Source of the DNA: an uncultured Actinomycetota bacterium | GTDB taxonomy: Bacteria; Actinomycetota; Actinomycetes; Propionibacteriales; Nocardioidaceae | Length of the DNA stretch: 64,000 nucleotides | Reading direction: 5' to 3' | NCBI GenBank assembly: GCA_963750495.1 | Contig: CAVVQV010000017.1 | Location: forward strand, 71,327-135,326 | Part shown: positions 1 to 64,000 of the stretch, one piece after another | How the letters are laid out: each line of letters opens with the position of its first letter | How positions within the stretch are numbered: position 1 is the first letter of the stretch | Made by a program: the position numbers and the translations under genes | Notes under the pieces: generated by a model | The model's database searches: none | The model's input: only the letters and a program-made list of their open reading frames with translations | Told to the model about the DNA's origin: nothing

Positions 1-150
1 CCGTTCGTCAGCGAGTTCGTCCCGACGGTCGACCTGACCACTGGCCGGCTGGTGGTCAGCGACCGGATCGGCCTGCTGGCCACCGAGGACGACAGCGACG
101 AGACCGACGAGAGCGCCGCCGGCGCTGCGCCGGGGAGCCCGGGCGTCTGA
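1..150 (+). CDS. rimM: 16S rRNA processing protein RimM, C-terminal fragment (gene runs off the 5-prime edge)
   Basis: Frame 1 is open from base 1 to TGA 148-150 ([26 protein letters not shown]...). It sits directly upstream of trmD with a TGATG stop/start overlap, matching the conserved rimM-trmD-rplS order. The call rests mainly on synteny. Confidence 0.6.
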
Positions 151-1349
151 TGCGCATCGACGTGGTGTCGATCTTCCCCGACTACCTCGCTCCACTCCAG
201 CTCTCGTTGCTCGGCAGGGCCCGCGACGCGGGACTGGTCGACCTGCGCACCCACGACCTGCGCCGGTGGACGCACGACCGTCACCACACCGTCGACGACA
301 CCCCGTACGGCGGTGGCGCCGGGATGGTGATGAAGCCCGAGCCATGGGGCGAGGCGCTCGACGAGATCCTCGAGTCAGACCCCGGACTCGCCCCGGTGAT
401 CGTGGTGCCCTCGCCCTCAGGGGTGAAGCTCGACCAGTCGCTCGCCGCGACGCTGAGTACGGAGAAGTGGCTGGTGTTCGCCTGCGGTCGTTACGAGGGC
501 ATCGACCAGCGCGTGATCGACCACTACGCGTCGCGGGGTCGCGTCCGCGAGGTCAGTCTCGCCGACGTGGTGCTCAACGGTGGTGAGGTTGCGACCATGG
601 CCATCATCGAGGCCGTCGTCCGGCTGTTGCCCGGCTTCGTGGGCAACCCGGAGTCGCTCGCCGAGGAGTCGCACCACACGGGGAGCGGGGGCTTGCTCGA
701 ATATCCGGTCTACACCAAACCGGCGACCTGGCGCGGCCGCGACGTGCCCGACGTGCTGCTGTCGGGCCACCACGGCAACATCGCGGCCTGGCGGCGTGAG
801 CAGGCGGCCCGTCGTACGGTCGAGCGACGACCCGACCTGCTGCCGCCCACGGCGCTCCCGGGTTCGGGGGACGGCGCCGGGCCGTGGGGTGCCCTCGACC
901 TGCGCCTGGCCGTACCTGCTGATGCAGCGCAGCTCCTGACGCTGCAGCGAGCCTGCTGGGTCACCGAGGCGCAGGACAATGACATGCCGTTCCTGCCGGC
1001 CCTGACCGAGTCTCTCGACGATGTCGTCGAAGGACTGCGCCGCTGGGTCACCTGGATGGTGTGGGCCGGTCCTCGCCTGGTCGGGTCGGTGCGCGCGCGG
1101 CAGGCAGGTCAGACCTGGGAGATCGGCCGGCTGATGGTGGCCGAGGACTTGCGAGGACGCGGGCTGGGGCGGGCGCTGCTCGAGCACATCGAGGAGACGG
1201 CTCCGGACGACGTCGCCGAGTTCACCCTGTTCACGGGCGCCAAGAGCGTCGGCAACCTGCGTCGCTACCGCAAGGCCGGCTACCGGGCTTCGGCCGCGGA
1301 CGAGCCCGGTGTGGTCCGTCTCACGAAAGCGCGGCGCGCTCACTCCTGA
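150..1349 (+). CDS. trmD: tRNA (guanine37-N1)-methyltransferase TrmD fused to a C-terminal GNAT acetyltransferase domain
   Basis: 399-aa ORF. Residues 1-230 are classic TrmD ([54 protein letters not shown]). Residues ~250-399 carry GNAT motif A ([14 protein letters not shown]) and the downstream beta-strands. No stop codon separates the two parts. Confidence 0.9.
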
Positions 1350-1551
1350 CCGTTCGTCCGATTTCTCTCCACGGCGCGGCCTGTGGCAGACTTGGGGGTC
1401 GGCGTCACGCGCGTCCGGTCCAGGCTGCAGAGCCCGGACCAAGCCCACACTGCCTCAGGGGTTCGGGCTGGCTGGCGCGAGCCGCCCCGATGACCTGCAA
1501 CTCTTGACTCCGCGTGAGTGACCTGTGGCACTGACGAGAAAGCGACCCGAC

Positions 1552-1914
1552 ATGACCAACACGATCGACACGCTGGCCGGTGGCGTCCTGCGCGACGACA
1601 TCCCAGACTTCCGGGCCGGTGACACCCTCAAGGTGCACGTCAAGGTCGTCGAGGGCAACCGCTCACGGATCCAGATCTTCCAGGGGGTCTGCATCCGGAT
1701 CCAGGGCTCCGGCGTCGGTCGCACCTTCACGGTGCGCAAGGTCAGCTTCGGAGTCGGCGTCGAGCGCACATTCCCGCTGCACACGCCGATCATCGACAAA
1801 ATCGAGGTCGTGACCCGCGGCGACGTCCGCCGGGCCAAGCTCTACTACCTGCGGAACCTGCGCGGCAAGGCTGCCAAGATCAAGGAGCGCCGCGACGCCC
1901 CCGTCGCCCGCTGA
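1552..1914 (+). CDS. rplS: 50S ribosomal protein L19
   Basis: [46 protein letters not shown]... is typical L19. ATG 1552 lies 9 nt after GAGAAAG. The ORF-track GTG at 1525 adds 9 residues not expected in L19. Confidence 0.95.
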
Positions 1915-1972
1915 GGCAGGGTGTTGTCCTGAACGACGCTCAGCGGATCTCCCGCTGCGTTAGGCTCAGGAA

Positions 1973-2902
1973 GTGAATCCGGTTCCCCCCGAGGGTCCTG
2001 CGCCGGCCACGGAGTCGGACGTCGACCACGCTGGACCGGGATCCGATGACGTCGCGGTGCCGCTGGCTGCTGAGCCTCCCGCTGACCAACCAACGCCGCA
2101 CCGGCCGCGCATTCACCGACCCGGGCGCCGCAAGGCCACCACTCCGCGCAAGAACCTGGCCCTGTGGCAGGAGTCGGTCATCCTGGTCGGGACAGCCCTG
2201 ATCCTGGCCCTGCTCATCAAGACGTTCTTCGTCCAGGCCTTTTACATCCCGTCCGGGTCCATGCGCGACACGCTGCGCGTCAACGACCGGATTCTCGTCG
2301 AGAAGTGGTCGTACTGGTTCGGCGGCGACGTCCAGCGCGGCGACATCGTCGTGTTCGACGACCCGGCCAACTGGTTGGGTGAGGAAGACGTGCGCACCTC
2401 GACCGGGCCGGTCAGCAAGGTGCTGTCCACCGTCGGTCTGTATCCGACCGGCGGACATCTCGTGAAGCGCGTGATCGGCGTGGGCGGTGACGAGATCGCC
2501 TGCGTCGACGGCGCAGTACAGGTCAACGGGATTCCCCTGCAGGAGTCCTCGTACGTCACGCTGCCCACCAAGGCGTGCACGAGCGCGTTCGACGTCACGG
2601 TTCCCCAGGACCGGTTGTGGGTCATGGGCGACAATCGCGACCACTCAGCCGACTCGCGGGTCCACACGGGTGACCCCGGTGGCGGCTTCATCCCGGTCAA
2701 CGACGTCGTCGGCAAAGTTTTCGTCGTCGTCTGGCCGCTTGACCACTGGACGTTCCTGCACCGTCCGGGGACCTTCTCCGACCCGGCGCTCGACCAGGCG
2801 GCGGGTCTCGTGTCAGCTTCTGCACCCCTCGGGCTAGCGTTGCTCGGGTGCGGGCCGTTGGTCCGCCGCATCCGACGACGACCCACCAGAACCGAGGACT
2901 GA
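1973..2902 (+). CDS. lepB: signal peptidase I (S26 family), copy 1
   Basis: One TM segment, then the catalytic Ser box IPSGSMRDTL, the Lys box GHLVKRVIGVGGD and VMGDNRDHSADSR. GTG 1973 follows AGGAA. Confidence 0.93.
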   Translation: MNPVPPEGPAPATESDVDHAGPGSDDVAVPLAAEPPADQPTPHRPRIHRPGRRKATTPRKNLALWQESVILVGTALILALLIKTFFVQAFYIPSGSMRDTLRVNDRILVEKWSYWFGGDVQRGDIVVFDDPANWLGEEDVRTSTGPVSKVLSTVGLYPTGGHLVKRVIGVGGDEIACVDGAVQVNGIPLQESSYVTLPTKACTSAFDVTVPQDRLWVMGDNRDHSADSRVHTGDPGGGFIPVNDVVGKVFVVVWPLDHWTFLHRPGTFSDPALDQAAGLVSASAPLGLALLGCGPLVRRIRRRPTRTED

Positions 2903-3828
2903 TGCCCGAGGAGACCACCCGCTCCGGGCCAGAAGCCCCCGAGGCCGTTCCACCCGAGCCCGTTCCAGTCGAGGGCGAGGCCGTTCCACCCGAGGCGGAG
3001 GCCGTTCCACCCGAGGCGGCGGACGGCGAGCGGACCAGTGGTACCGAGGCGAGCGAGGGTGCGTCCGGGCCGGGTGGCACCGACGTCCCGATCGCCGGTG
3101 TGCGGTCACCTGCGAACAGCCCAGCGCGTCGGACCGGACGGTTCGTGCGCGAGCTCGTGATCATCGTCGCGATCGCGCTGATCGCCTCGGCCCTGTTGCG
3201 CGCCTTCGTCGTCCAGGCCTTCTACGTGCCGTCGGGCTCGATGCTGCCCGCCATCCAGCTGCAGGACCGCATCCTGGTCTCCCGCATCGGAGACGTCGAG
3301 CGTGGTGAAGTCGTCGTGTTCGAGGACCCGGGCGGCTGGATCCCGGCCGGGGAGCAGGCGCAACCACCCGGTGCCATCCACAAGGCCTTCGAGTTCGTGG
3401 GCATCCTGCCGGCGTCCGGGCACGAGCATCTCGTGAAACGCGTCATCGGGCTGCCTGGCGACCACGTCGTGTGCTGTGACGGGGCAGGCAAGCTGACGAT
3501 CAACGGCACGGCAGTCGACGAGTCCGGTTTCATCGCGCCCGCTACGGGTCGGGCCGACAACGTGTCCTTCGACATCGTCGTTCCGCAAGGCCACATGTTC
3601 GTGCTGGGTGACAACCGCTACGTCTCGGGCGACTCGAGCCGTCACCTGACCGGCCAGGATGCGTTCGTGCCCATGAGCCTCGTCACGGGGCGGGCCTTCG
3701 CGGTGATCTGGCCGTTCTCGCATCGCCGCTTCCTGCACATCCCCTCGGCATACGACGACGTCCCAGCCGGGCAGACGCCACCGGGCGAGGGTGTGATCAA
3801 TCCGGTCAAGCCGGATCAGGGACAATGA
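2902..3828 (+). CDS. lepB: signal peptidase I (S26 family), copy 2, with an acidic Pro/Glu-rich N-terminal extension
   Basis: VPSGSMLPAI, EHLVKRVIGLPGD and VLGDNRYVSGDSSRH boxes. ATG 2902 overlaps the TGA of copy 1 (TGATG). The ORF-track start at 2848 would overlap copy 1 by 55 nt. The N-terminus contains three copies of GAGGCCGTTCCACCCGAG (2941, 2977, 2998). Confidence 0.92.
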   Translation: MPEETTRSGPEAPEAVPPEPVPVEGEAVPPEAEAVPPEAADGERTSGTEASEGASGPGGTDVPIAGVRSPANSPARRTGRFVRELVIIVAIALIASALLRAFVVQAFYVPSGSMLPAIQLQDRILVSRIGDVERGEVVVFEDPGGWIPAGEQAQPPGAIHKAFEFVGILPASGHEHLVKRVIGLPGDHVVCCDGAGKLTINGTAVDESGFIAPATGRADNVSFDIVVPQGHMFVLGDNRYVSGDSSRHLTGQDAFVPMSLVTGRAFAVIWPFSHRRFLHIPSAYDDVPAGQTPPGEGVINPVKPDQGQ

Positions 3829-3835
3829 TCGAGCA

Positions 3836-4552
3836 ATGAGCCCTCTACCTCGTGGAAGCACCGTCAGACGCGATGCCGGGCTGTACGGCTACGAGCGTGC
3901 CCTGCGCCGGGCTGGGCTGACGCCGATAGCAGGAGTCGACGAGGCCGGTCGGGGCGCCTGTGCCGGCCCGCTGGTCGCCGGCGCCGCCATCCTGCCCGAC
4001 GGAGCACGGGGAATCGTCCCGGGCCTGGCTGATTCCAAGCTGCTCACCGCCAAGGCGCGCGAACGCTGCTACGACCAGATCGTCCGCCGTGCCGAGGCGT
4101 GGTCTGTGGTCGTGATCGACTCCGCGGAGTGCGACGAGCTCGGCATGCACGTGGCCAACATCGAGGCGTTGCGCCGTGCGCTGGCCCGACTCGACAGGCG
4201 CGCCAGCTACGTCCTGACCGACGGCTTTCCCGTCGACGGTCTCGGCGTACCGGGGCTTGCCGTCTGGAAGGGTGACCGGGTGGCCGCGTGCATCGCGGCG
4301 GCGAGCGTGCTCGCAAAGGTCACTCGCGACCGCATCATGACGGAGCTGCACGACGTCTACCCGGACTACGACTTCGCGGTCCACAAGGGGTATGTCACCA
4401 AGGAGCACCAGCGGGCGCTGCAGACGCACGGTCCCTGTGCCGAGCACCGGCGCCGTTTCGTGAATGTCAGGCGGGTCGAGGGCGGCGGCAGTGAGCTCGT
4501 CCTGACCGGACAGGAACTCGAGCCGCACGAACAGGTGGAGATGTCGCGATGA
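3836..4552 (+). CDS. rnhB: ribonuclease HII
   Basis: GVDEAGRGACAGPLVAGAAIL active-site motif, DSKLLTAKARE, and conserved position after lepB. Confidence 0.93.
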   Translation: MSPLPRGSTVRRDAGLYGYERALRRAGLTPIAGVDEAGRGACAGPLVAGAAILPDGARGIVPGLADSKLLTAKARERCYDQIVRRAEAWSVVVIDSAECDELGMHVANIEALRRALARLDRRASYVLTDGFPVDGLGVPGLAVWKGDRVAACIAAASVLAKVTRDRIMTELHDVYPDYDFAVHKGYVTKEHQRALQTHGPCAEHRRRFVNVRRVEGGGSELVLTGQELEPHEQVEMSR

Positions 4553-4857
4553 GTGCTGAAGACCTCGAGAAGTACGAGACCGAGATGGAGCTCCATCTCT
4601 ACCGGGAGTACCGCGACGTGGTCGCGATCTTCAAGTACGTCGTCGAGACCGACCGGCGCTTCTACCTGTGCAATGCCGTCGACCTGAAGGTCCGTACCGA
4701 GGCCGGCGACGCGTACTTCGAGGTCACGATGTCCGACGCCTGGGTCTGGGACATGTACCGACCGGCCAGGTTCGCCAAGAACGTCAAGGTGGTGACGTTC
4801 AAGGACGTCAACATCGAAGAGCTCGCGAAGTCCGACCTCGAACCGCCCAAGCCCTGA
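4549..4857 (+). CDS. DUF2469 domain-containing protein
   Basis: MSAEDLEKYETEMELHLYREYRDVVAIFKYVVETDRRFYL is the conserved actinobacterial DUF2469 sequence. There is a 4-nt ATGA overlap with rnhB. Confidence 0.88.
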   Translation: MSAEDLEKYETEMELHLYREYRDVVAIFKYVVETDRRFYLCNAVDLKVRTEAGDAYFEVTMSDAWVWDMYRPARFAKNVKVVTFKDVNIEELAKSDLEPPKP

Positions 4858-4967
4858 CCTGAGCCGGCGTCCACAACCCACCCCGTACCAGTCGTCTCTC
4901 CACAGCTGCGTCGTCCTCGCCTCGCTGCGCGCCGCCCCACCCTCACGGTGGTCGTGGAGGTGGATCC

Positions 4968-5378
4968 ATGACAACGACCCACGCGCAACGCAAAGCCCTC
5001 GGTGACTTCGGTGAACGTGTCGCCGCCCGATTTCTGGGCGATCTCGGCATGGTGGTTCTCGACCGCAACTGGCGATGCCCTGCGGGGGAGATCGACATCG
5101 TGGCGCTCGACCGGCGCGAGCTGGTCATCTGCGAGGTCAAGACCCGCACCAGCCGGCGGTTCGGTACTCCGTTCGAGGCGATCACCGTCGACAAGTTGGC
5201 TCGGCTGCGTCGACTCGGCTACCAGTGGGTCGAGGCCCACGGTGCCCACGGTGCCCACGGTGCCCACGGTGCCCACGGTGCCCAGCTGCCTTTCGCCCGG
5301 ATGCGCGTCGACGTTGTTTGCGTCGACGCGAGCGCGCGCGGCGCCGCATCCATCGAGCACGTGCGGGCGGTGGCGTGA
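4968..5378 (+). CDS. yraN: YraN family protein (UPF0102, predicted endonuclease fold)
   Basis: [43 protein letters not shown] is the YraN core. It carries an internal (AHG)5 insertion from a 9-bp tandem repeat. Confidence 0.88.
5235..5285 (+). repeat. 9-bp tandem repeat (GCCCACGGT) x5.6 inside yraN
   Basis: Five perfect units at 5235-5279 plus the partial GCCCAG. In frame, it encodes [16 protein letters not shown]. Confidence 0.97.
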
Positions 5379-6950
5379 GTGGCGACCGGCATGACCTACT
5401 CCGTCGCGCTCGACGGAGTCACCGGCCGGGTGGTCCCGGTCGAGGCCGACATCAGCGACGGCGTGTCCGGCTGGTCGCTGTCCGGGATGCCCGATCCCAG
5501 CGTGACGACGGCCCGCGACCGCTGTCGAGCGGCCCTGATCAACAGCAGGTTCCGGTGGCCCGACCGACGTCTGACGGTCGCTCTCTACCCGCCCGACGTT
5601 CCCAAGGTCGGGTCGCACTACGACCTGGCGATCGCGCTCGCACTCCTGGCGGCCGATGGCAGGCTCGCCGCTGACTCCCTCCGCGAGACGGCCGTCCTCG
5701 GAGAGCTGGGTCTCGACGGGAGGTTGCGCCCGGTGGCCGGCGTTCTCCCCGCAGCCCTGACGTCTGCCGCGGCCGGACTGTGCCGGATCATCGTCCCGGA
5801 GGCAAACGCCAACGAAGCCGGACTGGTTCCCGGGCTGGACGTGACCGCCGTCCGCACCTTGCGCGAGTGCGTGGCCGTGCTCACCGGCGAGGATCTCGGT
5901 GCAGACGACCTGCCACCCATTGCGGAGTTCGAGCCGGCCGGGGCCGACTGGGACGACGTCGACGACCGTGATCTGGCCGACGTCCGTGGCCAGACCCAGG
6001 CGAGGTGGTGCGTTGAGGTGGCCGCCGCCGGAGGACATCATCTATCGCTCGAAGGGCCTCCCGGAGCAGGCAAGACGATGCTCGCGGAGCGATTCGCTCC
6101 GTTGCTGCCTGACCTGACACTCGGCGCGGCCATCGAGGTGAGCCAGATCCACAGCGTCGCGGGCCTGCTGACCCGCGAGCGTCCGTTGCTGACGCGTCCG
6201 CCGTTCCTCGCCCCGCACCACAACGACACGGTCCCCTCGGTGGTGGGTGGTGGTGCCAAGGTGATCCGCCCGGGCGCGATCAGCCTGGCGCATCGCGGCG
6301 TGCTGTTCCTCGACGAGGCGCCGGAGTTCCGACCGACGGTTCACGACGCCCTCCGGCAACCCTTGGAGAGTGGGCGTATCTCGATCCGGCGCGCCGAGGG
6401 TGCCGCCACCTTCCCGGCCCGCTTCCAATTGATCCTGGCGGCCAATCCCTGCCCCTGCGGCGGCGACACGCTGCACAACACCTGTCGGTGCGAGGCGATG
6501 AAGCGACGTCGCTACCGGCAACGCATCAGCGGACCAGTCCGCGACCGTATCGACATCGTCCACACCGTGATCCCGGTGTCTCCTGCCGAGATGCTGCAGC
6601 CGATCGGTTGGCGGGGGACGACGGCGGCCGTCAGGGACCGCGTGCTCGCGGCGCGTGAGCGACAGGGCAGACGCTTCGACGGGATGCCCTGGACGGTCAA
6701 CGCGGTCGCGCCGGCCGCCGACTTCCGCGGGGTCTGTCCGGTGAGCGACGAAGTCAGCCGGGCGATCGGGGACGCGGTGGCGAAGGGATACCTCACCCAG
6801 CGCGGAGCCGACCGCGTGGTTCGGCTCACCTGGACGCTGGCTGACCTGGCCGGGCTGGACCGACCCGGGCCAGAGCAGGCACAGGAGGCGTTGCACCTGC
6901 GCACCGACGGTGGTGCCGGTGTGTCCTACCGATCGGCGGAGGTGGCCTGA
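5379..6950 (+). CDS. yifB: YifB/ComM family Mg-chelatase-like AAA+ ATPase
   Basis: N-terminal Lon-protease-like domain, Walker A GPPGAGKTMLA, Walker B GVLFLDEAPEF, Cys-rich NPCPCG...CRC insert and C-terminal ChlI-like domain. The start is GTG 5379 or ATG 5391. Confidence 0.92.
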   Translation: MATGMTYSVALDGVTGRVVPVEADISDGVSGWSLSGMPDPSVTTARDRCRAALINSRFRWPDRRLTVALYPPDVPKVGSHYDLAIALALLAADGRLAADSLRETAVLGELGLDGRLRPVAGVLPAALTSAAAGLCRIIVPEANANEAGLVPGLDVTAVRTLRECVAVLTGEDLGADDLPPIAEFEPAGADWDDVDDRDLADVRGQTQARWCVEVAAAGGHHLSLEGPPGAGKTMLAERFAPLLPDLTLGAAIEVSQIHSVAGLLTRERPLLTRPPFLAPHHNDTVPSVVGGGAKVIRPGAISLAHRGVLFLDEAPEFRPTVHDALRQPLESGRISIRRAEGAATFPARFQLILAANPCPCGGDTLHNTCRCEAMKRRRYRQRISGPVRDRIDIVHTVIPVSPAEMLQPIGWRGTTAAVRDRVLAARERQGRRFDGMPWTVNAVAPAADFRGVCPVSDEVSRAIGDAVAKGYLTQRGADRVVRLTWTLADLAGLDRPGPEQAQEALHLRTDGGAGVSYRSAEVA

Positions 6951-6953
6951 GCC

Positions 6954-8168
6954 GTGTCCGATCGCAACGATGCCACGGGCGCAACCCTTCGACCCGGCAC
7001 GGCGGTCCAGGCGCGACCGGTGTCCGCGGTGGAGCGACGCGCTCGGATGGTCTTGAGCCGCGTGGCCGAGCCCGGTGATGCCGATGCCTGCGCATTGGTG
7101 CACGACCACGGTGCCGAACTGCTGGTCGCTCGGCTCGCCGCCGACTCGCTGGACCCGGCCTCCACGAGCAAGCTCGCGGGCTGGGCGGACCGCCTTCGCG
7201 AGCTCGACGTCGACGAGATGGTGACCGCTGGTGACGGCGTCGACGCGCGGTTCGTCTGTCCCGGTGACGCCGAGTGGCCGACCCAGCTCGAAGACCTCGG
7301 CCTGCTCGACGGCGGTCACGGGGATCGTCGCGGCGGCCGACCGTTCGGCCTGTGGATCCGCGGTGCCGGCGATCTGCACGCGCTCGCCCAGCGGAGCGTC
7401 GCCATCGTGGGCGCCCGGGCGGCGACGTCGTACGGAGAGCACGTCGCAGGAGACCTCGCGATCGGCTGCTCCGTCGAAGGGTGGACGGTGACGTCCGGCG
7501 GCGCCTACGGCATCGATGCGGCGGCCCATCGAGGCGCCCTGGCGGCAGACCGCGCCACCATCTGCGTCCTGGCGGGCGGCATCGACCGGCTGTACCCAGC
7601 CGGGCACGCTCCGATGCTGCGGCGCCTCCTCGAGCACGGGTGCCTCGTCAGCGAGGCGGCGCCGGGGTGTGCACCTAGCCGGAGCCGGTTCCTCGTCCGC
7701 AACCGGCTGATCGCCGCCCTGACGCAGGGCACCGTGGTCGTCGAGGCGGCGCTGCGGAGCGGGTCGCTCAACACGGCCCGCTGGGCTGACGACCTGCTGC
7801 GTCCGGTGATGGGGGTGCCCGGCCCGGTCACGTCGGCCGCGTCGCGCGGCGTCCATGAGCTCCTGCGCGTCGCCGCCCTGCTGGTGACAGCTGCTGACGA
7901 GATCATCGAACAGCTCTCGCCCGCTGGGACCGGGCTGGCGGTCCGTCGTGAAGACGAGCCCAGACCGGCCGACGCGCTGAGCCGTGAGACCCGGCAGGTG
8001 CTCGATGCCGTACCCAAGCTCGAGGCTGCTTCGAGCGCATCGATTGCCCTGGTCGCCGGGCTGCCCCGGCCCACCGTCGTCGAGCGGCTCCGGTGGCTTG
8101 CCGAGGCGCAGTGGGTCGACCACACCACCACCGACCGGTGGTGTCAGGCGGCGCTTCCGCCCCGGTGA
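6954..8168 (+). CDS. dprA: DNA-processing protein DprA
   Basis: Rossmann-like DprA core (VAIVGARAATSYGEHVA, SGGAYGIDAAAHRGAL, FLVRNRLIAAL) and position after yifB. Confidence 0.92.
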   Translation: MSDRNDATGATLRPGTAVQARPVSAVERRARMVLSRVAEPGDADACALVHDHGAELLVARLAADSLDPASTSKLAGWADRLRELDVDEMVTAGDGVDARFVCPGDAEWPTQLEDLGLLDGGHGDRRGGRPFGLWIRGAGDLHALAQRSVAIVGARAATSYGEHVAGDLAIGCSVEGWTVTSGGAYGIDAAAHRGALAADRATICVLAGGIDRLYPAGHAPMLRRLLEHGCLVSEAAPGCAPSRSRFLVRNRLIAALTQGTVVVEAALRSGSLNTARWADDLLRPVMGVPGPVTSAASRGVHELLRVAALLVTAADEIIEQLSPAGTGLAVRREDEPRPADALSRETRQVLDAVPKLEAASSASIALVAGLPRPTVVERLRWLAEAQWVDHTTTDRWCQAALPPR

Positions 8169-8236
8169 CGACACGCGTCCCACGGCTGCTGGACGACCTG
8201 CCCGGTTTCGTCACCTGCGGCTGACACACTGACGAG

Positions 8237-9169
8237 ATGGCGCCGCTGATCGACGAGCTGACCGAGGCGAACGCGGCCATCCTCGGCGAGTACGAGCGTC
8301 ATCTGGTGTCTGAGCGGAACCTCTCCCCGCATTCCGTGCGCGCCTATCTCGGCGACGTAGCCGATCTGCTCGAGCACCTGCAACGCCTGGGCTGCGCCGG
8401 CCTCGGTGACGCGGACCTTCGCTCGCTCCGCAGTTGGCTCGCGAAGCAGCAGACGCTGGGCAGGTCCCGCACCACCCTCGCTCGCCGGGCCACGGCGGCG
8501 CGGGTCTTCACCGCGTGGGCGTTCAGGACCGGACGAGCACCGCGCGACGCGGGTGCTCAGCTCGGCAGCCCCAAACCGCACCGCACACTGCCGGAGGCGC
8601 TGACTGCGGACGATGCCCGGGCGCTGCTCGACCAGGCTGGTGAGCTGGCCGCCGCCACGGGACCGATGGGCCTGCGAGACGCAGCCATCCTGGAAGTCCT
8701 GTACGCAACAGGTGTGCGAGTCGGGGAGCTCACCGGCCTCGACGTCGATGACGTTGACCACGATCGTCGGGTGGTGCGGGTCTTCGGGAAGGGGCGCAAG
8801 GAGCGCGCGGTGCCCTATGGCGTGCCGGCGGCGGACGCGCTCGACCGGTGGCTCGGCACGGGCCGGCCCGGACTGGTGCGGTCAGGAAGCGGGCCGGCTC
8901 TGTTCCTGGGTGCACGCGGGGGACGCATCGACCCGCGCACCGTGCGGACGATGGTGCACCGGCGGCTGGCAGACATCCCCGGAGCCCCTGACCTCGGCCC
9001 GCACGGGTTGCGCCACTCAGCGGCCACGCACCTCCTCGAAGGGGGAGCGGACCTCAGGACCGTGCAGGAGCTGCTCGGACACGCGTCGCTCGCCACCACC
9101 CAGATCTATACGCACGTCACCACGGAGCGCTTGCGAGCGGCCTACCGTCAGGCCCACCCGCGCGCCTGA
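8237..9169 (+). CDS. xerC: site-specific tyrosine recombinase XerC
   Basis: SAM-like N-domain plus catalytic R..HxxR..Y region (HGLRHSAATHLLEGGADLRTVQELLGHASLATTQIYTHV). Housekeeping position after dprA. Confidence 0.92.
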   Translation: MAPLIDELTEANAAILGEYERHLVSERNLSPHSVRAYLGDVADLLEHLQRLGCAGLGDADLRSLRSWLAKQQTLGRSRTTLARRATAARVFTAWAFRTGRAPRDAGAQLGSPKPHRTLPEALTADDARALLDQAGELAAATGPMGLRDAAILEVLYATGVRVGELTGLDVDDVDHDRRVVRVFGKGRKERAVPYGVPAADALDRWLGTGRPGLVRSGSGPALFLGARGGRIDPRTVRTMVHRRLADIPGAPDLGPHGLRHSAATHLLEGGADLRTVQELLGHASLATTQIYTHVTTERLRAAYRQAHPRA

Positions 9170-9808
9170 CGACAGCGCCTCGGTCAGGGCCCGCCACTCC
9201 TGCCGTCGCTGTGGTGGCCGCAGCTCGCCTGGCGCGCCCACGCCCTCGCTCGGAGGCGGTTGGAGCGGCTTGAGCCGGATCTCCACGCCGCCGAGCAGCG
9301 CCAAGGGGTCGAGGTACTGCTGGTCACGCCGTGCCCCGAGATGCAGGCACGTTGCCGGTAGGCAGTGCGACCCCACCTGGGTGAGACGCCCCAGTGCCTC
9401 CCCGACGTCGATGTGGTCGCCGGCGCGCACGCTTGGCACCACCGGCTGGTAGGTCGACCGGAGTTCGCCGTGACGGACGGCGACGACGCCGCGGCCACCG
9501 ACGTACCCCGCGAAGCTCACGGTGCCGTCGTCGACGGCGAGGACCGCCTCGCCGACCCGCCCGGTGAGATCGACGCCGCGGTGACCCGGGCCCCACGGGT
9601 CGGTCGGCGGCTCGAAACCACGCTCGACTGCCGGCGTGGGCTGCAGCGGCCACTGCCACGTACCGGCGCCCCCCTCGGTGGCTGCGCCTGCCATCAGCAG
9701 AGTCCAGCCGGCGGGAGCGAGCGTCAGCACCACGAGGAGAAGCGCCAGTGGCGCCGACGTCAGGAGGGTGAGCAGCAGGCGCTGTCCAGGTCGAATCGTG
9801 GAGGTCAT
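9017..9808 (-). CDS. M23 family metallopeptidase (membrane-anchored)
   Basis: N-terminal TM segment, HRGVDL metal-binding motif, GTVSFAG, and SHCLPATCLHLGARRDQQYLDP (HxH region). ATG at 9808 is in frame with the 9017-10075 ORF. The reading frame runs 153 nt into the 3-prime end of xerC on the other strand. Confidence 0.85.
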   Translation of the reverse strand: MTSTIRPGQRLLLTLLTSAPLALLLVVLTLAPAGWTLLMAGAATEGGAGTWQWPLQPTPAVERGFEPPTDPWGPGHRGVDLTGRVGEAVLAVDDGTVSFAGYVGGRGVVAVRHGELRSTYQPVVPSVRAGDHIDVGEALGRLTQVGSHCLPATCLHLGARRDQQYLDPLALLGGVEIRLKPLQPPPSEGVGAPGELRPPQRRQEWRALTEALSSGARVGLTVGRSQALRGDVRIDLGGGERRVSEQLLHGPEVRSPFEEVRGR

Positions 9809-10171
9809 CCGGCCAGCCTGAGGGGACGTGGTCGCGAGGGCGCGGGGCCCGCCCCGGCAGTGGACAGACGGCCCTGACCAGCCAGCCTGTGGAGCGGGTT
9901 TGCCGGTTCGATTAGCAGCCCGGATTCCACTACACTGACGGCAGCGACCCGTCCATGCGGGTCGACTTCGCACGCCCACCGACCGCAGCCAGCTGCGGGC
10001 GAGCGCCGTGGTCTCCTCCGGGAGTGGCGTTCGCGTGAGCGTCAGGGTTCCGTCCGGACCGCGTTCCTCGACCACGTCGGGTCACGGTGCAGGCGGGACG
10101 ACCAACCGAACCGCGGTGTCCAACACCGCACAGAGGTGCTCGCACGCGAGCACCAAGGAGGAATCTCGCAC

Positions 10172-11203
10172 ATGGCCGTCGTGACCATGCGCCAGCTGCT
10201 CGAGAGCGGCGTCCACTTCGGGCACCAGACCCGTCGTTGGAACCCGAAGATGAAGCGATTCATCATGACCGAGCGCAACGGCATCTACATCATCGACCTG
10301 CAGCAGTCGCTCGCCTACATCGACCGCGGGTACGCGTTCATCAAGAGCGCGGTGGCATCCGGCGGAAACGTCTTGTTCGTCGGCACCAAGAAGCAGGCGC
10401 AAGAGGCGATCTCCGAGCAGGCCAAGCGCGTCGGCATGCCGTTCGTCAACCAGCGCTGGCTCGGCGGCATGCTCACCAACTTCCAGACGGTTCACCAGCG
10501 TTTGCAGCGCCTCAAGGAGCTCGAGGAGATCAACTTCGACGATGTGGCTGGATCCAGCCGCACCAAGAAGGAGCTCCTCCAGATGAAGCGTGAGAAGGAC
10601 AAGCTCGACCGCACGCTCGGCGGCATCCGAGACATGGCCCGGGTTCCCGCGGCCGTCTGGATCGTCGACACCAACAAGGAACACCTCGCCGTCGACGAGG
10701 CCCGCAAGCTCGGTATCCCGATCGTCGCCATCCTCGACAGCAACTGCGACCCCGACGTCGTCGACTACCCGATTCCGGGCAACGACGACGCGATCCGGTC
10801 GGTGACGCTGCTGACGCGCGTGGTCGCTGATGCCGTGGCCGAGGGGCTCATGGCCCGCGCCGGTGTCAAGAGCGGTGCCGAGGTGACCGGTGAGGAGCTG
10901 GGCGCCGAGGAGCCGCTGGCCGAATGGGAGCGCGAGCTGCTCGGCGGTCAGGCCGACGAGTCAGCCGCGCAAGCCACCGGCGTCGACACCGCAACGACCG
11001 AGACGCCCGCTGCCGAGTCGACTGGCGCTGCGGTCGAGGCGTCCGAACAGCCGGCACCCGAAGCTGTGGACGCCGTTTCCGCATCGGCTGCCGAGACCGA
11101 GACCCCTGCCGCTGAGGCGCCTGCCGCTGAGGCGCCTGCCGCTGAGGCGCCTGCCGCTGAGGCGCCTGCCGCTGAGGCGGGCGACGACAGCACGACTGCC
11201 TGA
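10172..11203 (+). CDS. rpsB: 30S ribosomal protein S2 with a long acidic Ala/Glu/Pro C-terminal tail
   Basis: [30 protein letters not shown] 10172 lies 9 nt after AAGGAGGA. The tail contains (AEAPA)5. Confidence 0.97.
11105..11179 (+). repeat. 15-bp tandem repeat (CCTGCCGCTGAGGCG) x5 in the rpsB 3-prime tail
   Basis: Five perfect units. In frame, it encodes (PAAEA)5. Confidence 0.97.
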
Positions 11204-11383
11204 TCCCTGGTCGGTGACCCGCCCACGGCTACACCGACCTGTTCAGCTCGCCCGACCACCGCGCGGAGGCCGGGCAGCTTCACAGCCAGCCGGACATCGA
11301 GGAGGTCGCCCCACGCGGGCGACCTCCTGGTCCAGACCACGATGAGTTCTCACGTTTGTGCACGGCGCAAGGAACGGATGAAG

Positions 11384-12199
11384 ATGGCTATCACCGCCGC
11401 AGATGTCAAGAAACTTCGCGACGCCACGGGCGCCGGGATGATGGATTCCAAGAAGGCTCTCGAAGAGGCTGAGGGCGACTTCGACAAGGCTGTCGAGGTG
11501 CTCCGCGTCAAGGGCGCCGCCAAGGCAGCGAAGCGGGGCGCCGAGCGCACCGCCTCGTCCGGCCTGGTCGCGAGCTCGGGCGGGTCGCTCGTCGAGCTCA
11601 ACTCCGAGACCGACTTCGTCGCCAAGTCTGACGGGTTCATCGCTCTTGCCGACGAGATCGTCGCCGCCGCCGAGAACTCCCAGGCCGCCGATGCCGCGAC
11701 CCTCAGCGCGGTCGCTCTTCCCAGTGGCAAGACCGTCGCGGAGGCCATCGAGGCCCTCGCCTCCGTCATCGGCGAGAAGATCGAGCTCGGCCGGGTTGCC
11801 TATTTCGACGGAAATGCGACCACCTACATGCATCGTCGTTCCAGCGACCTGCCGCCGGCTGTCGGCGTCATGGTGGCGTTCGATGGCGACAACGAGGACG
11901 CCGCCCGCGGGATCGCCATGCAGATCGCCGCGATGCGCCCGCAGTTCGTCTCCCGGGACGAGGTGCCGGCCGACGTCGTCGAGAAGGAGCGCATGATCGC
12001 TGAGGCGACGGCTCGCGAGGAGGGCAAGCCGGAGCAGGCGCTGCCCAAGATCATCGAGGGGCGTCTGAACGGCTTCTTCAAGGACGTCGTCCTGCTCGAC
12101 CAGCCGTCGGTGCAGGACAGCAAGAAGTCGGTCAAGGCTGTACTCGAGGACGCCGGAGTGACCGTGACCCGGTTCGCGCGCTTCGAAGTGGGCCAGTAG
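11384..12199 (+). CDS. tsf: translation elongation factor Ts
   Basis: [41 protein letters not shown] (UBA-like N-domain). The start is ATG 11384 or 11378, after GGAACGG. Confidence 0.96.
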
Positions 12200-12245
12200 G
12201 TTCTGACCAACCGCCCAGATCGTCGACCGCCCAGGAGGCCGGATC

Positions 12246-13037
12246 GTGGAACCGACTGACCCCGTCAGTGCAGGGGGCACAGGAGACCCAGGAGCCGAGC
12301 CGGTCTCGCCGTCCGGCCACCAGGCCACGCCGTACCGACGGGTGCTGCTGAAGCTCTCCGGTGAGGTCTTCGGCGGGGGCCAGGTGGGTGTCGACCCTGA
12401 CGTCGTGCACACCGTCGCGAAGGAGATCGCGAGTGCCGCACGTGAGGGTGTGCAGATCGCCATCGTGCTCGGCGGTGGCAACTTCTTCCGCGGCGCCGAG
12501 CTCCAGCAGCGAGGGATGGAACGTGCCCGTGCTGACTACATGGGGATGCTCGGCATCGTGATGAACTGTCTCGCGCTGCAGGACTTCCTCGAGAAGCAAG
12601 GGATCGAGACGCGGGTGCAGACCGCGATCACGATGGGCCAGGTCGCAGAGCCCTACATCCCCCGGCGTGCCATCCGGCACCTCGAGAAGGGCCGCGTCGT
12701 GATCTTCGGCGCCGGTGCGGGCATGCCGTTCTTCTCGACCGACACCGTTGCGGTCCAGCGAGCGCTGGAAACCAAGTGCGAAGTCGTGCTGATGGGCAAG
12801 AACGGCGTCGACGGCGTCTACACCGCAGATCCACGTAAGGACCCGTCCGCCACCAAGATCGACCGGCTGACGTACTCCGACGCCCTGCAGCAGGGCCTGC
12901 GGGTGGCCGATGCCACGGCGTTCGCGCTGTGCATGGAGAACAAGCTCCCGATGGTCGTGTTCGGCATGGCGGGTGACGGCGCGATCGCGCGGGCCGTCCT
13001 AGGTGAGAAGATCGGCACGTACGTCGGCTCGGACTGA
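12246..13037 (+). CDS. pyrH: UMP kinase
   Basis: [15 protein letters not shown] and GGGNFFRG motifs, and tsf-pyrH-frr synteny. Confidence 0.96.
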
Positions 13038-13102
13038 CAGCCGGCCGTACCCACGACGGCGGTGGTGCGCAGCCACGACCGCGATGACGAAGGAGCTCAG
13101 GC

Positions 13103-13660
13103 GTGATTGACCAGACCTTGCGCGAGGCCGACCAGAAGATGACCAAGGCGGTCGAGGTGGCCAAGGACGACTTCGCCTCGATCCGGACCGGGCGCGCCCA
13201 CCCGGCCATGTTCAACAAGCTGACGGCCGACTACTACGGCACGCCGACCCCGATCCAGCAGCTGGCGTCGTTCAGCAACCCAGAGCCACGGGTCGTGACC
13301 ATCAACGCGTACGACAAGCAGGCGCTCGCCGCTATCGAGAAGGCCATTCGCGACTCCGACCTCGGCGTCAACCCGACCAACACGGGTGACAACCTCCGTG
13401 TCAGCATGCCGGAGCTCACCGAGGAACGACGCAAGGAGTACATCAAGCTCGCCAAGGCGAAGGCCGAGGATGGCCGGGTCTCGGTCCGCAACATTCGGCG
13501 CCATGCCAAGCAGACCCTCGAGCGCGGGCAGAAGGACGGCGAGGTCAGCGAGGACGAGGTCAGCGGCGCCGAGAAGCGACTGGACGGCATGACCAAGAAG
13601 CACGTCGACGAGATCGACGAGCTGCTCAAGCACAAGGAAGCAGAGCTGCTCGAGGTCTGA
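13103..13660 (+). CDS. frr: ribosome recycling factor
   Basis: 185 aa. Contains [14 protein letters not shown] and [18 protein letters not shown]. Confidence 0.97.
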
Positions 13661-13680
13661 CCCCAGACCTCTCCGAGCAC

Positions 13681-14526
13681 ATGCAGACCTTGTCCACCGA
13701 CACGACACCGCCAAAGAGCCGAGCCGGGCGCGACCTCCCGGCGTCGATCGCGGTCTCGATCGCGCTCGTCGCCCTGATCGTGGTCTCCCTCGCCTTCTTC
13801 AAGGACCTGTTCCTCGTCGTGGTGGTGGGGGCCGTCCTCGTCGCGCTGTGGGAGTTCGGCCGGGCGCTGGCTCGCAACGGCACCTGGATGCCCACGATCC
13901 CCTTGTGGATCGGTGCCGTCGGCATGATCGTGGGCGCCTACTACGGGGGGCCGGACGTCCTCGTGGTGGCACTGGCCGCGACCTCCCTCATCTGCATCCT
14001 GTGGCGGATGACCCGCGGTCAGGAGGGCTTCGTCCGCGACGTCACCGCCACGATCTTCTGCTTGGTCTACGTCCCGTTCCTGGCGTCGTTCGTGGCGCTG
14101 CTGCTCGCCCCGGACGACGGCGTCCGGCGGGTGTTGACCTTCATCGCCGTCACCGCCGCCTCCGACATCGGGGGGTACGCCGTGGGGGTCCTCTTCGGTC
14201 GCCACCCGATGTCGCCCAGGATCAGTCCGAAGAAGTCGTGGGAGGGTCTCGCGGGGTCGACTGTCGCCTGTATCGGCGCCGGCGTGGCCTCGATGGTGTG
14301 GCTGGTCGACGGTGACTGGTGGGTCGGCGTGGTGCTCGGCCTGGTCGTCGCTGTGGCCGCAACGCTGGGAGACCTGGCCGAGTCACTGATCAAGCGCGAT
14401 CTCGGCATCAAGGACATGAGCAACGTGCTGCCTGGTCACGGCGGGATCATGGACCGCCTTGATTCGCTCCTGGCCACGGTCTCGGTCGTCTGGCTCGTGC
14501 TGCACTTCCTGCTGACCGCCGTCTGA
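13681..14526 (+). CDS. cdsA: phosphatidate cytidylyltransferase
   Basis: Multi-TM protein with the C-terminal signature SLIKRDLGIKDMSNVLPGHGGIMDRLDS. Confidence 0.95.
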   Translation: MQTLSTDTTPPKSRAGRDLPASIAVSIALVALIVVSLAFFKDLFLVVVVGAVLVALWEFGRALARNGTWMPTIPLWIGAVGMIVGAYYGGPDVLVVALAATSLICILWRMTRGQEGFVRDVTATIFCLVYVPFLASFVALLLAPDDGVRRVLTFIAVTAASDIGGYAVGVLFGRHPMSPRISPKKSWEGLAGSTVACIGAGVASMVWLVDGDWWVGVVLGLVVAVAATLGDLAESLIKRDLGIKDMSNVLPGHGGIMDRLDSLLATVSVVWLVLHFLLTAV

Positions 14527-14533
14527 GAGCTCG

Positions 14534-15226
14534 TCAGCCCCGAGGTACCGGCCGTGGGTTGCTGGCGATCACGACGGTGTTGCTGAGGTAGATCTGACCG
14601 TTGTAGTCGGCGCACGTGACGATCGCGAGTCGCTCCGGCCCGGTCTGGTCGAAGACCCGGCCGGCCTTGGACGCGAGCAGACCCTTCCGGTAGGTCCTGA
14701 CCGACGTGATCGTGTAGCGAAGGTTCTGCCGGCTCCGCTGCAGAGTCACCCGGTCCCCGACGTGGACTGCGGCGAGGTTGTCCAGCGCCCCGCCGCCGGT
14801 ATGCACCGTGTGTCCGGTGATGATCGTTGTGCCGTAGCCGTCACCGGGTCGCGCACCGGCCGCCCACCAGCCGACGGTCGTGTAGTCCGACGGCGGTGTC
14901 AGGATCAGCGAACCGTCGGTGCCGATCGGTGACACCGCCGCTCCGACGCCGATGCTCGGGAGCACGAGGCGCTGCGGTGGGGTGTGCAACAGGCGCGGTT
15001 GCCGCTGGGGCTTGGAGCTGTCGGCTCGGTGGTGCTTCTTCGCCATGTGCGGTGAAGGGCCGGGCCGTCCAGGAAGGTGCTTCTGGGCGGCACCGATCTT
15101 CGGATCGGGCTTGGCATCGGCGATGCTCGCCGATCCGTCATGCCAGGTGATGGCAGACAGACCGGCGAGCGCCAGACCGACAAGTACTACGAGCGGGGCG
15201 TAGACCCTACGCCTCATGCTGTCCAC
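14534..15226 (-). CDS. sortase family transpeptidase (actinobacterial class E/F-like)
   Basis: N-terminal TM anchor, conserved His (TIITGHTVH) and a Cys active site in LAIVTCAD (TLxTC type). It overlaps the stop of the upstream surface-protein gene by 20 nt. Confidence 0.85.
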   Translation of the reverse strand: MDSMRRRVYAPLVVLVGLALAGLSAITWHDGSASIADAKPDPKIGAAQKHLPGRPGPSPHMAKKHHRADSSKPQRQPRLLHTPPQRLVLPSIGVGAAVSPIGTDGSLILTPPSDYTTVGWWAAGARPGDGYGTTIITGHTVHTGGGALDNLAAVHVGDRVTLQRSRQNLRYTITSVRTYRKGLLASKAGRVFDQTGPERLAIVTCADYNGQIYLSNTVVIASNPRPVPRG

Positions 15227-15884
15227 GACGGCGCATCAGCGCGAACGCTCCGCTCGCCGCGATGGCCAGGCCACCGAGGATGCCGAGCGCTGACAGGACG
15301 TGCGAGGAGGAGCCGCCGCTCGCCGGGGGACCGCTGATCCCGGCCTCGACGGCGGTGGGAACCGGCCGGGTGCTCTCGGTCGGCAGCACGTTCGTGGTCG
15401 TTGTGCGGGTCGACTCAGAAGGCAGCACCGGGGTGGTCTCTGTCGTCTGCGTCGTCGTCGGGGCCGTGGTGGGCACGGTCGTCGGGTGCGTCTCGTTCGT
15501 GTCGCAGCTCACGATGCCGACAGCAGCCTCGAAGAGCTGCTGGGGAGCCATGTACGTGACAAAGACGTCGCTCGACGCTGTGACACCGGCACCGGGTGAG
15601 GTGAAGGACCACGTGAAGTCGCCGGTCTGCACTCCGGGCTGGGTGACACCGTTGACGCTCAAGGTGGCGCTGCTGGCCATGGTCGGGCCGGCCAGGTTGA
15701 ACTCCCACGTCAGGATGCCGTCCTCGCAGGGCAGGAACTCAGCTCCTGCTCCGCCCCAGGCCTGCGTGTAGCTGGAGTCGTCGAGGGCCGCGGGGGCTGT
15801 GTTCGCGGAAGCCTGAGACAGTGCGCCGAAGCCGGCGATGACGATCGCGACGGCTGCGGCGAGGAAGTACACCATGCGTTTCAT
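15207..15884 (-). CDS. secreted Thr/Pro-stalk surface protein with a C-terminal hydrophobic helix and RRR tail (putative sortase substrate)
   Basis: Signal peptide MKRMVYFLAAAVAIVIAGFGALSQASA, a ~110-aa globular part with 2 Cys, a TTxPT stalk, then VLSALGILGGLAIAASGAFALMRRRGQHEA. No canonical LPXTG motif. Confidence 0.75.
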   Translation of the reverse strand: MKRMVYFLAAAVAIVIAGFGALSQASANTAPAALDDSSYTQAWGGAGAEFLPCEDGILTWEFNLAGPTMASSATLSVNGVTQPGVQTGDFTWSFTSPGAGVTASSDVFVTYMAPQQLFEAAVGIVSCDTNETHPTTVPTTAPTTTQTTETTPVLPSESTRTTTTNVLPTESTRPVPTAVEAGISGPPASGGSSSHVLSALGILGGLAIAASGAFALMRRRGQHEA

Positions 15885-16282
15885 CTGACATCCCCCAAAA
15901 AGGACCGAGAACGGTTCGTGGATACGACCACGAATGAGTGAGAGCGCCTAGCGTACGGGACGTCATGGCAGGTGACACCGGGGTATTCCAGGAAATCATC
16001 CTTTCTCATACACACGGTGATTGTGTCGTCACGCAAACGGGGATATGGATGACATCGGCCGCGTCCTGGCCGTGGTCCGATGGGCCTCAGGCACCTACGA
16101 GGGAAGGGGATCCGGCTGGTTCGGGCGTCCGGCTCCGCCGCCCGACAGGCCGTCCTGAAGGCCCCACGTCAGACCAACCGTGCTCTATTTAACGGACTGT
16201 TGCGACGCATTTACCCTAGGTAATATTCTTCAATTCAACACACTGTGACCGCGCAATAACTAAAGGTGAAATAAATGCGGGG

Positions 16283-17047
16283 TCACGCGTCGGACGAGGC
16301 GGCGTCGAACGAGTCGAGACCCAGGTCGAACCGAGCCAGCCCGCCCTGCTCCAGGGCGGCCTCGACCCCACGTGGCAGTGGTCCGTCCCCGACCAGCCCC
16401 AGCGTCGTCCGGGTGGCGAAGTCACGCCACAGCCCACTGCGGTCGAGGAGTGCGTGCTTGGCCCCTGGCAGCTCGAAGCGCGCCACCGTCTGGCCCGCAC
16501 GTCGCAGGCGTTCGGCGTACTCCCGGCTCAACGGCGACGAGGTCATCCGGTCCGAGGTGCCGTGGGCGATGACGAACCGTTGGTCGTCGCGGAAGGGTGG
16601 CACGGGCTCGTCCGCGGGAAGCCAGGGTGCCAGCCCGCACACCCCGACGACGGCCGGGTGGTCTGCGGCGGCGAACGCGGCGCGTGCGCCCATCGAGTGG
16701 CCGAGCATGGCGATCGGCAGTCGTGGGTGCAGCGCCGTGAGCTGGTCGAGCGCCCACTGGGTGTCGACGACCGGGTCGGGCACGCCGGGACCCGGGTTCC
16801 ACCCGCGCAGCCGGTAGCGCAGCAGATAGACGGCGCAGCCGACGGAACGCCGGCGCAGGGCCCATGCGAAGTCGAACATCCGCAGATAGGACAGCTGCAG
16901 GGGAGAGGTGGGCACCTCGCCCCACTCACGACCACCGTGGAGGATCAGCGCCACCGACGTGGTCTCGTGGCCCCGGGCGGGGCCGCCACGGAGCGTGGGA
17001 TGGGCGGGTGCGTGGCGCATGGCGTCCATCATGACGGACGCTGCCAA
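16283..17047 (-). CDS. alpha/beta hydrolase
   Basis: ALILHGG oxyanion region, nucleophile elbow GHSMGA, and late Asp/His (HGTSD..., AKHALL). Confidence 0.8.
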   Translation of the reverse strand: MAASVMMDAMRHAPAHPTLRGGPARGHETTSVALILHGGREWGEVPTSPLQLSYLRMFDFAWALRRRSVGCAVYLLRYRLRGWNPGPGVPDPVVDTQWALDQLTALHPRLPIAMLGHSMGARAAFAAADHPAVVGVCGLAPWLPADEPVPPFRDDQRFVIAHGTSDRMTSSPLSREYAERLRRAGQTVARFELPGAKHALLDRSGLWRDFATRTTLGLVGDGPLPRGVEAALEQGGLARFDLGLDSFDAASSDA

Positions 17048-17106
17048 ATGGCCCCGCCTCGCCTCGCCCCGTTGCTGACTGACCTGGCGTTCCCTAGGGT
17101 CCCTTC

Positions 17107-18216
17107 ATGACCCCACGCACTCACGCCCGTCGACGCCGGGCCCTTGCTGTCACGTTCACGGCCGTTGCACTGGCGGCTGCCTCCACGTTGCCGGCCGCGG
17201 CAGCACCTGCCGCCGGCACGCACCGTGCCACGGCCTCGTCCTATGCCTGGCACATCACTCCCACTGGTAGCTCAGATGAGTTCCGTGGGCTGTCCGTGGT
17301 CAACGCCAGGACGGTCTGGGTGAGCGGCGAGGCCGGCACCGTGCTGCGCACGACCGACGGGGGCGCGACGTGGCAGGACGTCTCGCCGCCCGCGGCTACC
17401 GGGATGGCGTTGCGCGATATCGAGGCGTTCTCCCGCAACCGCGCCGTCGCGCTCGCCATCGGAACCGGACAGGACTCACGGATCTACGCCACCCGTAACG
17501 GCGGGCGCACCTGGACCGAGACCTTCCGCAACCCAGATCCCGACGCCTTCTACGACTGTATGGCGTTCTCACCCGACGGGTCGGGCCTGGCGATGAGCGA
17601 CCCGGTCGGTGGCTACTTCCAGCTTGCTCGCACCACTGACCGAGGGCGGAGCTGGCACGTGTTCACACCGGCCTCCATGCCGGTGGCCCTCGACGGCGAG
17701 TTCGGGTTCGCCGCCAGCGGGACGTGCATCGTGTCCCAGCCGGGCCACCGCTACTGGTTCGCCAGTGGGGGCGTCGCCGAGCCCCGCGTGTTCCGGTCGA
17801 AGGATGGCGGGGAGCACTGGACGGTCACGAGTGCACCCATGCGTGGTGGGCCCAGCGCAGGCATCTTCTCGCTCGCGTTCCGCTCTGCGCACGAAGGGGT
17901 CGCGGTCGGAGGCGACTACCTGGACGACGCCAACGGGGCCGATGCTGCCGCGACCACCCGAAGCGGCGGCCGCAGCTGGCAGGCGTCCGGTCCGCTGGGC
18001 GGGTACCGCTCCGGCGTCTCCTACATCCCGGGCGCACCCCGCACAGTGGTCGCCGTCGGCCCGACCGGCAGTGACGTGAGCACCGACGGGGGTCACACCT
18101 GGACGACGTTCGACGGCGATCGGTACGACGGCATCCAGTGCCGGCCGCGCGCCTGCTGGGCGTCGGGCACCGACGGACGCGTGGCCGTGCTGGACCGGAG
18201 CGGCGGCACCACGTGA
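17107..18216 (+). CDS. secreted BNR/Asp-box repeat beta-propeller protein (Ycf48/sialidase-like fold)
   Basis: RRRR-containing signal peptide and six Asp-box-like motifs (TDGGATW, NGGRTW, TDRGRSW, KDGGEHW, RSGGRSW, TDGGHTW). Confidence 0.8.
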   Translation: MTPRTHARRRRALAVTFTAVALAAASTLPAAAAPAAGTHRATASSYAWHITPTGSSDEFRGLSVVNARTVWVSGEAGTVLRTTDGGATWQDVSPPAATGMALRDIEAFSRNRAVALAIGTGQDSRIYATRNGGRTWTETFRNPDPDAFYDCMAFSPDGSGLAMSDPVGGYFQLARTTDRGRSWHVFTPASMPVALDGEFGFAASGTCIVSQPGHRYWFASGGVAEPRVFRSKDGGEHWTVTSAPMRGGPSAGIFSLAFRSAHEGVAVGGDYLDDANGADAAATTRSGGRSWQASGPLGGYRSGVSYIPGAPRTVVAVGPTGSDVSTDGGHTWTTFDGDRYDGIQCRPRACWASGTDGRVAVLDRSGGTT

Positions 18217-18253
18217 CACCCACGTGCGCACGTGACCCACGTGAGCTGCGTCG

Positions 18254-19156
18254 TCAGCCGGAGCGCTGGCGGACCGCTTCGTAGACCACGATCGCGGCCG
18301 ACGTCGCGACGTTGAGGCTGTTGACCCGTCCCACCATGGGGAGCCGGACCGCGGTCGCGTCGGGACCGATCCGTTGCGGGTCGAACCACAACGCGCTGAT
18401 CCCGTCGTGCTCGGCACCGACCACGATGGCGGTCGACGAGGTCAGGTCGGCATCGGTCACCAGGACGTCGGTGTCGGGCGTTGCGACGACGATGCGAATC
18501 CCGTGGCGTCGCAGCCAGCCCACCACCTCCTCGGCGCTGGCGGCAGCGACCGGCACCGCGAACAGGGTGCCCTTGCTGGCTCGTACGACATTCGGGTTGC
18601 CCCAATCGGTCACCGGCGACGCCGAGATGACGGCATCGACACCGGCGGCCTCGGCGGTCCGGAGCATCGCGCCGAGATTGCCGGGCTTCTCCACCGCCTC
18701 GCAGACGAGCAACATCGGCCGGCGGCCCGCGTCGATCGCCGCGTCCAGCACGGGTTCGAGATCCTCCAGGCTCCGCGCGGGGTCCGGCACGACGGCCAGC
18801 CAGCCGTCCGGCGACTCGCGGTACGACGCCTTCGCGAACGCCGCCACGCCCATGGTGACGACCTCGGCTCCGAGCGAACGAACCCGGTCGACGATCGCCG
18901 GCGCATCCTCGCCGAGCAGGTCAGGACACATGGCCAGCAGCTGCGGACGTACTCCCGCTTCGAGAGCCAGGACGAGCTCGTCGTGGCCCTCGACCACGGT
19001 GACCTGCTCGTCATCGCGCACCCGACGCCTGCGCAGCGACAGGAGCCACTTGACGCGAGGATTGGCCGGGCTCGTGATCTCGCCCTCCTGCCGGCTTCGG
19101 TCCTGCCGACCGGGCACGTCGTCCTGGGTCACGTGCACGACCCTAGTCGCGAGCAC
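18254..19156 (-). CDS. TrmH/SpoU family RNA 2-prime-O-methyltransferase
   Basis: SPOUT motifs NLGAMLRTAEAAG, IVVGAEHDGIS and SLNVATSAAIVVYE. The exact start is uncertain. Confidence 0.85.
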   Translation of the reverse strand: MLATRVVHVTQDDVPGRQDRSRQEGEITSPANPRVKWLLSLRRRRVRDDEQVTVVEGHDELVLALEAGVRPQLLAMCPDLLGEDAPAIVDRVRSLGAEVVTMGVAAFAKASYRESPDGWLAVVPDPARSLEDLEPVLDAAIDAGRRPMLLVCEAVEKPGNLGAMLRTAEAAGVDAVISASPVTDWGNPNVVRASKGTLFAVPVAAASAEEVVGWLRRHGIRIVVATPDTDVLVTDADLTSSTAIVVGAEHDGISALWFDPQRIGPDATAVRLPMVGRVNSLNVATSAAIVVYEAVRQRSG

Positions 19157-19191
19157 TCCTGCGACCTCGGCGTCTGGTTAGGGTTCGACGA

Positions 19192-19827
19192 ATGCACCTG
19201 CACCTGGTCCGCCATGCACCGCCTCTGATCGACACCGGGGTGCCTGCCTCGAGGTGGCCACTCGACCCGGATCGGCTCGCCGCTCTCGTGCCGCTGAACG
19301 CCAGTGGAGTCCTGCCGATCCACGCAGCGACCTGGTGCAGCTCGATGGAGCCCAAGGCCGTGCAGACCGCTGAGTTGCTGGCCGCAGACGCGAACGTTCA
19401 GCACTTCGCCGAGCTCGGTGAGGCCGTCCGTCCGGCTTGCTGGTCCGAGCGGGCCGCGTTCGAGGCCACCGTCGAGCGGTCGTTCGCGAGGCCGACCGAA
19501 CCCGTGTTGCCGGAATGGGAGGCGCTGGATACTGTCCGCCAGCGCCTCCTTCGAGCCCTCGACGACCGCGTGCTTCCCTTGGCTGCCGGCCGCGGTCATC
19601 ACGACGTGGTGCTGGTGGGCCACGGGACGGCTTGGACGGTCCTCGTCTCGGCGCTCACCACTGCCTCACCGGACATCGACGCCTGGCGGGCGATGGCGAT
19701 GCCGGACCACTGCCAGCTCGAGATCGAGGTCGGCCGAGCGACATCCCGGGCACCAGGCATCTCGCGAGCCCGTGTCCTGAGTCACTGGGGCGACTGGCGA
19801 GCGGTCGGCGACCTCCGTCGCGCGTGA
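19192..19827 (+). CDS. histidine phosphatase family protein
   Basis: LHLVRHA (RHG-type motif) and a second catalytic His in VVLVGHGTAW. Confidence 0.75.
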   Translation: MHLHLVRHAPPLIDTGVPASRWPLDPDRLAALVPLNASGVLPIHAATWCSSMEPKAVQTAELLAADANVQHFAELGEAVRPACWSERAAFEATVERSFARPTEPVLPEWEALDTVRQRLLRALDDRVLPLAAGRGHHDVVLVGHGTAWTVLVSALTTASPDIDAWRAMAMPDHCQLEIEVGRATSRAPGISRARVLSHWGDWRAVGDLRRA

Positions 19828-19842
19828 GAGACTGGCTGAGCC

Positions 19843-21000
19843 ATGTCTGAGTCTGCTCCGACGGCGCCCACTGAGTCCGGGGCGGCCAAGCCGTTGCCCC
19901 TGGTGTTCGACGAACCGCGCCGCGCCAAGAAGCCGCCCCGCCACCTCGCCGACCTCACCTCCGCCGAACGCAAGGAGGCGGTCGAGTCCGCCGGGCTTCC
20001 TGGCTATCGAGCGCGCCAGGTGTCGCATCACTACTTCTCCCGGCTAAGTGACGACCCAGCAGACATGACCGACCTTCCCGCGGACCTGCGCGAACCGCTT
20101 TCGACAGCGCTGCTGCCCGAGCTGATCACCCCGGTCCACACGATGGAGGCCGATCGCGGCACGACCCGCAAGACCCTCTGGCGCCTGCACGACGGCGCCC
20201 TGGTCGAGTCGGTCCTCATGCGCTATCCAGGCCGCGTCACGATGTGCGTCTCGTCGCAGGCCGGGTGCGGAATGGCGTGTCCGTTCTGCGCCACCGGGCA
20301 AGGTGGGCTACAGCGCAACATGAGCACGGGGGAGATCATCGAGCAGGTGCTCGCCGGTGCGCGCTCGTTGGCCCGCGGCGAGGTCCCAGGCGGTCCCGGT
20401 CGTGTCTCCAACGTCGTGTTCATGGGGATGGGCGAACCGATGGCCAACTACAACGCGGTGATCGGATCCGTACGACGGATGACCGATGCCGCACCCGACG
20501 GACTGGGCATGTCAGCGCGCGGCATCACCGTGTCGACGGTCGGACTGGTGCCGCGGATGCTGCAGCTGGCAGACGAGGGCATCCCGGTCACGTTGGCGCT
20601 GTCGCTGCATGCCCCCGATGACGAGCTCCGCAACGAGCTCGTGCCGATCAACACCCGCTGGAGTGTCGGTGAGGCCGTCGACGCCGCCTGGAACTACGCC
20701 CGGGTCACGAAGCGCCGCGTGTCGATCGAGTACGCCATGATCAAGGACATCAACGACCAGGCCTGGCGGGCCGACCTGCTCGGCGACGTGCTGACGTCGT
20801 ACGGCGACTGGGGATGGGTGCACGTGAATCTGATACCGCTCAACCCGACGCCGGGCTCGAAGTGGACCGCCTCCCGTCCGGAGGACGAGCGCGAGTTCGT
20901 CCGACGGCTGGAGGCGAAGGGCGTTCCGACGACGGTACGCGACACGCGAGGTCGCGAGATCGACGGCGCCTGCGGCCAGCTCGCCGCGACGCAGAGCTGA
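19843..21000 (+). CDS. rlmN: 23S rRNA (adenine2503-C2)-methyltransferase RlmN (radical SAM)
   Basis: [19 protein letters not shown] radical-SAM cluster motif, GEPMANY, and C-terminal DGACGQL. Confidence 0.95.
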
Positions 21001-21004
21001 TGCC

Positions 21005-21601
21005 GTGACCGACTACGACGCCGAGGCTGCCCACTACGACGAGACGCGTGGCGGGCAACCGCGAGCGGACGCGGCGGCACGGGCCATCGGGTCCATGCTC
21101 CCGTCGAGTCGCGCCCTGGTCATCGCGGACGTTGCCGGTGGCACCGGCATCGTCGCCGAGGCTCTCGCAACGCAGGGGCGGCGCGTCATCGTGGTCGACC
21201 TTGCGACGGGCATGTTGCGCCAGGCTGCCCGACGTCTGCCCGGCTACCAGGTTCGCGCGACGGCCCTGGCGCTCCCGATGAGGGACGCCTCGGTCGACGT
21301 CGTGACGTGCATCTGGTTCCTGCACCTGCTGGCGAAGCGCGACGACCTGGGCACTGTGGTCGGCGAGGTGGCGCGCGTGTTGAAGCCCGGCGGCCGGTTC
21401 CTGGCGACGGTGGACAAGGATGCGGCGTGCGGGACCGCCCGGGACCGCCCGACGATGGATCACCGCGACGACGTCGAGACCGCCTGCCAGGACAGCGGGC
21501 TCAGGCACGTCGGCAGTACGGAGTTTGTCGGGCACGGCCAGTGGAGCGGGACGACAGACCCCGTCTACACCCTGGTCGCATTCTCCAGGGGCTACCGCTG
21601 A
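21005..21601 (+). CDS. class I SAM-dependent methyltransferase
   Basis: Motif I VIADVAGGTGIVAE, an acidic residue at the end of beta-2 (VIVVDLA), and motif post-II LKPGGRF. Confidence 0.8.
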   Translation: MTDYDAEAAHYDETRGGQPRADAAARAIGSMLPSSRALVIADVAGGTGIVAEALATQGRRVIVVDLATGMLRQAARRLPGYQVRATALALPMRDASVDVVTCIWFLHLLAKRDDLGTVVGEVARVLKPGGRFLATVDKDAACGTARDRPTMDHRDDVETACQDSGLRHVGSTEFVGHGQWSGTTDPVYTLVAFSRGYR

Positions 21602-21632
21602 CGCTCCCGGACCCTGCGTTCCGGACTGGCCC

Positions 21633-22739
21633 TCACGGACGCAGCCGGCTGGCGACCTCGGTCACGGAGTCGACGAGGTGGACCGCACCCCGCATAGCTC
21701 GTCCCTGAGCCAGCTTCGACAGCAGAGGCCACGCCGGCACCTCGTTCGTCCAGTACTGGATTCCCACCAGCACCATCGGGGTGACAGTCGCCGCGTCGGC
21801 GTAGAAGTTCTCGCACGCGTCCTGGAAGATCTCCTGCACCGTTCCGGCAGCCCCCGGCAGGAAGACGATCCCCGCGCCGCAGTGGCGCAGCAACGTGTCC
21901 TCGCGGAGCGCGTTCTGGAAGTACTTCGCGATCGACGTCGCGAACAGGTTCGGCGGCTCGTGACCGTAGAACCAGGTCGGGATGCCGAAGCTCGGCACGC
22001 CCAATCCATCGGTTTCGACCTTCGCACGGGCTGCGAACGCCGCTCGAGCCCATCGGGTGATGGACGGCCGGAAGTCGGGCACGGCAGCTAACTCCTGCAG
22101 GAGGTCGTCCATCCGGCCTTCGGGTTCCGCCGAGATGTATGCGCCGAGGTTGGCGGCCTCCATCGCGCCTGGCCCCCCACCGGTGACGACGTGGTGCCCG
22201 GCGCGCGCCAGGGCGCGCCCGAGCACGACCGCCTCGCGGTAGGTGGACTCGTCACGACGCAGGTCGTGGCCCCCCATCACGCCGACCGCGCTCGTGTCGA
22301 CGAGCGTCTCTTCGAGCGCGTCATCGATTGCGTGGTCGTGCAGCGCTGCGGCCAATGTATGGGCGACATCGCGTCGATGACCCAGCGACCACGCATAGCA
22401 CTGAGCGTCCGGAGTCGACTCGTAGCGATGCTCCAGCAGCCCGTCGTACAGCTCGACGGGGGAGTAGAGAGACGCTCGGTAGGGATCGAACGGAACGCCG
22501 GCGATCTCGGGGAAGATCAGCGCGCCACCCCGCCGTAGATGCTCGTCGGCGTGGTTGGACACGGTGCACCCGAGAAGCAGCGCCCCCTGCGGGTCCAGCG
22601 CGAGCAACGCATCGGTGCGCTCCGTCAGGTCGACGTCCTGGACACGCCACCCGAGCATCGCGGTAGCGCCCGCCTCGACGAGGCTGTCGAAGTGTGACAG
22701 CGACTCGACCTCGACGATCCGTCCATGCGTACGCGTCAC
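21633..22739 (-). CDS. LOG/TIGR00730-family Rossmann-fold protein with a ~150-aa N-terminal extension
   Basis: GGGPGAMEAAN and PGAAGTVQE, the two LOG-family signature motifs (GGGxGxM, PGGxGTxxE). Confidence 0.8.
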   Translation of the reverse strand: MTRTHGRIVEVESLSHFDSLVEAGATAMLGWRVQDVDLTERTDALLALDPQGALLLGCTVSNHADEHLRRGGALIFPEIAGVPFDPYRASLYSPVELYDGLLEHRYESTPDAQCYAWSLGHRRDVAHTLAAALHDHAIDDALEETLVDTSAVGVMGGHDLRRDESTYREAVVLGRALARAGHHVVTGGGPGAMEAANLGAYISAEPEGRMDDLLQELAAVPDFRPSITRWARAAFAARAKVETDGLGVPSFGIPTWFYGHEPPNLFATSIAKYFQNALREDTLLRHCGAGIVFLPGAAGTVQEIFQDACENFYADAATVTPMVLVGIQYWTNEVPAWPLLSKLAQGRAMRGAVHLVDSVTEVASRLRP

Positions 22740-22761
22740 GCGGTGAGCGTAGCGGCCGACC

Positions 22762-23622
22762 TCACCAGGCCTGGGCGAGCAGCTCGGCCAGCAGCTCGTC
22801 GGCGTCGACCTCGAGTCCGCGCGAGGTGAACCAGGCGCTCACGTTGCGGCAGTCGCGATGGAGCAGGTCGACGCCGTTGTGGTTGCTGACGATGTCGATC
22901 ACTTGAGGTACGTCGATGATCACCACGCGATCGCCCTGCACGAGGATGTTGTACGGCGAGAGGTCGCCATGGGCGAGGTGACGCCGAGCCAGCACCGCCA
23001 TGGCCTCCCGAAGCTGTTCGAAGTACGACTCGACCGTGCTCCTGTCCGGGCGTACCTGGGCCAAGCGGGGGGCTGCGGCGCCGTCGACGTCGATGAACTC
23101 CATCAGGATCTCGGTGCCGTCGATCTGGACGGGGTAGGGGACCGGGATCCCGGCTGACCACATCGACGCCAACGCGGCGAACTCATGACTGGCCCACTCG
23201 CCGGCCTGCACCTGCTTCCCGAACGCCGTACCCCGGGCGGCGGCCCGCGCCTCGCGGCTCTTACGGATCCGGCGGCCTTCGGTGTAGCCCGCGTCGCGAT
23301 GGAACTGACGATGGTGCGTGCTGCGGTAACGCTTGGCGGCCAGCAGGGTGGTGCGGAGCGGGTCGCCGGGCACGCCGCGCTCGAGCAGGAAGACGTCGGC
23401 CTCCTTGCCGGTCTTCAGGACGCCGAGCTCGGTATCGACAGCGCCGTCTTCGGTGACGACCCAGGCCGGACGGGGCTCCGGTCCGTGGGCACCCTTCTCG
23501 ACCGACGACCAGGTCGACCAACGCTGGTCGTCGGAGAGGTCGTCGAGCGGGCGGAACGTCAGGCCGGCGGGCTGTTGCGGGCGTGCCGGGTCGGTGAGCG
23601 ATTCAGATGGGACGACATGCAT
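22762..23622 (-). CDS. RIO-type atypical serine protein kinase
   Basis: LKTGKEADVFLLE (nucleotide-binding loop/Lys), HGDLSPYNILV catalytic loop, IIDVPQ metal-binding loop. ATG 23622 follows GAGGAG. The ORF-track start at 23775 adds 51 Arg/Pro-rich residues. Confidence 0.85.
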   Translation of the reverse strand: MHVVPSESLTDPARPQQPAGLTFRPLDDLSDDQRWSTWSSVEKGAHGPEPRPAWVVTEDGAVDTELGVLKTGKEADVFLLERGVPGDPLRTTLLAAKRYRSTHHRQFHRDAGYTEGRRIRKSREARAAARGTAFGKQVQAGEWASHEFAALASMWSAGIPVPYPVQIDGTEILMEFIDVDGAAAPRLAQVRPDRSTVESYFEQLREAMAVLARRHLAHGDLSPYNILVQGDRVVIIDVPQVIDIVSNHNGVDLLHRDCRNVSAWFTSRGLEVDADELLAELLAQAW

Positions 23623-24051
23623 GGTGGTGGTGACTCCTCGAGCGGGTCGAGGCACCACAGCCGCAATCAGCGGGGGAAGGACCTCGACAGGGAAGGGACG
23701 CGGTAGCGCGACCCCTGGACCGGGGTTGACATCTCGACGCCTCCTTCGCTCGAAGCGGCTGACACGGCCGGACATGGACGCGGTTCGTCCCTACCGGTGT
23801 CGACACCAGGGTGGCAGGGCGGCGGCACCGGGTGCAACGGGTTTTCCGGGCTGCCGCAGACCCGCCGGAGTCCTCGCGGCGAACGCCGCCAATCCTTGCG
23901 GTTGTGTGACGAACTTGTGCAAGAGGCCGCTGACCCCTTGCGTCCTGTTCCTGTAAAGCGCATCCTTCTCGGTGCAAGGACCAGTGCAGACGCGACCGGG
24001 CCCGGGAGGCAGCCAGGTCGCAACCGTCCGAACCAGGAGGTTCACGCGTCA

Positions 24052-24113
24052 CCCCGCCCACGTGCGGGGCCACTGGGAGATGGCTTTCCATCTCATCCTT
24101 GCCAAGGAAGGTA
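24052..24113 (+). promoter_or_regulatory. structured 5-prime leader just upstream of the DUF4331 gene (two hairpins plus possible SD occlusion)
   Basis: Hairpin CCCCGC-n6-GCGGGG at 24052-24069. Perfect 7-bp hairpin GAGATGG-cttt-CCATCTC at 24077-24094. TCCTT-gcc-AAGGA (24097-24109) pairs the AAGGA Shine-Dalgarno that precedes ATG 24120. Confidence 0.3.
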
Positions 24114-24119
24114 CGAAGC

Positions 24120-25727
24120 ATGACTTCGTTGCTGCGTCATCGCCGAACCCGGGCGGCCATCGCCGCCTTCGCCTCATCCGCTCTCGCACTCGGAACGGCC
24201 GCTGTTCTCTTGGGCGCCGAGTCGGGCACCGCGTCCAGCCACCGCGAGGCTCCACTGCTGCTGTCCGACCCACAGGTCGACAACACCGACGTCTACGCGT
24301 TCGTGAGCCCGGACCGCCAAGGGACTGTCACCCTCCTGGCGAACTGGATCCCGTTCGAAGATCCGGCCGGGGGCCCGAACTTCTACCCGTTCGCCACCCA
24401 GGACGGAGCCCGCTACAACATCAACATCGACAACAACGGTGATGCCAAGCCAGACCTCACCTACCGCTGGACGTTCCGCTCCAGCTACCGCAACACGAAC
24501 ACGTTCCTCTACAACACCGGTCAGGTCACGAGCCTCGGCGACAAGGACCTCAACTTCCGCCAGCACTACACGCTGACCAAGATCAACTGGAACAAGGGCA
24601 GGCACGGCTACTCCAAGACGTTGATCAAGAGCGGCCGGGTCGCGCCGTCGAACGTGGGCGCTGCGTCGATGCCGGATTACACGTCCTTGAGCGACGCGGC
24701 CGTCACGCACTTCGGTAGCGGCAACCGTCGCACGTTCGCCGGCCAGGCCGACGACCCGTTCTTCCTCGACCTGCGCGTGTTCGACCTGCTGTACGGCGCG
24801 GACCTGAGCGAGACCGGTAACGACACCCTGTCGGGGTACAACGTCAACACGATCGCGCTGCAGGTGCCCAAGGGCGACCTGACGCACGGCAACGACCCGA
24901 CGATCGGCATCTGGAGCACGACGGACCGTCGCAGCGTCAAGGTGACGAACCCCGGCAGCCAGTCGTACAAGGGCAAGTTCGTCCAGGTCTCTCGACTCGG
25001 CAACCCGCTCGTGAACGAGGTCGTGATCCCGGTTGGGCTCAAGGACGCGTTCAACTCGCTGAAGCCGCAGGACGACGCGAGTGTCAAGCCTGCAGTTAAC
25101 AAGGTGCTTCGTCCCGAGGTGCCCAAGCTGATCGAGTCCATTTACGGCATCAAGGCGCCCAAGGAGCCGCGCGACGACCTGTTCAGTGTCTTCCTGACCG
25201 GCGTCAAGGGGCTGAACATGCCGAAGGGCAAGGTGCAGCCGGCCGAGCTGTTGCGGCTGAACACGTCGATCAAGCCCAGTGCGAAGCCGGACCGCCTCGG
25301 CGTGCTCGGTGGCGACACGGCGGGCTTCCCGAACGGCCGACGGCTTGCTGACGACGTCGTGGACATCGAGCTGCAGGCGCTCGAGGGCGCTGTCCGCACC
25401 GGGACCCTGGTCCCCGGGCTGACCGACGCGGTCGACGCCAACGACCTGCCGTTCAGGCAGCACTTCCCCTACGTCGCGGTCGCGCACTCCGGCTCCGCCA
25501 CGACTCCGGGAACGCCTAAGGCGGGGACGAGCCAATCGGCGTACACGGCGGCACCGGACCGTGCACAGCTGGCTGGCTCGACGCAGGTGGCACCGGTGAC
25601 GACCTCAGCGTCGTCGTCAGAGGCTCCGCTGGCGCTCATCGTCGCCACGCTGGGTCTCGGCCTGGGCGGGCTCGGCGTGGTTCTGGTTCGCCAGGGCCGC
25701 CGCCGCAGCGTACTCCGCACCGGCTGA
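24120..25727 (+). CDS. DUF4331 domain-containing secreted protein with a C-terminal membrane anchor
   Basis: Signal peptide, then SSHREAPLLLSDPQVDNTDVYAFVSPD...NWIPFEDPAGGPNFYPF, the conserved DUF4331 N-terminus. C-terminal LALIVATLGLGLGGLGVVLVRQGRRR. ATG 24120 follows AAGGAAGG. Confidence 0.85.
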   Translation: MTSLLRHRRTRAAIAAFASSALALGTAAVLLGAESGTASSHREAPLLLSDPQVDNTDVYAFVSPDRQGTVTLLANWIPFEDPAGGPNFYPFATQDGARYNINIDNNGDAKPDLTYRWTFRSSYRNTNTFLYNTGQVTSLGDKDLNFRQHYTLTKINWNKGRHGYSKTLIKSGRVAPSNVGAASMPDYTSLSDAAVTHFGSGNRRTFAGQADDPFFLDLRVFDLLYGADLSETGNDTLSGYNVNTIALQVPKGDLTHGNDPTIGIWSTTDRRSVKVTNPGSQSYKGKFVQVSRLGNPLVNEVVIPVGLKDAFNSLKPQDDASVKPAVNKVLRPEVPKLIESIYGIKAPKEPRDDLFSVFLTGVKGLNMPKGKVQPAELLRLNTSIKPSAKPDRLGVLGGDTAGFPNGRRLADDVVDIELQALEGAVRTGTLVPGLTDAVDANDLPFRQHFPYVAVAHSGSATTPGTPKAGTSQSAYTAAPDRAQLAGSTQVAPVTTSASSSEAPLALIVATLGLGLGGLGVVLVRQGRRRSVLRTG

Positions 25728-25733
25728 TGGAAC

Positions 25734-25773
25734 CCGACGGTGCGGCTTGTTCCCTGAGCGGCCGCACCGTCGG
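25734..25773 (+). terminator. GC-rich stem-loop after the DUF4331 gene (no U tract)
   Basis: CCGACGGTGCGGC-n14-GCCGCACCGTCGG, a 13-bp perfect stem starting 7 nt after TGA 25725-25727. Confidence 0.45.
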
Positions 25774-25824
25774 CCCGTCGACCGTGGTGCCGGGCCCATC
25801 CCCCGGGACCACGGCCTGGCCCTA

Positions 25825-25866
25825 CCCATCCCCGCAGTCCCATCCCCGCAGTCCCATCCCCGCAGG
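25825..25866 (+). repeat. 14-bp tandem repeat x3 (CCCATCCCCGCAGT)
   Basis: Three head-to-tail copies in the DUF4331-TPR intergenic region. The last copy ends in G. Confidence 0.9.
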
Positions 25867-25899
25867 CCGTCGTCTCGCTGGTGACTCGAAAGGCTCGTC

Positions 25900-27231
25900 A
25901 TGACAGGAACCCGGTTCCTCCGGCTCGGTCTCGCGGCCGTGTCCCTGAGCGTGCTGCTGGTCCTCGTGTCGGCGGTGCTCTTCACGCGATCCGACTCAGC
26001 CACCCCCCAACCGCTCGGCCGGGCACCGGTCGCCGCATCAGAACTCGCCACGTCCGGCGACCTGTCCGCCACGATCGCGTCACTGCAGTCGAGGCTGCAA
26101 CGGTTGCCATCGGACTCCGAGTCGTGGGCGGCGCTCGGTGCTGCCTATGTGCAACAGGCCCGGATCACCGGCGATCCGAGCTACTACCCCAAGGCTGCCG
26201 GGGTACTGGCCCGCTCGCTGAAGGAGTCGCCGACCGACAACGCGGCCGCGCTGACCGGCGAGGCCGCGCTGGCGGCAGCCCGGCATGACTTCCAGGGTGC
26301 CTATGGGCTCACCTCGAAGGCCATGGACATCAACGCCTTCAACTCGTCGACGATGGCCATCCAGTTCGACGCGCTCATCGAGCTCGGACGCTATGACGAT
26401 GCGCTTCGGGCGCTGAAGAGGTACGCCGGTCTGAAGCCCGGGGTACCGGTGTACACCCGGATCTCGTACAACTACGAGCTTCACGGAAACGTCCGGGGGG
26501 CGACGTACGCCATGCGGCGCGCGCTCGACATCGCGTACTCGCCCGACGACCGCGCTTTCGCGCTGTTCGAGCTCGGCGAGCTGGCATGGAATGCCGGCCG
26601 GCTCGAGAAGGCGTCGTCGCTGTACGGACAAGGGTGGCGCACGGACCCCAGCTACGTCGCCAACCTGTACGGGCTCGCGAAGACCGATGCGGGACTGGGC
26701 CGGGCAGACCGCGCGGTCCGCCGGTATCAGGACGTGATCAACCGGCTGCCGCAGCCCGCGTACATCATCGAGTACGCCGACCTGCTCACCTCACTGGGTC
26801 GTACCGACGAGGCGGCGACACAAGGCCGCTTGATCGATGCCCAGCAGCGGATCTTCCGGGCTGCTGGGGTCAATCTCGACCTGGAGCTCGCGCTCTACGA
26901 CGCGTCGCACGGAAGACCTGCACGCGCCTTGGAGCAGGCCCGGCAGGCCTGGCACGAACGCAAGAGCATCTTCGTCGAGGATGCCTACGCCTGGGCGCTG
27001 CACGTCAACGGTCGTGACCGTGCTGCCCTCCGTCATCTGGACTCCGCCGAGCGGCTCGGCACTCGAAGCGCACTGTTCGCGTTCCACCGCGGGATGGTCG
27101 AACGCTCGCTGGGCCATCGCGTCGAGGCGATCTCGTCCCTGCGCAAGGCGCTCGCGATCAACCCGGCGTTCAACCCGATCTTCGCGACGCAGGCTCGGCA
27201 GGCGATGCAGGCCATGGAGCGGGGGAACTGA
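25900..27231 (+). CDS. tetratricopeptide-repeat protein with an N-terminal membrane anchor
   Basis: N-terminal TM segment (LRLGLAAVSLSVLLVLVSAVLF), then repeated Ala/Tyr/Leu-rich 34-residue TPR-like helices along the whole length. Confidence 0.8.
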   Translation: MTGTRFLRLGLAAVSLSVLLVLVSAVLFTRSDSATPQPLGRAPVAASELATSGDLSATIASLQSRLQRLPSDSESWAALGAAYVQQARITGDPSYYPKAAGVLARSLKESPTDNAAALTGEAALAAARHDFQGAYGLTSKAMDINAFNSSTMAIQFDALIELGRYDDALRALKRYAGLKPGVPVYTRISYNYELHGNVRGATYAMRRALDIAYSPDDRAFALFELGELAWNAGRLEKASSLYGQGWRTDPSYVANLYGLAKTDAGLGRADRAVRRYQDVINRLPQPAYIIEYADLLTSLGRTDEAATQGRLIDAQQRIFRAAGVNLDLELALYDASHGRPARALEQARQAWHERKSIFVEDAYAWALHVNGRDRAALRHLDSAERLGTRSALFAFHRGMVERSLGHRVEAISSLRKALAINPAFNPIFATQARQAMQAMERGN

Positions 27232-27232
27232 G

Positions 27233-28900
27233 ATGACCCGTCCCGCACGCAAGTCCCTGCGTCGCCGGGCCCTGCTCTTCACGGTCCTGGTGGCAGGCCT
27301 GGTGCTCGGACCGGCGTACGCCGCAAGCGCCCACCCGCTCGGGAACTTCACGATCAACCATTTCAACGGCCTCCGTGTCACCGAGACGGCCATCACCGAC
27401 AACGCGGTGATCGACTCGGCTGAGCTCCCCACCATCTCCGACCGCGACACGGTGGACTCCGACGGCGACGGCACCATCACCACGGCCGAGCGAGCGGCGT
27501 ACGCCGTCGACCGCTGCGGCACCTTCGCGAACCAGGTCGTCCTGACGGTCGGGGGAGCCGTGACACCGTGGACCGTGACCCGGACGAGTTACACGTATCA
27601 GCCGGGCGCCGCCGGCCTCGAGACCGGCCGGCTCGAGTGCGGACTGGAGGCGAGCGTCGACCTGACGTCGCCGGCCCGCATCACGTTCGACGACCGGTAC
27701 CTGAGCCAGCGGATCGGCTGGCGGGAGATCACCGCGGTCGGGCAGGGCGTCAACCTCGGCGAACGGGACGTGGCCACGCAGAGCATCTCCGACGAGCTCC
27801 GTGCCTACCCGAACAACCTGCTCACCTCACCACTCGACCAGCGGTCGGTGACGTTCGATGCCAAGCCCGGTGCCGACTCCGGTGGGTCACCACTGCCGAC
27901 CGTGTCCGGCGCCGGACCGTTCTCGTCCATGCTCGCCGGCGTCACGACGCACCTGGACAGTCTCGTGGGCGGCGAGCACCTCACGCTCGGGGTGGGGTTG
28001 CTCGCGGTGCTCCTGTCCTTGCTGCTCGGCGCTTCCCACGCGGCATTGCCGGGGCACGGCAAGACCCTGATGGCCGCGTACATGGTCGGTACCCGGGGCA
28101 CTCCTCGCGACGCCGTGCTCATCGGCGCCACGGTCACCCTGGCGCACACGTCGGGCGTCCTCGTGCTGGGGCTGTTGTTCAACGCGTCCGCGTCGTTCGC
28201 CGGTGAGACCGTCCTTGCCGTGCTCGGCATCATCAGCGGACTGCTCGTGGCCGCCATCGGTGTCACGTTGGTGCGCGGCGCCTGGCGACGGCACCGGGTC
28301 AGCAGTGTCGACGAGCTGTGGGGTCACGGCCACGGCCACGGCCACGGCCACGGTCACGGCCACGGCCACGGTCACGGCCATGAGCAGGGGCACCCGGCCG
28401 CATCGGGACCCGACGATCGCCCGTCCGCCACCGGCGACGCCACCGAGCAGAGCTCCTCGGACACGCTCGTGCTGACGTCAGCGCCCGTCGGTGGGCCTGG
28501 TCCCGACCACGCGCATGACCACTCCCACGACCACGCCCGCGACCACGCCCACGCGAAGGGCGAGCAGGGGTTCCGCCGGATGACGCTGGTCGGCATGGGA
28601 CTGGCCGGCGGGCTGGTGCCGAGCCCTTCCGCGCTGATCGTGTTGCTCGGTGCGATCGCCCTTGGCCGGACAGTCTTCGGCATCGGTCTGGTGCTGGCCT
28701 ACGGCATCGGGATGGCCGCGACCCTCACCACGATCGGCTACCTGTTCGCCAAGCTGCCCGGTCGGTTGTCCCGGCTGCGGCGGTTCTCCACCCACCGCTG
28801 GCTGACCCGCCTCGCCACGGCCGGGCCGGTGCTCACGGCCGGCCTGGTTCTCGTCGTGGGCCTGGCACTGGCCTGGCGCAGCGCGAGCCCACTGGTCTGA
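27233..28900 (+). CDS. NicO/RcnA-type metal permease fused to an N-terminal extracytoplasmic domain
   Basis: Signal peptide ending AYAASA|HPLGNFTINHF. EF-hand-like loop DSDGDGTITTAE. NicO signature LLGASHAALPGHGKTLMAAYMVG. His-rich loop (GH)10...DHAHDHSHDHARDHAH. ATG 27233 lies 1 nt after the TPR stop. The ORF-track start at 26837 overlaps the TPR gene. Confidence 0.85.
   Translation: MTRPARKSLRRRALLFTVLVAGLVLGPAYAASAHPLGNFTINHFNGLRVTETAITDNAVIDSAELPTISDRDTVDSDGDGTITTAERAAYAVDRCGTFANQVVLTVGGAVTPWTVTRTSYTYQPGAAGLETGRLECGLEASVDLTSPARITFDDRYLSQRIGWREITAVGQGVNLGERDVATQSISDELRAYPNNLLTSPLDQRSVTFDAKPGADSGGSPLPTVSGAGPFSSMLAGVTTHLDSLVGGEHLTLGVGLLAVLLSLLLGASHAALPGHGKTLMAAYMVGTRGTPRDAVLIGATVTLAHTSGVLVLGLLFNASASFAGETVLAVLGIISGLLVAAIGVTLVRGAWRRHRVSSVDELWGHGHGHGHGHGHGHGHGHGHEQGHPAASGPDDRPSATGDATEQSSSDTLVLTSAPVGGPGPDHAHDHSHDHARDHAHAKGEQGFRRMTLVGMGLAGGLVPSPSALIVLLGAIALGRTVFGIGLVLAYGIGMAATLTTIGYLFAKLPGRLSRLRRFSTHRWLTRLATAGPVLTAGLVLVVGLALAWRSASPLV
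28322..28381 (+). repeat. in-frame GGYCAC microsatellite encoding (Gly-His)10
   Basis: GGT CAC (GGC CAC)4 GGT CAC (GGC CAC)2 GGT CAC GGC CAT inside the NicO cytoplasmic loop. Confidence 0.95.
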
Positions 28901-28994
28901 CCCGGCTGACCTCCGCACCACCGCAGATGCCCTCGGGTCGAGGGGTTGGCAGGATGGGGTGGACCCTGGGATTCCGGGCCGGAGGAGGCGCATC

Positions 28995-30881
28995 ATGAGC
29001 AGCTACCGCGCGACGTACGACGCCAGCGTGCAGGATCCGGAGACGTTCTGGCGCGAGTGCGCCGGGCTCGTCGACTGGTTCAGCAAGCCGTCGGAGATCC
29101 TCGACCGCTCCCGTCCACCCTTCTATCGCTGGTACACCGGTGGGCGCCTCAACACCTGCTACAACGCGCTCGACCGGCACGTCATCAAGGGACGCGGTGA
29201 CCAGACGGCGCTGATCTACGACAGCGCAGTGACCGGGCAGGTGAAGCGGTTCACGTACGCCGAGCTGCTGGAGGAGGTCGCCGCCTTCGCGGGTGGGCTG
29301 GCCGGTCTCGGGGTCACGCCGGGCGATCGCGTGGTCATCTACATGCCGATGATCCCCGAGGCCGTGGTCGCGATGCTGGCCTGCGCCCGGCTCGGGGCGG
29401 TGCACTCGGTGGTGTTCGGCGGCTTCGCCGCAGCCGAGCTCGCGCTTCGCATCGACGACGCTCGGCCCACCGTGGTGGTGTCGGCCTCGTGCGGCATCGA
29501 ACCCGCGCGGACCGTGGCCTACAAGCCGCTGCTGGATGCGGCTCTCGACCTCGCCACCCACCGGCCGGCCGCGGTCGTGGTGAAACAACGTCCCGAGCTC
29601 GAGGCCGACCTCGATCCGCCGCGGGACCTCGACTATGCCGTGGTGCTGAAGGCCGGCCGCGACGACCCGGCTCCGTGCGCGGACGTGGCCGCGACCGATC
29701 CGCTCTACATCCTCTACACCTCCGGAACCACCGGAAAGCCCAAGGGGATCGTGCGCGACAACGGTGGCCACGCGGTCGCCCTCGCCTGGTCGATGCACAA
29801 CATCTACGACGTGTCAGCAGGCCAGGTGTGGTGGACGGCGTCGGATGTCGGCTGGGTGGTCGGACACTCCTACATCGTGTACGCGCCGTTGATCGTCGGC
29901 GCCACCACCGTCCTGTTCGAGGGGAAACCGGTGGGTACGCCGGATGCCGGGACGTTCTGGCGGGTCGTCGAGGACCACGGGGTCCAGGGGTTGTTCACAG
30001 CGCCGACGGCCATCCGGGCCATCAAGAAGGACGACCCCGAGGGCGAACACGTACGCCGCCACGACGTCTCCACGCTGCGGCACCTCTTCCTGGCCGGCGA
30101 GCGGCTCGACCCCGAGACCTACCACTGGGCGTCGGACCAGCTCGGCATCCCGGTGGTGGACCACTGGTGGCAGACCGAGACGGGTTGGCCGATCGTGGCG
30201 AACCTACGTGGATTGGAGCCGATGGAGATCAAGCCGGGGTCGCCGACGGTCCCGGTCCCGGGTTACGACGTCGTGGTGCTCGACGAGAAAGGGGAGGAGG
30301 TGGCTCCCGGCACCGAAGGCGCCATCTGCATCCGCTTGCCGCTTCCCCCCGGCAATCTGCCGACGCTGTGGCACGACGATGACAGGTTCGTCTCCTCCTA
30401 CCTCAGCGCCTTCGACGGCTACTACCTCTCCGGTGACGGTGGGTTTGTCGACGACGACGGCTACGTGTTCGTGATGGGACGCACCGACGACGTGATCAAC
30501 GTGGCCGGACACCGCCTCTCGACGGGGTCGATGGAGGCGGTCCTCGCCGCACATCCGGACGTGGCCGAGTGTGCGGTCATCGGCACCGCGGACGCCCTGA
30601 AGGGTCAGCTGCCACGGGGATTCGTGGTGCTCAAAGCGGGACACGAGGTCGATGAGGCCACCTTGGCTGCCGAGCTCATCGCTGCCGTCCGCGCCCAGAT
30701 CGGCCCGGTGGCGGCGTTCAAGGACGTGAGCGTCGTACCGGCGCTGCCGAAGACGAGGTCGGGCAAGATCCTGCGCAAGACGATGCGTCAGATCGCCGAC
30801 GGAGACGATCCGGCCGTCCCATCCACGATCGAGGATCCAGCGGTCCTGGACGCGATGAAGCCGAGTCTGCTCCGGGGTTGA
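28995..30881 (+). CDS. prpE: propionate--CoA ligase (acyl-CoA synthetase, AMP-forming)
   Basis: YRATYDASVQDPETFW N-terminus, AMP-binding signature YTSGTTGKPKG, and C-terminal TRSGKILRKTMR. ATG 28995 follows GGAGGAGG. Acetate versus propionate specificity is an inference. Confidence 0.85.
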   Translation: MSSYRATYDASVQDPETFWRECAGLVDWFSKPSEILDRSRPPFYRWYTGGRLNTCYNALDRHVIKGRGDQTALIYDSAVTGQVKRFTYAELLEEVAAFAGGLAGLGVTPGDRVVIYMPMIPEAVVAMLACARLGAVHSVVFGGFAAAELALRIDDARPTVVVSASCGIEPARTVAYKPLLDAALDLATHRPAAVVVKQRPELEADLDPPRDLDYAVVLKAGRDDPAPCADVAATDPLYILYTSGTTGKPKGIVRDNGGHAVALAWSMHNIYDVSAGQVWWTASDVGWVVGHSYIVYAPLIVGATTVLFEGKPVGTPDAGTFWRVVEDHGVQGLFTAPTAIRAIKKDDPEGEHVRRHDVSTLRHLFLAGERLDPETYHWASDQLGIPVVDHWWQTETGWPIVANLRGLEPMEIKPGSPTVPVPGYDVVVLDEKGEEVAPGTEGAICIRLPLPPGNLPTLWHDDDRFVSSYLSAFDGYYLSGDGGFVDDDGYVFVMGRTDDVINVAGHRLSTGSMEAVLAAHPDVAECAVIGTADALKGQLPRGFVVLKAGHEVDEATLAAELIAAVRAQIGPVAAFKDVSVVPALPKTRSGKILRKTMRQIADGDDPAVPSTIEDPAVLDAMKPSLLRG

Positions 30882-30971
30882 CGCCGATCGGGTCCGATAG
30901 CCCGATGGCGGGGGTGTCCAGAGGGCGTCTGAGCTATTGCCCGCGTGTCCGGACTCTGCTCAGATGGCGGT

Positions 30972-31976
30972 ATGAAGAAGCTCATCAATGACCCCGCCGA
31001 CGTCGTCAAGGACGCGCTGCTCGGCATCGAAGCCGCTCACGGTGACCGGGTACGTGTCGATCACACGAACAAGATCATCTATCGCAAGGACGCACCGCGA
31101 AAGGGAAAGGTCGGCCTCATCTCTGGCGGTGGGTCCGGACATGAGCCCATGCACGGAGGGTTCGTCGGCGCCGGCATGCTGGACGCCGCGTGCGCCGGCG
31201 AGGTGTTCACGTCGCCCGTGCCCGACCAGATGATGGAAGCGACCAAGGGCGTCGACGGCGGCGCCGGCGTCCTCCACATCGTCAAGAACTACACCGGCGA
31301 CGTGATGAACTTCGAGATGGCTGCCGAGATGGCCGAGGCCGACGCCGGCACGGAGGTCAAGGCAGTCGTCACCGACGACGACGTCGCCGTCCAGGACAGC
31401 CTCTACACCGCCGGCCGCAGGGGAGTCGGCGTGACGGTCCTGCTCGAGAAGCTCGTCGGCGCAGCCGCTGAAGAAGGCCGCTCTCTGTCCGAGGTCGCCG
31501 ACCTGGCCAAGAAGATCAACGACAGTGGACGCAGCATGGGGATGGCGTTGACGTCCTGCACGGTGCCGGCCGCAGGCAAGCCGACCTTCGACCTGGCCGA
31601 CGACGAGATGGAGGTCGGGATCGGCATCCACGGTGAGCCCGGGCGACGGCGCCTACCTCTCGCACCCGCGAAGGACGTCGCGGCGCTGCTCGTCGACCCG
31701 ATCCTCGGCGACCTTCCTTACGGGCAGGGCGACTCCGTGATCGCGTTCGTCAACGGCATGGGCGGCACGCCGCTCATCGAGCTGTACATCATGTTCAACG
31801 AGGTCAACGAGCTGCTCAGCAAGGCCGGTATCACGGTTGCTCGGTCGCTCGTGGGCGACTACATCACCTCCCTGGAGATGGCCGGTTGCTCGGTCACCCT
31901 GCTCAAGGTCGACGACGAGCTCGTTCGGCTCTGGGACGCGCCGGTCAACACGCCCGGTCTCCGCTGGGGCGCGTGA
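30972..31976 (+). CDS. dhaK: dihydroxyacetone kinase subunit DhaK
   Basis: [12 protein letters not shown] and [15 protein letters not shown] motifs. Confidence 0.93.
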
Positions 31977-31978
31977 GC

Positions 31979-32608
31979 ATGGGGTTGTCCGTTGACGACC
32001 TGAGCTCCTGGGTCAAGGCGTTCGCCGACGTCGTGCACGAGAACGCGGGGATGTTGACCGACCTCGATGCGGCCATCGGTGACGCCGACCACGGAAGCAA
32101 CATGGATCGCGGGATGAAGGCCGCAGCCGCGGCGCTCGACGAGGGGACGTTCGAGACGGCCGACGCGTTGCTCAAGAAGGTCGGGATGACCTTGGTGAGC
32201 ACCGTCGGCGGCGCGAGCGGTCCGTTGTACGGGACGTTCTTCCTGCGTTGCGGGACCGCGCTCGCCGGGGTCGACGACATCGATGCCGCGGCTTTCGGCG
32301 CTGCGTTACGCGCCGGTGTCGAAGGCCTCGTGGCCCGTGGCAAACCGGAGCTCGGAGACAAGACGATGTATGACGCCTGGGCTCCGGCGCTCGAGGCGTA
32401 CGACGCGGCGGTGGCTGCCGGGTCGCCGTTGGCCGATGCCTTGCGAGCCGCAGCCGACGCGGCTGCCAAGGGGCGCGACGAGACGATCCCCATGGTCGCC
32501 CGCAAGGGACGTGCGAGCTATCTGGGGGAGCGGAGCGCGGGCCACCAGGACCCCGGGGCGACGAGCACCACCCTGCTCGTGGAGGCGGCAGCAAGCGCGC
32601 TGTCGTGA
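31979..32608 (+). CDS. dhaL: dihydroxyacetone kinase subunit DhaL
   Basis: LTDLDAAIGDADHGSNM and GGASGPLYGTFF. ATG lies 2 nt after the dhaK stop. Confidence 0.93.
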   Translation: MGLSVDDLSSWVKAFADVVHENAGMLTDLDAAIGDADHGSNMDRGMKAAAAALDEGTFETADALLKKVGMTLVSTVGGASGPLYGTFFLRCGTALAGVDDIDAAAFGAALRAGVEGLVARGKPELGDKTMYDAWAPALEAYDAAVAAGSPLADALRAAADAAAKGRDETIPMVARKGRASYLGERSAGHQDPGATSTTLLVEAAASALS

Positions 32609-32615
32609 GGCGGCC

Positions 32616-35048
32616 ATGATCGGCATCGTCGTGGTCTCGCACAGCCGAGCCCTCGCCGATGCAGCCGTCGGGCTCGCTCGCGAGATGGTCGACGCCGAGA
32701 CTGCACCGGCGATCGTCGTGGCGGCCGGCCTGGACGAGACGACGTTCGGTACCGACGCGACTGCGGTGTCGGCCGCGATCGAGCAGGTGGATTCACCCGA
32801 CGGTGTCCTCGTGCTGCTCGACCTCGGCAGTGCTGTCCTCAGTGGCGAGATGGCCCTGGAGTTCCTCGACCCGGACCTGGCCGGTCGCGTCCGGCTGTCC
32901 AGCGCTCCACTGGTCGAAGGTCTCGTCGCCGCCGTGGTGCTGGCGTCCACCGGTGCCGAGCTCGACGCCGTGGTGGCTGAGGCCGAGTCGGGGTTGTTGG
33001 CGAAGCAGTCCCACCTCGGCTCCGGCGGCGAGGCCGCCGCGCCGTCGGCAGCCGGGAGTGAGTCTGCGCGCCCGGACGCCACCACCGAGGTCACTGTGTC
33101 CAACCCGCACGGCCTCCATGCCCGCCCGGCTGCCAAGGTCGTCACACTCGTCCGCAGTTTCGACGCGACCGTGACACTGCGCAACCTGGACACCGGGAAA
33201 GGGCCGGTCCCTGCGGGCAGCCTGAGTGCGGTGGCCACGCTGGACGCCCGCCTGGGGCATCGGCTCGAGGTGTCGGCCTCGGGGGCACAGGCCGCTGATG
33301 CGCTGCGCGCCTTCGAGGAGCTGGCGGAGCGGGACTTCGACGACGTACCGGTGCCACCCTCGTCGCCGTCAAAGGTTGACGGCCCGGCGGCGGGGAGTGG
33401 TCTCGATCTGGCGATGGGGCCTGCTCTGGTCCTGAGCGCGACGGTCGACATATCCGCCTACGAGGCGGGGGACGGTCAGGCTGAGCTCGCCCGCTCGGCC
33501 CAGGCGGTCGATGCGGTCCGGGCTCGTCTCGAGGAGCTGCAACGGCGCACGGCCGAGACGTCCGGACCCGAGGCAGCCGACATCTTCGTCGCCCAGACGG
33601 CCCTGCTCGACGACCCCGAGATCACCGCGCCGGTCGACGACGCGATCGCGGCGGGAACACCGGCGCCGCAGGCCTGGCGTGACCGGCTGGACGCCGTGGC
33701 AGCACAGTTCGAAGGCCTCGCCGACGCCTACCAGCGCGAACGCGCGGCAGACGTGCGCAGCGTGCAGGCGAGTGTGCTGCGGGCGCTGACCGGTGAGGCG
33801 GAGACCGAGCTCGACACCGGTGGCGAGCCCGTGATCCTTGTCGTGGACGAGCTCGACGCTGCCACGGCCGCCTCGATCGACGCCGACGCCGTGGCAGGAG
33901 TGGTGACGATCGCGCGTGGTACCACGGGGCACGGCGTCATCGTGGCCTCCTCGCGCGGTATCCCGCTGATGACCGGTGCCGGTGCGGATGCCGCCGGGGT
34001 CCGTACCGGACAGCTGGTTTCCTTCGACGCTCGCAGCCACAGCTTCGTTGCCGACGTGAGTGCGGAGGAGCGGCGACGTTTCCCTGATCTCGTGGCCGAG
34101 CGGCGGCGCGAGCGAGAGCAGGTCGTGCAGGCGGCCCAGACGCCGGCGGTGACCCGCGACGGGACTGCGATCCCGGTGTTCGCGAACCTCGCCTCGGTCG
34201 CCGACGCGGACAGCGCGAGCGCCAACGGGGCCGAGGGCTCGGGCCTGGTCCGAACCGAGGTCCTGTTCGGTGACCGTTCGGTGGCACCGACGGTCGAGGA
34301 GCAGGTGGAGATGTTCCTGGCTCTGGCGAAGTCGTTGGGTGGCGCGCCGTTGACGATCCGGACGTGGGACATCGGCGGCGACAAGCCGCTGCCGTTCCTC
34401 GCCCAGGCTGCTGAGGCCAACCCGTTCCTGGGCGAGCGCGGGCTGCGGGTGTTCCGACGTCGGCCGGACTTGTTGCGGGACCAGCTCATCGCGATCTGGC
34501 AGGCCGCGCGTCAGACGCCGCTGCGGGTCATGTTCCCGATGGTCACCGAGCCGGCCGAGGTGGCGTTCGCGCGGGACCTGCTCGCGGCCGCTCGAGGAGA
34601 CGTCACCGGAGTCGACCTCTCGGTCGGCATCATGGTCGAGGTACCCGCTGCCGCCCTGACGGTGGAGTCCCTGGCCGCCGACCTCGACTTCGTCAGCATC
34701 GGGACCAACGACCTGACCCAGTACACGATGGCCGTCGACCGCGGCAACGACGCCGTGGCCGACCTCGCCGACCCGATGGGCCCGGCCGTGCTCCGCCTCA
34801 TCGACCGCGTGTGCCGCCGGCGCCCGCCGGGCGTCGAGGTGGCCGTCTGCGGTGACCTGGCGAGTCGCCCAGGCGTCATACCCCTGCTGCTCGGCCTGGG
34901 GGTCGACGAGCTCAGCTGTACGCCGCCCCGGGTGCCGGAGGTCAAGCAGGCGGTCCGGGCCACCGACCTCACCTCGGCCCGGGAGCTGGCGGCCGCCTGC
35001 CTGGCCGCCCCCGATGCCCCCTCCGTCCGCCGCCTCCTGCTTCGTTGA
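32616..35048 (+). CDS. dhaM: DhaM phosphoryl-donor subunit: EIIA(Man)-like + HPr + full-length PTS Enzyme I fusion
   Basis: MIGIVVVSHS (EIIA-Man His). NPHGLHARPAAKVV (HPr His). GTTGHGVIVASSRGIP (EI phospho-His). C-terminal PEP-binding barrel motifs GLVRTEVLF, IRTWDIGGDK, IMVEVPAA, FVSIGTNDLTQY and the catalytic Cys in VAVCGDLAS. Confidence 0.88.
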   Translation: MIGIVVVSHSRALADAAVGLAREMVDAETAPAIVVAAGLDETTFGTDATAVSAAIEQVDSPDGVLVLLDLGSAVLSGEMALEFLDPDLAGRVRLSSAPLVEGLVAAVVLASTGAELDAVVAEAESGLLAKQSHLGSGGEAAAPSAAGSESARPDATTEVTVSNPHGLHARPAAKVVTLVRSFDATVTLRNLDTGKGPVPAGSLSAVATLDARLGHRLEVSASGAQAADALRAFEELAERDFDDVPVPPSSPSKVDGPAAGSGLDLAMGPALVLSATVDISAYEAGDGQAELARSAQAVDAVRARLEELQRRTAETSGPEAADIFVAQTALLDDPEITAPVDDAIAAGTPAPQAWRDRLDAVAAQFEGLADAYQRERAADVRSVQASVLRALTGEAETELDTGGEPVILVVDELDAATAASIDADAVAGVVTIARGTTGHGVIVASSRGIPLMTGAGADAAGVRTGQLVSFDARSHSFVADVSAEERRRFPDLVAERRREREQVVQAAQTPAVTRDGTAIPVFANLASVADADSASANGAEGSGLVRTEVLFGDRSVAPTVEEQVEMFLALAKSLGGAPLTIRTWDIGGDKPLPFLAQAAEANPFLGERGLRVFRRRPDLLRDQLIAIWQAARQTPLRVMFPMVTEPAEVAFARDLLAAARGDVTGVDLSVGIMVEVPAAALTVESLAADLDFVSIGTNDLTQYTMAVDRGNDAVADLADPMGPAVLRLIDRVCRRRPPGVEVAVCGDLASRPGVIPLLLGLGVDELSCTPPRVPEVKQAVRATDLTSARELAAACLAAPDAPSVRRLLLR

Positions 35049-35110
35049 ACCGTGAGTTGTGGTCCTTTGAACCGTGAGTTGTGGTCCCTTGAACCGTGAG
35101 TTGTGGCGCT
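35045..35110 (+). repeat. 22-bp tandem repeat family, locus A (3 units)
   Basis: TTGAACCGTGAGTTGTGGTCCT / ...GTCCC / ...GCGCT, head to tail. The dhaM stop TGA (35046-35048) is inside unit 1. Confidence 0.97.
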
Positions 35111-35180
35111 GGATCGACGGTCAGCGGTCAGCTGCTGTGTCAGTAGCAGCCGGGTGGGCAGGCGGAGGTCCTGCGACGGC

Positions 35181-36566
35181 TCAGTGGCCACCGACGAGTG
35201 GTGACATCACGCGGGCGATGCGCGACGGCCGGCCGGTGCGACCCTCCTCGTAGTCTGCGAGTGACATGGCGCGCAGGCCAGCGTTGACACCGAGCCACCG
35301 CAGCGGCTCGGGCTCCCATCGGCGCGAGTGATGGTCGACCCACGGCAGCTCGACGAGATCGGAAGGCACCTCCCGGATCAGGTCCGCCAAGGTCCTTCCC
35401 GCCAGGTTGGTCGTCGTGACTCCGTCACCCACGTAGCCACCGGCCCAGCCGATGCCGGTCGTCCGGTCCAGACCGACAGACGCCATCCAGTCCCGCGGTA
35501 TGCCGAGGGGGCCACCCCAGGTATGGGAGTACCGCACGTCGCCCAGAGCCGGAAAGAGCTCGGCAAGCGTGGCACGCAGCTCGGCGAACACATGTTCGGC
35601 CCGGTCGTACTCGGGCGACACCGACGAAGCGAAGTGATACGGCGCCCCGCGTCCCCCGAAGACGATGCGGTCGTCGGCCGTGCGCTGGCCGTAGATGATC
35701 AGGTGGCGGTGGTCGGTGAAGGTCGGCGCATCGGCCAGGCCGATCGCGTCCCACGTGGTAGTAGGCAACGGCTCCGTGGCGACCACCAACGAGTAGACCG
35801 GCACCACCTGGCGTCGACGACCGGGAAGACCCGGCGTGTATCCCTCGGTCGCCCGGACGACGTACTCGGCACGGACGTTGCCCCGTACCGTCGTCACCAG
35901 GCTCGGCGCGAGTGCTGTCACTGCGGTCTGCTCGTAGATCACGACGCCGCGTCGCTCAGCTGCGGCGGCGAGACCGCGGACGAGCTTGGCCGGGTGGATC
36001 CGTGCGCAGTGCGGCGTGTACGTCGCACCGAGTGCACCCGCGGCTGCGGCCATGTCGGCGGTCTCACTCGCGGACAGCAGCCGCACGTCATCGACGGTGT
36101 CACCCCAGCCATGCGCCTCGTCGACTTCGTGCCGGGCGCGTTCGAGCTGGGCCTTGGTCCGGGCGAAGGCAACCGTGCCTCCGCGGTGGAAGCCACAGTC
36201 GATGCCCTCCTCGTCGGCGACCCGCTCGATCTCACCGATGCTGGCCCGCATCGCTGCTACCTGGGCGTTGGCAGCCTCGGGAGATGAGCCGGCCAACCGG
36301 GCCAACTTGGAGCGGGAGCTCGGGAACAGCGCGGACGCCCACCCGCCGTTGCGGCCCGAGGCGCCGAAGCCGGCGATGTCCCGCTCGAGCACAGCGATGC
36401 GAACGCTGGGGTCAGCGACCGCCAGGTAGTAGGCGGTCCACAGTCCGGTGAACCCCGCGCCCACGATCGCGACGTCGACATCCAGGTCGGCGTCGAGGGC
36501 GGGGCGGGGGAGGAGTGGGTCCCCGCAGGTGGCATGCCAGAGGGACAGATCGGCGTACGGGGCCAC
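35181..36566 (-). CDS. FAD-dependent oxidoreductase (DadA/PuuB-like amine oxidoreductase)
   Basis: N-terminal dinucleotide fold DVAIVGAGFTGLWTAYYL. The overall DAO-family layout and polyamine-gene context suggest a gamma-glutamylputrescine/amine oxidase type. Confidence 0.8.
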   Translation of the reverse strand: MAPYADLSLWHATCGDPLLPRPALDADLDVDVAIVGAGFTGLWTAYYLAVADPSVRIAVLERDIAGFGASGRNGGWASALFPSSRSKLARLAGSSPEAANAQVAAMRASIGEIERVADEEGIDCGFHRGGTVAFARTKAQLERARHEVDEAHGWGDTVDDVRLLSASETADMAAAAGALGATYTPHCARIHPAKLVRGLAAAAERRGVVIYEQTAVTALAPSLVTTVRGNVRAEYVVRATEGYTPGLPGRRRQVVPVYSLVVATEPLPTTTWDAIGLADAPTFTDHRHLIIYGQRTADDRIVFGGRGAPYHFASSVSPEYDRAEHVFAELRATLAELFPALGDVRYSHTWGGPLGIPRDWMASVGLDRTTGIGWAGGYVGDGVTTTNLAGRTLADLIREVPSDLVELPWVDHHSRRWEPEPLRWLGVNAGLRAMSLADYEEGRTGRPSRIARVMSPLVGGH

Positions 36567-36569
36567 GGC

Positions 36570-37052
36570 TCAGCGGACTCCCCACGAGTAGGTCTGCTTG
36601 TGGAGCTTGAGGTAGACGAAGGACTCCGTGCCGCGGACGCCCTCGATCGCGCGGATGCGCTTGGACAGTAGCTCGAGCAGGTGGTCGTCGCTCTCACAGA
36701 CCACCTCGACCATCAGGTCGAACGATCCCGCGGTCACGATGACGTAGTCGACCTCGGCCATGGTCGTCAGGGCCTCAGCGATGGGTTCGAGGTCGCCCTC
36801 GGCGTGGATGCCGATCATGGCCTGTCGTGCAAAGCCGAGCTGGAGCGGATCGGTGACGGCTACGATCTGCATGACCCCGCTGTCGAGCAACCGCTGCACC
36901 CGCTGGCGGACGGCCGCCTCGGACAGGCCGACGGCCTTGCCGATGGAGGCGTACGGCATCCGACCGTCCTTCTGCAGCTGGGCGATGATGCCCTTGGACA
37001 CCTCGTCGAGGACGGGATGTGTGCCGTTGTGGCGTTGGGTCACGGGCCCCAT
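36570..37052 (-). CDS. Lrp/AsnC family transcriptional regulator
   Basis: HTH (LDEVSKGIIAQLQKDGRMPYASIGKAVGLSEAAVRQRVQRL) plus an AsnC ligand-binding domain. ATG at 37052; the ORF-track start at 37322 adds 90 implausible residues. Confidence 0.9.
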   Translation of the reverse strand: MGPVTQRHNGTHPVLDEVSKGIIAQLQKDGRMPYASIGKAVGLSEAAVRQRVQRLLDSGVMQIVAVTDPLQLGFARQAMIGIHAEGDLEPIAEALTTMAEVDYVIVTAGSFDLMVEVVCESDDHLLELLSKRIRAIEGVRGTESFVYLKLHKQTYSWGVR

Positions 37053-37192
37053 CTTGGTAGCGAAAGGGTGGCTTGCGCAAGCAAAAAACTTCAGATTCCG
37101 TTGCGAATGAGGATCGTACCGATGGAATCCCTTGTCACGGCGACGGTCGTCTGACAAGATCGCGTCCACTGGATCAGGAAGAAGGATGATCG
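37053..37192. promoter_or_regulatory. divergent lrp / ABC-transporter control region, relatively AT-rich, with palindromes
   Basis: Perfect 12-bp palindrome GCTTGCGCAAGC (37071-37082) and ATTC-n6-GAAT (37095-37108), between the Lrp start (37052, minus) and the binding-protein start (37193, plus). Confidence 0.4.
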
Positions 37193-38365
37193 ATGGATGC
37201 TGCCGGGAAAACGACGTCGCAGGCCATTCCGCGCCGCACATTTCTCCGAGGAGCGTCTCTCTCTGCCGTGGCGCTGGCGGCCGGTCTGACGGGCTGCGGA
37301 ACCGCCGGCGCCAAGCTCGCACCCGGCTCTTGCAAGAGCACGGACTTGTCCGCCAGCCAGCCCTCGCTCATGTTCTCCAACTGGCCCCAGTACATCGACC
37401 CGATCAAGAAGAAGAACTCCTCGCTGAGTCGGTTCGAGGACGAGACGGGAATCTCGGTCAACTACGTCCCCGACGTCAACGACAACGAGACGTTCTTCGC
37501 CAAGGTCGCCAACCAGCTTGCCGGTTGCGAGTCCACCGGCCGCGACATCTTCACGCTGACCGACTGGATGGCAGCGAAGATGATCGAGCTCGGCTGGATC
37601 CAGAAGCTCGACAAGTCGCGGATGCCCAACGTCGATGCCAACATGCTGCCCTCGCTGAAGTCCCCGGGCTGGGACCCCAAACGTGAGTACAGCGCTCCGT
37701 GGCAGAGCGGCATGACCGGGATCTGTTACAACAAGGAGCTGACCGACCCGGTCGGGAGCTTCTCCGAACTGCTCACGCGCCCCGACCTCAAGGGCAAGGT
37801 CGACCTGCTCAGCGAGATGCGCGACACCATGTTGTTCATGCTTTTGCTCGACGACGCGGATCCCGAGGACTTCACGCTGACCCAGTTCGAGGCTGCCATC
37901 GAACGGCTCCAGAAGGCCGTGTCGGACGGACAGATCAGGCGATTCACCGGCAACGACTACACCGAAGACCTGCGGGGGGGCAACGTGGTCGCCTGCGAGG
38001 CCTGGAGCGGCGACATTCCGCAGCTCGGCGATCCCAAGTTCGTCTGGGTGCCTGCCGAAGAAGGCGTGGCGTTGTGGAGCGACAACATGATGGTTCCGAA
38101 CCGCGCAAACCACCAGTCCAACGCCGAAGAGCTCTTCGACTTCTACTACGACCCGAAGAACGCCGCCCAGCTGTCGGCGTGGAACTACTACTTCTGCCCG
38201 GTCGTGGGGGCAGAGGAGTACATCGGCGAGTACGACGAGGAAGCGGTCGGGAACCCCTTGATCTTCCCGACCCAGAAGTACCTCGAGAACGGATACGGCT
38301 TCATGGCACTCGGGGACCAGGAACGCGAGTACACCTCGCTCTTCTCAAAGGTGATGACTGGATGA
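37193..38365 (+). CDS. polyamine (spermidine/putrescine)-type ABC transporter substrate-binding lipoprotein
   Basis: RRTFLRGASLSAVALAAGLTGCG (Tat-like signal plus lipobox). PotD/PotF-family body. Confidence 0.85.
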   Translation: MDAAGKTTSQAIPRRTFLRGASLSAVALAAGLTGCGTAGAKLAPGSCKSTDLSASQPSLMFSNWPQYIDPIKKKNSSLSRFEDETGISVNYVPDVNDNETFFAKVANQLAGCESTGRDIFTLTDWMAAKMIELGWIQKLDKSRMPNVDANMLPSLKSPGWDPKREYSAPWQSGMTGICYNKELTDPVGSFSELLTRPDLKGKVDLLSEMRDTMLFMLLLDDADPEDFTLTQFEAAIERLQKAVSDGQIRRFTGNDYTEDLRGGNVVACEAWSGDIPQLGDPKFVWVPAEEGVALWSDNMMVPNRANHQSNAEELFDFYYDPKNAAQLSAWNYYFCPVVGAEEYIGEYDEEAVGNPLIFPTQKYLENGYGFMALGDQEREYTSLFSKVMTG

Positions 38366-39528
38366 CGATGACGGAGACTGAGACCGGCGCAAGCGTGGGT
38401 GATGGCCAGGACAAGGATCTACGGCTGGTCAACGTGACGAAGCGGTTCGCCTCGTTCACAGCGGTCGACGACCTGACCCTGACCGTGCCGGCGGGATCCT
38501 TCTTTGCGCTGCTGGGACCGTCCGGCTGCGGCAAGACGACCACGCTGCGGATGGTGGCCGGTCTCGAGCAACCCACCAAGGGTGAGTTGTTCATCGGCGA
38601 CGAGGAGATCTCGCGCCTCAAGGCTTACAAGCGCCCGGTCAACACCGTCTTCCAGTCGTATGCCCTGTTCCCACACCTGACGATCTTCGAGAACGTGGCC
38701 TTCGGGCTGCGTCGGCGCGGCCGCAACGACGTGAAGCAGACGGTTCAGGACATGCTCGACCTCGTCGAGCTGACCGATTTCGCTGCTCGCAAGCCCGCCC
38801 AGCTCTCCGGTGGTCAGCAGCAGCGGGTCGCCCTGGCCCGGGCCTTGATCAACAAACCCGGCGTGCTGCTCCTCGACGAGCCGCTTGGTGCACTTGACCT
38901 CAAGCTGCGCCGGCAGATGCAGATCGAGCTCAAGCAGATCCAGGACGAGGTGGGCATCACGTTCGTGCACGTGACCCATGACCAGGAAGAGGCCATGACG
39001 ATGGCCGACACGATCGCTGTCATGAACCAGGGGATCATCGAGCAGATGGGGGCCCCCGAGGAGCTGTACGAGAACCCTGAGACGACGTTCGTCGCCAACT
39101 TCCTGGGCCAGTCCAACCTCGTCAAGGTCGATGTCGTCGCGCAGACCGGCGAGTTCACCCAGGTCAACTGCAACGGTGCGAAGCTGGTCGTCCCGACCAA
39201 ACGCGACCACAGCGGTGGCGGCAAGGGCTGGCTCGGCGTCCGCCCGGAGAAGATCTTCCTCGGCGCTCCGGGGGACGAGGACCACGGTGACGCGAACGTC
39301 CTCACCGGCGCGCGGGTCAGTGACGTGAGCTTCGTGGGGGTGAGCACCCAGTACCTCGTGCGGATGCCCTGGGGTCAGGAGTTGATGGTCTTTGAGCAGA
39401 ACACCGGTCAGCGGGAGCGCTTCGCCCAAGGCGCTGAGGTCGAGCTTGCCTGGAACCCGGCGCACTCGTTCCTGCTCGATCCGGAACAGGACGCGGAGGC
39501 CGGTGTCACCCGCGAGGAGGACCTGTGA
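38362..39528 (+). CDS. ABC transporter ATP-binding protein (PotA/PotG-like)
   Basis: Walker A GPSGCGKTT, signature LSGGQQQRV, Walker B LLLDEPLGALD, and a C-terminal TOBE-like domain. ATG 38362 overlaps the upstream stop (ATGA). Confidence 0.92.
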   Translation: MTMTETETGASVGDGQDKDLRLVNVTKRFASFTAVDDLTLTVPAGSFFALLGPSGCGKTTTLRMVAGLEQPTKGELFIGDEEISRLKAYKRPVNTVFQSYALFPHLTIFENVAFGLRRRGRNDVKQTVQDMLDLVELTDFAARKPAQLSGGQQQRVALARALINKPGVLLLDEPLGALDLKLRRQMQIELKQIQDEVGITFVHVTHDQEEAMTMADTIAVMNQGIIEQMGAPEELYENPETTFVANFLGQSNLVKVDVVAQTGEFTQVNCNGAKLVVPTKRDHSGGGKGWLGVRPEKIFLGAPGDEDHGDANVLTGARVSDVSFVGVSTQYLVRMPWGQELMVFEQNTGQRERFAQGAEVELAWNPAHSFLLDPEQDAEAGVTREEDL

Positions 39529-40418
39529 GCGTCGCTCCCGTCGTGGAGCCACCGGTCGCTGACGGTGAGGTAGCGCGTCGCCGCGGCTGGGGTTGGTTGC
39601 TGATCGTCCCAGGGATGATCTGGCTCGCGGTCTTCTTCGTGGTGCCGACCGTCCAGCTCGTCGGCACCAGCTTGTACAACCCGGTCGGCTCGTTCGAGTT
39701 CGGCTACAACATGACATGGCACATCCAGAACTACGGTGACGCGATCTCGGAGAACACCAAGTTCTTCGTGCGGTCGTTCATGTACGCCGGGATCGCCACG
39801 TTGTTGTGCTTCCTGCTCGCCTACCCGTTGGCCTATGCCATCGCGTTCAAGGCCGGCCGGTGGAAGAACTTCATGCTCGTGCTGGTGATCGCCCCGTTCT
39901 TCACCAGCTTCCTGCTGAGGACGCTGACCTGGCAGTCGATCCTGTCCGACCGCGGCTTCGTCGTCGACACCATGAAGACGCTGCACCTGTTGCCCTCCGA
40001 CGGGCGGCTGCTCGCGACGTCGTTCGCGGTCGTCGCCGGGCTCACTTACAACTTCCTGCCCTTCATGACGTTGCCGATCTACGCCAGTCTCGACAAGGTG
40101 GATCCGCGGCTCGTCGAGGCGTCGTCGGACCTGTATGCCGGGCCGTTCACTGGACTCCGCAAGGTGACGTTCCCGCTGTCGTTGCCCGGAGTGGTCTCCG
40201 GGACCCTGTTGACGTTCATCCCTGCCTGTGGCGACTACATCAACGCAGAGCTGCTGGGAACACCGCGGCAGTTCATGATCGGCAACAAGATCCAGGACGC
40301 CTATCTGCGGCAGAAGGACTATCCGCAGGCAGCCACGCTCTCCATCATCTTGATGGTCATCGTGCTGGTGATGGTCATCACCTACATACGTAGGGCCGGC
40401 ACGGAGGAGCTCGTCTGA
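39525..40418 (+). CDS. ABC transporter permease (PotB/PotH-like)
   Basis: Six TM segments and an EAA-type loop (VEASSDLYAGPFTGLRKVTFPL). 4-nt overlap with the ATPase gene. Confidence 0.9.
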   Translation: MSVAPVVEPPVADGEVARRRGWGWLLIVPGMIWLAVFFVVPTVQLVGTSLYNPVGSFEFGYNMTWHIQNYGDAISENTKFFVRSFMYAGIATLLCFLLAYPLAYAIAFKAGRWKNFMLVLVIAPFFTSFLLRTLTWQSILSDRGFVVDTMKTLHLLPSDGRLLATSFAVVAGLTYNFLPFMTLPIYASLDKVDPRLVEASSDLYAGPFTGLRKVTFPLSLPGVVSGTLLTFIPACGDYINAELLGTPRQFMIGNKIQDAYLRQKDYPQAATLSIILMVIVLVMVITYIRRAGTEELV

Positions 40419-41296
40419 TGGCCGCGACCGCAACAAGGCCGGGGAACCAGCGAACGACCCCCTCTACTCGGCGACCGCGAGGGGGTGGCATCGTCGGTTG
40501 GTTCCGCGATCACATCGTGCTGCTGATCGGGTGCGCTGTCCTCATCTACACGTTCATCCCGATCGCGTACGTGATCGCGCTGTCGTTCAACGAACCCTCG
40601 GGTCGAGCGGCCAGCACGCAGTGGAACCAGTTCACCTGGAACAACTGGCAGACGATCTGTGAGCCGGAAGGCATGTGCTCGGCCCTCAAGCTCAGCTTCC
40701 AGGTGAGCATCACCGCCACGATCATGGCCACCCTCCTCGGAACCCTGCTGGCCTTCGGCATAGTCCGCCACAGCTTCCGGGGGCGTGCCGCGACGAACAT
40801 CCTGGTCTTCCTGCCGATGGCCACGCCTGAGGTGGTCATGGGTTCCAGCCTGCTCGCGATGTTCGTCGCAGCCGGGTTCAACAGCTACCTGGGCTTCGCA
40901 ACGATCGTGATCGCGCACGTGCTGTTCTGCCTGTCGTTCGTGGTCGTGACCGTCAAGGCGCGGTTGGCGGGCATGGACTCGCGGCTGGAGCAGGCCGCGA
41001 TGGACCTGTACGCGAACGAGTGGCAGGCGTTCCGCCTGATCACGCTGCCACTGGCGATGCCGGGCATCGTGGCCGCCTCATTGCTGGCCTTCTCATTGTC
41101 GTTCGACGACTTCATCGTCACCAACTTCACGTCCGGCAGTGACGTCACGTTCCCGCTGTTCATCTATGGCGCCAAGCAGCGCGGCTTCCCACCGCAGGTC
41201 TTCGTCATCGGGACGCTCATGTTCCTGATCTCGTTCGTCTTCGTCATCGGTGGCGAGCTCTGGCGACGTCGGCGCGCGGCTGCTCTGACGGGTTGA
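40418..41296 (+). CDS. ABC transporter permease (PotC/PotI-like)
   Basis: EAA-type loop (EQAAMDLYANEWQAFRLITLPL). 1-nt overlap with the upstream permease gene. Confidence 0.9.
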   Translation: MAATATRPGNQRTTPSTRRPRGGGIVGWFRDHIVLLIGCAVLIYTFIPIAYVIALSFNEPSGRAASTQWNQFTWNNWQTICEPEGMCSALKLSFQVSITATIMATLLGTLLAFGIVRHSFRGRAATNILVFLPMATPEVVMGSSLLAMFVAAGFNSYLGFATIVIAHVLFCLSFVVVTVKARLAGMDSRLEQAAMDLYANEWQAFRLITLPLAMPGIVAASLLAFSLSFDDFIVTNFTSGSDVTFPLFIYGAKQRGFPPQVFVIGTLMFLISFVFVIGGELWRRRRAAALTG

Positions 41297-41326
41297 CGAC
41301 TCGGTGGGCTCGAACAGAATGGCAGT

Positions 41327-41707
41327 ATGAGCGATCCGGTTCGCGTGATCCGGCAGGGCGACCTCGTCCAGGCTGATCCCACGCCAGGGATGATGCGTGA
41401 GCGCGCCTTCGAGGTCTCAACGTTGTGGGCAGGGCAGGTCGAAACCGCGCCCGGAGCTGTCTCCGGTTGGCATCACCACGATCGCAACGAGACGAGTCTG
41501 TTCGTCGTGTCGGGCGTCCTTCGGCTGGAGTTCGAGGGTCACGACGGGTACGTCGATGCCCGTGCCGGTGACTTCGTGCACGTGCCGGCCTACACCGTGC
41601 ATCGCGAGAGCAACCCGAGCGACGAGGCTTCGGTGGCTGTCATCGCCCGGGCCGGGGGAGGGACGCCGACCGTGAACGTCGACGACCCGACCACTCCGGC
41701 GCCTTAG
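41327..41707 (+). CDS. cupin domain-containing protein
   Basis: Cupin motifs GWHHHDRNETSLFVVSG and GDFVHVPAYTVHRE. Confidence 0.8.
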   Translation: MSDPVRVIRQGDLVQADPTPGMMRERAFEVSTLWAGQVETAPGAVSGWHHHDRNETSLFVVSGVLRLEFEGHDGYVDARAGDFVHVPAYTVHRESNPSDEASVAVIARAGGGTPTVNVDDPTTPAP

Positions 41708-41764
41708 TCCTGCCCTGCGGCCCTGACCTGCAGCCCTGACCGCACGCCGTCGTACGATCGGCCC

Positions 41765-42181
41765 GTGTCACCACGAACGCGCAAGGCCCGCATCGAGGAT
41801 GTGCATGAGATCGCGCTGTCCATGCCGCACGTCACCATTGATCAGCGTGCAAGTGACAACCCCGTCTATCAGGTCGGTCGCAAGTCGTTCATCTTCTTCC
41901 GAACCCCTCGTCCGGATGCCGTCGACCCGGAGAGCGGCGAGCGCTATACCGACGTGATCGTCTTCTGGGTGGGTTCGGAGGCAGACAAGGAAGCTCTGGT
42001 GCAGGACGCGTCGTCGCCGTTCTTCACCACACCGCACTTCGACGGCCACCAGTCCGTGCTGCTCCGGGCATCGCGGATCGGGGAGCTGACTCGGGCAGAA
42101 CTCACCGAGGTCATCCAGGATGCGTGGCTCTCGCGCGCGTCGCCGGCTCGCGCTCGGCAGTGGCTCGAGACCCACACCTGA
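41765..42181 (+). CDS. MmcQ/YjbR family DNA-binding protein (tentative)
   Basis: Size and N-terminal pattern (IHEIALSMPHVT..., FIFFRTP) resemble YjbR/MmcQ-like proteins. Called from memory of the family only. Confidence 0.5.
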   Translation: MSPRTRKARIEDVHEIALSMPHVTIDQRASDNPVYQVGRKSFIFFRTPRPDAVDPESGERYTDVIVFWVGSEADKEALVQDASSPFFTTPHFDGHQSVLLRASRIGELTRAELTEVIQDAWLSRASPARARQWLETHT

Positions 42182-42263
42182 GCTCCGACGGCCGACCAGT
42201 TGTTTCAGGCGCCAAGTACTTCGCGGCGCGCACAGGCAGCGGCGGGAGCCCGAAAGGGCGGGT

Positions 42264-43649
42264 TCAGGCAGTAGGCAATGCCGGGGCGGCGGTAATTGGC
42301 CAGTGCGTGCCGGTGTGGTCGACCAGGAGGTAGCGGCCGTGGGGGGTGCGCCACACGAACACGCCGGTGAAGGGTTGGGCGACCTGCCAGTGGCCGTGGG
42401 TCTTGACCCGATGGTGGAACCGGGTGATGGGGCCGAGCTTGCCGAGGCCGGTCTGACCGGGTGGTCCACCGTCGTCGGGTTTGACGAACGGAATGGTGTG
42501 GTCGATGTCGCCGGTCCTGCGGGTGGAGGTGGCGTAGGGGAAGCAGTCCACGGGGATGGCGAGGTGGACGGCTTCGCGGATCCGGTCGGGGATCTCATAC
42601 GCATCGACCGGGATCTGGTCGTTGAGGTCGATCACGGGCTTCACCACGACGTTGGCGTGGCCGAGCCAGGTCTTGACCCGGTCGAGGGTGACCGGTCCGA
42701 CCTGCTCCACCCTGGCCACGCCTTGACCGGTGGTCAGGGTCTGGTCGGTGAGGTGGACATACACGGTGACGTCGGGCCGGGTGTCGACCGGCTTGGCCCG
42801 ACCCGAACGCGCTTGACCCGTCGCAGTCTGAAGGTCAGCCGCAGCCGACACAGGGCCGGACGGCTCGGTCTGCCCGCCGGCGGCGTCGATGTCGGCGAAC
42901 AGGTCCAGGGCGTGTTGGGGGTGGGCCAGGATCCCCACCGCCGCCGCCCGCCGCACATCCACGGGGCGGGTGTCGCCCAGCGCACCCAGGCCGGTGGCGA
43001 GGCCGCCGATCGAAGCGTTGAACCGCAACGCGTCGGGTGCTTCAGCCCGGATGAAGATCTCGCCGGCGCCGGGCTCGGAGGGCTGGTCCTTGACCCACAC
43101 TCCCAACGCTCCCTGTGCGGCCGCGTCGGCTTCAGCGGCAGCCTCGGGGTCACACTCCATCCAGCAGGCGGCGATGATCGATTCGATCCGACCCCACGAC
43201 AAGGAATGCGCGTACTTCGCGATGCGCCGGTCCACCACCGCGGCGGTCTCCACCGACAGGTGGCGGGTGGCTTCGGCGGTCCGGCGGCCGATCCACGGCT
43301 TCACCTCACCGGCCACGATCCGGGCCCACAGGCGTGGCAGCCGATGCCGCAGATCGAGCGCGTCGCCGACCAGCCGCTCTGCAGCGGCGGTCGAGGTCGC
43401 CAGCACCACGCCGAGCTCGGCCGGGGCGAACTCAGCCACCGCAGGGGTCCCGTCCCCACCGAAGCAGACCAGTTTCTCCGACCCGGGCAGCAGCGGGCTC
43501 GTGGCGCGGGCGAGCTCACCGTGCAAGTCCGCCCAGTGCGCGGCGGCCTCCAGCAACCTGACCTCTCCTTGTTCGACGACCGCGCGGGCGGTCTCGACGT
43601 AGGACAGAGTGGCTGTCGCGTCGAGAGCATCGAGGTCATGATCGAACAT
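42264..43649 (-). CDS. HNH endonuclease with N-terminal DUF222 region (13E12-repeat-type selfish gene)
   Basis: N-terminus MFDHDLDALDATATLSYVETARAVVEQGEVRLLEAAAHWADLHG is typical DUF222. C-terminal HNH CFPYATST..DIDHTIPF..ITRFHHRVKTHG. ATG at 43649. Confidence 0.85.
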   Translation of the reverse strand: MFDHDLDALDATATLSYVETARAVVEQGEVRLLEAAAHWADLHGELARATSPLLPGSEKLVCFGGDGTPAVAEFAPAELGVVLATSTAAAERLVGDALDLRHRLPRLWARIVAGEVKPWIGRRTAEATRHLSVETAAVVDRRIAKYAHSLSWGRIESIIAACWMECDPEAAAEADAAAQGALGVWVKDQPSEPGAGEIFIRAEAPDALRFNASIGGLATGLGALGDTRPVDVRRAAAVGILAHPQHALDLFADIDAAGGQTEPSGPVSAAADLQTATGQARSGRAKPVDTRPDVTVYVHLTDQTLTTGQGVARVEQVGPVTLDRVKTWLGHANVVVKPVIDLNDQIPVDAYEIPDRIREAVHLAIPVDCFPYATSTRRTGDIDHTIPFVKPDDGGPPGQTGLGKLGPITRFHHRVKTHGHWQVAQPFTGVFVWRTPHGRYLLVDHTGTHWPITAAPALPTA

Positions 43650-43804
43650 GTGTTCGATTCTACCCGACCTCCTTGCCAGTGCCCAGACATTTTTCGCCTT
43701 GTGCACAACGGTTTCCGGGTCTCGAGCAGCCGGTCGTGAGCTCGTCGAAGGGCTCGATCGACGGGACCCAACTGATCGAGCCTGTCGACGGGCGGGCCCG
43801 GCGC

Positions 43805-43847
43805 AAAAGCGACGGTGCGTCCGCAGAGTTGTCGCGAACGCACCGTC
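43805..43847 (-). terminator. intrinsic terminator-like hairpin after the transaminase gene
   Basis: On the minus strand: GACGGTGCGT-n17-ACGCACCGTC followed by GCTTTTGC. A second small hairpin, GGGAGC-n5-GCTCCC (43857-43873), lies directly after the stop. Confidence 0.5.
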
Positions 43848-43884
43848 TTCAGGGGAGGGAGCCCGGAGCTCCCGGGGATGAGGT

Positions 43885-45282
43885 TCAGATCTTGGTCGAG
43901 GCCTCCGTCAACACCGAGCGGAGGATCTGCTCGATCTCGTCGAAGTGCTGCTGGTCGCAGATCAGTGGGGGCGAGAGCTGGATGACGGGGTCGCCGCGGT
44001 CGTCGGCCCGGCAGTACAGGCCGGCGGAGTACAGCGCCTTGGACAGGAACCCACGCAGCAGCTTCTCGGCCTCGTCGTCGTTGAAGGTCTCCTTCGTCGC
44101 CTTGTCCTTGACGAGCTCGATGCCGTAGAAGTACCCGTCACCGCGGACGTCACCGACAATCGGGAGGTCGTAGAGCTTCTCGAGCGTGTTGCGGAAGGCG
44201 TCCTGGTTGGCCAGCACGTTTTCGTTGATGTGCTCGCGTTCGAAGATGTCGAGGTTGGCCATGGCAACCGCGGTCGAGACGGGGTGACCGCCGAACGTGT
44301 AGCCGTGCATGAAGGACGCGTCGCCCTTCGAGAAGGGCTCGAACAACCTGTCGGTCGCGATCATCGCCCCGAGCGGCGCGTAACCGGACGTCAGGCCCTT
44401 GGCGCAGGTGATCATGTCGGGCTGGTAGCCGTAGCGCTCGGCGCCGAACATGTGCCCGAGGCGGCCGAAGGCGCAGATGACCTCGTCGCTGACGAGGAGC
44501 ACGTCGTACTCGTCGCAGATCTCGCGTACGCGCTGGAAGTACCCAGGCGGCGGCGGGAAGCAGCCGCCGGCGTTCTGGACCGGCTCGAGGAAGACGGCGG
44601 CGACGGTGTCGGCGCCCTCGTTCTCGATGGCCACGGCGATCTGGTCAGCGGCCCAGCGACCGAAGGCCTCGGGGTCGTCGCCATGGATGGGGGCGCGGTA
44701 GATGTTGGTGTTGGGCACGCGGAACGTACTCGGGACGAGCGGCTCGAACATCGCCTTGAGCTCGGGCAGACCCGTGATCGACAACGCGCCCTGGGTGGTC
44801 CCGTGGTACGCGATCGCCCGGCTGATCACCTTGTGCTTGCCAGGCTTGCCGGTCATCTTGAAGTACTGCTTCGCCAGCTTCCACGCAGTCTCGACCGCCT
44901 CGCCGCCTCCGGTCGTGAAGAAGACCCGGTTGAGGTCACCAGGGGCGTAGGACGCCATCCGCTGGGCAAGCTCGATGGCGTTCGGGTGCGCGTAGGACCA
45001 CAGCGGCATGAACGCCAGCTGCTGGGTCTGCCGCGCGGCGGCCTCGGCGAGCTCGGTTCGGCCGTGGCCGAGCTGGCTCACGAACAAGCCGGCGAGCGCG
45101 TCGAGATAGCGCTTGCCGTGCGCGTCATAGATGTACGGTCCCTCGCCGCGCACGATGATTGGGACGTCGGCATTCTCGTACGACGACATGCGGGTGAAGT
45201 GCATCCACAGGTGGTCACGCGCAGACTGTTGGAGGGCAGCATGGTCCAGTGCGGTGCTGTCGAGTCTCTGGTCGATCGTCAT
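43885..45282 (-). CDS. class III (omega) aminotransferase, putrescine/beta-alanine--pyruvate transaminase-like
   Basis: HLWMHFTRM..., SQLGHGR, DEVICAFGRLGHMFG, and the PLP-lysine region ITCAKGLTSGYAPLG. ATG at 45282. Confidence 0.88.
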   Translation of the reverse strand: MTIDQRLDSTALDHAALQQSARDHLWMHFTRMSSYENADVPIIVRGEGPYIYDAHGKRYLDALAGLFVSQLGHGRTELAEAAARQTQQLAFMPLWSYAHPNAIELAQRMASYAPGDLNRVFFTTGGGEAVETAWKLAKQYFKMTGKPGKHKVISRAIAYHGTTQGALSITGLPELKAMFEPLVPSTFRVPNTNIYRAPIHGDDPEAFGRWAADQIAVAIENEGADTVAAVFLEPVQNAGGCFPPPPGYFQRVREICDEYDVLLVSDEVICAFGRLGHMFGAERYGYQPDMITCAKGLTSGYAPLGAMIATDRLFEPFSKGDASFMHGYTFGGHPVSTAVAMANLDIFEREHINENVLANQDAFRNTLEKLYDLPIVGDVRGDGYFYGIELVKDKATKETFNDDEAEKLLRGFLSKALYSAGLYCRADDRGDPVIQLSPPLICDQQHFDEIEQILRSVLTEASTKI

Positions 45283-45511
45283 GGCGGTCAGTCTGCCGTA
45301 TCGCCAAACGTCTAGGCAAGTGAATCCGTGGCCAGACTCCGGATCGCGGTGATACTGCGTGGTTGAAGACACGTCAAACGACGAAATCCGTTGCGTGCCC
45401 GGTCTGTCCAGGTCCTGATCGACCCGCAGGCAACCGAACGCCGTGGCCAGCGGGTCCTGATGGGTGAGGGAAGCCGGAACAGAGCGCAGCTGGGCACGAG
45501 AGGATGACGCG

Positions 45512-46054
45512 GTGATCGATCGGGGGAGCACGCGCGAGACGTTCGAGGACTTCGTGACGGCGCGATCGGTTGGCCTGCTCCGCACGGCCTACCTGCTGAC
45601 GCAGGACAGCCATCTCGCCGAGGACCTGGTCCAGACCGCGCTGGCCAAGGCCTGGCGGTCCTGGGGACGGGTCCAGACGAGCCCCGACGCCTACGTGCGC
45701 AAGATCCTCGTCAACACCTATTCCTCCTGGTGGCGTCGGAAGTGGAACGGGGAACATCCGACCGATGACCTTCCTGACACCGAGCAGCACGCGAACGATC
45801 CGGCCGACCGCGGTACGACGCATGACGTACGAACCGCCCTGGCCCGGCTGCCCAGACGACAGCGCGCCGTGGTCGTGCTCCGGTTCTTCGAGGACCTGAG
45901 CGAGGCCGAGACGGCGCGCCTGCTCGAGTGCAGCGTCGGCACGGTCAAGAGCCAGTCCAGCAAGGCACTGGCCAAGCTGCGGGTCGATCCGAGTCTGGCC
46001 GTTGCTGATGACGACACGCGCCCAAGCCGTGACAACGAGGGGGTAGTCCGATGA
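45512..46054 (+). CDS. SigE-family (ECF-like) RNA polymerase sigma factor
   Basis: Region 2 (FEDFVTARSVGLLRTAYLLTQDSHLAEDLVQTALAKAW) and region 4 HTH (LPRRQRAVVVLRFFEDLSEAETARLLECSVGTVKS). GTG 45512 follows GAGAGGA. An alternative GTG lies at 45464. Confidence 0.85.
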   Translation: MIDRGSTRETFEDFVTARSVGLLRTAYLLTQDSHLAEDLVQTALAKAWRSWGRVQTSPDAYVRKILVNTYSSWWRRKWNGEHPTDDLPDTEQHANDPADRGTTHDVRTALARLPRRQRAVVVLRFFEDLSEAETARLLECSVGTVKSQSSKALAKLRVDPSLAVADDDTRPSRDNEGVVR

Positions 46055-47070
46055 ACATCGATGAGCTCAAGCAGACGCTGACCGAGGTCGCTGACGAGGT
46101 CGACGACCGAGGGGGACTCGACCGGCTGACGGGTGTCGATCACAAGGTCACGGCCAGACGACGCACCGCGGCAGTCGGCATGACGCTGGCTGCGGTGATC
46201 ACCGCAGTCGCGGTGGCGATCGTGCCCACCGTGCTCGACGGGTCGGACAGCACATCGCCCGCTGACCAGACCGGCAAGCAGACCTCGTCGCTTCCCACGA
46301 TCACCGACCGGGGCACGACCTTCTACACCTCACCGGGCGGAGCAGCACTGCTCGGCCACGTGGTGTCCGAACCCGGCCAGCGCGAGGTCTCCTTCACGTT
46401 CACCCCGGACACCCTCAACCTCACATGGGAGCAGTTCTGCTGGGATCCGAACCGGGCCGGCGGTGAGCACGGCGCCGAGTACAGCACCTTCGTCAACGGC
46501 CATCCCCTCGGTGGGTCCACGTGTGCAGGCGGACCGGACGGCCCGATCTCGGGCACCTCGTCGTTCGGTTCCGGGTCCCCGCGCAGCAACGGCTCGGGAT
46601 GGGCTGGGCTCGGTGTCCGGGTGGGCAAGCCGTCCACCTTCACCGTGCGGATCACGAAGCACGCCGATCACTCGGTTGCCTCTCAGCTCGGCGCAGCGAT
46701 CTACGCACATGCACCTCAGGTGCACGACGCGGGAGTCTGGTACGACCAGCAGGTCGTCTACCTCGGCCACACGTACGAGGCCGCGGCGGTGAGCTCGGCC
46801 GCGTTGTCCGGCCGGCTCACGCGAGCGTCCGCCGACCTTCCACCCTCTGACACGAAGCTCTACGTCTTCCTGGGCGTGACGCACCTGAAGGGGCAGCTCC
46901 AGCTTGGCTCGGGTGGTGGCAGCGGCATGAACCTGGCCCGTGGCAGTCTCGGTGGTGGCACCGGAGACCTCGTCGACTCCGATCAAGGCTCTGTCACGGT
47001 GTCGGGGTCGAGCAAGGACGGCAAGTCAACGGGCACGATCTACGTCGTTGTCTACCAACGGGTGACGTAG
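46051..47070 (+). CDS. single-pass membrane protein of unknown function, co-transcribed with the sigma factor
   Basis: 4-nt ATGA overlap with the sigma gene. A ~45-aa cytoplasmic head, a TM segment (AAVGMTLAAVITAVAVAIVPTVL), and a ~270-aa extracytoplasmic domain with no motif I recognise. Confidence 0.65.
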   Translation: MNIDELKQTLTEVADEVDDRGGLDRLTGVDHKVTARRRTAAVGMTLAAVITAVAVAIVPTVLDGSDSTSPADQTGKQTSSLPTITDRGTTFYTSPGGAALLGHVVSEPGQREVSFTFTPDTLNLTWEQFCWDPNRAGGEHGAEYSTFVNGHPLGGSTCAGGPDGPISGTSSFGSGSPRSNGSGWAGLGVRVGKPSTFTVRITKHADHSVASQLGAAIYAHAPQVHDAGVWYDQQVVYLGHTYEAAAVSSAALSGRLTRASADLPPSDTKLYVFLGVTHLKGQLQLGSGGGSGMNLARGSLGGGTGDLVDSDQGSVTVSGSSKDGKSTGTIYVVVYQRVT

Positions 47071-47287
47071 GGCGCCGATCTGTTTATGGTGAAGTATGCG
47101 TTTCCCGTCGAGTCCGACTTGAGTCCTGCCGCGCAGGTTCAGGCTGCGCGTCCTCGGTTATCACGCCTCGCGTGACCTGGTCCCGCTGTACAGCGTCTAC
47201 GCGCTGCTGTTCGGAGACCACGGCGTCTCGACGGGTCAGATCTCGACGCTCTTCATCATCTGGTCGCTGACCTCCTTCGTCTTCGAG

Positions 47288-48340
47288 GTGCCCTCCGGCG
47301 CCTGGGCCGACACCATCGACCGGCGTCTCCTGCTGGTCGTGTCGGCGGTGGTCTACGCCGGCGCGTTCAGCGCCTGGATGCTGCTGCCGACCTACACCGG
47401 CTATGCCCTCGGGTTCGTCCTGTGGGGGCTCTCGAGCGCCCTGATGTCGGGCACCTTCGAGTCGGCGCTGTACGACGAGCTCGTCCTTCGGGGAGCCGAT
47501 GCGGCGTACCCGGGCCTCATCGGATGGGCCCACTCCACCGCGATGATGGCCAACCTCGTGGCGACCCTGGCGGCAGCACCGTTGATCGCGCTCGGTGGCT
47601 ATGGCCTCGTCGGCTGGACGTCGGTGGCGATCGCCGGCGGGCAGGCGGTGCTGGCCGCGACCTTGCCTTTCTCGCCGTCGGCACGGAAACCGAACCGGTC
47701 GCACCATCTCTTGGCCAAGACAGAAGCGTTGGCGGCGCGGTACGTCGCGATGCTGCGTGCAGGCATCCGGGAGGCGTCGAGGTCGGTCGACGTCCGTCGT
47801 GTCGTCCTGCTCTCCTCGCTGCTGGTCGGGCTGACTGCCTACGACGAGTACTTTCCACTGGTCGCCAAGGACCACGGTGTCTCGACGTCGACGATCCCGC
47901 TGCTCATCGGGATGGCCGTCGTGGGGCAGGTCGTGGGTACCGCCCTGGCCGGGCGGACGGCCGGGATGAGCTCTCGCACGATCGCCGTCGTGGTCGTGGC
48001 CGGTGGCGGTCTGATCTCGCTCGGCGCGCTGGTCTGGCCGTACGCCGGGTTCGTCGCCATCGCAGTCGGCTACGGGCTGCTGAACAACACCATGATCGTC
48101 GCCGAGGCCCGGCTCCAGCAGGTGATCGCCGGTCCGGCTCGGGCGACGGTCACGTCGGTGTACGGGTTCGCGACCGAGGTGGTGGCGCTGGCTGTCTACG
48201 GGAGCTTCGCCGCGGCAGCCGGTTTCGTGTCCGTGCCCAGGCTCGTGGCGCTGCTCGGCATTCCGATCGTGGTCATCGCGTGGTCCGTCGGGCGGTGGTT
48301 CCCCGGACCGCCGAGGCGGCCGGCGGTCGAGGCGGGGTGA
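47288..48340 (+). CDS. MFS transporter (minimal ORF; homology continues upstream to 47123 and ATG 47096 is cut off by an in-frame TGA)
   Basis: Multi-TM protein. The same frame upstream reads VLPRRFRLRVLGYHASRDLVPLYSVYALLFGDHGVSTGQISTLFIIWSLTSFVFEVPSGAWAD, which is TM1-loop-TM2 of this MFS type. There is no ATG/GTG/TTG between 47123 and 47288. Confidence 0.75.
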   Translation: MPSGAWADTIDRRLLLVVSAVVYAGAFSAWMLLPTYTGYALGFVLWGLSSALMSGTFESALYDELVLRGADAAYPGLIGWAHSTAMMANLVATLAAAPLIALGGYGLVGWTSVAIAGGQAVLAATLPFSPSARKPNRSHHLLAKTEALAARYVAMLRAGIREASRSVDVRRVVLLSSLLVGLTAYDEYFPLVAKDHGVSTSTIPLLIGMAVVGQVVGTALAGRTAGMSSRTIAVVVVAGGGLISLGALVWPYAGFVAIAVGYGLLNNTMIVAEARLQQVIAGPARATVTSVYGFATEVVALAVYGSFAAAAGFVSVPRLVALLGIPIVVIAWSVGRWFPGPPRRPAVEAG

Positions 48341-48360
48341 TCTCGACAGGCTCGACCAGC

Positions 48361-48408
48361 GGGGTGGGCTTGATCAGCGGGGTGGGCTTGATCAGCGGGT
48401 GGGCTTGA

Positions 48409-48413
<5 letters not shown>
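48361..48413. repeat. 18-bp tandem repeat x3 (GGGGTGGGCTTGATCAGC) between convergent genes
   Basis: Units at 48361-48378 and 48379-48396, and a 17-nt unit at 48397-48413. A degenerate fourth copy (GGCTCGACCAGC) lies just upstream. The gcdH stop (48409-48411) lies in the last unit. Confidence 0.95.
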
Positions 48414-49646
<1,233 letters not shown>

Positions 49647-49793
49647 GATCGCTCCAGAGGTCGAGCAGTGGATGCCTTCACCTTAGAGGGAACGACTCCC
49701 GGTGACGCGTACGGTCGGCTCCGCGGGCAGCGACACGGCGAGCCCGGATGGCATCGCGTGCGCCCAGGGGTTGCCGCCCAGTAGGGTGCCGAT

Positions 49794-50906
49794 GTGGCGA
49801 CGACGACCGACGGGGGTCACGATGCCGACACGGCCTCTTCCGACGCTGCCCATGCGGCCGTCGACCTTGCCGGGCTGACCCGTCGCTTTGGCTCCGTGAC
49901 GGCCGTCGACGACATCGATCTGACGATCCGCGACGGCGAGTTCTTCTCGATGCTCGGGCCGTCCGGCTCCGGCAAGACCACGGTATTGCGGATGATCGCA
50001 GGCTTCGAGATGCCCGATGCCGGCACGGTCCGGCTCGACGGTGTCGACGTCACCCGCCAGGCGCCGTTCGAACGCAACGTCAACACCGTCTTCCAGGACT
50101 ATGCGCTGTTCCCGCACATGAACGTGCGCGACAACGTCGGCTACGGGCTGCGCGTGCGGGGCGTTGCCAAAGCCAGGCGTCGCGAGCTTGCCGACGCTGC
50201 CCTGGCCAAGGTCCGGCTCGACTCCCACGGTGATCGCAAAGCCAGCCAGCTGTCGGGCGGTCAGCGGCAGCGGGTCGCGCTCGCACGCGCCTTGGTGATC
50301 GAGCCGAAGGTGCTGCTGCTCGACGAGCCGCTGGGCGCGCTCGACCTGAAGCTCCGTGAAGAGATGCAGATCGAGCTCAAGGTCCTGCAGCGGGACGTGG
50401 GTATCACCTTCGTGTTCGTGACGCACGATCAAGACGAAGCGTTGACCATGAGTGACCGGATCGCCGTCTTCAACAACGGACACATCGAACAGATCGGGAC
50501 AGCTGCAGAGATCTACGAACAGCCGGCCAGCGCCTTCGTCGCCGGCTTCGTCGGCACCAGCAACCTCATCACCGGTGCCGCGGCCAAGACCTTGTTCGGG
50601 AACGAGGGCACGTTCAGCGTGCGACCCGAGAAGATCCACATCGACACTGATCTGCAGAAACCGGAAGATCCCGGCTTCACGTCGGTCAGGGGAACCGTGG
50701 CGGAGGTGGTCTACGCGGGCGCGTCCACCCGCTTCATCGTCGACCTCGACGCCGGAGCACGACTCGTGGCGGTGCAGCAGAACCTGCAGTCGTCATCGAT
50801 GGACGTGCTCGACTACCGCGACAAGCAGGTGCGGCTCAGCTGGCGCGCTGAGCACTGCGTCGCGATCGACGATCATCCCAGCCGCTCTACGTTGGAGGAC
50901 TCATGA
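49794..50906 (+). CDS. ABC transporter ATP-binding protein (PotA-like), second system
   Basis: Walker A GPSGSGKTT, signature LSGGQRQRV, Walker B LLLDEPLGALD, and a C-terminal TOBE-like domain. GTG start. Confidence 0.9.
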   Translation: MATTTDGGHDADTASSDAAHAAVDLAGLTRRFGSVTAVDDIDLTIRDGEFFSMLGPSGSGKTTVLRMIAGFEMPDAGTVRLDGVDVTRQAPFERNVNTVFQDYALFPHMNVRDNVGYGLRVRGVAKARRRELADAALAKVRLDSHGDRKASQLSGGQRQRVALARALVIEPKVLLLDEPLGALDLKLREEMQIELKVLQRDVGITFVFVTHDQDEALTMSDRIAVFNNGHIEQIGTAAEIYEQPASAFVAGFVGTSNLITGAAAKTLFGNEGTFSVRPEKIHIDTDLQKPEDPGFTSVRGTVAEVVYAGASTRFIVDLDAGARLVAVQQNLQSSSMDVLDYRDKQVRLSWRAEHCVAIDDHPSRSTLEDS

Positions 50907-52126
50907 CCGCAACACACCCACGACGGCTCGGTCGTCGTACCGGCACGCTCGCCGTGCTCGCTTCGCTGGCCCTGGTCGTCAGCGCCTGCGGCACCTCGAG
51001 CAGCGACAACACCTCGTCTCAACCGGGAGCCGGCGGTTTCAAGGCTCCTGACATCCCGATGGTCTCGTCCGTGGGCAAGGGTGAGGGGAAGCTCAACGTG
51101 CTGGCCTGGCCGGGGTACGCCGAGTCCGGCAAGAACGACCCCGGCGTCGACTGGGTGACGCCGTTCGAGCAGAAGACCGGCTGCCAGGTCAACGTCAAGG
51201 AGTTCGGCACCTCCGACGAAGCGGTCAGCCTGATGCACACCGGCGGCTACGACGTCGTGTCCGCGTCCGGCGATGCAACGCTGCGGCTCATCTCGGCTGG
51301 CGACGTGCAACCGATCAACACTGACCTCGTGCCGAACTACACCGACATCTCTGCGTTCCTGAAGGACAAGGACTTCAACAGCGTCGACGGCCAGATGTGG
51401 GGGATCCCGCACGGGTGGGGTGCCAACCTGCTGATGTACAACAAGGACGTCGTCAAGCCGGCCCCGACCGACTGGAACGCCGTGTTCGATGTCCCCAAGT
51501 CCTATGCCGGCAAGGTGACCGCGTATGACTCGCCCATCTACATCGCCGACGCTGCGCTCTACTTGATGAACACCCAGGCGAGCCTCGCCATCAAGAACCC
51601 CTACGCGCTCGACCAGCGTCAGCTTCAGGCGGCCGTCGACGTGCTCAAGAAGCAGAAGGAAAGTATCGGCGAGTACTGGTCGGACTACACCAAGGAGGTG
51701 CAGGCCTTCAAGAGCGGATCGACGGCCATCGGGACCACGTGGCAGGTGATTGCCAACCTGACGAAGGAGGACGCCCCCGTTGCCACGGTGTTCCCGCAGG
51801 GCGGTTCGACCGGCTGGTCCGACACCTGGATGGTCACGTCCAAGGACGACCACGTGAACTGCGCATACTTGTGGCTGGACTGGATCGCGAGTCCCAAGGT
51901 GCAGGCGCAGGTGGCGGAGTGGTTCGGCGAGGCGCCGGCCAACCCGAAGGCCTGTGATTTCACCAGTGAGGGCTTCTGCAGCAACTACCACGTCAGCGAT
52001 GCGGCGTACGCCGCAAAGATCTTCTACTGGGTCACGCCCATCAAGGAATGTCTGGACGGGCGTACTGACGTCGACTGCACGGACTACAACGCGTGGACGG
52101 ACGCGTGGACCGAGATCAAGGGCTGA
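50903..52126 (+). CDS. ABC transporter substrate-binding lipoprotein (PotD/PotF family), second system
   Basis: Lipobox LALVVSACG and a family-1 solute-binding body. 4-nt overlap with the ATPase gene. Confidence 0.85.
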   Translation: MTATHPRRLGRRTGTLAVLASLALVVSACGTSSSDNTSSQPGAGGFKAPDIPMVSSVGKGEGKLNVLAWPGYAESGKNDPGVDWVTPFEQKTGCQVNVKEFGTSDEAVSLMHTGGYDVVSASGDATLRLISAGDVQPINTDLVPNYTDISAFLKDKDFNSVDGQMWGIPHGWGANLLMYNKDVVKPAPTDWNAVFDVPKSYAGKVTAYDSPIYIADAALYLMNTQASLAIKNPYALDQRQLQAAVDVLKKQKESIGEYWSDYTKEVQAFKSGSTAIGTTWQVIANLTKEDAPVATVFPQGGSTGWSDTWMVTSKDDHVNCAYLWLDWIASPKVQAQVAEWFGEAPANPKACDFTSEGFCSNYHVSDAAYAAKIFYWVTPIKECLDGRTDVDCTDYNAWTDAWTEIKG

Positions 52127-52127
52127 C

Positions 52128-53024
52128 GTGACCGAGGCCCCCGTGCCGGTGAGGCGAGAGGTCGAGCTGCCGCGGTCAACGTGGCTGCGCCGGGCCTCGG
52201 CGTTCTCGCATCGGCACGGGGGTACCCGGGTCGCCGGTCTGGTGGCAGCACCGCTGCTGTGGCTGGGGCTGATCTACCTCGTCGCGATCGTCGCGCTGTT
52301 CCTGACCGCCTTCTGGCGCGTCGACTTCGGCGTGACGGTGACCCGGGAGTGGAACCTCGACAACTTCCGCAAGCTGTACGAGCAGGATGTCTACCGCACC
52401 GTCATCGTCCGCACGATCCTGGTGGCCGCCGCTGTCACGGTGATCGACGCCGTCCTGGCGCTCCCGATGGCGTTCTACATGGCGAAGATCGCCCGACCCG
52501 TGGTCGCTCGGATCCTGGTGGTCGCGCTGTTGACGCCGTTGTGGGCCAGTTACCTGGTCAAGGCGTTCGCCTGGCGCGCCATGGTCACGCCGGGTGGCGT
52601 GCTGGAGTCGGCGTTCGGGTGGACTCCGGGCTTCGGAGTGACCTCGGTGACGATCACGTTGGCGTACCTGTGGCTCCCCTTCATGGCGCTGCCGTTGTAC
52701 GCCGGTTTCTCGAAGCTGCCGGACTCGCTGCTCGAGGCGAGCAGCGACCTGGGGGCGAAGCCGACGCGTACCTTGCGGAGCATCGCCCTGCCGATGATCG
52801 TCCCGTCGCTGATCGCGGGTTCGATCTTCACGTTCTCCCTGTCGCTCGGTGACTACATCGCCGTCAAGAACGTCGGCGGCACCACCCAGATGCTGGGCAA
52901 CCTCGTGTTCGACCGGCAGGCCACCGACATCCCGTTCGCGGCGGCGCTGGCCACCGTGTCGGTCTTGATCATGGTCATCTACCTCGCGCTCGTGCGGCGT
53001 ACCGGCGCCTTGGAGAACTTGTGA
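52128..53024 (+). CDS. ABC transporter permease, second system
   Basis: Six TM segments and the EAA loop LEASSDLGAKPTRTLRSIALPM. GTG 52128 lies 1 nt after the upstream stop. The ORF-track start at 51954 overlaps the binding-protein gene. Confidence 0.88.
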   Translation: MTEAPVPVRREVELPRSTWLRRASAFSHRHGGTRVAGLVAAPLLWLGLIYLVAIVALFLTAFWRVDFGVTVTREWNLDNFRKLYEQDVYRTVIVRTILVAAAVTVIDAVLALPMAFYMAKIARPVVARILVVALLTPLWASYLVKAFAWRAMVTPGGVLESAFGWTPGFGVTSVTITLAYLWLPFMALPLYAGFSKLPDSLLEASSDLGAKPTRTLRSIALPMIVPSLIAGSIFTFSLSLGDYIAVKNVGGTTQMLGNLVFDRQATDIPFAAALATVSVLIMVIYLALVRRTGALENL

Positions 53025-53839
53025 GTACGCCGGGGTTCCGCCTTTCGCGCGGCAGCACCTGGGCACTGCGCGGCCTGGTCGCGCTCGTGTTGGCGTTCAT
53101 CTACGTGCCGCTCGGCGTCGTCGTGATCAACTCGTTCAACTCCGACAAGACGTTCTCGTGGCCGCCCCGCAGCTTCACCCTCGAGTGGTGGCGGCGGGCC
53201 AAGGACAGCACGGGAATGATCAACGCGCTCCAGGAGTCGGTGAAGATCGGGCTCCTCGCCACGGCGATCGCGCTCGTGCTCGGCACGCTCGCGGCCTTCG
53301 CGTTGACGCGGCACCGCTTCTTCGGGCGGGAGGCCGTGTCGCTGCTGATCGTGCTGCCGATCGCCCTGCCGGGCATCGTCACGGGCATCGCCCTGAGCAA
53401 CGCGTTCACCACGATCCTCGGTGTCGGACTGTCGGTCTGGTCGCTCGTCATCGCGCATGCGACCTTCTGCATCGTGGTCGTGTTCAACAACGTGGTGGCC
53501 AGGCTGCGACGGTTGGGCGGGAACATCGAGGAAGCCTCGATGGACCTCGGGGCGACCCGGCTGACGACCTTCCGCCTCATCACGCTGCCCAACCTCGGCG
53601 GGGCGCTGGTCGCCGGCGCGCTGCTGGCCTTTGCGTTGTCGTTCGACGAGATCGTCGTCACGACGTTCACCGCACCGGCTGACGTCCAGACGCTACCGCT
53701 GTGGATCTACAACAACCTGCTCAGCCGGCAGCAGGCGCCCATCGTCAACGTCACCGCGGCGGCGCTGATCCTGGTGTCGGTGCTGCCGATCTACCTCTCG
53801 CAGAAGATCTCCGGCGACGAGTCCGCCGGCCGGCTCTGA
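53021..53839 (+). CDS. ABC transporter permease, second system
   Basis: EAA loop EEASMDLGATRLTTFRLITLPN. 4-nt overlap with the upstream permease gene. Confidence 0.9.
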   Translation: MSTPGFRLSRGSTWALRGLVALVLAFIYVPLGVVVINSFNSDKTFSWPPRSFTLEWWRRAKDSTGMINALQESVKIGLLATAIALVLGTLAAFALTRHRFFGREAVSLLIVLPIALPGIVTGIALSNAFTTILGVGLSVWSLVIAHATFCIVVVFNNVVARLRRLGGNIEEASMDLGATRLTTFRLITLPNLGGALVAGALLAFALSFDEIVVTTFTAPADVQTLPLWIYNNLLSRQQAPIVNVTAAALILVSVLPIYLSQKISGDESAGRL

Positions 53840-53884
53840 CCCCCCGCCCCGCGCTGACCCCCGTCCCGCGCTGCCCCTCTCGCC

Positions 53885-53910
53885 GGGCAGCCCCCGTCGC
53901 CGGGCTGCCC
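53885..53910 (+). terminator. GC-rich hairpin after the permease gene
   Basis: GGGCAGCCC-n8-GGGCTGCCC (9-bp stem), flanked by two 19-nt direct repeats CCCCCGTCCCGCGCTGCCC (53858-53876 and 53908-53926). Confidence 0.4.
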
Positions 53911-53939
53911 CCGTCCCGCGCTGCCCACGGTGGCTCTCC

Positions 53940-53987
53940 GTGTTTGTCTTGTGCGGTGTTTGTCTTGTGCGGTGTTTGTCTTGTGAA
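53940..53987 (+). repeat. 16-bp tandem repeat x3 (GTGTTTGTCTTGTGCG), low GC
   Basis: Units at 53940-53955, 53956-53971 and 53972-53987. The last unit ends in AA instead of CG. Confidence 0.95.
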
Positions 53988-54062
53988 CAAGCCACCCACT
54001 CTGTTCACAAGGCAAACCCGCCTTGCTCTGTAGCCAGGTGGCTTGTGAACTAGGCAAACGTC
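53974..54062. promoter_or_regulatory. operator-like cluster of inverted/direct motif copies upstream of the aldehyde dehydrogenase gene
   Basis: GTTTGTCTTGTGAAC (53974-53988) and its inverted copy GTTCACAAGGCAAAC (54003-54017, 1 mismatch). A third CTTGTGAAC at 54042-54050 is followed by TAGGCAAAC. AAGCCACC (53989-53996) and GGTGGCTT (54037-54044) are inverted. Confidence 0.35.
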
Positions 54063-54218
54063 GGCGCTCGGAGGCGGCGGAGGCCAGCCCTCACGAAAGC
54101 CGCGGCGTTGTACGACGAAATGCGTCGATCATCTGGTCAGGTACTGGCGTAATCAGCCGTCGCGCACTAGTTTTACCGGTGGAATCAGTCCGTCACATCG
54201 AGTCGATCAAGGGGCCAC

Positions 54219-55652
54219 ATGACCACCCGGACACTCAAGAACGTGATCAACGGCGAACTCGTGGACAGCGCCGACGGACGTACGTCGGCCGTCGTCAACC
54301 CCGCCACGGAAGCCGAGTACGCGACGGCGCCGGTGTCCGGTGCGGAGGACGTCGACCGGGCGATGCAGGCCGCCGGCAAGGCCTACGAGACGTGGCGTGA
54401 CGCGACGCCCGCCGACCGGCAGCGGGCCCTGCTCAAGCTTGCCGACGCTATGGAGCAGCGGACCGACGAGTTCGTCGCGGTCGAGAGCGAGAACACCGGC
54501 AAGCCGCTGGGGTTCACCCATTCGGAGGAGCTGCCCCCGGCGATCGACCAGGTACGGTTCTTCGCCGGAGCGGCCCGGGTCCTCGAGGGACGCTCGGCGG
54601 GGGAGTACCTCGCCGGCCACACGTCATACGTCCGCCGCGAGCCCATCGGGGTCGTCGCCCAGGTGACCCCCTGGAACTACCCGCTGATGATGGCGATCTG
54701 GAAGGTGGCGCCGGCCCTGGCGGCCGGCAACTGCCTGGTCATCAAGCCGTCCGACACCACGCCCGCCTCGACCCTGTTGCTCGGTGAGATCGCGCAGGAG
54801 TTCTTCCCACCGGGCGTCTTCAACGTCGTCACCGGTGACCGCGACACCGGCCGGGCGCTGATCGAGCACCCGATTCCGCAGCTCGTGTCGATCACCGGGT
54901 CTGTCCGCGCCGGTATGGAGGTCGCCAAGTCCGCCGCCGCCGACCTGAAGAAGACCCACCTCGAGCTCGGGGGCAAGGCGCCGGTCATCGTGTTCGACGA
55001 CGCCGACATCGAAGCCGCGGCCGAGGCGATCGCCGGTGCCGGTTACTTCAACGCCGGCCAGGACTGCACGGCGGCCACCCGCGTGCTCGCCGGTCCAGGC
55101 GTGCACAACGACTTCGTGGCAGCGCTGACCGAGCAGGCCAAGAACACCAAGACCGGCATGCCCGACGACGAAGACGTGCTCTATGGCCCGGTCAACAACC
55201 CCAACCAGCTCGCCCGTGTCACCGGCTTCATCGACCGACTCCCCGACCACGCCAAGCTCCAGGCCGGCGGCCACCGGGTGGGTGACAAGGGGTACTTCTA
55301 CGCCCCGACGGTCGTCTCCGGACTGCAGCAGGACGACGAGGCGATCCAGGACGAGATCTTCGGTCCGGTCATCACCGTGCAGCAGTTCTCCGACGAGGAC
55401 GAGGCCCTGCGGTGGGCGAACGGTGTCCAGTACGGCCTGGCCAGCAGTGTCTTCACCAGAGACCATGGTCGTGCCATGCGGATGGCGCGCAGCCTCGACT
55501 TCGGGTGTGTCTGGATCAACACACACATCCCGATCGTCGCGGAGATGCCGCACGGTGGCTTCAAGCACTCCGGGTACGGCAAGGACCTGTCGATGTACGG
55601 GCTGGAGGACTACACGCGCATCAAGCACGTCATGTCCGACTTCACCGTGTGA
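54219..55652 (+). CDS. NAD-dependent aldehyde dehydrogenase (gamma-aminobutyraldehyde dehydrogenase-like)
   Basis: VTPWNYPL, ELGGKAP, and the catalytic Cys in FNAGQDCTAATR. The polyamine context suggests PatD/PuuC-type. Confidence 0.88.
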   Translation: MTTRTLKNVINGELVDSADGRTSAVVNPATEAEYATAPVSGAEDVDRAMQAAGKAYETWRDATPADRQRALLKLADAMEQRTDEFVAVESENTGKPLGFTHSEELPPAIDQVRFFAGAARVLEGRSAGEYLAGHTSYVRREPIGVVAQVTPWNYPLMMAIWKVAPALAAGNCLVIKPSDTTPASTLLLGEIAQEFFPPGVFNVVTGDRDTGRALIEHPIPQLVSITGSVRAGMEVAKSAAADLKKTHLELGGKAPVIVFDDADIEAAAEAIAGAGYFNAGQDCTAATRVLAGPGVHNDFVAALTEQAKNTKTGMPDDEDVLYGPVNNPNQLARVTGFIDRLPDHAKLQAGGHRVGDKGYFYAPTVVSGLQQDDEAIQDEIFGPVITVQQFSDEDEALRWANGVQYGLASSVFTRDHGRAMRMARSLDFGCVWINTHIPIVAEMPHGGFKHSGYGKDLSMYGLEDYTRIKHVMSDFTV

Positions 55653-55674
55653 CCGACGTCCCGTGGGCGCTTGA

Positions 55675-55775
55675 CTGCGTTCTCGATCAGTCGCGCTAGC
55701 CCGCTAGCGCTTTCCAGTGCTTGCGGGCGTGGGCGGCGCCTCGCTGCGTTCTCGATCAGTCGCGCTAGCCCGCTA
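55675..55775 (+). repeat. two perfect 32-bp direct repeats, 69 bp apart (imperfect ~69-bp tandem duplication)
   Basis: CTGCGTTCTCGATCAGTCGCGCTAGCCCGCTA at 55675-55706 and 55744-55775. Both are preceded by CGTGGGCG and followed by (G/T)CGCT. Confidence 0.95.
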
Positions 55776-55879
55776 TCGCTTCGCTCCTCCGCCTTGCGAT
55801 GCATCCACCCGACCACCGCCCACTCGCCGGTTCAGATGGCTTGGGCTACAGACTTCTTTCGATGTTCGGAAAGGCATAC

Positions 55880-57079
55880 ATGAAGATTTTGCTAGTTGGT
55901 GCGGGGGGCGTGGGGGCGGCGTTCGCTGCGATCGCAGCGCGGCGGGACTTCTTCGAACGCGTGGTCATCGCCGACTACGACCTGTCCCGCGCCGAGCGGG
56001 CGGCCGCGGACGACGACAGATTCGACGCAGCCCAGGTCGACGCCTCGGACGCAGCATCGATCGAGGCACTGGTGCGCGCGCACCAGATCACGCACGTCAT
56101 GAACGCAGTTGACCCGCGCTTCGTGATGCCGATCTTCAACGGTGCGTACGCCGGGGGAGCGGACTACCTCGACATGGCGATGAGCTTGTCCCGGCCGCAC
56201 CCCGAGGCCCCATACGAGCAGACTGGGGTGATGCTCGGCGACGAGCAGTTCGCGGTCGCCGGCGACTGGGAGGCGGCCGGGCGCCTGGCACTGGTCGGCA
56301 TCGGCGTCGAGCCTGGCCTGTCGGACGTGTTCGCGCGGTACGCCGCCGACCATCTCTTCAGCGAGATCGACGAGCTCGGCGTACGCGACGGTGCCAACCT
56401 CACCGTCGACGGCTACGACTTTGCGCCGTCCTTCTCGATCTGGACGACGATCGAGGAATGCCTCAACCCGCCGGTCGTGTGGGAGAAAGACCGTGGCTGG
56501 TTCACGACCGAGCCGTTCTCCGAGCCGGAGGTCTTCGAGTTTCCGGAGGGCATCGGGCCGGTCGAGTGCGTGAACGTCGAGCACGAAGAGGTGCTCCTCA
56601 TGCCACGCTGGGTCGAGGCCAAGCGGGCGACGTTCAAGTACGGGCTCGGGGACGAGTTCATCGATGTGCTGAAGGTTCTGCACAAGCTCGGGCTCGACAA
56701 GACCGACAAGCTCCGGGTCGGCGGCGTCGAGGTCAGCCCGCGCGACGTGGTGGCCGCGAGCCTGCCTGACCCGGCCACGCTGGGCGACAAGATGCGGGGC
56801 AAGACCTGCGCGGGCTTGTTCGTCACGGGCAGGGGCAAGGACGGGCAGCCGCGGGCCACCTACCTGTATCACGTGGTCGACAACGAGTGGTCGATGCGCG
56901 AGTACGGCCACCAGTGCGTGGTCTGGCAGACCGCGGTCAACCCGGTCGTGGCGCTCGAGCTCCTGGCGGACGGCACCTGGTCGGGTGCCGGCGTGCTCGG
57001 CCCGGAGGCGTTCGACGCCGTACCCTTCCTCGACCTGCTGACCGCCTACGGATCCCCCTGGTCCCTCGAAGACCGTTGA
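55880..57079 (+). CDS. saccharopine dehydrogenase family oxidoreductase
   Basis: N-terminal Rossmann fold MKILLVGAGGVGAAFAAIA and family-typical length. ATG 55880 follows GGAAAGG. The TGA stop lies inside the first 22-bp repeat unit. Confidence 0.8.
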   Translation: MKILLVGAGGVGAAFAAIAARRDFFERVVIADYDLSRAERAAADDDRFDAAQVDASDAASIEALVRAHQITHVMNAVDPRFVMPIFNGAYAGGADYLDMAMSLSRPHPEAPYEQTGVMLGDEQFAVAGDWEAAGRLALVGIGVEPGLSDVFARYAADHLFSEIDELGVRDGANLTVDGYDFAPSFSIWTTIEECLNPPVVWEKDRGWFTTEPFSEPEVFEFPEGIGPVECVNVEHEEVLLMPRWVEAKRATFKYGLGDEFIDVLKVLHKLGLDKTDKLRVGGVEVSPRDVVAASLPDPATLGDKMRGKTCAGLFVTGRGKDGQPRATYLYHVVDNEWSMREYGHQCVVWQTAVNPVVALELLADGTWSGAGVLGPEAFDAVPFLDLLTAYGSPWSLEDR

Positions 57080-57163
57080 ACCGTGAGTTGTGGCTCCTTC
57101 AACCGTGAGTTGTGACTCCTTCAACCGTGAGTTGTGGCTCCTCGAACCGTGAGTTGTGGTGCT
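57076..57163 (+). repeat. 22-bp tandem repeat family, locus B (4 units)
   Basis: TTGAACCGTGAGTTGTGGCTCC / TTCAACCGTGAGTTGTGACTCC / TTCAACCGTGAGTTGTGGCTCC / TCGAACCGTGAGTTGTGGTGCT. The stop TGA at 57077-57079 is in unit 1. Confidence 0.97.
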
Positions 57164-57183
57164 TCGTCACACGGAAGGTCGGA

Positions 57184-58250
57184 ATGCTGAGAACACGTCT
57201 TGGTTGGCTTCTCGACGTGAGCACCTCTCAAGATCCCGAAGTCCGCCCGCTGTCCCTGCTCGATTTCGTCGACATTCCGTCAGGGCTGTCGGCAACCGAG
57301 GCGATGGCGCGGACCGTCACGACGGCCCAGGCAGCGGACCGCCTGGGCTACAAGCGCTTTTGGATCTCTGAGCATCACAACTTCGAAGGACTGGCGAGCA
57401 GCTCGCCAGAGATCCTGATCAGCCACGTGGCCTCGGCCACTCGGAGCATCCGGTAGGAGCCGCCGGGATCATGCTGCCGAACCACGCGCCGCTCAAGGTC
57501 GCCGAGTGGTTCAAGACTCTCGAGATGCTGCACCCGGGTCGCATCGACCTCGGCCTGGGGAGGGCACCGGGCACTGACCAGGTCACGGCATTCGCGCTAC
57601 GGCGCTCGCGCGAGTCAGCGGGTGCTCCTGACTTTCCGGAGCAGGCTGCCGAGCTGATCGCGTTCCTCACCGACGAATGGCCGGACGAGCATCCCTTCGC
57701 CACGGTGCGAGCCACGCCGGTCGTGGATGGTCAGCCCGAACTGCTGATGCTGGGATCGAGCGGTTGGGGATCGGCGTTCGCGGCCGTGAACGGGATGACC
57801 TCGGTCTTCGCACACCACATGAGCCCCGACCTCGCGGTCGACGCGCTTCAGGCGTACCGGCGAGACTTCCGACCGTCCGAGCTGGGTAGTGCGCCGCGCG
57901 TCATCGTGTCCGCTCTCGCGCTGGCCTCGCACGATCCCGATGTGGTGGCCGACTTCCGCGCCGGCTGGACCCTGGGTATGCGCTATATCCGCAGCGGTGC
58001 GAAGCGTAGGCCGACGCCCGAGGAGATCCGCGAGTTCCGGACGTCGTCGAAGTACGCCGAGATCGAACCGACGCTGCGGGGGCGTGTCTTCGCGGGGTCG
58101 CCCGACGTGGTTGCCCGCGACCTGGCGGCGCTCGCAGATGCTGCCGGCGCCGATGAACTGACGCTGGTCGCGCCGACGCCCGACCACGAAGCCAAGCTGG
58201 CCTCGCTCGAACTCCTGGCCAAGCAGTGGGGCCTGGAGCCGCAAGTCTGA
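57184..58250 (+). pseudogene. LLM-class (luciferase-like) flavin-dependent oxidoreductase, frameshifted
   Basis: N-part (57184-57456: PLSLLDFVDIPSG...[14 protein letters not shown]...SATRSIR*) and C-part (57471-58250: [34 protein letters not shown]...) are in different frames. Restoring one G at 57451-57453 gives [18 protein letters not shown]. Confidence 0.85.
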
Positions 58251-58268
58251 CGTCCATACTGAGCTTTC

Positions 58269-58408
58269 GGCTCGAGGGGCCACAACTCACGGCTCGAGGG
58301 GCCACAACTCACGGTTCGAGGGGCCACAACTCACGGTTCGAGGGGCCACAACTCACGGTTCGAGGGGCCACAACTCACGGTTCAAGGAGCCACAACTCAC
58401 GGTTCAAC
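58269..58408 (-). repeat. 22-bp tandem repeat family, locus C (6 units plus an 8-nt partial), reverse orientation
   Basis: Plus strand: GGCTCGAGGGGCCACAACTCAC x2, GGTTCGAGGGGCCACAACTCAC x3, GGTTCAAGGAGCCACAACTCAC, then GGTTCAAC. On the minus strand the array begins 10 nt after the TAG of the 58418-59650 gene. Confidence 0.97.
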
Positions 58409-58417
58409 GAAGGCGGG

Positions 58418-59650
58418 CTAGGAGTCGAGGGCGGTCGTGATGGCTGAGGCGAGGTCGTCGACCTCGGAGTCGGTCATCACGAAGGCGGGGGAGACCTGGA
58501 TGCCGCCGGCACCGACCGCGCGGGTGGCCACGCCGTGTGACCGCAGCATCTTGGCCAGCGCCATCGCCTCGGCGGGATCGCTGAGCTGGATCGCCGCCAG
58601 CGCACCGGTTCCACACCGCACCTCGACGACGCGTTCGTGATCCGCCAGCGGCTTGAGCCGCGCAGCCAGCGACGACTCGAGGCGAGCCGACTCGTCCAAC
58701 AGGTTCTCCCGCTCGAGGATGTCGAGGTTGGCCAGCGCCACCGCCGCCGCGGCGGCATGTCCGGAGTACGTGTAGCCGTGCCGCCACCACACCCCGGCGT
58801 CCGGCTGGAAGAACGGCTCGGACACCTTCGGCGCGATCAGCACCGCACCCATAGGCAGGTAGCCCGAGGTCAGACCCTTGGCTGTGGTGATCATGTCGGG
58901 CTCGAGCCCGAACCGACCGCTTGCGAACCAGGCGCCGCCGATGCGCCCGTAGCCCGTCACGACCTCGTCGGCCACGAACAGCACGTCGTACTCCGTGCAC
59001 ACCTTGCGGACGTCGGCGAGATAACCGTCCGGCGGTGGGTAGACGCCGCCCGCGCCGATCACGGGCTCGCAGAAGAACGCCGCGACGTTCTCCGGCCCGA
59101 GCCGCTCGATCGTCGTACGCAGGTCTCCGGCGTCATCCCACGCGACCGTGGCGCTGTCGTGCACCAGGTCGCCGTAACCCTCGCGGTTACCCGGAATCCC
59201 GGCGATCGACGTCCCGGCGTAGTGCATGCCGTGGTAGGCCTTCTGCCGTCCGATCAGGTAGCGCCGCTGGGGCTGACCCATCTCGTTCCAGTACCGACGG
59301 GCCAGCTTCGCCGCGGTGTCGACCGAGTCCGAGCCACCCGACGTGAAGAACACCTTCGAGCCGGGCACCGGTGCGATCCCTGCGAGCCGTTCCGCGAGCG
59401 CCACCGTCGGCTCGGTCACGTAGTCGCCGAACGTGCTGTACGCCGCCATCTTGCTCATCTGCTCGGCAGCGACCTCGCCGAGCTCGGCACGGCCATGTCC
59501 GACGTTGGTGAACCAGAGCCCCGCCGTGGCGTCGAGGTAACGGTTGCCCTCGGGGTCGAAGACGTACGTACCCTCGCCGCGCGCGATGACGAACTCGCCG
59601 TTGCGTTCGACGGCTCCCATGTCCGAGAACGGATGCCATAGCGCGCCCAT
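58418..59650 (-). CDS. class III (omega) aminotransferase
   Basis: MGALWHPFSDMG..., TNVGHGR, ADEVVTGYGRIGG, and the PLP-lysine region ITTAKGLTSGYLPMG. ATG 59650 follows AAGGAG. Confidence 0.88.
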   Translation of the reverse strand: MGALWHPFSDMGAVERNGEFVIARGEGTYVFDPEGNRYLDATAGLWFTNVGHGRAELGEVAAEQMSKMAAYSTFGDYVTEPTVALAERLAGIAPVPGSKVFFTSGGSDSVDTAAKLARRYWNEMGQPQRRYLIGRQKAYHGMHYAGTSIAGIPGNREGYGDLVHDSATVAWDDAGDLRTTIERLGPENVAAFFCEPVIGAGGVYPPPDGYLADVRKVCTEYDVLFVADEVVTGYGRIGGAWFASGRFGLEPDMITTAKGLTSGYLPMGAVLIAPKVSEPFFQPDAGVWWRHGYTYSGHAAAAAVALANLDILERENLLDESARLESSLAARLKPLADHERVVEVRCGTGALAAIQLSDPAEAMALAKMLRSHGVATRAVGAGGIQVSPAFVMTDSEVDDLASAITTALDS

Positions 59651-59745
59651 TGGTGCTCCTTCGCAGATCGAGACCTGATTCCGAGCAACGTATCCCAACG
59701 ACGGAGCCGCAGCAGTCCCCGGTCCCGGAGAGGTCCCGCACAGGG

Positions 59746-61095
59746 TCAGGAGACGTCGGCGAGCGCCTTCTCGAGCACCGTCAGCGCCTCGTCGATGAGT
59801 GCGTCGGAGATCACCAGCGGTGGCAGGAAGCGGAAGACGTTCCCGAACGTGCCGCATGTCAGCGTGAGCACGCCCTCGGCGTGACAAGCCTTGTTGACGG
59901 CCGTGGCCGCTGCGGGGTTCGGGGTCGCCGTGCCGGGCTCGACGAGCTCGATGGCGAGCATCGCACCGCGCCCACGCACGTCACCGATCACGGGATAGCG
60001 CGTGGCGAGGTCACGCAGCCGCCCGAGCATCAGGTCGCCGATGTGGCGGGCGCGCGCCGCAAGGTCCTGCTCGCGCATGGTGGCGATGGTGCCGAGCGCC
60101 GCGGCGCAAGCGACCGGGTTGCCGCCGTAGGTGCCCCCAAGGCCCCCGGCCTTGACGGAGTCCATGATCTCGGCACGCCCCGTGACGGCCGCGAGTGGGA
60201 GACCGCCGGCGATGCCCTTCGCCGTGGTGATGAGGTCGGGTACGACGCCCTCGTCGTCACAGGCGAACCAGTCGCCGGTGCGGCAGAAGCCGGTCTGGAT
60301 CTCGTCGGCCACGAACACGACGCCGTTGTCGGTGCACCACCGGGCCAGCCCGGGCAGGAAGCCGGCGGCGGGTACGACGAAGCCGCCCTCGCCGAGAATC
60401 GGCTCGATGACCAGGCAGGCGATGTTGTGGGCGCCGACCTGCTTGTCGATCATGGTGATCGCGCGCTCGGCCGCCTCTTCGCCGGATACCTCTGACGTCT
60501 CGCGGAAGGGATAGGACATGGGCGCCCGGTAGACGTCGCCGGCAAACGGCCCGAAGCCGTCCTTGTACGGCACGTTCTTCGATGTCATCGCCATCGTCAG
60601 GTTGGTCCGACCGTGGTAGCCGTGGTCGAAGACGACGACGCCGCGTCGACCCGTGTGGGTGCGCGCGATCTTGACGGCGTTCTCGACGGCTTCGGCGCCG
60701 CTGTTGAGCAGCACGGACTTCTTCGCGTGGTCACCCGGGGTCAGCTCGTTGAGCTGTTCGCACACCTCCACGTAGCCCTCGTACGGGGCGACCATGAAAC
60801 ACGTGTGCGTGAACTGGGCCACCTGGGCGCTGACCCGCTCGACGACCGCCGGGGTCGCGTTGCCGACTCCCGTTACAGCGATACCCGACGCCATGTCGAT
60901 GATCGAGTTGCCGTCGACGTCGACGATCACTCCGCCGCCGGCGGCGACGACGTACACCGGCAGGGTGACGCCGATGCCGCCGGAGACGGCAGCCTCCTTG
61001 CGGGACTGCAGGTCACGCGAGCGGGGGCCGGGGATCTCGGTGACGATGCGCCGTTCCTGGGGGAGCGACGGGCCGCCTACGGGGGTGTCAGACAT
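59746..61095 (-). CDS. gabT: 4-aminobutyrate--2-oxoglutarate transaminase
   Basis: IVTEIPGPRSRDL, SGIAVTGVGN, ADEIQTGFCRTG, and the PLP-lysine region ITTAKGIAGGLPL. ATG at 61095. Confidence 0.88.
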   Translation of the reverse strand: MSDTPVGGPSLPQERRIVTEIPGPRSRDLQSRKEAAVSGGIGVTLPVYVVAAGGGVIVDVDGNSIIDMASGIAVTGVGNATPAVVERVSAQVAQFTHTCFMVAPYEGYVEVCEQLNELTPGDHAKKSVLLNSGAEAVENAVKIARTHTGRRGVVVFDHGYHGRTNLTMAMTSKNVPYKDGFGPFAGDVYRAPMSYPFRETSEVSGEEAAERAITMIDKQVGAHNIACLVIEPILGEGGFVVPAAGFLPGLARWCTDNGVVFVADEIQTGFCRTGDWFACDDEGVVPDLITTAKGIAGGLPLAAVTGRAEIMDSVKAGGLGGTYGGNPVACAAALGTIATMREQDLAARARHIGDLMLGRLRDLATRYPVIGDVRGRGAMLAIELVEPGTATPNPAAATAVNKACHAEGVLTLTCGTFGNVFRFLPPLVISDALIDEALTVLEKALADVS

Positions 61096-61205
61096 GGGCT
61101 CACAGTACGACGTCGGCGCTGCTGCCGGGCGGCTTCGATTCGCACAATCGTGGCGGCCTCGCTTGTACGCTGTGGACAACCGGTCCCGGCGTTGAAGAGG
61201 TGGGT

Positions 61206-62771
61206 ATGAGCGCAACCCTTCGGCTCCTCCTGCGCCGCCCCGATCTCGGCCTCTCCCTCCTGGTCCCGGACCCCGCGACTGCGGCCGGGAGCGGCGACGC
61301 GCTGGACCGACCGATCCGCTGGGTGGCGACGAGCGAGCTGGCTGATCCGACGCCGTACCTCCAGGGCGGTGAGCTGCTGCTCACCAACGGAATCGGGGTT
61401 CCCAAGTCACGCCAGGCCATCGACCGATATGTCTCTCGACTGGTCGACGTCGGTGTCGTCGGGATGGGTTTCGCGGTCGGGACCGTGCACGACGCGGTGC
61501 CATCGGGGCTCGTCGCCAGCGCCCGGAACCGCGGCCTTCCGCTGGTGGTGGTGGCGGAGCCGGTCCCGTTCATCGCGGTCGGGGAGGCGGTTTCTGAGCT
61601 CCTGGCCAAGGAGCAGTACGGCGAGATCGCCGCCGCGTACGACGCTCAGCAGGAGATCACGCGAGCAGCCTTGCGACAAGGTGCTGCCGGGGTCGTCGCC
61701 CGGCTGTCGAGAAGTACCGGTGGCTGGGTCGTGCTCCTCGACCCGCACGGCGACGTCGTCGAGGCGTCGCGGCGTACGACCGCGGTCGAGCGCGAAAGCT
61801 GGCTGCCCGACCTCGAGCGGCTGCGGAGCCGGGGCCCGGCCACCGCGACCACCGTCGACACGCAAGAGCACCGGACGATCCAGTCGCTGGGCGCCTCCGG
61901 TCGGGTGCGCGGCTACCTGGTCACCGGAGTGGCCGGCAAGACCGCCCCGACCACCGCCCACCGTGCGCTCGTCAACGTCGCCGCCGCGCTTCTCACGTTC
62001 TCGTTGGCTCACGAGGGTGGGGCACGCGACCGACTGGCCCGGAGTGCACTCATGACGCTGGCGATGCGCCTCCCGGAGCAGGTGACGCCCCTCCTGCCCG
62101 AACTCGCCGGGCCGGTGTTCGAGGCCGGGGAGCTCTGGGTGGTGGCCGCGGGTGGAGAGCCGGCAGACCTCGAGACCTGGCACCAGCAGCTCGAGGACGA
62201 GGGGCGATCGCACTGCTTTCCCTGGGTGGAGCGGGCCAGTGATGGCAGCTCGCACTCCACTGGCGGCCGGGCGAGCACCGACCTGCTCCTGGTCGCTGTG
62301 TCTGACGAGCGTGAGCGTGACCGCCTACTCAGCCTGCAGCGACCCGCTGTCACCCTGGGCGCCAGCGAACGCGTAGGCATCGCCTTGCTGTCAACGGCTC
62401 GTGACCAGGCGATCAACAGCCTGCGCGTCGCCATGACCAGGCGGGTTCCCAGCCTGAGCTTCTCCGACCTGGGGCAGCTCGGACTGGCGGCGGTGGTCGA
62501 TCCGGAGGCGGCCGCCGCCTTCGCGGCCGCGACGCTGGAACAGCTGGCGGCGTACGAGCGCGCCTCTCACGTCGAGCTGCTCGAGAGCCTGCGGGCCTGG
62601 CTGGCGCATCACGGGCAGTACGAACCTGCCGCTGCTTCGCTGGGCATCCACCGGCACACCCTGCGCTACCGCGTCCGCAAAGCATCCGCGCTGATGGGCC
62701 GCGACCTCGACGACCCGGCGGCCCGGATGGACCTGTGGTTCGCACTGACTGTCCAGAGTGGACAACGCTGA
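61206..62771 (+). CDS. PucR family transcriptional regulator
   Basis: N-terminal PucR-like sensor region and the C-terminal HTH LGIHRHTLRYRVRKASALMGRDLDDPAARMDLWFAL. Divergent from gabT. The start is ATG 61206 or GTG 61200. Confidence 0.85.
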   Translation: MSATLRLLLRRPDLGLSLLVPDPATAAGSGDALDRPIRWVATSELADPTPYLQGGELLLTNGIGVPKSRQAIDRYVSRLVDVGVVGMGFAVGTVHDAVPSGLVASARNRGLPLVVVAEPVPFIAVGEAVSELLAKEQYGEIAAAYDAQQEITRAALRQGAAGVVARLSRSTGGWVVLLDPHGDVVEASRRTTAVERESWLPDLERLRSRGPATATTVDTQEHRTIQSLGASGRVRGYLVTGVAGKTAPTTAHRALVNVAAALLTFSLAHEGGARDRLARSALMTLAMRLPEQVTPLLPELAGPVFEAGELWVVAAGGEPADLETWHQQLEDEGRSHCFPWVERASDGSSHSTGGRASTDLLLVAVSDERERDRLLSLQRPAVTLGASERVGIALLSTARDQAINSLRVAMTRRVPSLSFSDLGQLGLAAVVDPEAAAAFAAATLEQLAAYERASHVELLESLRAWLAHHGQYEPAAASLGIHRHTLRYRVRKASALMGRDLDDPAARMDLWFALTVQSGQR

Positions 62772-62831
62772 CGTTCGGGTCATCCCGACCGTGACACGGC
62801 ACGGTTTGCCTGGGGGCACTAGCGTCGGGGT

Positions 62832-64000
62832 ATGACACGAGCATTCCCCCTGTGGATCGCCGGCAAGCAGGTCGACGGACCCGAGCCCCTCGAGATCACC
62901 AGCCCCTACGACGGACGAGCCGTCGGTACGACGTCGTGGGCCAGTCCCGAGCAGGTCGAGGACGCGGTTGCGGCCGCGGCCGCGCTGGCTGACGAGGCGG
63001 CCGCCCTGCCCATCCATGTGCGGGCGGACGCGCTGGCACACGTGAGCGGCCAGATCGCCGCGCGGGCCGAGGAGCTCGCACAGCTGATCACGGCCGAGAA
63101 CGGCAAGCCGCTGTTCTGGGCCCGAGGTGAGGTCGGTCGCGCCGTGTCGGTGTTCCGGCTCGCCGCCGAGGAGGCGCGGCGATGGTCGGGGGAGGCCATG
63201 CGCCTCGACACCGACAAGGCTGCAGCCGGCCGCCTGGCGTACATCCGCCGGGTGCCGAAGGGGCCGGTCCTGGCCATCTCACCGTTCAACTTCCCGCTCA
63301 ACCTGGTCGCCCACAAGGTCGCGCCGGCCATCGCCGTCGGGGCCCCCATCGTCCTCAAACCGGCGCCGAAGACGCCGCTGTCGGCGCTGCTCCTCGCCGA
63401 GATCGTGGCCGAGACCGACCTGCCCGCCGGCATGCTCAACGTCGTCAACGTCCAGAACGACCAGGCCGGCGAGCTCGTCGCCGACGAGCGGCTGCCGGTC
63501 ATCTCGTTCACCGGTTCAGGGCCGGTCGGCTGGTCGATCCAGAAGGCGGTGCCGCACAAGCACGTGACGCTGGAGCTCGGTGGCAACGCCGCCGCGGTCA
63601 TCTGTGCTGACTGGACGTCAGCCGACGACCTCGAGTGGGCGTCCACCCGCATCGCCACCTTCTCCAACTACCAGGCAGGTCAGTCCTGTATCGGGGTTCA
63701 GCGGGTCTACGTGGCCGAGTCCGTGTACGACGACTTCAAGGGCCGCCTGGTCGAGAAGGTCCAGGCGCTCAAGACCGGCGACCCCGGGGACGACGAGACC
63801 CAGGTCGGCCCGGTCATCAACATCGAAGCCGCCGAGCGGATCGAGGCCTGGGTCAACGAAGCCGTCACGCAAGGGGCCACGGTGCTGACCGGCGGCGGCC
63901 GCGACGGCGCAACCGTCGAGCCGACCGTGCTGGAGGGAGTCGCGTCGGACGCGAAGGTGTCCTGCGACGAGGTCTTCGGGCCGGTGGTGCTGATCGAGCC
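62832..64000 (+). CDS. aldehyde dehydrogenase family protein (succinate-semialdehyde dehydrogenase-like), 3-prime end beyond the window
   Basis: My own translation from ATG 62832 is open to the window end: MTRAFPLWIAGKQV..., SPFNFPLNLVAHKVAPA, ELGGNAA, catalytic Cys in YQAGQSCIGVQR. Not in the ORF track because no stop is reached. Confidence 0.85.
   Translation, partial: MTRAFPLWIAGKQVDGPEPLEITSPYDGRAVGTTSWASPEQVEDAVAAAAALADEAAALPIHVRADALAHVSGQIAARAEELAQLITAENGKPLFWARGEVGRAVSVFRLAAEEARRWSGEAMRLDTDKAAAGRLAYIRRVPKGPVLAISPFNFPLNLVAHKVAPAIAVGAPIVLKPAPKTPLSALLLAEIVAETDLPAGMLNVVNVQNDQAGELVADERLPVISFTGSGPVGWSIQKAVPHKHVTLELGGNAAAVICADWTSADDLEWASTRIATFSNYQAGQSCIGVQRVYVAESVYDDFKGRLVEKVQALKTGDPGDDETQVGPVINIEAAERIEAWVNEAVTQGATVLTGGGRDGATVEPTVLEGVASDAKVSCDEVFGPVVLIE

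Follow-up and report, generated by a model that had tools for sequence, protein, structure and literature searches.

What does a conserved trio of genes for a DUF4331 protein, a TPR protein and a NicO/RcnA-like permease contribute to the actinobacterial cell envelope? A first-pass annotation of the 64-kb stretch of DNA analyzed here (the window) described such a module at 24120-28900 and proposed that it captures and transports metal outside the cytoplasm. The observation is confirmed, all three genes being present on the plus strand (Table 1), and the interpretation is supported in part: the trio is probably an unstudied cell-surface system for metal capture, hand-off and transport. A literature search found no paper mentioning DUF4331 and no experiment on any member.

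Table 1. Features of the module and its surroundings (nucleotides, window positions; residues, numbering of the encoded protein unless marked mature; L and a number denote related loci)
Feature	Nucleotides	Residues	Strand	Basis or remark
Weak ECF-sigma-type promoter-like element CCAATCC-N14-CGAACT	23889..23915		+	11/14 positions of CCAATCCG-N14-CCGAAT
Conserved gene 1 leader	23953..24119		+	Near-identical in L001-L003, partly kept in L004 (protein 72 % identical)
Hairpin CCCCGC...GCGGGG	24052-24069		+	Leader sequence
Hairpin GAGATGG-CTTT-CCATCTC	24077-24094		+	Leader sequence
Gene 1, DUF4331 protein (535 aa)	24120..25727		+	PF14224, hydropathy, homologue alignment
Gene 1 signal peptide		1-38	+	Predicted; signal-like N-terminal helix (hydropathy)
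SSHREAP motif	24234-24254	39-45	+	Directly after G-T-A site
Gene 1 TM helix	25632-25688	505-523	+	Hydropathy; followed by RQGRRR
Two conserved stem-loops 3' of gene 1 stop (25735..25814)	25735-25772, 25782-25814		+	Sequence, locus comparison
Three tandem CCCATCCCCGCAGT copies	25825..25866		+	Window-specific; absent from L001, L002, L004
Gene 2, TPR protein (443 aa)	25900..27231		+	TPR_14, TPR_19, TPR_2 above Pfam cut-offs
Gene 2 TM helix		9-27	+	Single, N-terminal
Gene 3, NicO/RcnA-like permease	27233-28900		+	PF03824
Gene 3 signal peptide	27233..27331	1-33	+	Ends A-S-A↓H; AYAASA↓HPLGNF
Gene 3 outer domain	27332..27967	mature 1-212	+	AF2, Foldseek; anglerase-like beta-sandwich
EF-hand-type loop DSDGDGTITTAE	27455-27490	75-86	+	Between two predicted helices
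Gene 3 membrane domain, RcnA-like NicO permease	27980..28897		+	Six predicted TM helices; hydropathy, positive-inside
HAALPGHGK	28037-28063	269-277	+	NicO/RcnA signature
His-rich loop, 19 His including (GH)10	28265-28600		+	Predicted cytoplasmic
(GH)10		364-383	+	Sequence
DHAHDHSHDHARDHAH		425	+	Sequence

Gene order and synteny

The Pfam search suggested as a check matched PF14224, TPR models and PF03824, each above its cut-off where one is given, with the DUF4331 match spanning profile positions 1-420 of 421 (526 bits, E 1e-157). Genes 2 and 3 are joined as TGA-g-ATG, the 1-nt spacing being exact in the sequence, and the corresponding genes overlap by 4 nt in L084-L086. The linkage of the three families, on which the first-pass interpretation had been made to depend, is conserved: among 60 related loci whose downstream flank spans 5 kb or more, the TPR gene is found in 57 and the full syntenic trio in 51, and the canonical order with one strand throughout is kept in 46 of 58, which indicates linkage beyond chance. 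A search started from the permease recovered the trio in four of six independent contigs, among them L085 and L084, a non-actinobacterial contig of 46 % GC. Many soil actinobacteria keep the three genes together. DUF4331 and TPR genes occur without the permease in four loci (L024, L035, L051 and L064) and the permease occurs without a nearby DUF4331 gene in two contexts, indicating that the two halves can function apart.

A predicted N-terminal-histidine domain fused to a permease

The extracytoplasmic part of gene 3, described earlier as a domain of ~215 residues with an EF-hand loop and a mature N-terminal His, comprises 212 residues behind a predicted signal peptide, the cleavage site of which was placed by the -3/-1 rule only. 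Alignments of 108 and 100 homologues show an invariant His at +1, preceded at -1 by an Ala conserved to at least 90 %; the invariant residues are H1, P2, L3, G4, F6, D28, A30, E31, G129 and W130, and the domain carries a conserved Cys pair. It matches no family in Pfam or NCBIfam and no PDB entry by sequence. Its own family comprises 3,739 clusters at E≤1e-3, in which the A↓HPLGNF start is invariant and the domain is nearly always fused to an RcnA-like permease, not to HupE/UreJ-2. Of the structure models that had been called for, that of the DUF4331 protein is poor (pLDDT 63.8), whereas that of the outer domain is confident (pLDDT 89.5, pTM 0.83) and shows a beta-sandwich, with Cu-bound Ang-1 as best Foldseek match in the PDB (9GCE; E 5e-5, probability 1.0, TM 0.36/0.44) and 7BGO/7AHW as weaker matches (E about 0.02). 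The hhalign probability is 17 % against Ang-1 and 0.1 % against Ang-2. Since the predicted fold best matches a Cu-bound N-terminal-His domain that belongs to a permease fusion, the earlier guess of a HupE-like or histidine-brace site gains independent structural and literature support for gene 3. Ang-1 and Ang-2 bind Cu2+ at about 60-70 nM and Ang-1 binds Ni2+ at 220 nM, and in the published model such domains feed the fused permease, i.e. act in uptake (Franco Cairo et al., 2025; PMC12537917).

In the membrane domain, HAALPGHGK, (GH)10 and DHAHDHSHDHARDHAH are found as previously described, and the RcnA-type signature is at least 90 % conserved among 100 family representatives. The domain scores 45.2 bits against PF03824 NicO (cut-off 27.7), and the best NCBIfam match, to the RcnA or "nickel/cobalt efflux transporter" subfamily, is confined to residues 257-406 and stays below the cut-off (93.7 vs 195 bits). 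Given this sub-threshold score, the Ni/Co substrate of the NicO family cannot be transferred to gene 3. Among metals, the only solved relatives of the outer domain bind Cu2+ best.

The DUF4331 and TPR proteins

The SSHREAP motif of gene 1, at least 90 % conserved in 60 DUF4331 homologues, directly follows the predicted G-T-A cleavage site, as had been noticed. An N-terminal His, by contrast, would not be exposed here as it would in gene 3: the predicted mature end is S-S-H, with His in third place instead of first (some divergent members may have it at +2), and would be an ATCUN-type X-X-H site provided that cleavage occurs as predicted. The Ser/Thr/Pro/Ala-rich tail ends in a hydrophobic helix followed by RQGRRR, in line with the anchor helix and RRR reported before. 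At least 58 columns are invariant among the 60 homologues (59-75 % identity), so that conservation, judged from the alignment, is as strong as that of an enzyme. The conserved residues are chiefly Asp, Asn and Gly, which are not typical Cu/Ni ligands, and only one His is near-invariant outside the tail. The AF2 model is too poor to reveal any site, the protein has no PDB match by fold or by sequence, and no catalytic fold could be assigned from this model or the PDB comparison. The description of gene 2 as a membrane-anchored all-TPR protein holds, with one N-terminal TM helix and several TPR models above gathering cut-offs; an extracytoplasmic location is predicted for the TPR body.

Both stems in the spacer downstream of gene 1 are kept in L001, L002 and L004, with bases changed in L004. 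They are not followed by a T-tract, and a consensus terminator scan found nothing there; a partial terminator or an RNA-stabilizing element is possible. The CCCATCCCCGCAGT repeats occupy the place of a class F sortase gene in related loci.

Leader, promoter motif and regulation

A leader of ~500 nt had been assumed upstream of gene 1. However, the region 23600-23790 is conserved in a coding-like manner, which places the start of the upstream RIO1-kinase gene most likely at 23775 and shortens the untranslated spacer to about 344 nt. The promoter-like block is kept in L001 and L002 within the otherwise variable spacer, and CCAATCCG-N14-CCGAAT is enriched upstream of DUF4331 in related loci (16 observed vs 0.54 expected); used as a promoter, the element in the window would give a 5' UTR of ~200 nt. 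In addition to its hairpins, the leader holds the sequence CATCCTT twice, which is complementary to the ribosome-binding site AAGGAAGG. The leader, a candidate regulatory element, has no match in Rfam; it folds with a z-score of only -1.74, and compensatory base pairs were not found. The suggested scan for Nur/Zur/Fur boxes gave nothing resembling a Zur, Nur, IdeR, CsoR, Fur, RcnR or NikR site above shuffled controls. In several related loci SigK/RskA-type genes adjoin the module: SigK is the best NCBIfam model for the ECF sigma genes, one of which scores above the cut-off, and the anti-sigma genes carry RskA domains. No link of the SigK signal to metal is known.

A model for metal transport and its alternatives

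We see about an even chance that the trio forms one envelope system moving a transition-metal ion between surface and cytoplasm, a Cu(II)/Ni(II)-type ion and the inward direction both being most likely. Gene 3 would be the core, in which a six-helix RcnA-like permease carries an anglerase-like beta-sandwich with His as first residue after signal cleavage. Gene 2 would provide a membrane-anchored TPR scaffold, translationally coupled to gene 3 and located on the same side of the membrane, and DUF4331 would be an abundant surface protein, tethered here by its C-terminal helix and encoded next to sortase F in many relatives. The ion would be bound at the surface by DUF4331, which the TPR protein may keep beside the permease, and be passed to His1 of the outer domain, together with the invariant Asp28/Glu31. 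The outer domain could then swing over the channel mouth, and the histidines in HAxxPGHGK and THT would lead the ion across to the cytoplasmic His-rich loop.

The synteny, the 1-nt or 4-nt coupling, the fold match, the invariance of His1 and the anglerase precedent count for such a capture and transport unit. A split version, with a stand-alone outer domain and a separate NicO protein, is encoded beside a copper storage protein, DUF305 and a CopY/BlaI-type repressor, arguing for a copper context, while HoxN-type NiCoT genes adjoining the module in three loci argue for nickel. The wider distribution counts for it as well, with L085 encoding, directly after the module, a regulator of the FUR family, another NicO protein, CDF, Nramp, multicopper oxidase and ZIP. 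Against this explanation count the leader, with an ECF-sigma-type motif and SigK-type neighbours in relatives in place of a metal-sensor operator; the weak profile similarity of the outer domain to Ang-1, absent for Ang-2, and its modest TM scores; the enzyme-like conservation of DUF4331 with its one near-invariant His; and the loci in which the two halves occur separately.

E. coli RcnA exports Ni/Co, and RcnA is placed in the LysE-type superfamily, which consists mostly of exporters. The exporter activity argues against inward transport and for a reversed route, which we regard as possible yet doubtful: the permease would export an ion gathered in the cytoplasm by its His-rich loop, outside the cell the N-terminal-His domain would load it onto apo-DUF4331, a surface metalloprotein or enzyme, and the TPR protein would serve as assembly chaperone. 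Indeed, none of the partners is better conserved than DUF4331, Pfam gives a sub-threshold match of the TPR protein to the TPR domain of the apocytochrome chaperone CcmH/CycH, and DUF4331 and TPR genes are kept without the permease. Furthermore, the stem-loops after gene 1 would permit more DUF4331 than the two downstream products, and biogenesis of envelope proteins would suit both the promoter motif and the SigK-type neighbours. However, this route has to contend with the scarcity of usual Cu/Ni ligands among the conserved DUF4331 residues, with the lack of an assignable catalytic fold, with permeases that carry the outer domain but have no DUF4331 gene nearby, and with uptake as the published model for permease-borne N-terminal-His domains (PMC12537917).

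It is unlikely that the module is a plain RcnA-type metal-resistance efflux pump whose accessory proteins (cf. RcnB) stop the expelled ion from re-entering. The best NCBIfam match, the His-rich loop (cf. RcnA and CDF exporters), CDF and multicopper oxidase genes near the module in L085 and the copper-tolerance-type neighbourhood of L081 fit such a pump, but gene 3 stays under the subfamily cut-off, simple efflux would hardly call for a large surface protein or for high-affinity capture by an N-terminal-His domain, and the surroundings of the module, in the window and in most loci, hold no regulator or box of the RcnR, CsoR, ArsR or MerR type. Moreover, uptake genes (Nramp, ZIP, NiCoT) are also among the neighbours.

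The M. tuberculosis SigK regulon comprises fasciclin antigens and the DsbD-like DipZ. An ECF-sigma-controlled envelope module with a main role other than metal transport, for example one in which sortase F displays DUF4331 as a surface enzyme or adhesin and gene 3 acts in DsbD/CcdA-like redox or small-molecule exchange, has a slim chance: it is favoured by the promoter motif in 16 loci and the adjoining SigK/RskA genes, by fasciclin proteins near the module in four loci, recalling that regulon with its antigens mpt70/mpt83 (PMC7509140), by the class F sortase genes of at least 19 loci and by a weak DsbD_2 match of gene 3 (Pfam, E 9e-4), but gene 3 has His at the motifs equivalent to the paired Cys of CcdA/DsbD, plus the 19-His loop, its outer domain matches a Cu-binding domain, and metal-homeostasis genes recur as neighbours.

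Comparison with known systems

The module shares HAxxPGHGK, six predicted helices, a His-rich loop and an extracytoplasmic accessory protein encoded alongside with E. coli RcnA/RcnB, but gene 3 adds a 212-residue N-terminal outer domain outside the RcnA subfamily profile, DUF4331 and TPR proteins take the place of RcnB, and an RcnR-type regulator or box was not found for the trio. B. subtilis YcnJ, a CopC-CopD fusion, takes up copper together with the membrane-tethered YcnI. The layout is alike, in that the permease carries a metal-binding domain with an N-terminal His and its operon encodes another extracytoplasmic metal-binding protein, anchored in the membrane; all protein families are unrelated, however, with no CopC, CopD or DUF1775 domain found in the trio by Pfam, and the regulator type differs. 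P. aeruginosa PA4063 and related Zur-regulated periplasmic Zn-binding beta-sandwich proteins (7BGO/7AHW) resemble the outer domain marginally in fold, but are soluble and not fused to a permease. As to regulation, the CCGAAT end of the promoter motif is presumably that of the SigK consensus, and we know of no DUF4331 or NicO module controlled by M. tuberculosis SigK. The SigK-type sigma and RskA-domain anti-sigma genes beside the module in relatives recall the SigK-RskA regulon (Veyrier et al.), whereas the window has the weak motif only and lacks a sigK/rskA pair over its full 64 kb.

The closest likeness in fold is to the anglerases Ang-1 and Ang-2, which are fused to HupE/UreJ-2 permeases (Franco Cairo et al., Nat Commun 2025; PMC12537917; PDB 9GCE). 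Both systems have an invariant His directly after the signal peptide and a low-complexity linker leading to a C-terminal multi-helix metal permease; the Ig-like beta-sandwich, in which helices separate strands 2 and 3, is shared with Ang-1, and a conserved acidic residue near position 30 with Ang-2 (Asp33 in Ang-2, Asp28/Glu31 in gene 3). By contrast, the permease of gene 3 is an RcnA-like NicO protein (PF03824) with a long cytoplasmic His-rich loop and that of the anglerases is HupE/UreJ-2 (PF13795; hhalign probability 0.15 %), and in sequence the outer domain belongs to a different family, which has its own HPLGNF start, EF-hand-type loop and Cys pair. Neither "NicO" nor "RcnA" occurs in the main text of PMC12537917, and none of the conserved partners (DUF4331, TPR and often sortase F) is reported there. 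The trio would widen the anglerase idea of 2025 to an N-terminal-His domain on an RcnA-like permease, with DUF4331 and TPR proteins as partners.

Conserved Linkage of the DUF4331, TPR and NicO Genes

The first-pass annotation had read genes 1–3, which encode a DUF4331 protein, a TPR protein and a NicO/RcnA-like permease with an N-terminal outer domain, as a candidate metal capture and transport unit, and all three family assignments are confirmed by scores above the Pfam gathering thresholds. To collect relatives, the DUF4331 protein was used to scan a single genome for each species; 567 relatives were obtained, and the best 80 loci were kept. The nearest come from Nocardioidaceae/Propionibacteriales-type MAGs. 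In tblastn searches with the window proteins, the same order (DUF4331, TPR, outer domain plus NicO) was found in many genera, among them Streptomyces, Kitasatospora, Amycolatopsis, Actinoplanes, Nonomuraea, Actinomadura, Frankia, Jatrophihabitans and Iamia, and also in Acidimicrobiia, Nitriliruptorales and one Dormiibacterota MAG. Among loci with at least 5 kb of downstream sequence, the TPR gene is present in 57 of 60 and all three genes in 51 of 60, and the canonical, co-directional order is seen in 46 of 58. The genes outside the module vary from locus to locus, indicating that the trio is a self-contained unit; in the window they comprise a RIO1 kinase and an SLOG protein on the minus strand, and an acyl-CoA synthetase and Dak1 on the plus strand, all unrelated to the module. 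When the search was started from the outer domain, four of six independent contigs carried DUF4331 and TPR genes directly upstream (L084, L085, L086, L088), one of which (L084) has a GC content of 46% and thus does not derive from an actinobacterium of this type. The linkage is therefore recovered from both sides, and the finding is real and non-trivial. Partial sets comprise DUF4331 plus TPR without the permease (four loci) and the outer domain plus NicO without DUF4331 (L081–L083 and L087).

Positions of the genes and elements of the window that are discussed in the text
Feature	Position	Strand	Description	Basis
Sortase-like gene	14534-15226	-	weak match to class F (73 bits, cut-off not reached)	
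Secreted protein	15207-15884	-	225 aa; just upstream of the sortase-like gene; no Pfam family	
Leader before gene 1	23953-24119	+	last ~170 nt; near-invariant in L001-L003, partly conserved in L004	
Gene 1	24120-25727	+	535 aa; DUF4331 (PF14224)	ORF listing, direct reading, Pfam
Tandem repeat	25825-25866		3 exact 14-nt copies of CCCATCCCCGCAGT; in the spacer that follows gene 1, at the site of the sortase gene in relatives	
Gene 2	25900-27231	+	443 aa; TPR protein	ORF listing, Pfam
Gene 3	27233-28900	+	555 aa; NicO-type permease + outer domain	ORF listing, Pfam

The DUF4331 Protein

The product of gene 1 matches PF14224 with 526.1 bits (gathering score 27), residues 39–454 covering positions 1–420 of the 421 in the profile, and was assigned no name in an NCBIfam search. 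Its hydropathy profile shows a signal-like N-terminal helix and a C-terminal helix (residues 505–523) followed by RQGRRR. The family is very large, with at least 8,000 candidate homologues, every one at E ≤ 1e-3. In an alignment of 60 homologues with 59–75% identity, at least 58 columns are invariant, and the main conserved motifs are A↓SSHREAP (the arrow marks the putative cleavage site), DNTD, NIDNNGDAKPD, QADDPFF, SRLGNPLVNE and GFPNGRRLxDDVVD. The conserved side chains are mostly Asp, Asn and Gly. His41 is the sole near-invariant His outside the tail and lies in the stretch A38–P45, which is at least 90% conserved in the 60 homologues and spans the putative cleavage site G-T-A↓S-S-H; divergent members carry ALA↓SDH and SAADH at the matching place. 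If signal peptidase cleaves behind the conserved Ala, the mature protein would begin with S-S-H. An X-X-His sequence at a free amino terminus constitutes an ATCUN site for Cu(II)/Ni(II), and because the free amino terminus is needed, such a site on DUF4331 applies only if the predicted cleavage site holds. The AF2 model obtained with the 60 homologues is poor (pLDDT 63.8), the most conserved motifs being its least confident parts (<50), and no PDB match was found by a Foldseek search with this poor model, by phmmer or by profile search. In the literature searched, no paper naming DUF4331 or PF14224 was found. Two DUF4331 paralogues, often one anchor-tailed and one tail-less, are located in or beside the module in L027, L038, L050, L055, L056, L072 and L086.

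The TPR Protein and the Permease

Gene 2 encodes a single N-terminal hydrophobic helix (residues 9–27, by hydropathy) and matches TPR_14 (49.5; cut-off 23.5), TPR_19 (47; cut-off 25) and TPR_2 (41.9; cut-off 27) in Pfam, with a further match to the CcmH/CycH TPR domain below threshold. Direct reading confirms the annotated spacing of 1 nt between its stop codon and the start of gene 3 (TGA-g-ATG). In L084–L086 the TPR gene shares 4 nt with the permease gene, and tight coupling of the two genes is therefore conserved.

The permease domain (residues 258–550) matches NicO (PF03824) with 45.2 bits (cut-off 27.7) over positions 4–283 of 287. The best NCBIfam match is the RcnA “nickel/cobalt efflux” subfamily (PRK10019), at 93.7 bits and below the cut-off of 195; gene 3 contains the HAxxPGHGK signature and the His-rich loop. 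HAALPGHGK, (GH)10, DHAHDHSHDHARDHAH and DSDGDGTITTAE are all present as annotated. Hydropathy places six hydrophobic helices after the outer domain, with a loop of 112 residues and 19 His between helices 3 and 4; this loop is flanked by Arg-rich stretches and is predicted to be cytoplasmic by the positive-inside rule. Transporters of the NiCoT (HoxN/NixA) type are characterized by a strong PF03824 match and RHAxDADH in TM2. This motif is absent from gene 3, which matches PF03824 with E 1e-11, compared with E 4e-104 for the true NiCoTs encoded beside the module in L014, L050 and L060, which carry GMRHAFDADH, so that a NiCoT identity was rejected. PDB matches to SLC30A1 (residues 296–423) were likewise set aside, since this stretch includes the His-rich loop and the similarity is probably compositional.

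The Outer Domain of the Permease

Residues 34–245 of gene 3 are matched by no Pfam or NCBIfam model. The homologues share the invariant start H-P-L-G-x-F behind Ala; Asn occupies position 5 with at least 90% conservation (A↓HPLGNF). His1, which corresponds to His34 of the precursor, is invariant in three sets of 108, 35 and 100 sequences; the cleavage position is predicted by the −3/−1 rule only. An N-terminal His had been proposed for two components of the module: for gene 3 this agrees with the invariance of His1 and the −3/−1 prediction, and for DUF4331 it does not stand, the His of the predicted S-S-H terminus being third. Further shared features of the outer domain are the invariant D28, A30, E31, G129 and W130, a conserved Cys pair and the motif LRxYPxxLLxSPLD. 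With a trimmed profile, 1.84 billion representatives yielded 3,739 clusters at E ≤ 1e-3, mostly 450–600 aa in length. Across 100 aligned members the HAxxPGHGK signature is at least 90% conserved, indicating that the outer domain is almost always fused to this type of permease. Stand-alone forms with a C-terminal anchor also occur, followed by a separate NicO gene. Such a split gene 3 is seen in L081–L083 (positions 8001–9957 of L081), with a stand-alone HPLGNF domain and C-terminal anchor preceding a 312-aa NicO gene, in surroundings that include a copper storage protein (Csp), DUF305/DUF4142, a CopY/BlaI-type repressor with an M56 peptidase, and TetR.

The AF2 model of the outer domain, built with 108 sequences, is confident (pLDDT 89.5, pTM 0.83) and consists of two strands (residues 8–16 and 20–29), two helices (31–41 and 51–68) and then a beta-sandwich. 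The first-ranked Foldseek match is 9GCE, the structure of a Cu-bound Ang-1 domain (E 5e-5, probability 1.0, TM 0.36/0.44); the weaker matches include the Zn-binding PA4063. Between the two helices lies the loop DSDGDGTITTAE (residues 75–86, mature 42–53), which has the 12-residue pattern D-x-D-x-D-G-x-I-x-x-x-E flanked by two helices that defines an EF-hand; in 100 representatives, conservation reaches at least 90% at loop positions 1 and 12. Matches of the domain to EF-hand and lanmodulin chains are weak (E 0.2). This loop probably provides structural Ca2+ binding or a second site.

Class F Sortases and Other Additional Genes

In at least 19 related loci (including L006, L007, L008, L010, L019, L025, L039, L043, L044, L049, L058, L060 and L073), a sortase gene is inserted between the DUF4331 and TPR genes. 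Its product is assigned to class F by NCBIfam (NF033748, 175.6 bits, cut-off 166) and also matches the Pfam Sortase family. The sortase-linked DUF4331 proteins carry the motif G[GA]V.[AT]G.GG[TSA] some 15–40 residues ahead of the TM helix and Arg cluster, and most DUF4331 proteins with no sortase neighbor, including that of the window, are devoid of it, some having no tail at all. In the window, genes 1 and 2 have no sortase gene between them, and the G[GA]V.[AT]G.GG motif is missing from the tail of gene 1. The motif looks like a candidate sorting signal of a non-LPXTG type. A 2026 study stated that it is still unknown what class F sortases do physiologically, and the sortase-linked DUF4331 proteins are the first candidate substrates for these enzymes in actinomycetes.

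Elsewhere in the window, the 225-aa secreted protein encoded beside the sortase-like gene ends in a tail (AVEAGISG...TM...RRR) that resembles the motif of the sortase-linked DUF4331 proteins. Beside the permease gene, 10 loci (L014, L020, L025, L035, L039, L043, L047, L050, L055 and L058) have a conserved lipoprotein-like gene (about 116 aa, two Cys, no Pfam family), which is absent from the module of the window.

Upstream Elements and Regulation

In 76 upstream regions, k-mer enrichment detected CCAATCCG and CCGAAT upstream of DUF4331. The composite ECF-type promoter motif CCAATCCG-N14-CCGAAT occurs 16 times in 34 kb of such sequence, with 0.54 occurrences expected from the rest of the loci, an enrichment that is inflated since the motif was derived from the same upstream set. 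Matches at 12 or more of 14 positions are present in 16 related loci (L007, L017, L027, L030, L033, L038, L041, L042, L062, L064–L067 and L071–L073). The other strand of the spacer often carries the motif too; it also stands before divergent neighbors, and in L014 it precedes the ECF sigma and anti-sigma genes [5580(+), 13505(-)]. The promoter-like element of the window (23889–23915) matches at only 11 of 14 positions, and no sigK/rskA pair is encoded within the 64 kb. ECF sigma genes occur in eight loci as well as in L085, L086 and L088; for the six tested, the NCBIfam SigK model ranked first or second in every case and scored above cut-off in one, and the anti-sigma genes next to the module encode RskA domains. 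Judged from these sequences, the module in many actinomycetes is suggested to belong to an ECF-sigma regulon, which is probably of the SigK, ECF19-like type.

The leader before gene 1 carries a perfect 7-bp hairpin and two copies of CATCCTT complementary to the ribosome-binding site, and the spacer upstream of it is variable among close relatives. A riboswitch in the leader was not supported: Rfam gave no match at E ≤ 1 over 23300–29200, RNAalifold found no compensatory pairs, and the folding z-score of −1.74 is not significant, although close relatives conserve the sequence. A leader peptide was also discarded, as the frame ending in ATGA at the start of gene 1 has no credible start codon after AGGAGG. 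A metalloregulator box of the Nur/Zur/Fur type, for which a scan of this region had been suggested, was not recovered, the best leader matches to consensus sequences for Zur, Nur, IdeR, CsoR, Fur, RcnR and NikR being no better than those in shuffled sequences, and scans for sigma-70 promoters and intrinsic terminators yielded nothing useful. The leader might act as a regulatory RNA specific to this lineage or be bound by a protein. Two stem-loops downstream of gene 1 are conserved, some bases being changed in L004, and may limit read-through to the two following genes; the CCCATCCCCGCAGT repeat is absent from L001, L002 and L004. On the minus strand, 23600–23790 is conserved up to an ATG of the RIO1-kinase gene at 23775. 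The roughly 50-aa N-terminal extension of this gene is probably genuine, and with this start the intergenic spacer to gene 1 measures 344 nt.

Proposed Function and Alternatives

The indications as to the metal diverge. The solved relatives of the outer domain bind Cu best (PMC12537917), and the split gene 3 has the copper storage protein, DUF305 and the CopY/BlaI-type repressor as neighbors, whereas the leader of the window shows no classical metal-sensor box in the scan above. In L085 the trio is followed by genes for a FUR-family regulator, a second NicO, CDF, Nramp, a multicopper oxidase and ZIP, and a HoxN-type NiCoT adjoins the module in three loci. The two putative chelating ends, His1 and X-X-His, are both typical of Cu(II)/Ni(II). 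That the module is a metal-trafficking unit with an anglerase-like domain appears likely. On an inward route, DUF4331 at the surface would capture the ion, a TPR-organized complex would carry it on, His1 of the outer domain would receive it, and it would then pass through the channel to the cytoplasmic His loop; this uptake relay is the best reading, which we regard as about evenly balanced between right and wrong, direction and metal being its weak points.

It is on direction that the main rival differs, in which the ion is exported to metallate DUF4331, with the TPR protein acting as a chaperone. The precedent of RcnA, the enzyme-like conservation of DUF4331 and the DUF4331–TPR pairs that lack a permease all speak for such a reverse flow, which we nevertheless consider rather unlikely. 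Plain efflux and a non-metal role in the envelope under ECF-sigma control are both improbable.

Returning to the uptake relay, a more detailed form can be envisaged, which is speculative and rather doubtful as a whole: DUF4331, TPR and the N-terminal-His NicO permease would constitute a surface relay widespread in Actinomycetota and some other phyla, in which the amino-terminal chelating sites X-X-His (DUF4331) and His1 (permease domain) hand Cu or Ni from the wall to the channel, with, in many genomes, a SigK-type ECF sigma switch and a class F sortase that fixes DUF4331 to the wall via a non-LPXTG signal. If true, this would provide the first function for DUF4331, the first physiological substrate of actinomycete class F sortases and the first output of known purpose for SigK-type regulons outside mycobacteria. 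Metal acquisition by soil actinomycetes is relevant to antibiotic production, as well as to nutritional immunity in pathogenic relatives.

Comparison With Anglerases

The paper behind 9GCE (Franco Cairo et al., Nat Commun 2025; PMC12537917) describes the anglerases Ang-1 of Pseudomonadota and Ang-2 of Actinomycetota, Ig-like domains with His as the first mature residue, forming a mono-histidine brace. Cu2+ is bound by both at about 60–70 nM and Ni2+ by Ang-1 at 220 nM; the domains are fused to HupE/UreJ-2 permeases, and the authors propose that ions are “fished” to feed the channel (PMC12537917). The core idea of the first-pass annotation holds in outline and has a solved structure and a 2025 paper behind it. 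Like the anglerases, gene 3 has a family-wide conserved His directly after the predicted signal peptide, and its outer domain is modeled as an Ig-like beta-sandwich whose strands 2 and 3 are separated by helices, similar to 9GCE. By contrast, profile comparison with the Ang-1 and Ang-2 sequences from the supplement of that paper gave weak or no similarity: hhalign aligned the outer domain to Ang-1 with a probability of 16.8% over 64 columns in the equivalent region, which is weak, and to MmAng-2a with 0.1%, and the outer-domain profile did not match 9GCE among PDB sequences. The membrane domain shows no similarity to HupE/UreJ-2 (hhalign probability 0.15%), and PF13795 (HupE/UreJ-2) has no match in gene 3 in Pfam. 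Similarity in sequence is thus weak or absent for both parts, and the suggested HupE-like or histidine-brace character finds its support in the fold match to 9GCE and in the 2025 paper.

Gene 3 therefore shares the anglerase design and, according to the model, probably the fold, and is by profile comparison a separate sequence family on a different permease. The terms NicO and RcnA do not occur in the main text of PMC12537917, and the outer-domain family, the different permease and the conserved DUF4331, TPR, sortase F and SigK-type partners are new with respect to that work, none having been described before. The concept of an N-terminal-His “fishing” permease dates from no earlier than 2025 and was put forward for a single permease family. 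Its recurrence on another type of permease, in a family of several thousand protein clusters that lacks a Pfam model, points to a general, modular solution. The locus ties this design to DUF4331, a very large family with no published function. In the related loci the system is connected with both class F sortases and SigK-type sigma factors, the signal of which is unknown in the literature.

Follow-up and report, generated by a model that had tools for sequence, protein, structure and literature searches.

The 64-kb window, by which we mean the whole stretch of 64,000 nucleotides of Nocardioidaceae DNA that was analysed, carries a dhaK-dhaL-dhaM gene set whose last gene ends inside a short tandem repeat. 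DhaM is an EIIA-man / HPr / enzyme-I fusion (one EIIA-man, one HPr and three enzyme-I domains) and meets a convergent FAD oxidoreductase gene across the following features, which include array A (locus A).

32616–35048, + strand: dhaM, last gene of dhaK-dhaL-dhaM, 810 aa from the M at 32616
35005–35044, + strand: C-rich, G-poor tract before array A unit 1, within the dhaM coding end
35040–35044, + strand: junction motif CTTCG, directly before array A unit 1
35045–35110, + strand: array A, three 22-bp units, each TTGAACCGTGAGTTGTGG followed by TCCT, TCCC or CGCT
35046–35048, + strand: dhaM stop TGA, bases 2–4 of array A unit 1
35111–35180, no strand: spacer from array A to the convergent gene, containing a relic of a glyoxalase 3′ end
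35181–36566, − strand: FAD oxidoreductase gene, convergent with dhaM

Unit 1 of array A is TTGAACCGTGAGTTGTGGTCCT (35045–35066), unit 2, ending in TCCC, spans 35067–35088, and unit 3, ending in GCGCT, spans 35089–35110. TRF assigned the array a period of 22, with 2.8 copies and 97% matches, and each unit scored 35.6 bits with a position-weight matrix whose null maximum was 17. A preliminary description of this DNA had already proposed these units, with the dhaM stop at bases 2–4 of the first, and both the sequence and TRF bear this out; it had also likened the CTTCG before the stop to the tail of a repeat unit at another array in the window, locus C, where CTTCG does precede unit 1. In dhaM, CTTCG together with T35045 makes up the codons for two extra residues, Leu-Arg; the gene's final two codons and its stop lie in the edge or junction of the array. 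The 40 nt ending at 35045 contain 23 C and 8 G. On the far side of the array, ∼35 nt of the spacer are what is left of a glyoxalase gene's 3′ end; the related loci L114 and L115 have this gene intact.

DhaM orthologues without an array stop one or two codons earlier, at a conserved VRxLL motif followed by their own TAG or TGA. The end reads GTC CGC GCC CTG CTG TAG (VRALL-stop) in L118 and CTC CTC TGA (IRELL-stop) in L117, and many further orthologues end at VRxLL. The window gene ends CTC CTG CTT CGT TGA (VRRLL-LR-stop), and the five closest DhaM sequences recovered likewise run one or two residues beyond the motif. Three of these relatives were checked in DNA, and in all three the array is in the same place and the stop lies in unit 1, with ends of VRHLL-AP-stop in L114, VRALL-R-stop in L115 and VHTLL-R-stop in L116; P0246, compared as protein only, ends VRALL-AR-stop. 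Because array-less orthologues end earlier and with other codons, the dhaM stop and its last one or two codons are repeat or junction sequence. Array-less orthologues sharing the last residue and the same codons, which the preliminary description had named as evidence against its claim, were absent, since both L118 and L117 differ. Its statement that the repeat defines the C-terminus of DhaM is therefore right for the stop and the last one or two codons, but the enzyme is one or two residues longer than its orthologues rather than truncated. As to whether residues were removed or replaced, the alignment indicates that the repeat replaced the native stop and added one or two junk residues, with no conserved residue lost.

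The 4-fold synonymous sites of dhaM differ between the window and L114, L115 and L116 by 0.34, 0.48 and 0.54, respectively, while the 18-nt repeat core differs at 1, 1 and 2–4 positions. Conservation of the core thus far exceeds that of synonymous sites, its divergence being well under the neutral rate, and since the arrangement is common to lineages that have diverged this far, the joining of dhaM to the array is old and not a recent event in this genome. A fifth dhaM junction, suspected at L063(−) from the tail VVRTLLP-stop, was ruled out by tblastn.

Two further arrays, B and C, lie in inverted orientation around a single gene.

55799–57079, + strand: saccharopine-dehydrogenase-like gene; its stop TGA (57077–57079) is the TGA of array B unit 1
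57076–57163, + strand: array B, four units
57164–58275, + strand: gene for a luciferase-like monooxygenase, lying between inverted arrays B and C; it carries a frameshift in the window
58276–58407, − strand: array C, six units and part of a seventh, which reaches to about 58259; unit 1 is at 58386–58407
58408–58420, − strand: native stop and leader of an aminotransferase gene, TAG at 58418–58420 followed by the 10-nt CCCGCCTTCG

The saccharopine-dehydrogenase-like gene is a second window gene that ends in the TGA of a unit 1, which the preliminary description had passed over. Locus C shows the unfused state, in which the class-III aminotransferase gene reads ALDS-TAG-CCCGCCTTCG-array. In the sister genome L050 the same locus reads ALDR-TGA, the TGA being that of unit 1, and a 14-nt deletion took both the spacer and the native stop. 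Members of this aminotransferase family have 410 aa and an ALDx-stop ending nearly everywhere; the L126 protein ends ALDSPR-stop, with its stop in unit 1 of a variant array, and the presence of an array at this locus is patchy among relatives. A tail of APTR-stop, considered as array-derived, is native by DNA (L125). Copy number also varies, with 4 versus about 1.7 units and 6 versus 4 units in the window and L050. The preliminary description had held that array A inserted or expanded into dhaM rather than merely lying downstream of it. The native stop is indeed gone, but since the deletion in L050 took place beside an array that was already adjacent, an array that lay downstream and was then fused to the gene is at least as likely as insertion or expansion into it.

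All three arrays belong to one family with the core CCGTGAGTTGTGG, which we found in about 34 arrays across the window and related Nocardioidaceae MAGs, each with 2–7 head-to-tail 22-bp units. The tandem 22-mers occur in five or more MAG assemblies (CAWFGV01, CAVUMY01, CAVQJX01, JANLYC01, DATIBI01) and a few metagenome contigs; loci in MAGs were examined as 8-kb blocks, and genes in them were called with a rough GC3-based caller. In the window, a 15-mer core occurs 13 times with ≤3 mismatches, against 1.3 expected and with no shuffle reaching 13, and every occurrence falls in array A (+), B (+) or C (−). Since only three of the ∼47 window genes carry an array, and a position-weight-matrix scan of the 64 kb found no solitary or relic units, the distribution is more in keeping with a sporadic element than with a general punctuation of the genome. 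Units are contiguous, spaced by 22 bp and rarely by 21 or 23, and are therefore not a CRISPR array, as unique spacers are lacking. Each consists of a conserved core and a variable linker, with 7 G and 5 C, and unit 1 is the most canonical. Variants are specific to a lineage or an array, as in TTGAGCC (L114), CCGTGGGTTCCGG (L116 and L126), CCGCGGG (L097) and CCGATCC (L120), and those set beside the canonical form include GGGTTCCGG and CCGATCC. The TTGA head, and hence the +1 stop, is not universal, given that units begin with GCGA in L065 and CCGA in L120.

Searches outside these genomes returned little. Collections of plasmids (72,556 plasmids), phages and viral contigs contained no similar arrays, and Rfam gave no match at gathering score in the whole window and nothing on the arrays at E ≤ 10 in 56900–58600. 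We found no description of the sequence, or of 22-bp repeats in actinobacteria that correspond to it, in the literature searched, so the family has apparently been undescribed until now. A metagenome scan with the canonical tandem pattern added one locus only, because variants such as that of L126 escape the pattern. An 18-bp repeat at 48349–48415, considered as a relative of the 22-mer, was not significant, with 13% of shuffles scoring as well. When flanks were compared between unlinked arrays, only a short CCGCCTTCG leader recurred, which is unconvincing.

The arrays sit flush with gene ends. By the rough gene calls, 29 of the 34 arrays have unit 1 on the side of a co-oriented gene's 3′ end, with the stop at −24 to +8; arrays run with transcription in eight of nine co-directional spacers, and about half of all arrays lie at convergent junctions. 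The stop is a TGA at +1 or +8 of unit 1 in 14 arrays, and as these represent 9 of ∼22 distinct genes, capture of the stop codon is a property of the family and not special to dhaM. Each unit in the window lineage has two TGAs, at bases 2–4 and 9–11, and since a 22-bp period shifts the reading frame from one unit to the next, these close all three forward frames within two units, while the reverse strand is nearly stop-free. Ahead of unit 1, the leader ends in YTCG family-wide, and most arrays have TCG immediately before the unit. Over the 40 nt upstream of unit 1 (31 arrays), the C content is 0.50 and the G content 0.19–0.25, compared with 0.36 and 0.34 at 103 control gene ends, which gives a C–G skew of +0.33 to +0.45 versus about 0 in the controls. 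Correspondingly, array-bearing orthologues have 5–10 G in their last 40 nt and array-less ones 10–20.

Two classes of known repeat resemble this family. Mycobacterial interspersed repetitive units (MIRUs) are 40–100 bp long and carry a small ORF that overlaps the start and stop of its neighbours, with translational coupling; their structure was reportedly described by Supply et al. in 1997. Our arrays share with MIRUs an actinobacterial host, short head-to-tail units, variable copy number, dispersed intergenic sites, orientation with neighbouring genes and translational signals that overlap those of the adjacent gene. Enterobacteria and pseudomonads carry REP/BIME elements, imperfect palindromes with a hairpin fold, for which roles in mRNA 3′-end stability, termination and protein binding have been proposed. 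Like the arrays, they are extragenic, dispersed, frequent at 3′ ends and convergent junctions, often clustered, and homogeneous within a lineage but different between lineages; unlike them, the array units are non-palindromic and the arrays fold worse than shuffles. REP elements are also associated with a RAYT (IS200/IS605-like) transposase, whereas no such gene is known for the arrays. For MIRUs, which are mobile repeats inserting at gene boundaries, the overlap of their own ORF signals with those of the neighbour is described as minimising the harm of insertion (PMC12548453). The arrays differ from MIRUs, as the latter are described, in a 22-bp unit (versus 40–100 bp) that is not a multiple of 3, has no ORF and supplies only a stop, by way of stops in three frames rather than a coupled mini-ORF; they also overlap stop codons and not start codons, have a C-rich leader, apparently share no sequence similarity with MIRUs and occur in Nocardioidaceae.

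Given that the stop overlap at dhaM recurs at other genes and is old, that a deletion can produce it, that the core is conserved and that variants are genome- or lineage-specific, all as shown above, we lean, with moderate confidence, towards locus A being a copy of a dispersed, lineage-restricted, MIRU/REP-like intergenic minisatellite, so far seen only in a small clade of uncultured Nocardioidaceae. The arrays occupy very short gene-boundary spacers, unit 1 usually lying 3–24 nt behind a co-oriented stop or over it. Because they have stops in every forward frame, they act as a built-in fail-safe terminator of translation and can be fused to ORFs at low cost: should the few bases between gene and array be lost or overwritten along with the native stop, the ORF would extend by 1–4 codons and stop in unit 1. 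The stop has been captured in this way at dhaM (+2 residues), at the locus-B gene and at the locus-C gene of the sister genome. The family may spread and stay homogeneous through a sequence-specific partner or ectopic conversion, and it may sit at gene ends because pyrimidine-rich spacers there are preferred for insertion or tolerate it. We infer mobility purely from dispersal, patchiness and sequence homogeneity; neither an enzyme that could mobilise the arrays nor a target-site duplication turned up at the loci examined, and no identical copy was seen at more than one site. At dhaM the array has stayed in place while the lineages diverged deeply, and its core is strongly conserved, neither of which a purely selfish or neutral repeat would require. 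The G-depleted coding ends of array-bearing orthologues, together with the array that fills the spacer in L114 where L118 has a hairpin, hint at a function in the host, and the arrays may have a role as terminators or protein-binding sites.

That role is the substance of a reading we regard as rather unlikely, namely that array and C-rich leader form a host gene-end module, either a Rho-type or other factor-dependent terminator or the platform of a clade-specific protein that blocks read-through between tightly packed and mostly convergent genes, the stop overlap being a side effect of very tight packing around an element under selection. The C-rich, G-poor 40-nt tract before unit 1 and the G-depleted ends of array-bearing orthologues fit it, as do the orientation in co-directional spacers, the share of arrays at convergent junctions, a core conserved far below the synonymous rate and a 22-bp period equal to two DNA helical turns. 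The RNA of the three window arrays is less structured than shuffles (MFE z of +0.78, +0.94 and +1.57), for which reason REP-like, hairpin-terminator and riboswitch ideas were dropped. Moreover, dhaM and the oxidoreductase gene of array-less L118 are separated by a hairpin of −50 kcal/mol (z −7.4), and in L114 the 64-nt spacer is the array alone. Rho-dependent terminators (rut sites) are similar in part: they too end transcription units with unstructured RNA that is rich in C and poor in G, and lack a hairpin and a U-tract. However, neither a conserved sequence nor strict periodicity marks rut sites, the array units have more G than C and so are not rut-like, and Rho does not require a conserved 13-mer. 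The arrays lack a hairpin, a U-tract and a terminator consensus, and intrinsic terminator-like sites were found in neither 34700–35500 nor 56800–58700. Also at odds with a general module are its rarity (just 3 of ∼47 window genes), the five or so arrays turned towards a divergent gene's 5′ end (L092+/L108+, L082, L022, L007) and the failure to identify a candidate binding protein. A bolder form, which we consider unlikely, makes the arrays recognition sites of an undescribed, clade-specific gene-end system, either a machinery mobilising single-gene cassettes into convergent spacers or a dedicated protein-bound terminator/insulator. If true, the former would be a bacterial counterpart of foldback-type elements with inverted 22-bp stacks, the latter would replace hairpin terminators, and the stops in three frames would be an adaptation for direct fusion to coding sequence.

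Mobilisation can also be framed more conventionally, with the arrays as terminal inverted repeats of non-autonomous elements that carry single genes into convergent spacers, as stacks of 22-bp recognition sites of the kind at Tn7/Mu-type ends or in eukaryotic foldback elements, and with solo arrays as one-ended remnants. We think this improbable, although six inverted pairs, unit 1 outermost, do have one small gene inside each.

Window B/C: monooxygenase (LLM)
L043: AbiEi/MTES_1575
L063: DUF3097
L067: HAD
L097: tRNA_edit
L116: TrmO

The genes flanking B and C are directly convergent, without the monooxygenase gene, in array-less L122 and L123, and so are dhaM and the oxidoreductase gene in array-less L118 and L119, while array-bearing lineages have extra genes between the latter two (glyoxalase, or TrmO and CorA). 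A private variant is common to both L097 arrays, and the most canonical unit is unit 1, as expected of a cleavage-proximal site. Tn7 sits beside the 3′ end of glmS, and the sites of TnsB (Tn7) and MuA (Mu) are stacked at transposon ends; the arrays resemble these ends and foldback termini in their direct stacks of about 22-bp sites, in the six pairs inverted between the ends of a segment with the outermost unit most canonical, and resemble Tn7 at glmS in adjoining a gene 3′ end. Unlike Tn7/Mu ends, however, they come with no transposase or integrase at the loci examined, no target-site duplication in the flanks of the window B/C, L063 and L067 pairs, and no repeated cargo, the enclosed genes being ordinary and all different, with no cassette at two sites. 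About 20 of the 34 arrays stand alone, the geometry at L092 is reversed, unit 1 pointing inward, and differences in gene content are common anyway among relatives at 65–86% identity. The 'empty' spacer of L122 even holds a 14/22 unit-like relic, so the arrays may predate gene insertion. Very unlikely in our view are operator- or iteron-like sites for transcription or replication (response-regulator direct repeats, plasmid-type iterons, partition sites). Non-palindromic 22-bp direct repeats at helical phase, with a conserved core and a variable linker and with a few arrays in divergent promoter regions (L082, L092+), would suit them, but most arrays lie at 3′ ends or convergent junctions, where there is nothing to regulate, beside unrelated metabolic genes rather than rep or par; the plasmid collection held nothing similar, and a promoter consensus scan found no sigma-70-like promoter in or near the arrays. 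Resemblances to a tRNA T-arm, an ECF-sigma promoter (TGAACC-N16-CGT) and a DnaA box were dropped on inspection by eye, and so were an elemental pause consensus and TTGA/GTGA start–stop coupling, for which the chance expectation is roughly 0.5–0.7. Coincidence, in which a local slippage repeat arose downstream of dhaM and the native TGA fell in it by chance, is scarcely credible: this high-GC genome uses TGA more than any other stop and DhaM ends ≤2 residues from the family norm, but the unit recurs at about 34 unlinked sites in several genomes, unit 1 supplies the stop of nine distinct genes, orthologues without an array end earlier and use other codons, and a deletion that makes such a fusion is directly visible between locus C and L050.

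This repeat family repeatedly rewrites the last codons and stop of ordinary enzymes, whose ends would be taken for native C-termini in annotation and comparative analyses. It offers a clean natural example of a non-coding repeat that can be fused to ORFs at little cost, since it holds stops in every frame. As arrays vary in copy number, they could serve as strain-typing markers for these soil Nocardioidaceae in the manner of VNTRs. Finally, the strong conservation of the core, the lineage variants, the depletion of G at gene ends and the pairs of inverted arrays that flank newly acquired genes suggest that the arrays have a partner, protein or RNA, that is worth finding.

The preliminary description was right that dhaM takes its stop and last two codons from a 22-bp repeat: the TGA at 35046–35048 comprises bases 2–4 of the first unit (unit 1) of array A. 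The sequence at 35040–35110 reads cttcg TTGAACCGTGAGTTGTGGTCCT TTGAACCGTGAGTTGTGGTCCC TTGAACCGTGAGTTGTGGCGCT, and TRF reports 2.8 copies of period 22 with 97% matches. The window contains 13 matches to a 15-nt core at up to three mismatches, where chance would give 1.3; all of them lie within one of three arrays, and a position-weight-matrix scan of the window found no solitary units outside them.

32616 (Met) to 35048, forward strand: dhaM, 810 aa, with EIIA-man, HPr and three enzyme-I domains; by synteny the final gene of a dhaK-dhaL-dhaM operon
35045–35110, forward strand: array A, 3 units
57076–57163, forward strand: array B, 4 units
58276–58407, reverse strand: array C, 6 units and a partial one

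At array B, the unit 1 TGA is likewise the stop of a saccharopine-dehydrogenase-like gene (55799–57079). At array C, the class-III aminotransferase gene (reverse strand) has its own TAG at 58418–58420, followed by a short spacer and then unit 1.

One scan of 185,579 species genomes returned, among the matches listed, tandem copies in several MAGs, all Nocardioidaceae or labelled only 'uncultured Actinomycetota'; single matches in other genomes were rejected as chance. Scan matches and loci fetched via orthologous proteins together gave at least about 34 genuine arrays of 2–7 units, a lower bound. A strongly diverged member, (TTGAGTGCCGGGTTCCGGGTTG)x6, lies at the orthologous aminotransferase end of the related locus L126 (4236–4365) and keeps the period of 22, the TTGA start and the supply of the stop; because a search by exact pattern overlooks such variants, these counts understate the family's extent. 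Conserved positions of the unit are GA.CCG.G.GTTG.GG, with a variable, mostly pyrimidine linker (bases 19–22 and 1–2). Almost every unit 1 reads tcgTTGAACCGTGAGTTGTGG. Drift shows in the inner units (TCGAACC, TTCAACC, TTGAGCC), which have been homogenised inside each array; the last unit is ragged.

By the calls of a simple GC3-based gene caller at the MAG loci, 29 of 34 arrays have the 3′ end of a co-oriented gene against their unit-1 side, its stop falling between −24 and +8; for 14 of those 29 (9 distinct genes of about 22) a TGA of unit 1 is the stop. Genes stopping there end in ...R* (stop at +1) or ...VEP* (stop at +8). About five arrays (L092+/L108+, L082, L022 and L007) face the start of a divergent gene instead. 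The array often fills the whole spacer, as at the dhaM locus L114, where a convergent glyoxalase gene has its stop 2 nt past unit 3. On the forward strand two units are enough to place a TGA in every frame; the reverse strand has almost none. The 40 nt before unit 1 (31 arrays) are C-rich and G-poor (C 0.50, G 0.19–0.25), while 103 control gene ends from the same loci have no C/G skew; in the last 40 nt of the three window genes, array-bearing orthologues have 5–10 G against 10–20 in array-less ones.

The five closest DhaM proteins recovered (88% and 79% identity, two cluster members, and 73%) end 1–2 residues beyond a conserved ...VRxLL, and all three relatives checked at the DNA level carry the array at exactly the same place, with the dhaM stop in unit 1. 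No array was found for DhaM orthologues of 64–67% identity, whose proteins terminate at the motif itself, which is also the terminus of many Kribbella DhaM proteins.

Gene ends in the window and at related loci
dhaM, window: ...CTC CTG CTT CGT TGA, VRRLL-LR*
dhaM, L115 (array): CTC CTT CGT TGA, VRALL-R*
dhaM, L116 (array): CTC CTC CGT TGA, VHTLL-R*
dhaM, L114 (array): CTC CTC GCT CCT TGA, VRHLL-AP*
DhaM orthologue P0246 (known from protein alone): VRALL-AR*
dhaM, L118 (array-less): ...GTC CGC GCC CTG CTG TAG
dhaM, L117 (array-less): ...CGC GAG CTC CTC TGA
Aminotransferase, window: native, GAC TCC TAG CCCGCCTTCG, then unit 1
Aminotransferase, L050 (sister genome, protein ~98% identical): without the 14 nt CTCCTAGCCCGCCT; GAT CGT TGA, ALDR*, in unit 1
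Aminotransferase, L126 (83%): ALDS-PR*, stop in unit 1 of the variant array

Since array-less orthologues stop at VRxLL and array-bearing ones 1–2 residues later, the repeat and its YTCG junction replaced the native stop. The earlier proposal that the repeat defines the enzyme's C-terminus thus holds; no conserved residue is missing, and 1–2 non-conserved residues were added. An array that first lay downstream and was then fused to the gene is at least as likely as one that inserted or expanded into its end. The arrangement is old: at four-fold degenerate sites, dhaM of the window differs from that of L114, L115 and L116, which share the array, by 0.34, 0.48 and 0.54.

Against this synonymous divergence, the 18-nt cores of L114, L115 and L116 depart from that of the window at just 1, 1 and 2–4 positions. 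The same core is common to unlinked arrays within one genome, and variants particular to deeper lineages occur (CCGTGGGTTCCGG in L116, TTGAGTGCCGGGTTCCGGGTTG in L126; CCGCGGG in both arrays of the L097 pair; heads GCGAACC in L065 and CCGATCC in L120). Such a pattern is not that of neutral decay; it fits co-evolution with a sequence-specific partner or concerted evolution across the genome.

In our reading the family is an intergenic minisatellite, mobile or concerted, that resembles MIRUs and REPs. MIRUs overlap translational signals of neighbouring genes (PMC12548453), as the 22-bp arrays do, but the arrays have neither the internal ORF and unit size that define MIRUs nor the hairpin of REPs, and therefore belong to that general kind and to neither family. 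Array RNA or single-stranded DNA folds worse than shuffled sequence, Rfam gave no match to the arrays, and no consensus promoter or terminator was found at them; in the array-less L118 a very strong hairpin (−50 kcal/mol, z −7.4) makes up the dhaM/oxidoreductase spacer. A serious rival, possible though in our view doubtful, is that the arrays are a host module, a factor-dependent terminator or protein-bound insulator at tightly packed gene ends; their presence at only three of about 47 window genes argues against a general punctuation system.

That the arrays are transposon ends is weaker still, and we consider it improbable. Six pairs of arrays are inverted, with unit 1 on the outside, and a single small gene lies inside each (monooxygenase, AbiEi/MTES_1575, DUF3097, HAD, tRNA_edit or TrmO). 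In the array-less L122 and L123 no monooxygenase separates the genes that flank arrays B and C in the window; the two converge directly, across spacers of 37 and 8 nt. In L118 and L119, dhaM likewise converges directly on the oxidoreductase gene, whereas in array-bearing lineages a glyoxalase (L114 and L115; a relic in the window) or TrmO and CorA (L116) lie between them. This association of arrays with gene turnover hints at cassette-like insertion, but the loci examined showed no target duplication, transposase or repeated cargo, and synteny differences of this kind are common at this divergence. The 'empty' 37-nt L122 spacer between the aminotransferase and saccharopine-dehydrogenase genes (5234–5269) also counts against it, retaining the leader CCCGCCTCG and a 22-mer with 14/22 identity to the unit, including GGTTCCGGCC as in the L116 variant, which may be a relic of a lost array. 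Searches of plasmids, phages and viral contigs gave no match to the repeat.

Several of these intervals have features of their own. The luciferase-like monooxygenase gene between B and C (57112–58250) lies in two frames (ORFs 57112–57456 and 57471–58250), the second matching residues 95–352 of the intact 354-aa L050 orthologue at 92% identity; either a frameshift has made it a pseudogene or the assembly is wrong here. After array A (35111–35180), about 35 nt (GGTCAGCTGCTGTG...) can be aligned with the 3′ end of a glyoxalase-family gene; L114 and L115 keep this gene whole, facing dhaM convergently, so it was deleted in the window lineage. The inverted pair of L097 (CAVQJX010000026.1, 5841–5962 and 6528–6656), enclosing a tRNA_edit (YbaK-like) gene, has a private variant, TTGACCCGCGGGTTGTGG, in both arrays while other arrays of that MAG are canonical, so the two arms of a pair seem to evolve together. 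The L092 pair (CAWFGV010000010.1, 5628–6264) has the opposite geometry, unit 1 facing a HIT-family gene on both sides. Its upstream array stops 22 nt short of the start codon, and its C-rich leader is therefore the complement of the Shine-Dalgarno region; were both arrays transcribed, some 130 nt of the 5′ UTR would be complementary to the 3′ UTR.

Other tandem repeats occur in the window. An 18-bp repeat at 48338–48415 (GGGCTTGATCAGCGGGGT, 3.8 copies) fills another convergent spacer, starting a few bases past a forward-strand TGA; as read by eye, the stop of the reverse-strand gene (48409–48411) lies inside its last unit, in a palindrome TGATCA. If so, a second repeat in the window supplies a stop; kinship with the 22-mer was rejected, the two sequences being no more alike than chance allows. 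The long spacer at 53840–54060, between a permease stop (53837–53839) and an aldehyde dehydrogenase gene (54219), holds a C-rich ~17-bp repeat (CCCCCGTCCCGCGCTG, ~5 copies), then a perfect 16-bp repeat (GTGTTTGTCTTGTGCG x2.9) and after it palindrome-like motifs resembling operator sites (TTGTGAACAAG / TGTTCACAAG / CTTGTGAAC). Further perfect or near-perfect repeats lie at 25825–25865, 5235–5284, 11105–11179, 28325–28380 and 49024–49070 (periods 14, 9, 15, 6 and 6); any whose period is a multiple of 3 is probably coding, unlike the 14-bp repeat (CCCATCCCCGCAGT x2.9).

The aminotransferase indicates how a gene comes to stop in unit 1. This family has 410 aa and ends in ALDx* almost everywhere, and the L050 protein keeps the window's length despite the missing 14 nt. 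From such comparisons, losing a short spacer with the native stop is tolerated and recurrent, because unit 1 catches the ribosome at once. At dhaM the same loss would most likely have occurred once, in the common ancestor of the array-bearing lineages. The repeat does define the end of dhaM, then, though not as a peculiarity of that gene: stops within the repeat are a trait of the family, explained by its TGAs in three frames and by spacer erosion.

Follow-up and report, generated by a model that had tools for sequence, protein, structure and literature searches.

A dispersed family of 22-bp tandem repeats with a distinct head in gene 3' flanks of a Nocardioidaceae lineage

The window, that is, the whole stretch of 64,000 nucleotides that was analysed, derives from an uncultured actinobacterium of the Nocardioidaceae and contains three arrays of one 22-bp direct repeat, named A, B and C (Table 1). 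Array B separates a saccharopine-dehydrogenase-family (SDH) gene from a luciferase-like monooxygenase (LLM) gene, and the region 57070-57163 reads aGAC CGT TGA ACC GTG AGT TGT GG CTCCTTC AACCGTGAGTTGTGA CTCCTTC AACCGTGAGTTGTGG CTCCTCG AACCGTGAGTTGTGG tgct. The original prediction had placed four 22-bp units at 57076-57163, and these are indeed present: the period, taken from the starts of the 15-nt core AACCGTGAGTTGTGG, is exactly 22, and Tandem Repeats Finder reports a 22-bp period with 3.7 copies, 93% matches and a score of 141. With a GC content of 53%, the array is among the lowest 3.5% of windows. The further claim that the units with TTC, units 2 and 3, lose the first TGA is correct for these two, but the list is incomplete: unit 4 (CTCGAACC) lacks this TGA as well, and in unit 2 an additional TGA has arisen (GTTGTGA).

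The open reading frame that runs into array B (55799..57079) has a Pfam match to saccharopine dehydrogenase and ends on the TGA within unit 1, so that the array does begin on the stop codon of this gene, as had been proposed from the letters alone. The SDH homologues are also 399 amino acids long and end in ...PWxxEDR*, and the true start is therefore placed at 55880. On the other side of the array, the LLM gene had been described as frameshifted, and the sequence does show this shift, through the loss of 1 nt from a run of G near 57452. Its start is probably not the ATG at 57184 but the GTG at 57217, given that in the orthologous sequences L118 and L050 the frame of the ATG meets a stop and the orthologue gene calls start at the GTG. 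With this start, 57 nt remain between the last core and the LLM gene, and the array takes up about 60% of the spacer; the picture of an array that reaches the next start codon is not supported.

Array A shows the same CGT-TGA junction as array B, at 35043-35048, which bears out what had been noted for the dhaM gene. In array C, the junction is different: the aminotransferase gene has its TAG stop at 58418-58420, 14 nt ahead of the first core, in the context GAC TCC TAG CCCGCCT TCGTTGAACC. Arrays B and C are mutually inverted and flank the LLM gene. When up to three mismatches to AACCGTGAGTTGTGG are allowed, the window contains 13 cores against 1.3 expected, a number that none of 100 shuffled sequences reaches, and all 13 are inside arrays A, B and C. 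A search with nhmmer for degenerate solo remnants in the window gave none above noise. The remaining tandem repeats of the window are each specific to one locus, and none is a dispersed family. With Rfam 15, nothing in the whole window attains the gathering score, and permissive settings return chance-level matches alone.

Table 1. Arrays, shared stop codons and flanking genes in the window
Feature	Position	Strand	Remarks
Array A	35042..35106	+	head TCGTTG, then three units; cores span 35048-35106
TGA in array A	35046-35048	+	stop of PTS HPr/enzyme-I (DhaM-like) gene
SDH-family gene, 399 aa	55880..57079	+	from Pfam and homologues; 3' end fused to head of array B
Array B	57073..57163	+	head CCGTTG at 57073-57078, then four 22-bp units; cores at 57079, 57101, 57123 and 57145
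TGA in array B	57077-57079	+	stop codon of SDH-family gene, also part of unit 1
LLM gene	57217..58250	+	start GTG 57217 kept in orthologues; frameshifted
Array C	58268..58410	-	head TCGTTG at 58405-58410, six full units and one partial; cores span 58280-58404
Class-III aminotransferase gene	58418..59650	-	start approximate, from 410-aa orthologues

The three arrays belong to a larger set. An exact 15-mer scan of the GTDB species representatives, together with loci fetched via SDH and PtsI homologues, led to a catalogue of 33 arrays, which represent 26 independent loci of related Nocardioidaceae assemblies, among the matches listed and the orthologous loci; this census is biased in that it depends on an exact core and on the matches listed, with loci taken as 8-kb blocks and genes called by a GC3 heuristic. 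At least 18 of the arrays come from a single MAG. Among the matches listed, multi-copy arrays are confined to a small group of uncultured Actinomycetota/Nocardioidaceae MAGs, and the other matches of the genome scan are single, have no head and amount to chance matches. Solo units also occur (L007, L119). One acidobacterial sequence that shares the core, L079, was rejected as a family member, as it is an unrelated coding repeat of 21 nt. In the JGI metagenomes, the exact dimer has no match and a shorter core dimer has one, which is the variant L114. A scan of viral contigs gave no match to the repeat, and no array copies were found in the plasmid and phage collections; an origin from a plasmid or phage was rejected on these grounds. 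In the literature that was searched, the repeat sequence is absent and no paper describes the family. The repeat is almost certainly a new dispersed family, composed of a head and tandem units, in the gene 3' flanks of a Nocardioidaceae lineage.

The element starts with a 5' head, consisting of a pyrimidine-rich leader and TCGTTG, which is followed by 2 to 7 (mode 4) copies of the 22-bp unit (YYCCTTG AACCGTGAGTTGTGG). Each unit combines a nearly invariant core of 15-16 nt with a pyrimidine-rich spacer of 7 nt (YYCCTTG), and 95 of 100 inter-unit spacings are 22 bp. In the more distant lineages represented by L065 and L114 the spacer is GC-rich, and the 22-bp period and the core are kept. First units can be distinguished from the others: position -3 is a G in 31/33 first units and a C in 87/100 internal units. 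Slippage within arrays would not keep regenerating this difference, and the sequences therefore suggest that the arrays are copies of a founder array, made up of head and units, and not independent local expansions. On the sense strand, the canonical unit has one TGA in TTGAACC and another, in a different frame, in CCGTGAG. As the head TGA and the core TGA are in different frames and 22 equals 1 modulo 3, no sense frame stays open for more than about 66 nt; stops in all three sense frames are found in 32 of the 33 arrays, while the antisense strand is free of any stop in 27. A coding repeat is rejected for this reason.

The placement of the arrays relative to genes is strongly non-random. At 22 of the 26 loci of the census, which the original prediction had called for, an upstream reading frame on the same strand has its end at -22 to +7 nt relative to the first core, within 0-22 nt of the array. 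The stop is the head TGA at seven loci (12 arrays), with CGT preceding it every time, and the second TGA at two loci. At the other 13 it lies 7-22 nt upstream, and CC directly follows the stop in 10 of these. Sharing of the stop codon between gene and repeat is real and recurrent. There are four exceptions to the general placement: L022 is antisense between tandem genes, L082 and L092b/L108 are divergent, and L071 is unclear. At the divergent ones, the head abuts the reverse complement of the Shine-Dalgarno sequence of a HIT gene. Gene orientation could be classified at 22 loci: 12 lie between convergent genes, 8 between tandem genes (with the array in sense at 7 and in antisense at 1) and 2 between divergent genes, as compared to 6 convergent and 35 tandem junctions among the 47 of the window overall. 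At some of the convergent junctions, the array takes up nearly all of the space; in L105, 9 nt and 2 nt are left at its two sides. The genes next to the arrays are of ordinary housekeeping types.

It could be imagined that these arrays act between cistrons, in the manner of the MIRUs of mycobacteria: the array would overlap the upstream stop codon, reach the next start and tune or couple translation of the downstream gene. This is the model that the original prediction implied. The stop codon inside unit 1 speaks for it, and re-initiation after termination is conceivable at the GTGA motifs of each unit. Unit 3 of array B in the window has its GTG in frame with both ATG 57184 and GTG 57217. However, 12 of the 22 classifiable loci have no downstream cistron, and in the six cases in which a downstream gene could be read, 51-61 nt separate the last core from its start codon. 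Moreover, all three sense frames are closed, the frame relation seen in the window is lost in L118 and L050, where the frame of the ATG hits a stop, and the internal GTGs lack a Shine-Dalgarno sequence, the spacers resembling an anti-Shine-Dalgarno sequence instead. A coupling or bridging role is therefore scarcely credible.

As RNA, the arrays are poor in structure relative to the genomic background. The folding Z-scores of the three arrays of the window are +1.42, +0.46 and -0.25, and the first 60 nt of the arrays fold with -14.3 kcal as compared to -20.8 kcal for the background (p = 2e-8). In the 60 nt downstream of the arrays, structure is at background level and hairpins are not enriched. 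Intrinsic terminators, i.e. a GC-rich hairpin with a T run, were not found between 56900 and 58600. A structured RNA hairpin or terminator is rejected, the Z-scores not being negative and the consensus scans being empty. Consensus promoter sites were not found in the array either, and by eye the TTGAAC of each unit is without a -10 partner at the right spacing; a promoter in the array was therefore rejected. The motifs of ECF sigma factors, the LexA box, the DnaA box, boxA and the SARP heptamer, compared with the unit by eye, show no more than partial resemblance to it and were likewise set aside. CRISPR arrays have unique spacers of similar length between their repeats; here the segments between the cores are 7 nt long and nearly identical, and both a CRISPR array and a type III antitoxin array are rejected.

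An unstructured segment behind a stop codon is also what would be expected of a loading site for the termination factor Rho. A classical rut site is about 80 nt of unstructured RNA in which C exceeds G. The arrays would be such rut-like sites, acting in the sense direction, or on antisense or convergent read-through transcripts by means of the C-richer complementary strand. They belong to the segments with the least structure and the lowest GC content, have a typical length of 66-110 nt, and are found directly after stops and at convergent junctions without a hairpin. On the other hand, the sense strand of the arrays is rich in G and T and poor in C (C 22%, G 34%), which is the reverse of what a classical rut site has, and the arrays do not agree in their skew, the values being -0.31 for A, -0.11 for B and about 0 for C. 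Furthermore, Rho has little sequence specificity and does not explain a conserved 15-mer. On balance, Rho loading is very unlikely to account for the family.

The strict period of 22 bp, the conserved core of 15 bp and the variable spacer of 7 bp, maintained even in L065 and L114, direct attention to the DNA itself. Binding sites that are two helical turns apart could serve as a roadblock or insulator, as iteron-like sites, or as the ends of a transposon or of a single-gene cassette such as B-LLM-C. The absence of RNA structure is in line with this. So are the five pairs of a plus and a minus array that each enclose one gene (the LLM gene of the window, L043, L063, L067 and L097), as well as the observation that the LLM gene is present only where both arrays B and C are present, its place being taken by a CHAP-domain gene in L116 and L120. 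Most arrays are solo, however, and the number of pairs is not clearly above the expectation from local clustering. A site on double-stranded DNA predicts neither the sense bias nor the anchoring to stop codons. Iterons and transposon ends are direct repeats of about 17-22 bp that neighbour the rep or transposase gene of a mobile replicon. The 22-bp periodicity of the arrays fits such an assignment, but the flanks are housekeeping genes, no rep or transposase genes were seen, and plasmids and phages are without a match; a plasmid iteron or transposon-end array is accordingly rejected. DNA-level binding sites as a general explanation appear quite improbable.

The history of individual loci can be followed in relatives. 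The sequences L050, L118 and L115 are syntenic with the window over 51.7-59.7 kb. At locus B, the window has four units, L118 has three and a fragment, L115 has three and L050 has about 1.5 degenerate ones. In L116 there is at most a decayed remnant (CGT TCC TGA GCCGT...), and no unit is present in the outgroups L117, L120 and L121, whose genes end in GAC CGG TGA, CGA TAG and CGC TGA. As judged from these comparisons, locus B is vertically inherited and variable in copy number. The outgroups, which have no array, end their genes likewise, which makes the position of the SDH stop and the tail ...PWxxEDR* native; the element sits exactly on the native stop. The idea that the tail (PWSLEDR) derives from the element was rejected, as homologues without arrays share this ending. 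Locus A is comparable in this respect: the PtsI tail ...VRxLL(L)R* is at the native C-terminus, and in a relative with 80% protein identity the gene ends CTC CTT CGT TGA CCCGTGAGTTGTGG, followed by a degenerate unit.

Locus C has 4-7 copies across the orthologues. In L115, L118 and L050, the aminotransferase gene ends GAT CGT TGA ACC..., its stop being the head TGA, and in L116 no array can be recognized (GAC ACC TGA CCCACG...). The tree of 4-fold sites is ((((L118,L050),window),L115),L116),L117, and parsimony on this tree makes the junction of the window, with 14 extra nt (TAG and CCCGCCT), the derived state. A model in which junctions arise by deletion only is thereby rejected as a general rule, since the tree of locus C argues against it. 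The leader of the window at this locus, CCGCCTTCGTTG, is common to three unrelated loci (L051, L093 and L043b). This hints, at the level of sequence, at exchange between loci, and such exchange could account for the conservation even if the repeat did nothing for the host.

The stop codons that belong to the repeat are probably to be seen as tolerated fusions and not as a coupling device. In such a fusion, the last codon and the stop of the reading frame would be lost or exchanged, and the frame would end on the CGT-TGA of the element without harm. With CGT-TGA in its head and a stop in every frame, the element would make such a swap possible.

The core changes slowly. At 4-fold sites, the window diverges from L118, L050 and L115 by 0.27, 0.26 and 0.37, respectively. 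The first units were used for the comparison, as the gene end anchors them and makes their alignment unambiguous. Over seven comparisons of orthologues, 5 of 140 nt differ in these units, or 5 of 98 nt when CGT-TGA is left out. On the basis of these alignments, the first unit and its core evolve at least five times more slowly than 4-fold degenerate, i.e. neutral, sites. Slow change of the core means either selection or uniformity that is kept up from a conserved pool. At the same time, single loci can drift or be lost, as is seen from variants that have swept through whole arrays (GAGCC throughout the B arrays of L115 and L118, GTTGCGG in three of four units of array C in L050) and from decayed arrays. 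Individual loci are dispensable, since arrays such as those of locus B in L050 and L116 decay.

These observations bring up the possibility that the repeat is a selfish or neutral, non-autonomous minisatellite without a function for the host. Its copies would spread by some copying or conversion process and survive only where they are harmless, in 3' flanks and above all at convergent junctions. Replication slippage would make the arrays grow and shrink, and conversion between loci or re-insertion, and not selection, would keep the core uniform. The variation and decay at orthologous loci, the homogenization within arrays, and the leader of locus C, with its derived junction, are all consistent with such an element. 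The enrichment at convergent junctions is expected from purifying selection against insertions into promoters and operons, and structure, promoter and terminator signals are lacking. Nevertheless, first units at positions that were already shared before speciation show about 5-fold fewer differences than 4-fold sites, and the head junction is nearly invariant (31/33). The 7:1 bias towards the sense orientation in tandem contexts needs a strand-specific cause. Neither a transposase, terminal inverted repeats and target-site duplications nor plasmid or phage copies were seen. A purely selfish nature appears somewhat unlikely, though it is the main competing explanation.

The explanation that seems best is that of a MIRU- or REP-like gene-end element, with a head and tandem units, that is read by a putative sequence-specific factor; it is put forward tentatively, its chances being somewhat less than even. 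The part that concerns function is more tentative still. The arrays may be a transcribed, unstructured 3' UTR or spacer, in which a candidate factor would read the core and thereby mark or insulate the 3' ends of genes. This putative factor, protein or RNA, would recognize a core of 13-15 nt, and it might act, for example, in forming 3' ends or in terminating transcription where convergent genes meet without a hairpin terminator between them. One may even speculate about a factor-dependent terminator code in this branch of the Nocardioidaceae, with the core being read on the DNA or on the nascent transcript; such a code is a candidate at best and rather unlikely. In a variant of this idea, the inverted pairs of arrays may be recombination ends for single-gene cassettes.

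To our knowledge, Actinobacteria are largely devoid of canonical terminators composed of a hairpin and a U run, and the way in which their genes end, especially at convergent junctions, is poorly understood. Several features make the repeat a candidate for a sequence-specific signal of gene 3' ends, namely its conservation and strand specificity, its lack of structure as RNA, the fact that it adjoins stop codons or provides them, and the way in which it fills whole convergent junctions. Even if it were selfish, it would be a clean example of a repeat that closes three frames and is thus able to fuse to reading frames and to replace their stops. Furthermore, the family offers markers of the VNTR type for an uncultured soil lineage.

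Among the known repeat systems, MIRU, REP, BOX and STRR are the closest in kind, and the arrays lack the defining features of each of them. The cyanobacterial STRRs resemble the family in having short tandem units at many intergenic loci of one lineage. Their units are heptamers, and we know of no head motif or stop-codon fusion described for them. The pneumococcal BOX element, boxA-(boxB)n-boxC, is similar in design, with a terminal module and an internal module that is repeated a variable number of times, and is also intergenic and dispersed. BOX modules are 45-59 bp long, have secondary structure and are not anchored to stop codons. Unlike BOX, the 22-bp arrays have no distinct tail module. 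The REP/BIME elements of enterobacteria and pseudomonads are likewise present in high copy, in 3' intergenic positions, and are transcribed with the upstream gene, as the arrays presumably are. Liang, Rudd and Deutscher reportedly found in 2015 that translation is affected by REPs that lie no more than about 15 nt from a stop codon, and the range of distances to the stop codon is comparable here. In contrast to the arrays, which are direct repeats that fold worse than the background, REPs and BIMEs are imperfect palindromes that form stem-loops.

The MIRUs of Mycobacterium tuberculosis contain small open reading frames that overlap the flanking stop and start codons, with translational coupling inside operons. 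The 22-bp units have no open frame running through them, their arrays lie mainly at convergent junctions and not inside operons, and they possess a distinct head motif. MIRU units are 40-100 bp in length, as compared to 22 bp here, and occur at 41 loci, of which 12 are polymorphic (PMC2734929). The likeness between the two, which is one of description, is that both are actinobacterial, form dispersed intergenic head-to-tail arrays that touch the ends of genes, and vary in copy number between relatives.

Inverted (+,-) pairs of arrays of the dispersed 22-bp family have been found five times, and each surrounds exactly one ordinary gene (see the table). In the window, this is the gene for a luciferase-like monooxygenase (LLM), which lies between a saccharopine-dehydrogenase-family (SDH) gene and a class-III aminotransferase gene. 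No (+,+) pairs were found among the catalogued loci, and in L092, a locus from another assembly, a (-,+) pair stands on either side of a HIT gene. The content of the SDH-aminotransferase interval differs in two relatives that have no arrays there: in place of the LLM gene, L116 (4210-7090) and L120 (3716-6215) carry a gene of about 900 aa with a CHAP domain. At this one site, the LLM segment with its flanking arrays and the CHAP gene are alternatives to each other.

The gap between the last conserved 15-nt core of an array and the next start codon is highly uniform, with 51-61 nt at six loci, which corresponds roughly to the length of a promoter with a short or absent leader. An exact match to the core is also present in an Acidobacteriota locus (L079, 2050-2330); it belongs to a coding repeat with a 21-nt unit (GSTTTTH...), which lies on the opposite strand and is unrelated to the family.

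At the syntenic loci L118 and L115 the LLM orthologues are both intact (345 aa). Compared with them, the LLM gene of the window carries a 1-nt deletion within a stretch of G (57445-57460): it reads ATCCG-GTAGG, where L118 has ATCCGGGTCGG and L115 has ATCCGTGTTGG. The deletion reflects either a true pseudogene or an error of long-read assembly at a homopolymer.

Coordinates of array pairs, array-to-start gaps and other tandem repeats.
Feature	Locus	Position	Details	Gap, last core to start (nt)
(+,-) pair	window	57073-58410	encloses LLM	57 (57160-57216)
(+,-) pair	L043	3496-4735	encloses DUF559-like protein	59
(+,-) pair	L063	4224-5383	encloses 289-aa protein	56
(+,-) pair	L067	307-1161	encloses HAD hydrolase	51
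(+,-) pair	L097	5845-6565	encloses YbaK-like protein	
Array	L082			61
Array	L092/L108			51
LLM oxidoreductase gene	window	57217-58250	GTG to TGA	
18-bp array	window	48349-48415	3.8 copies of GGCTTGATCAGCGGGGTG	
Two adjoining locus-specific arrays	window	53841-53985	17-bp C-rich unit (5 copies), then GTGTTTGTCTTGTGCG (2.9 copies)	
13-bp C-rich repeat	window	41709-41741	gene 3' flank, directly after TAG	
14-bp C-rich repeat	window	25825-25865	gene 3' flank	

The window also contains other tandem repeats. The 18-bp array occupies an entire convergent junction, where one ORF ends at 48340 (+) and the other at 48409 (-), and it may be a diverged relative of the 22-bp family, because its unit resembles the L097 variant (TTGAyCnGCGGG..G.TGGG). 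The 17-bp C-rich array begins 1 nt past a stop codon (TGA 53837-53839), and the orthologous, syntenic locus L050 shows no alignment to 53.85-54.1 kb of the window. Tandem repeats located directly past stop codons seem to be a more general feature of this genome.
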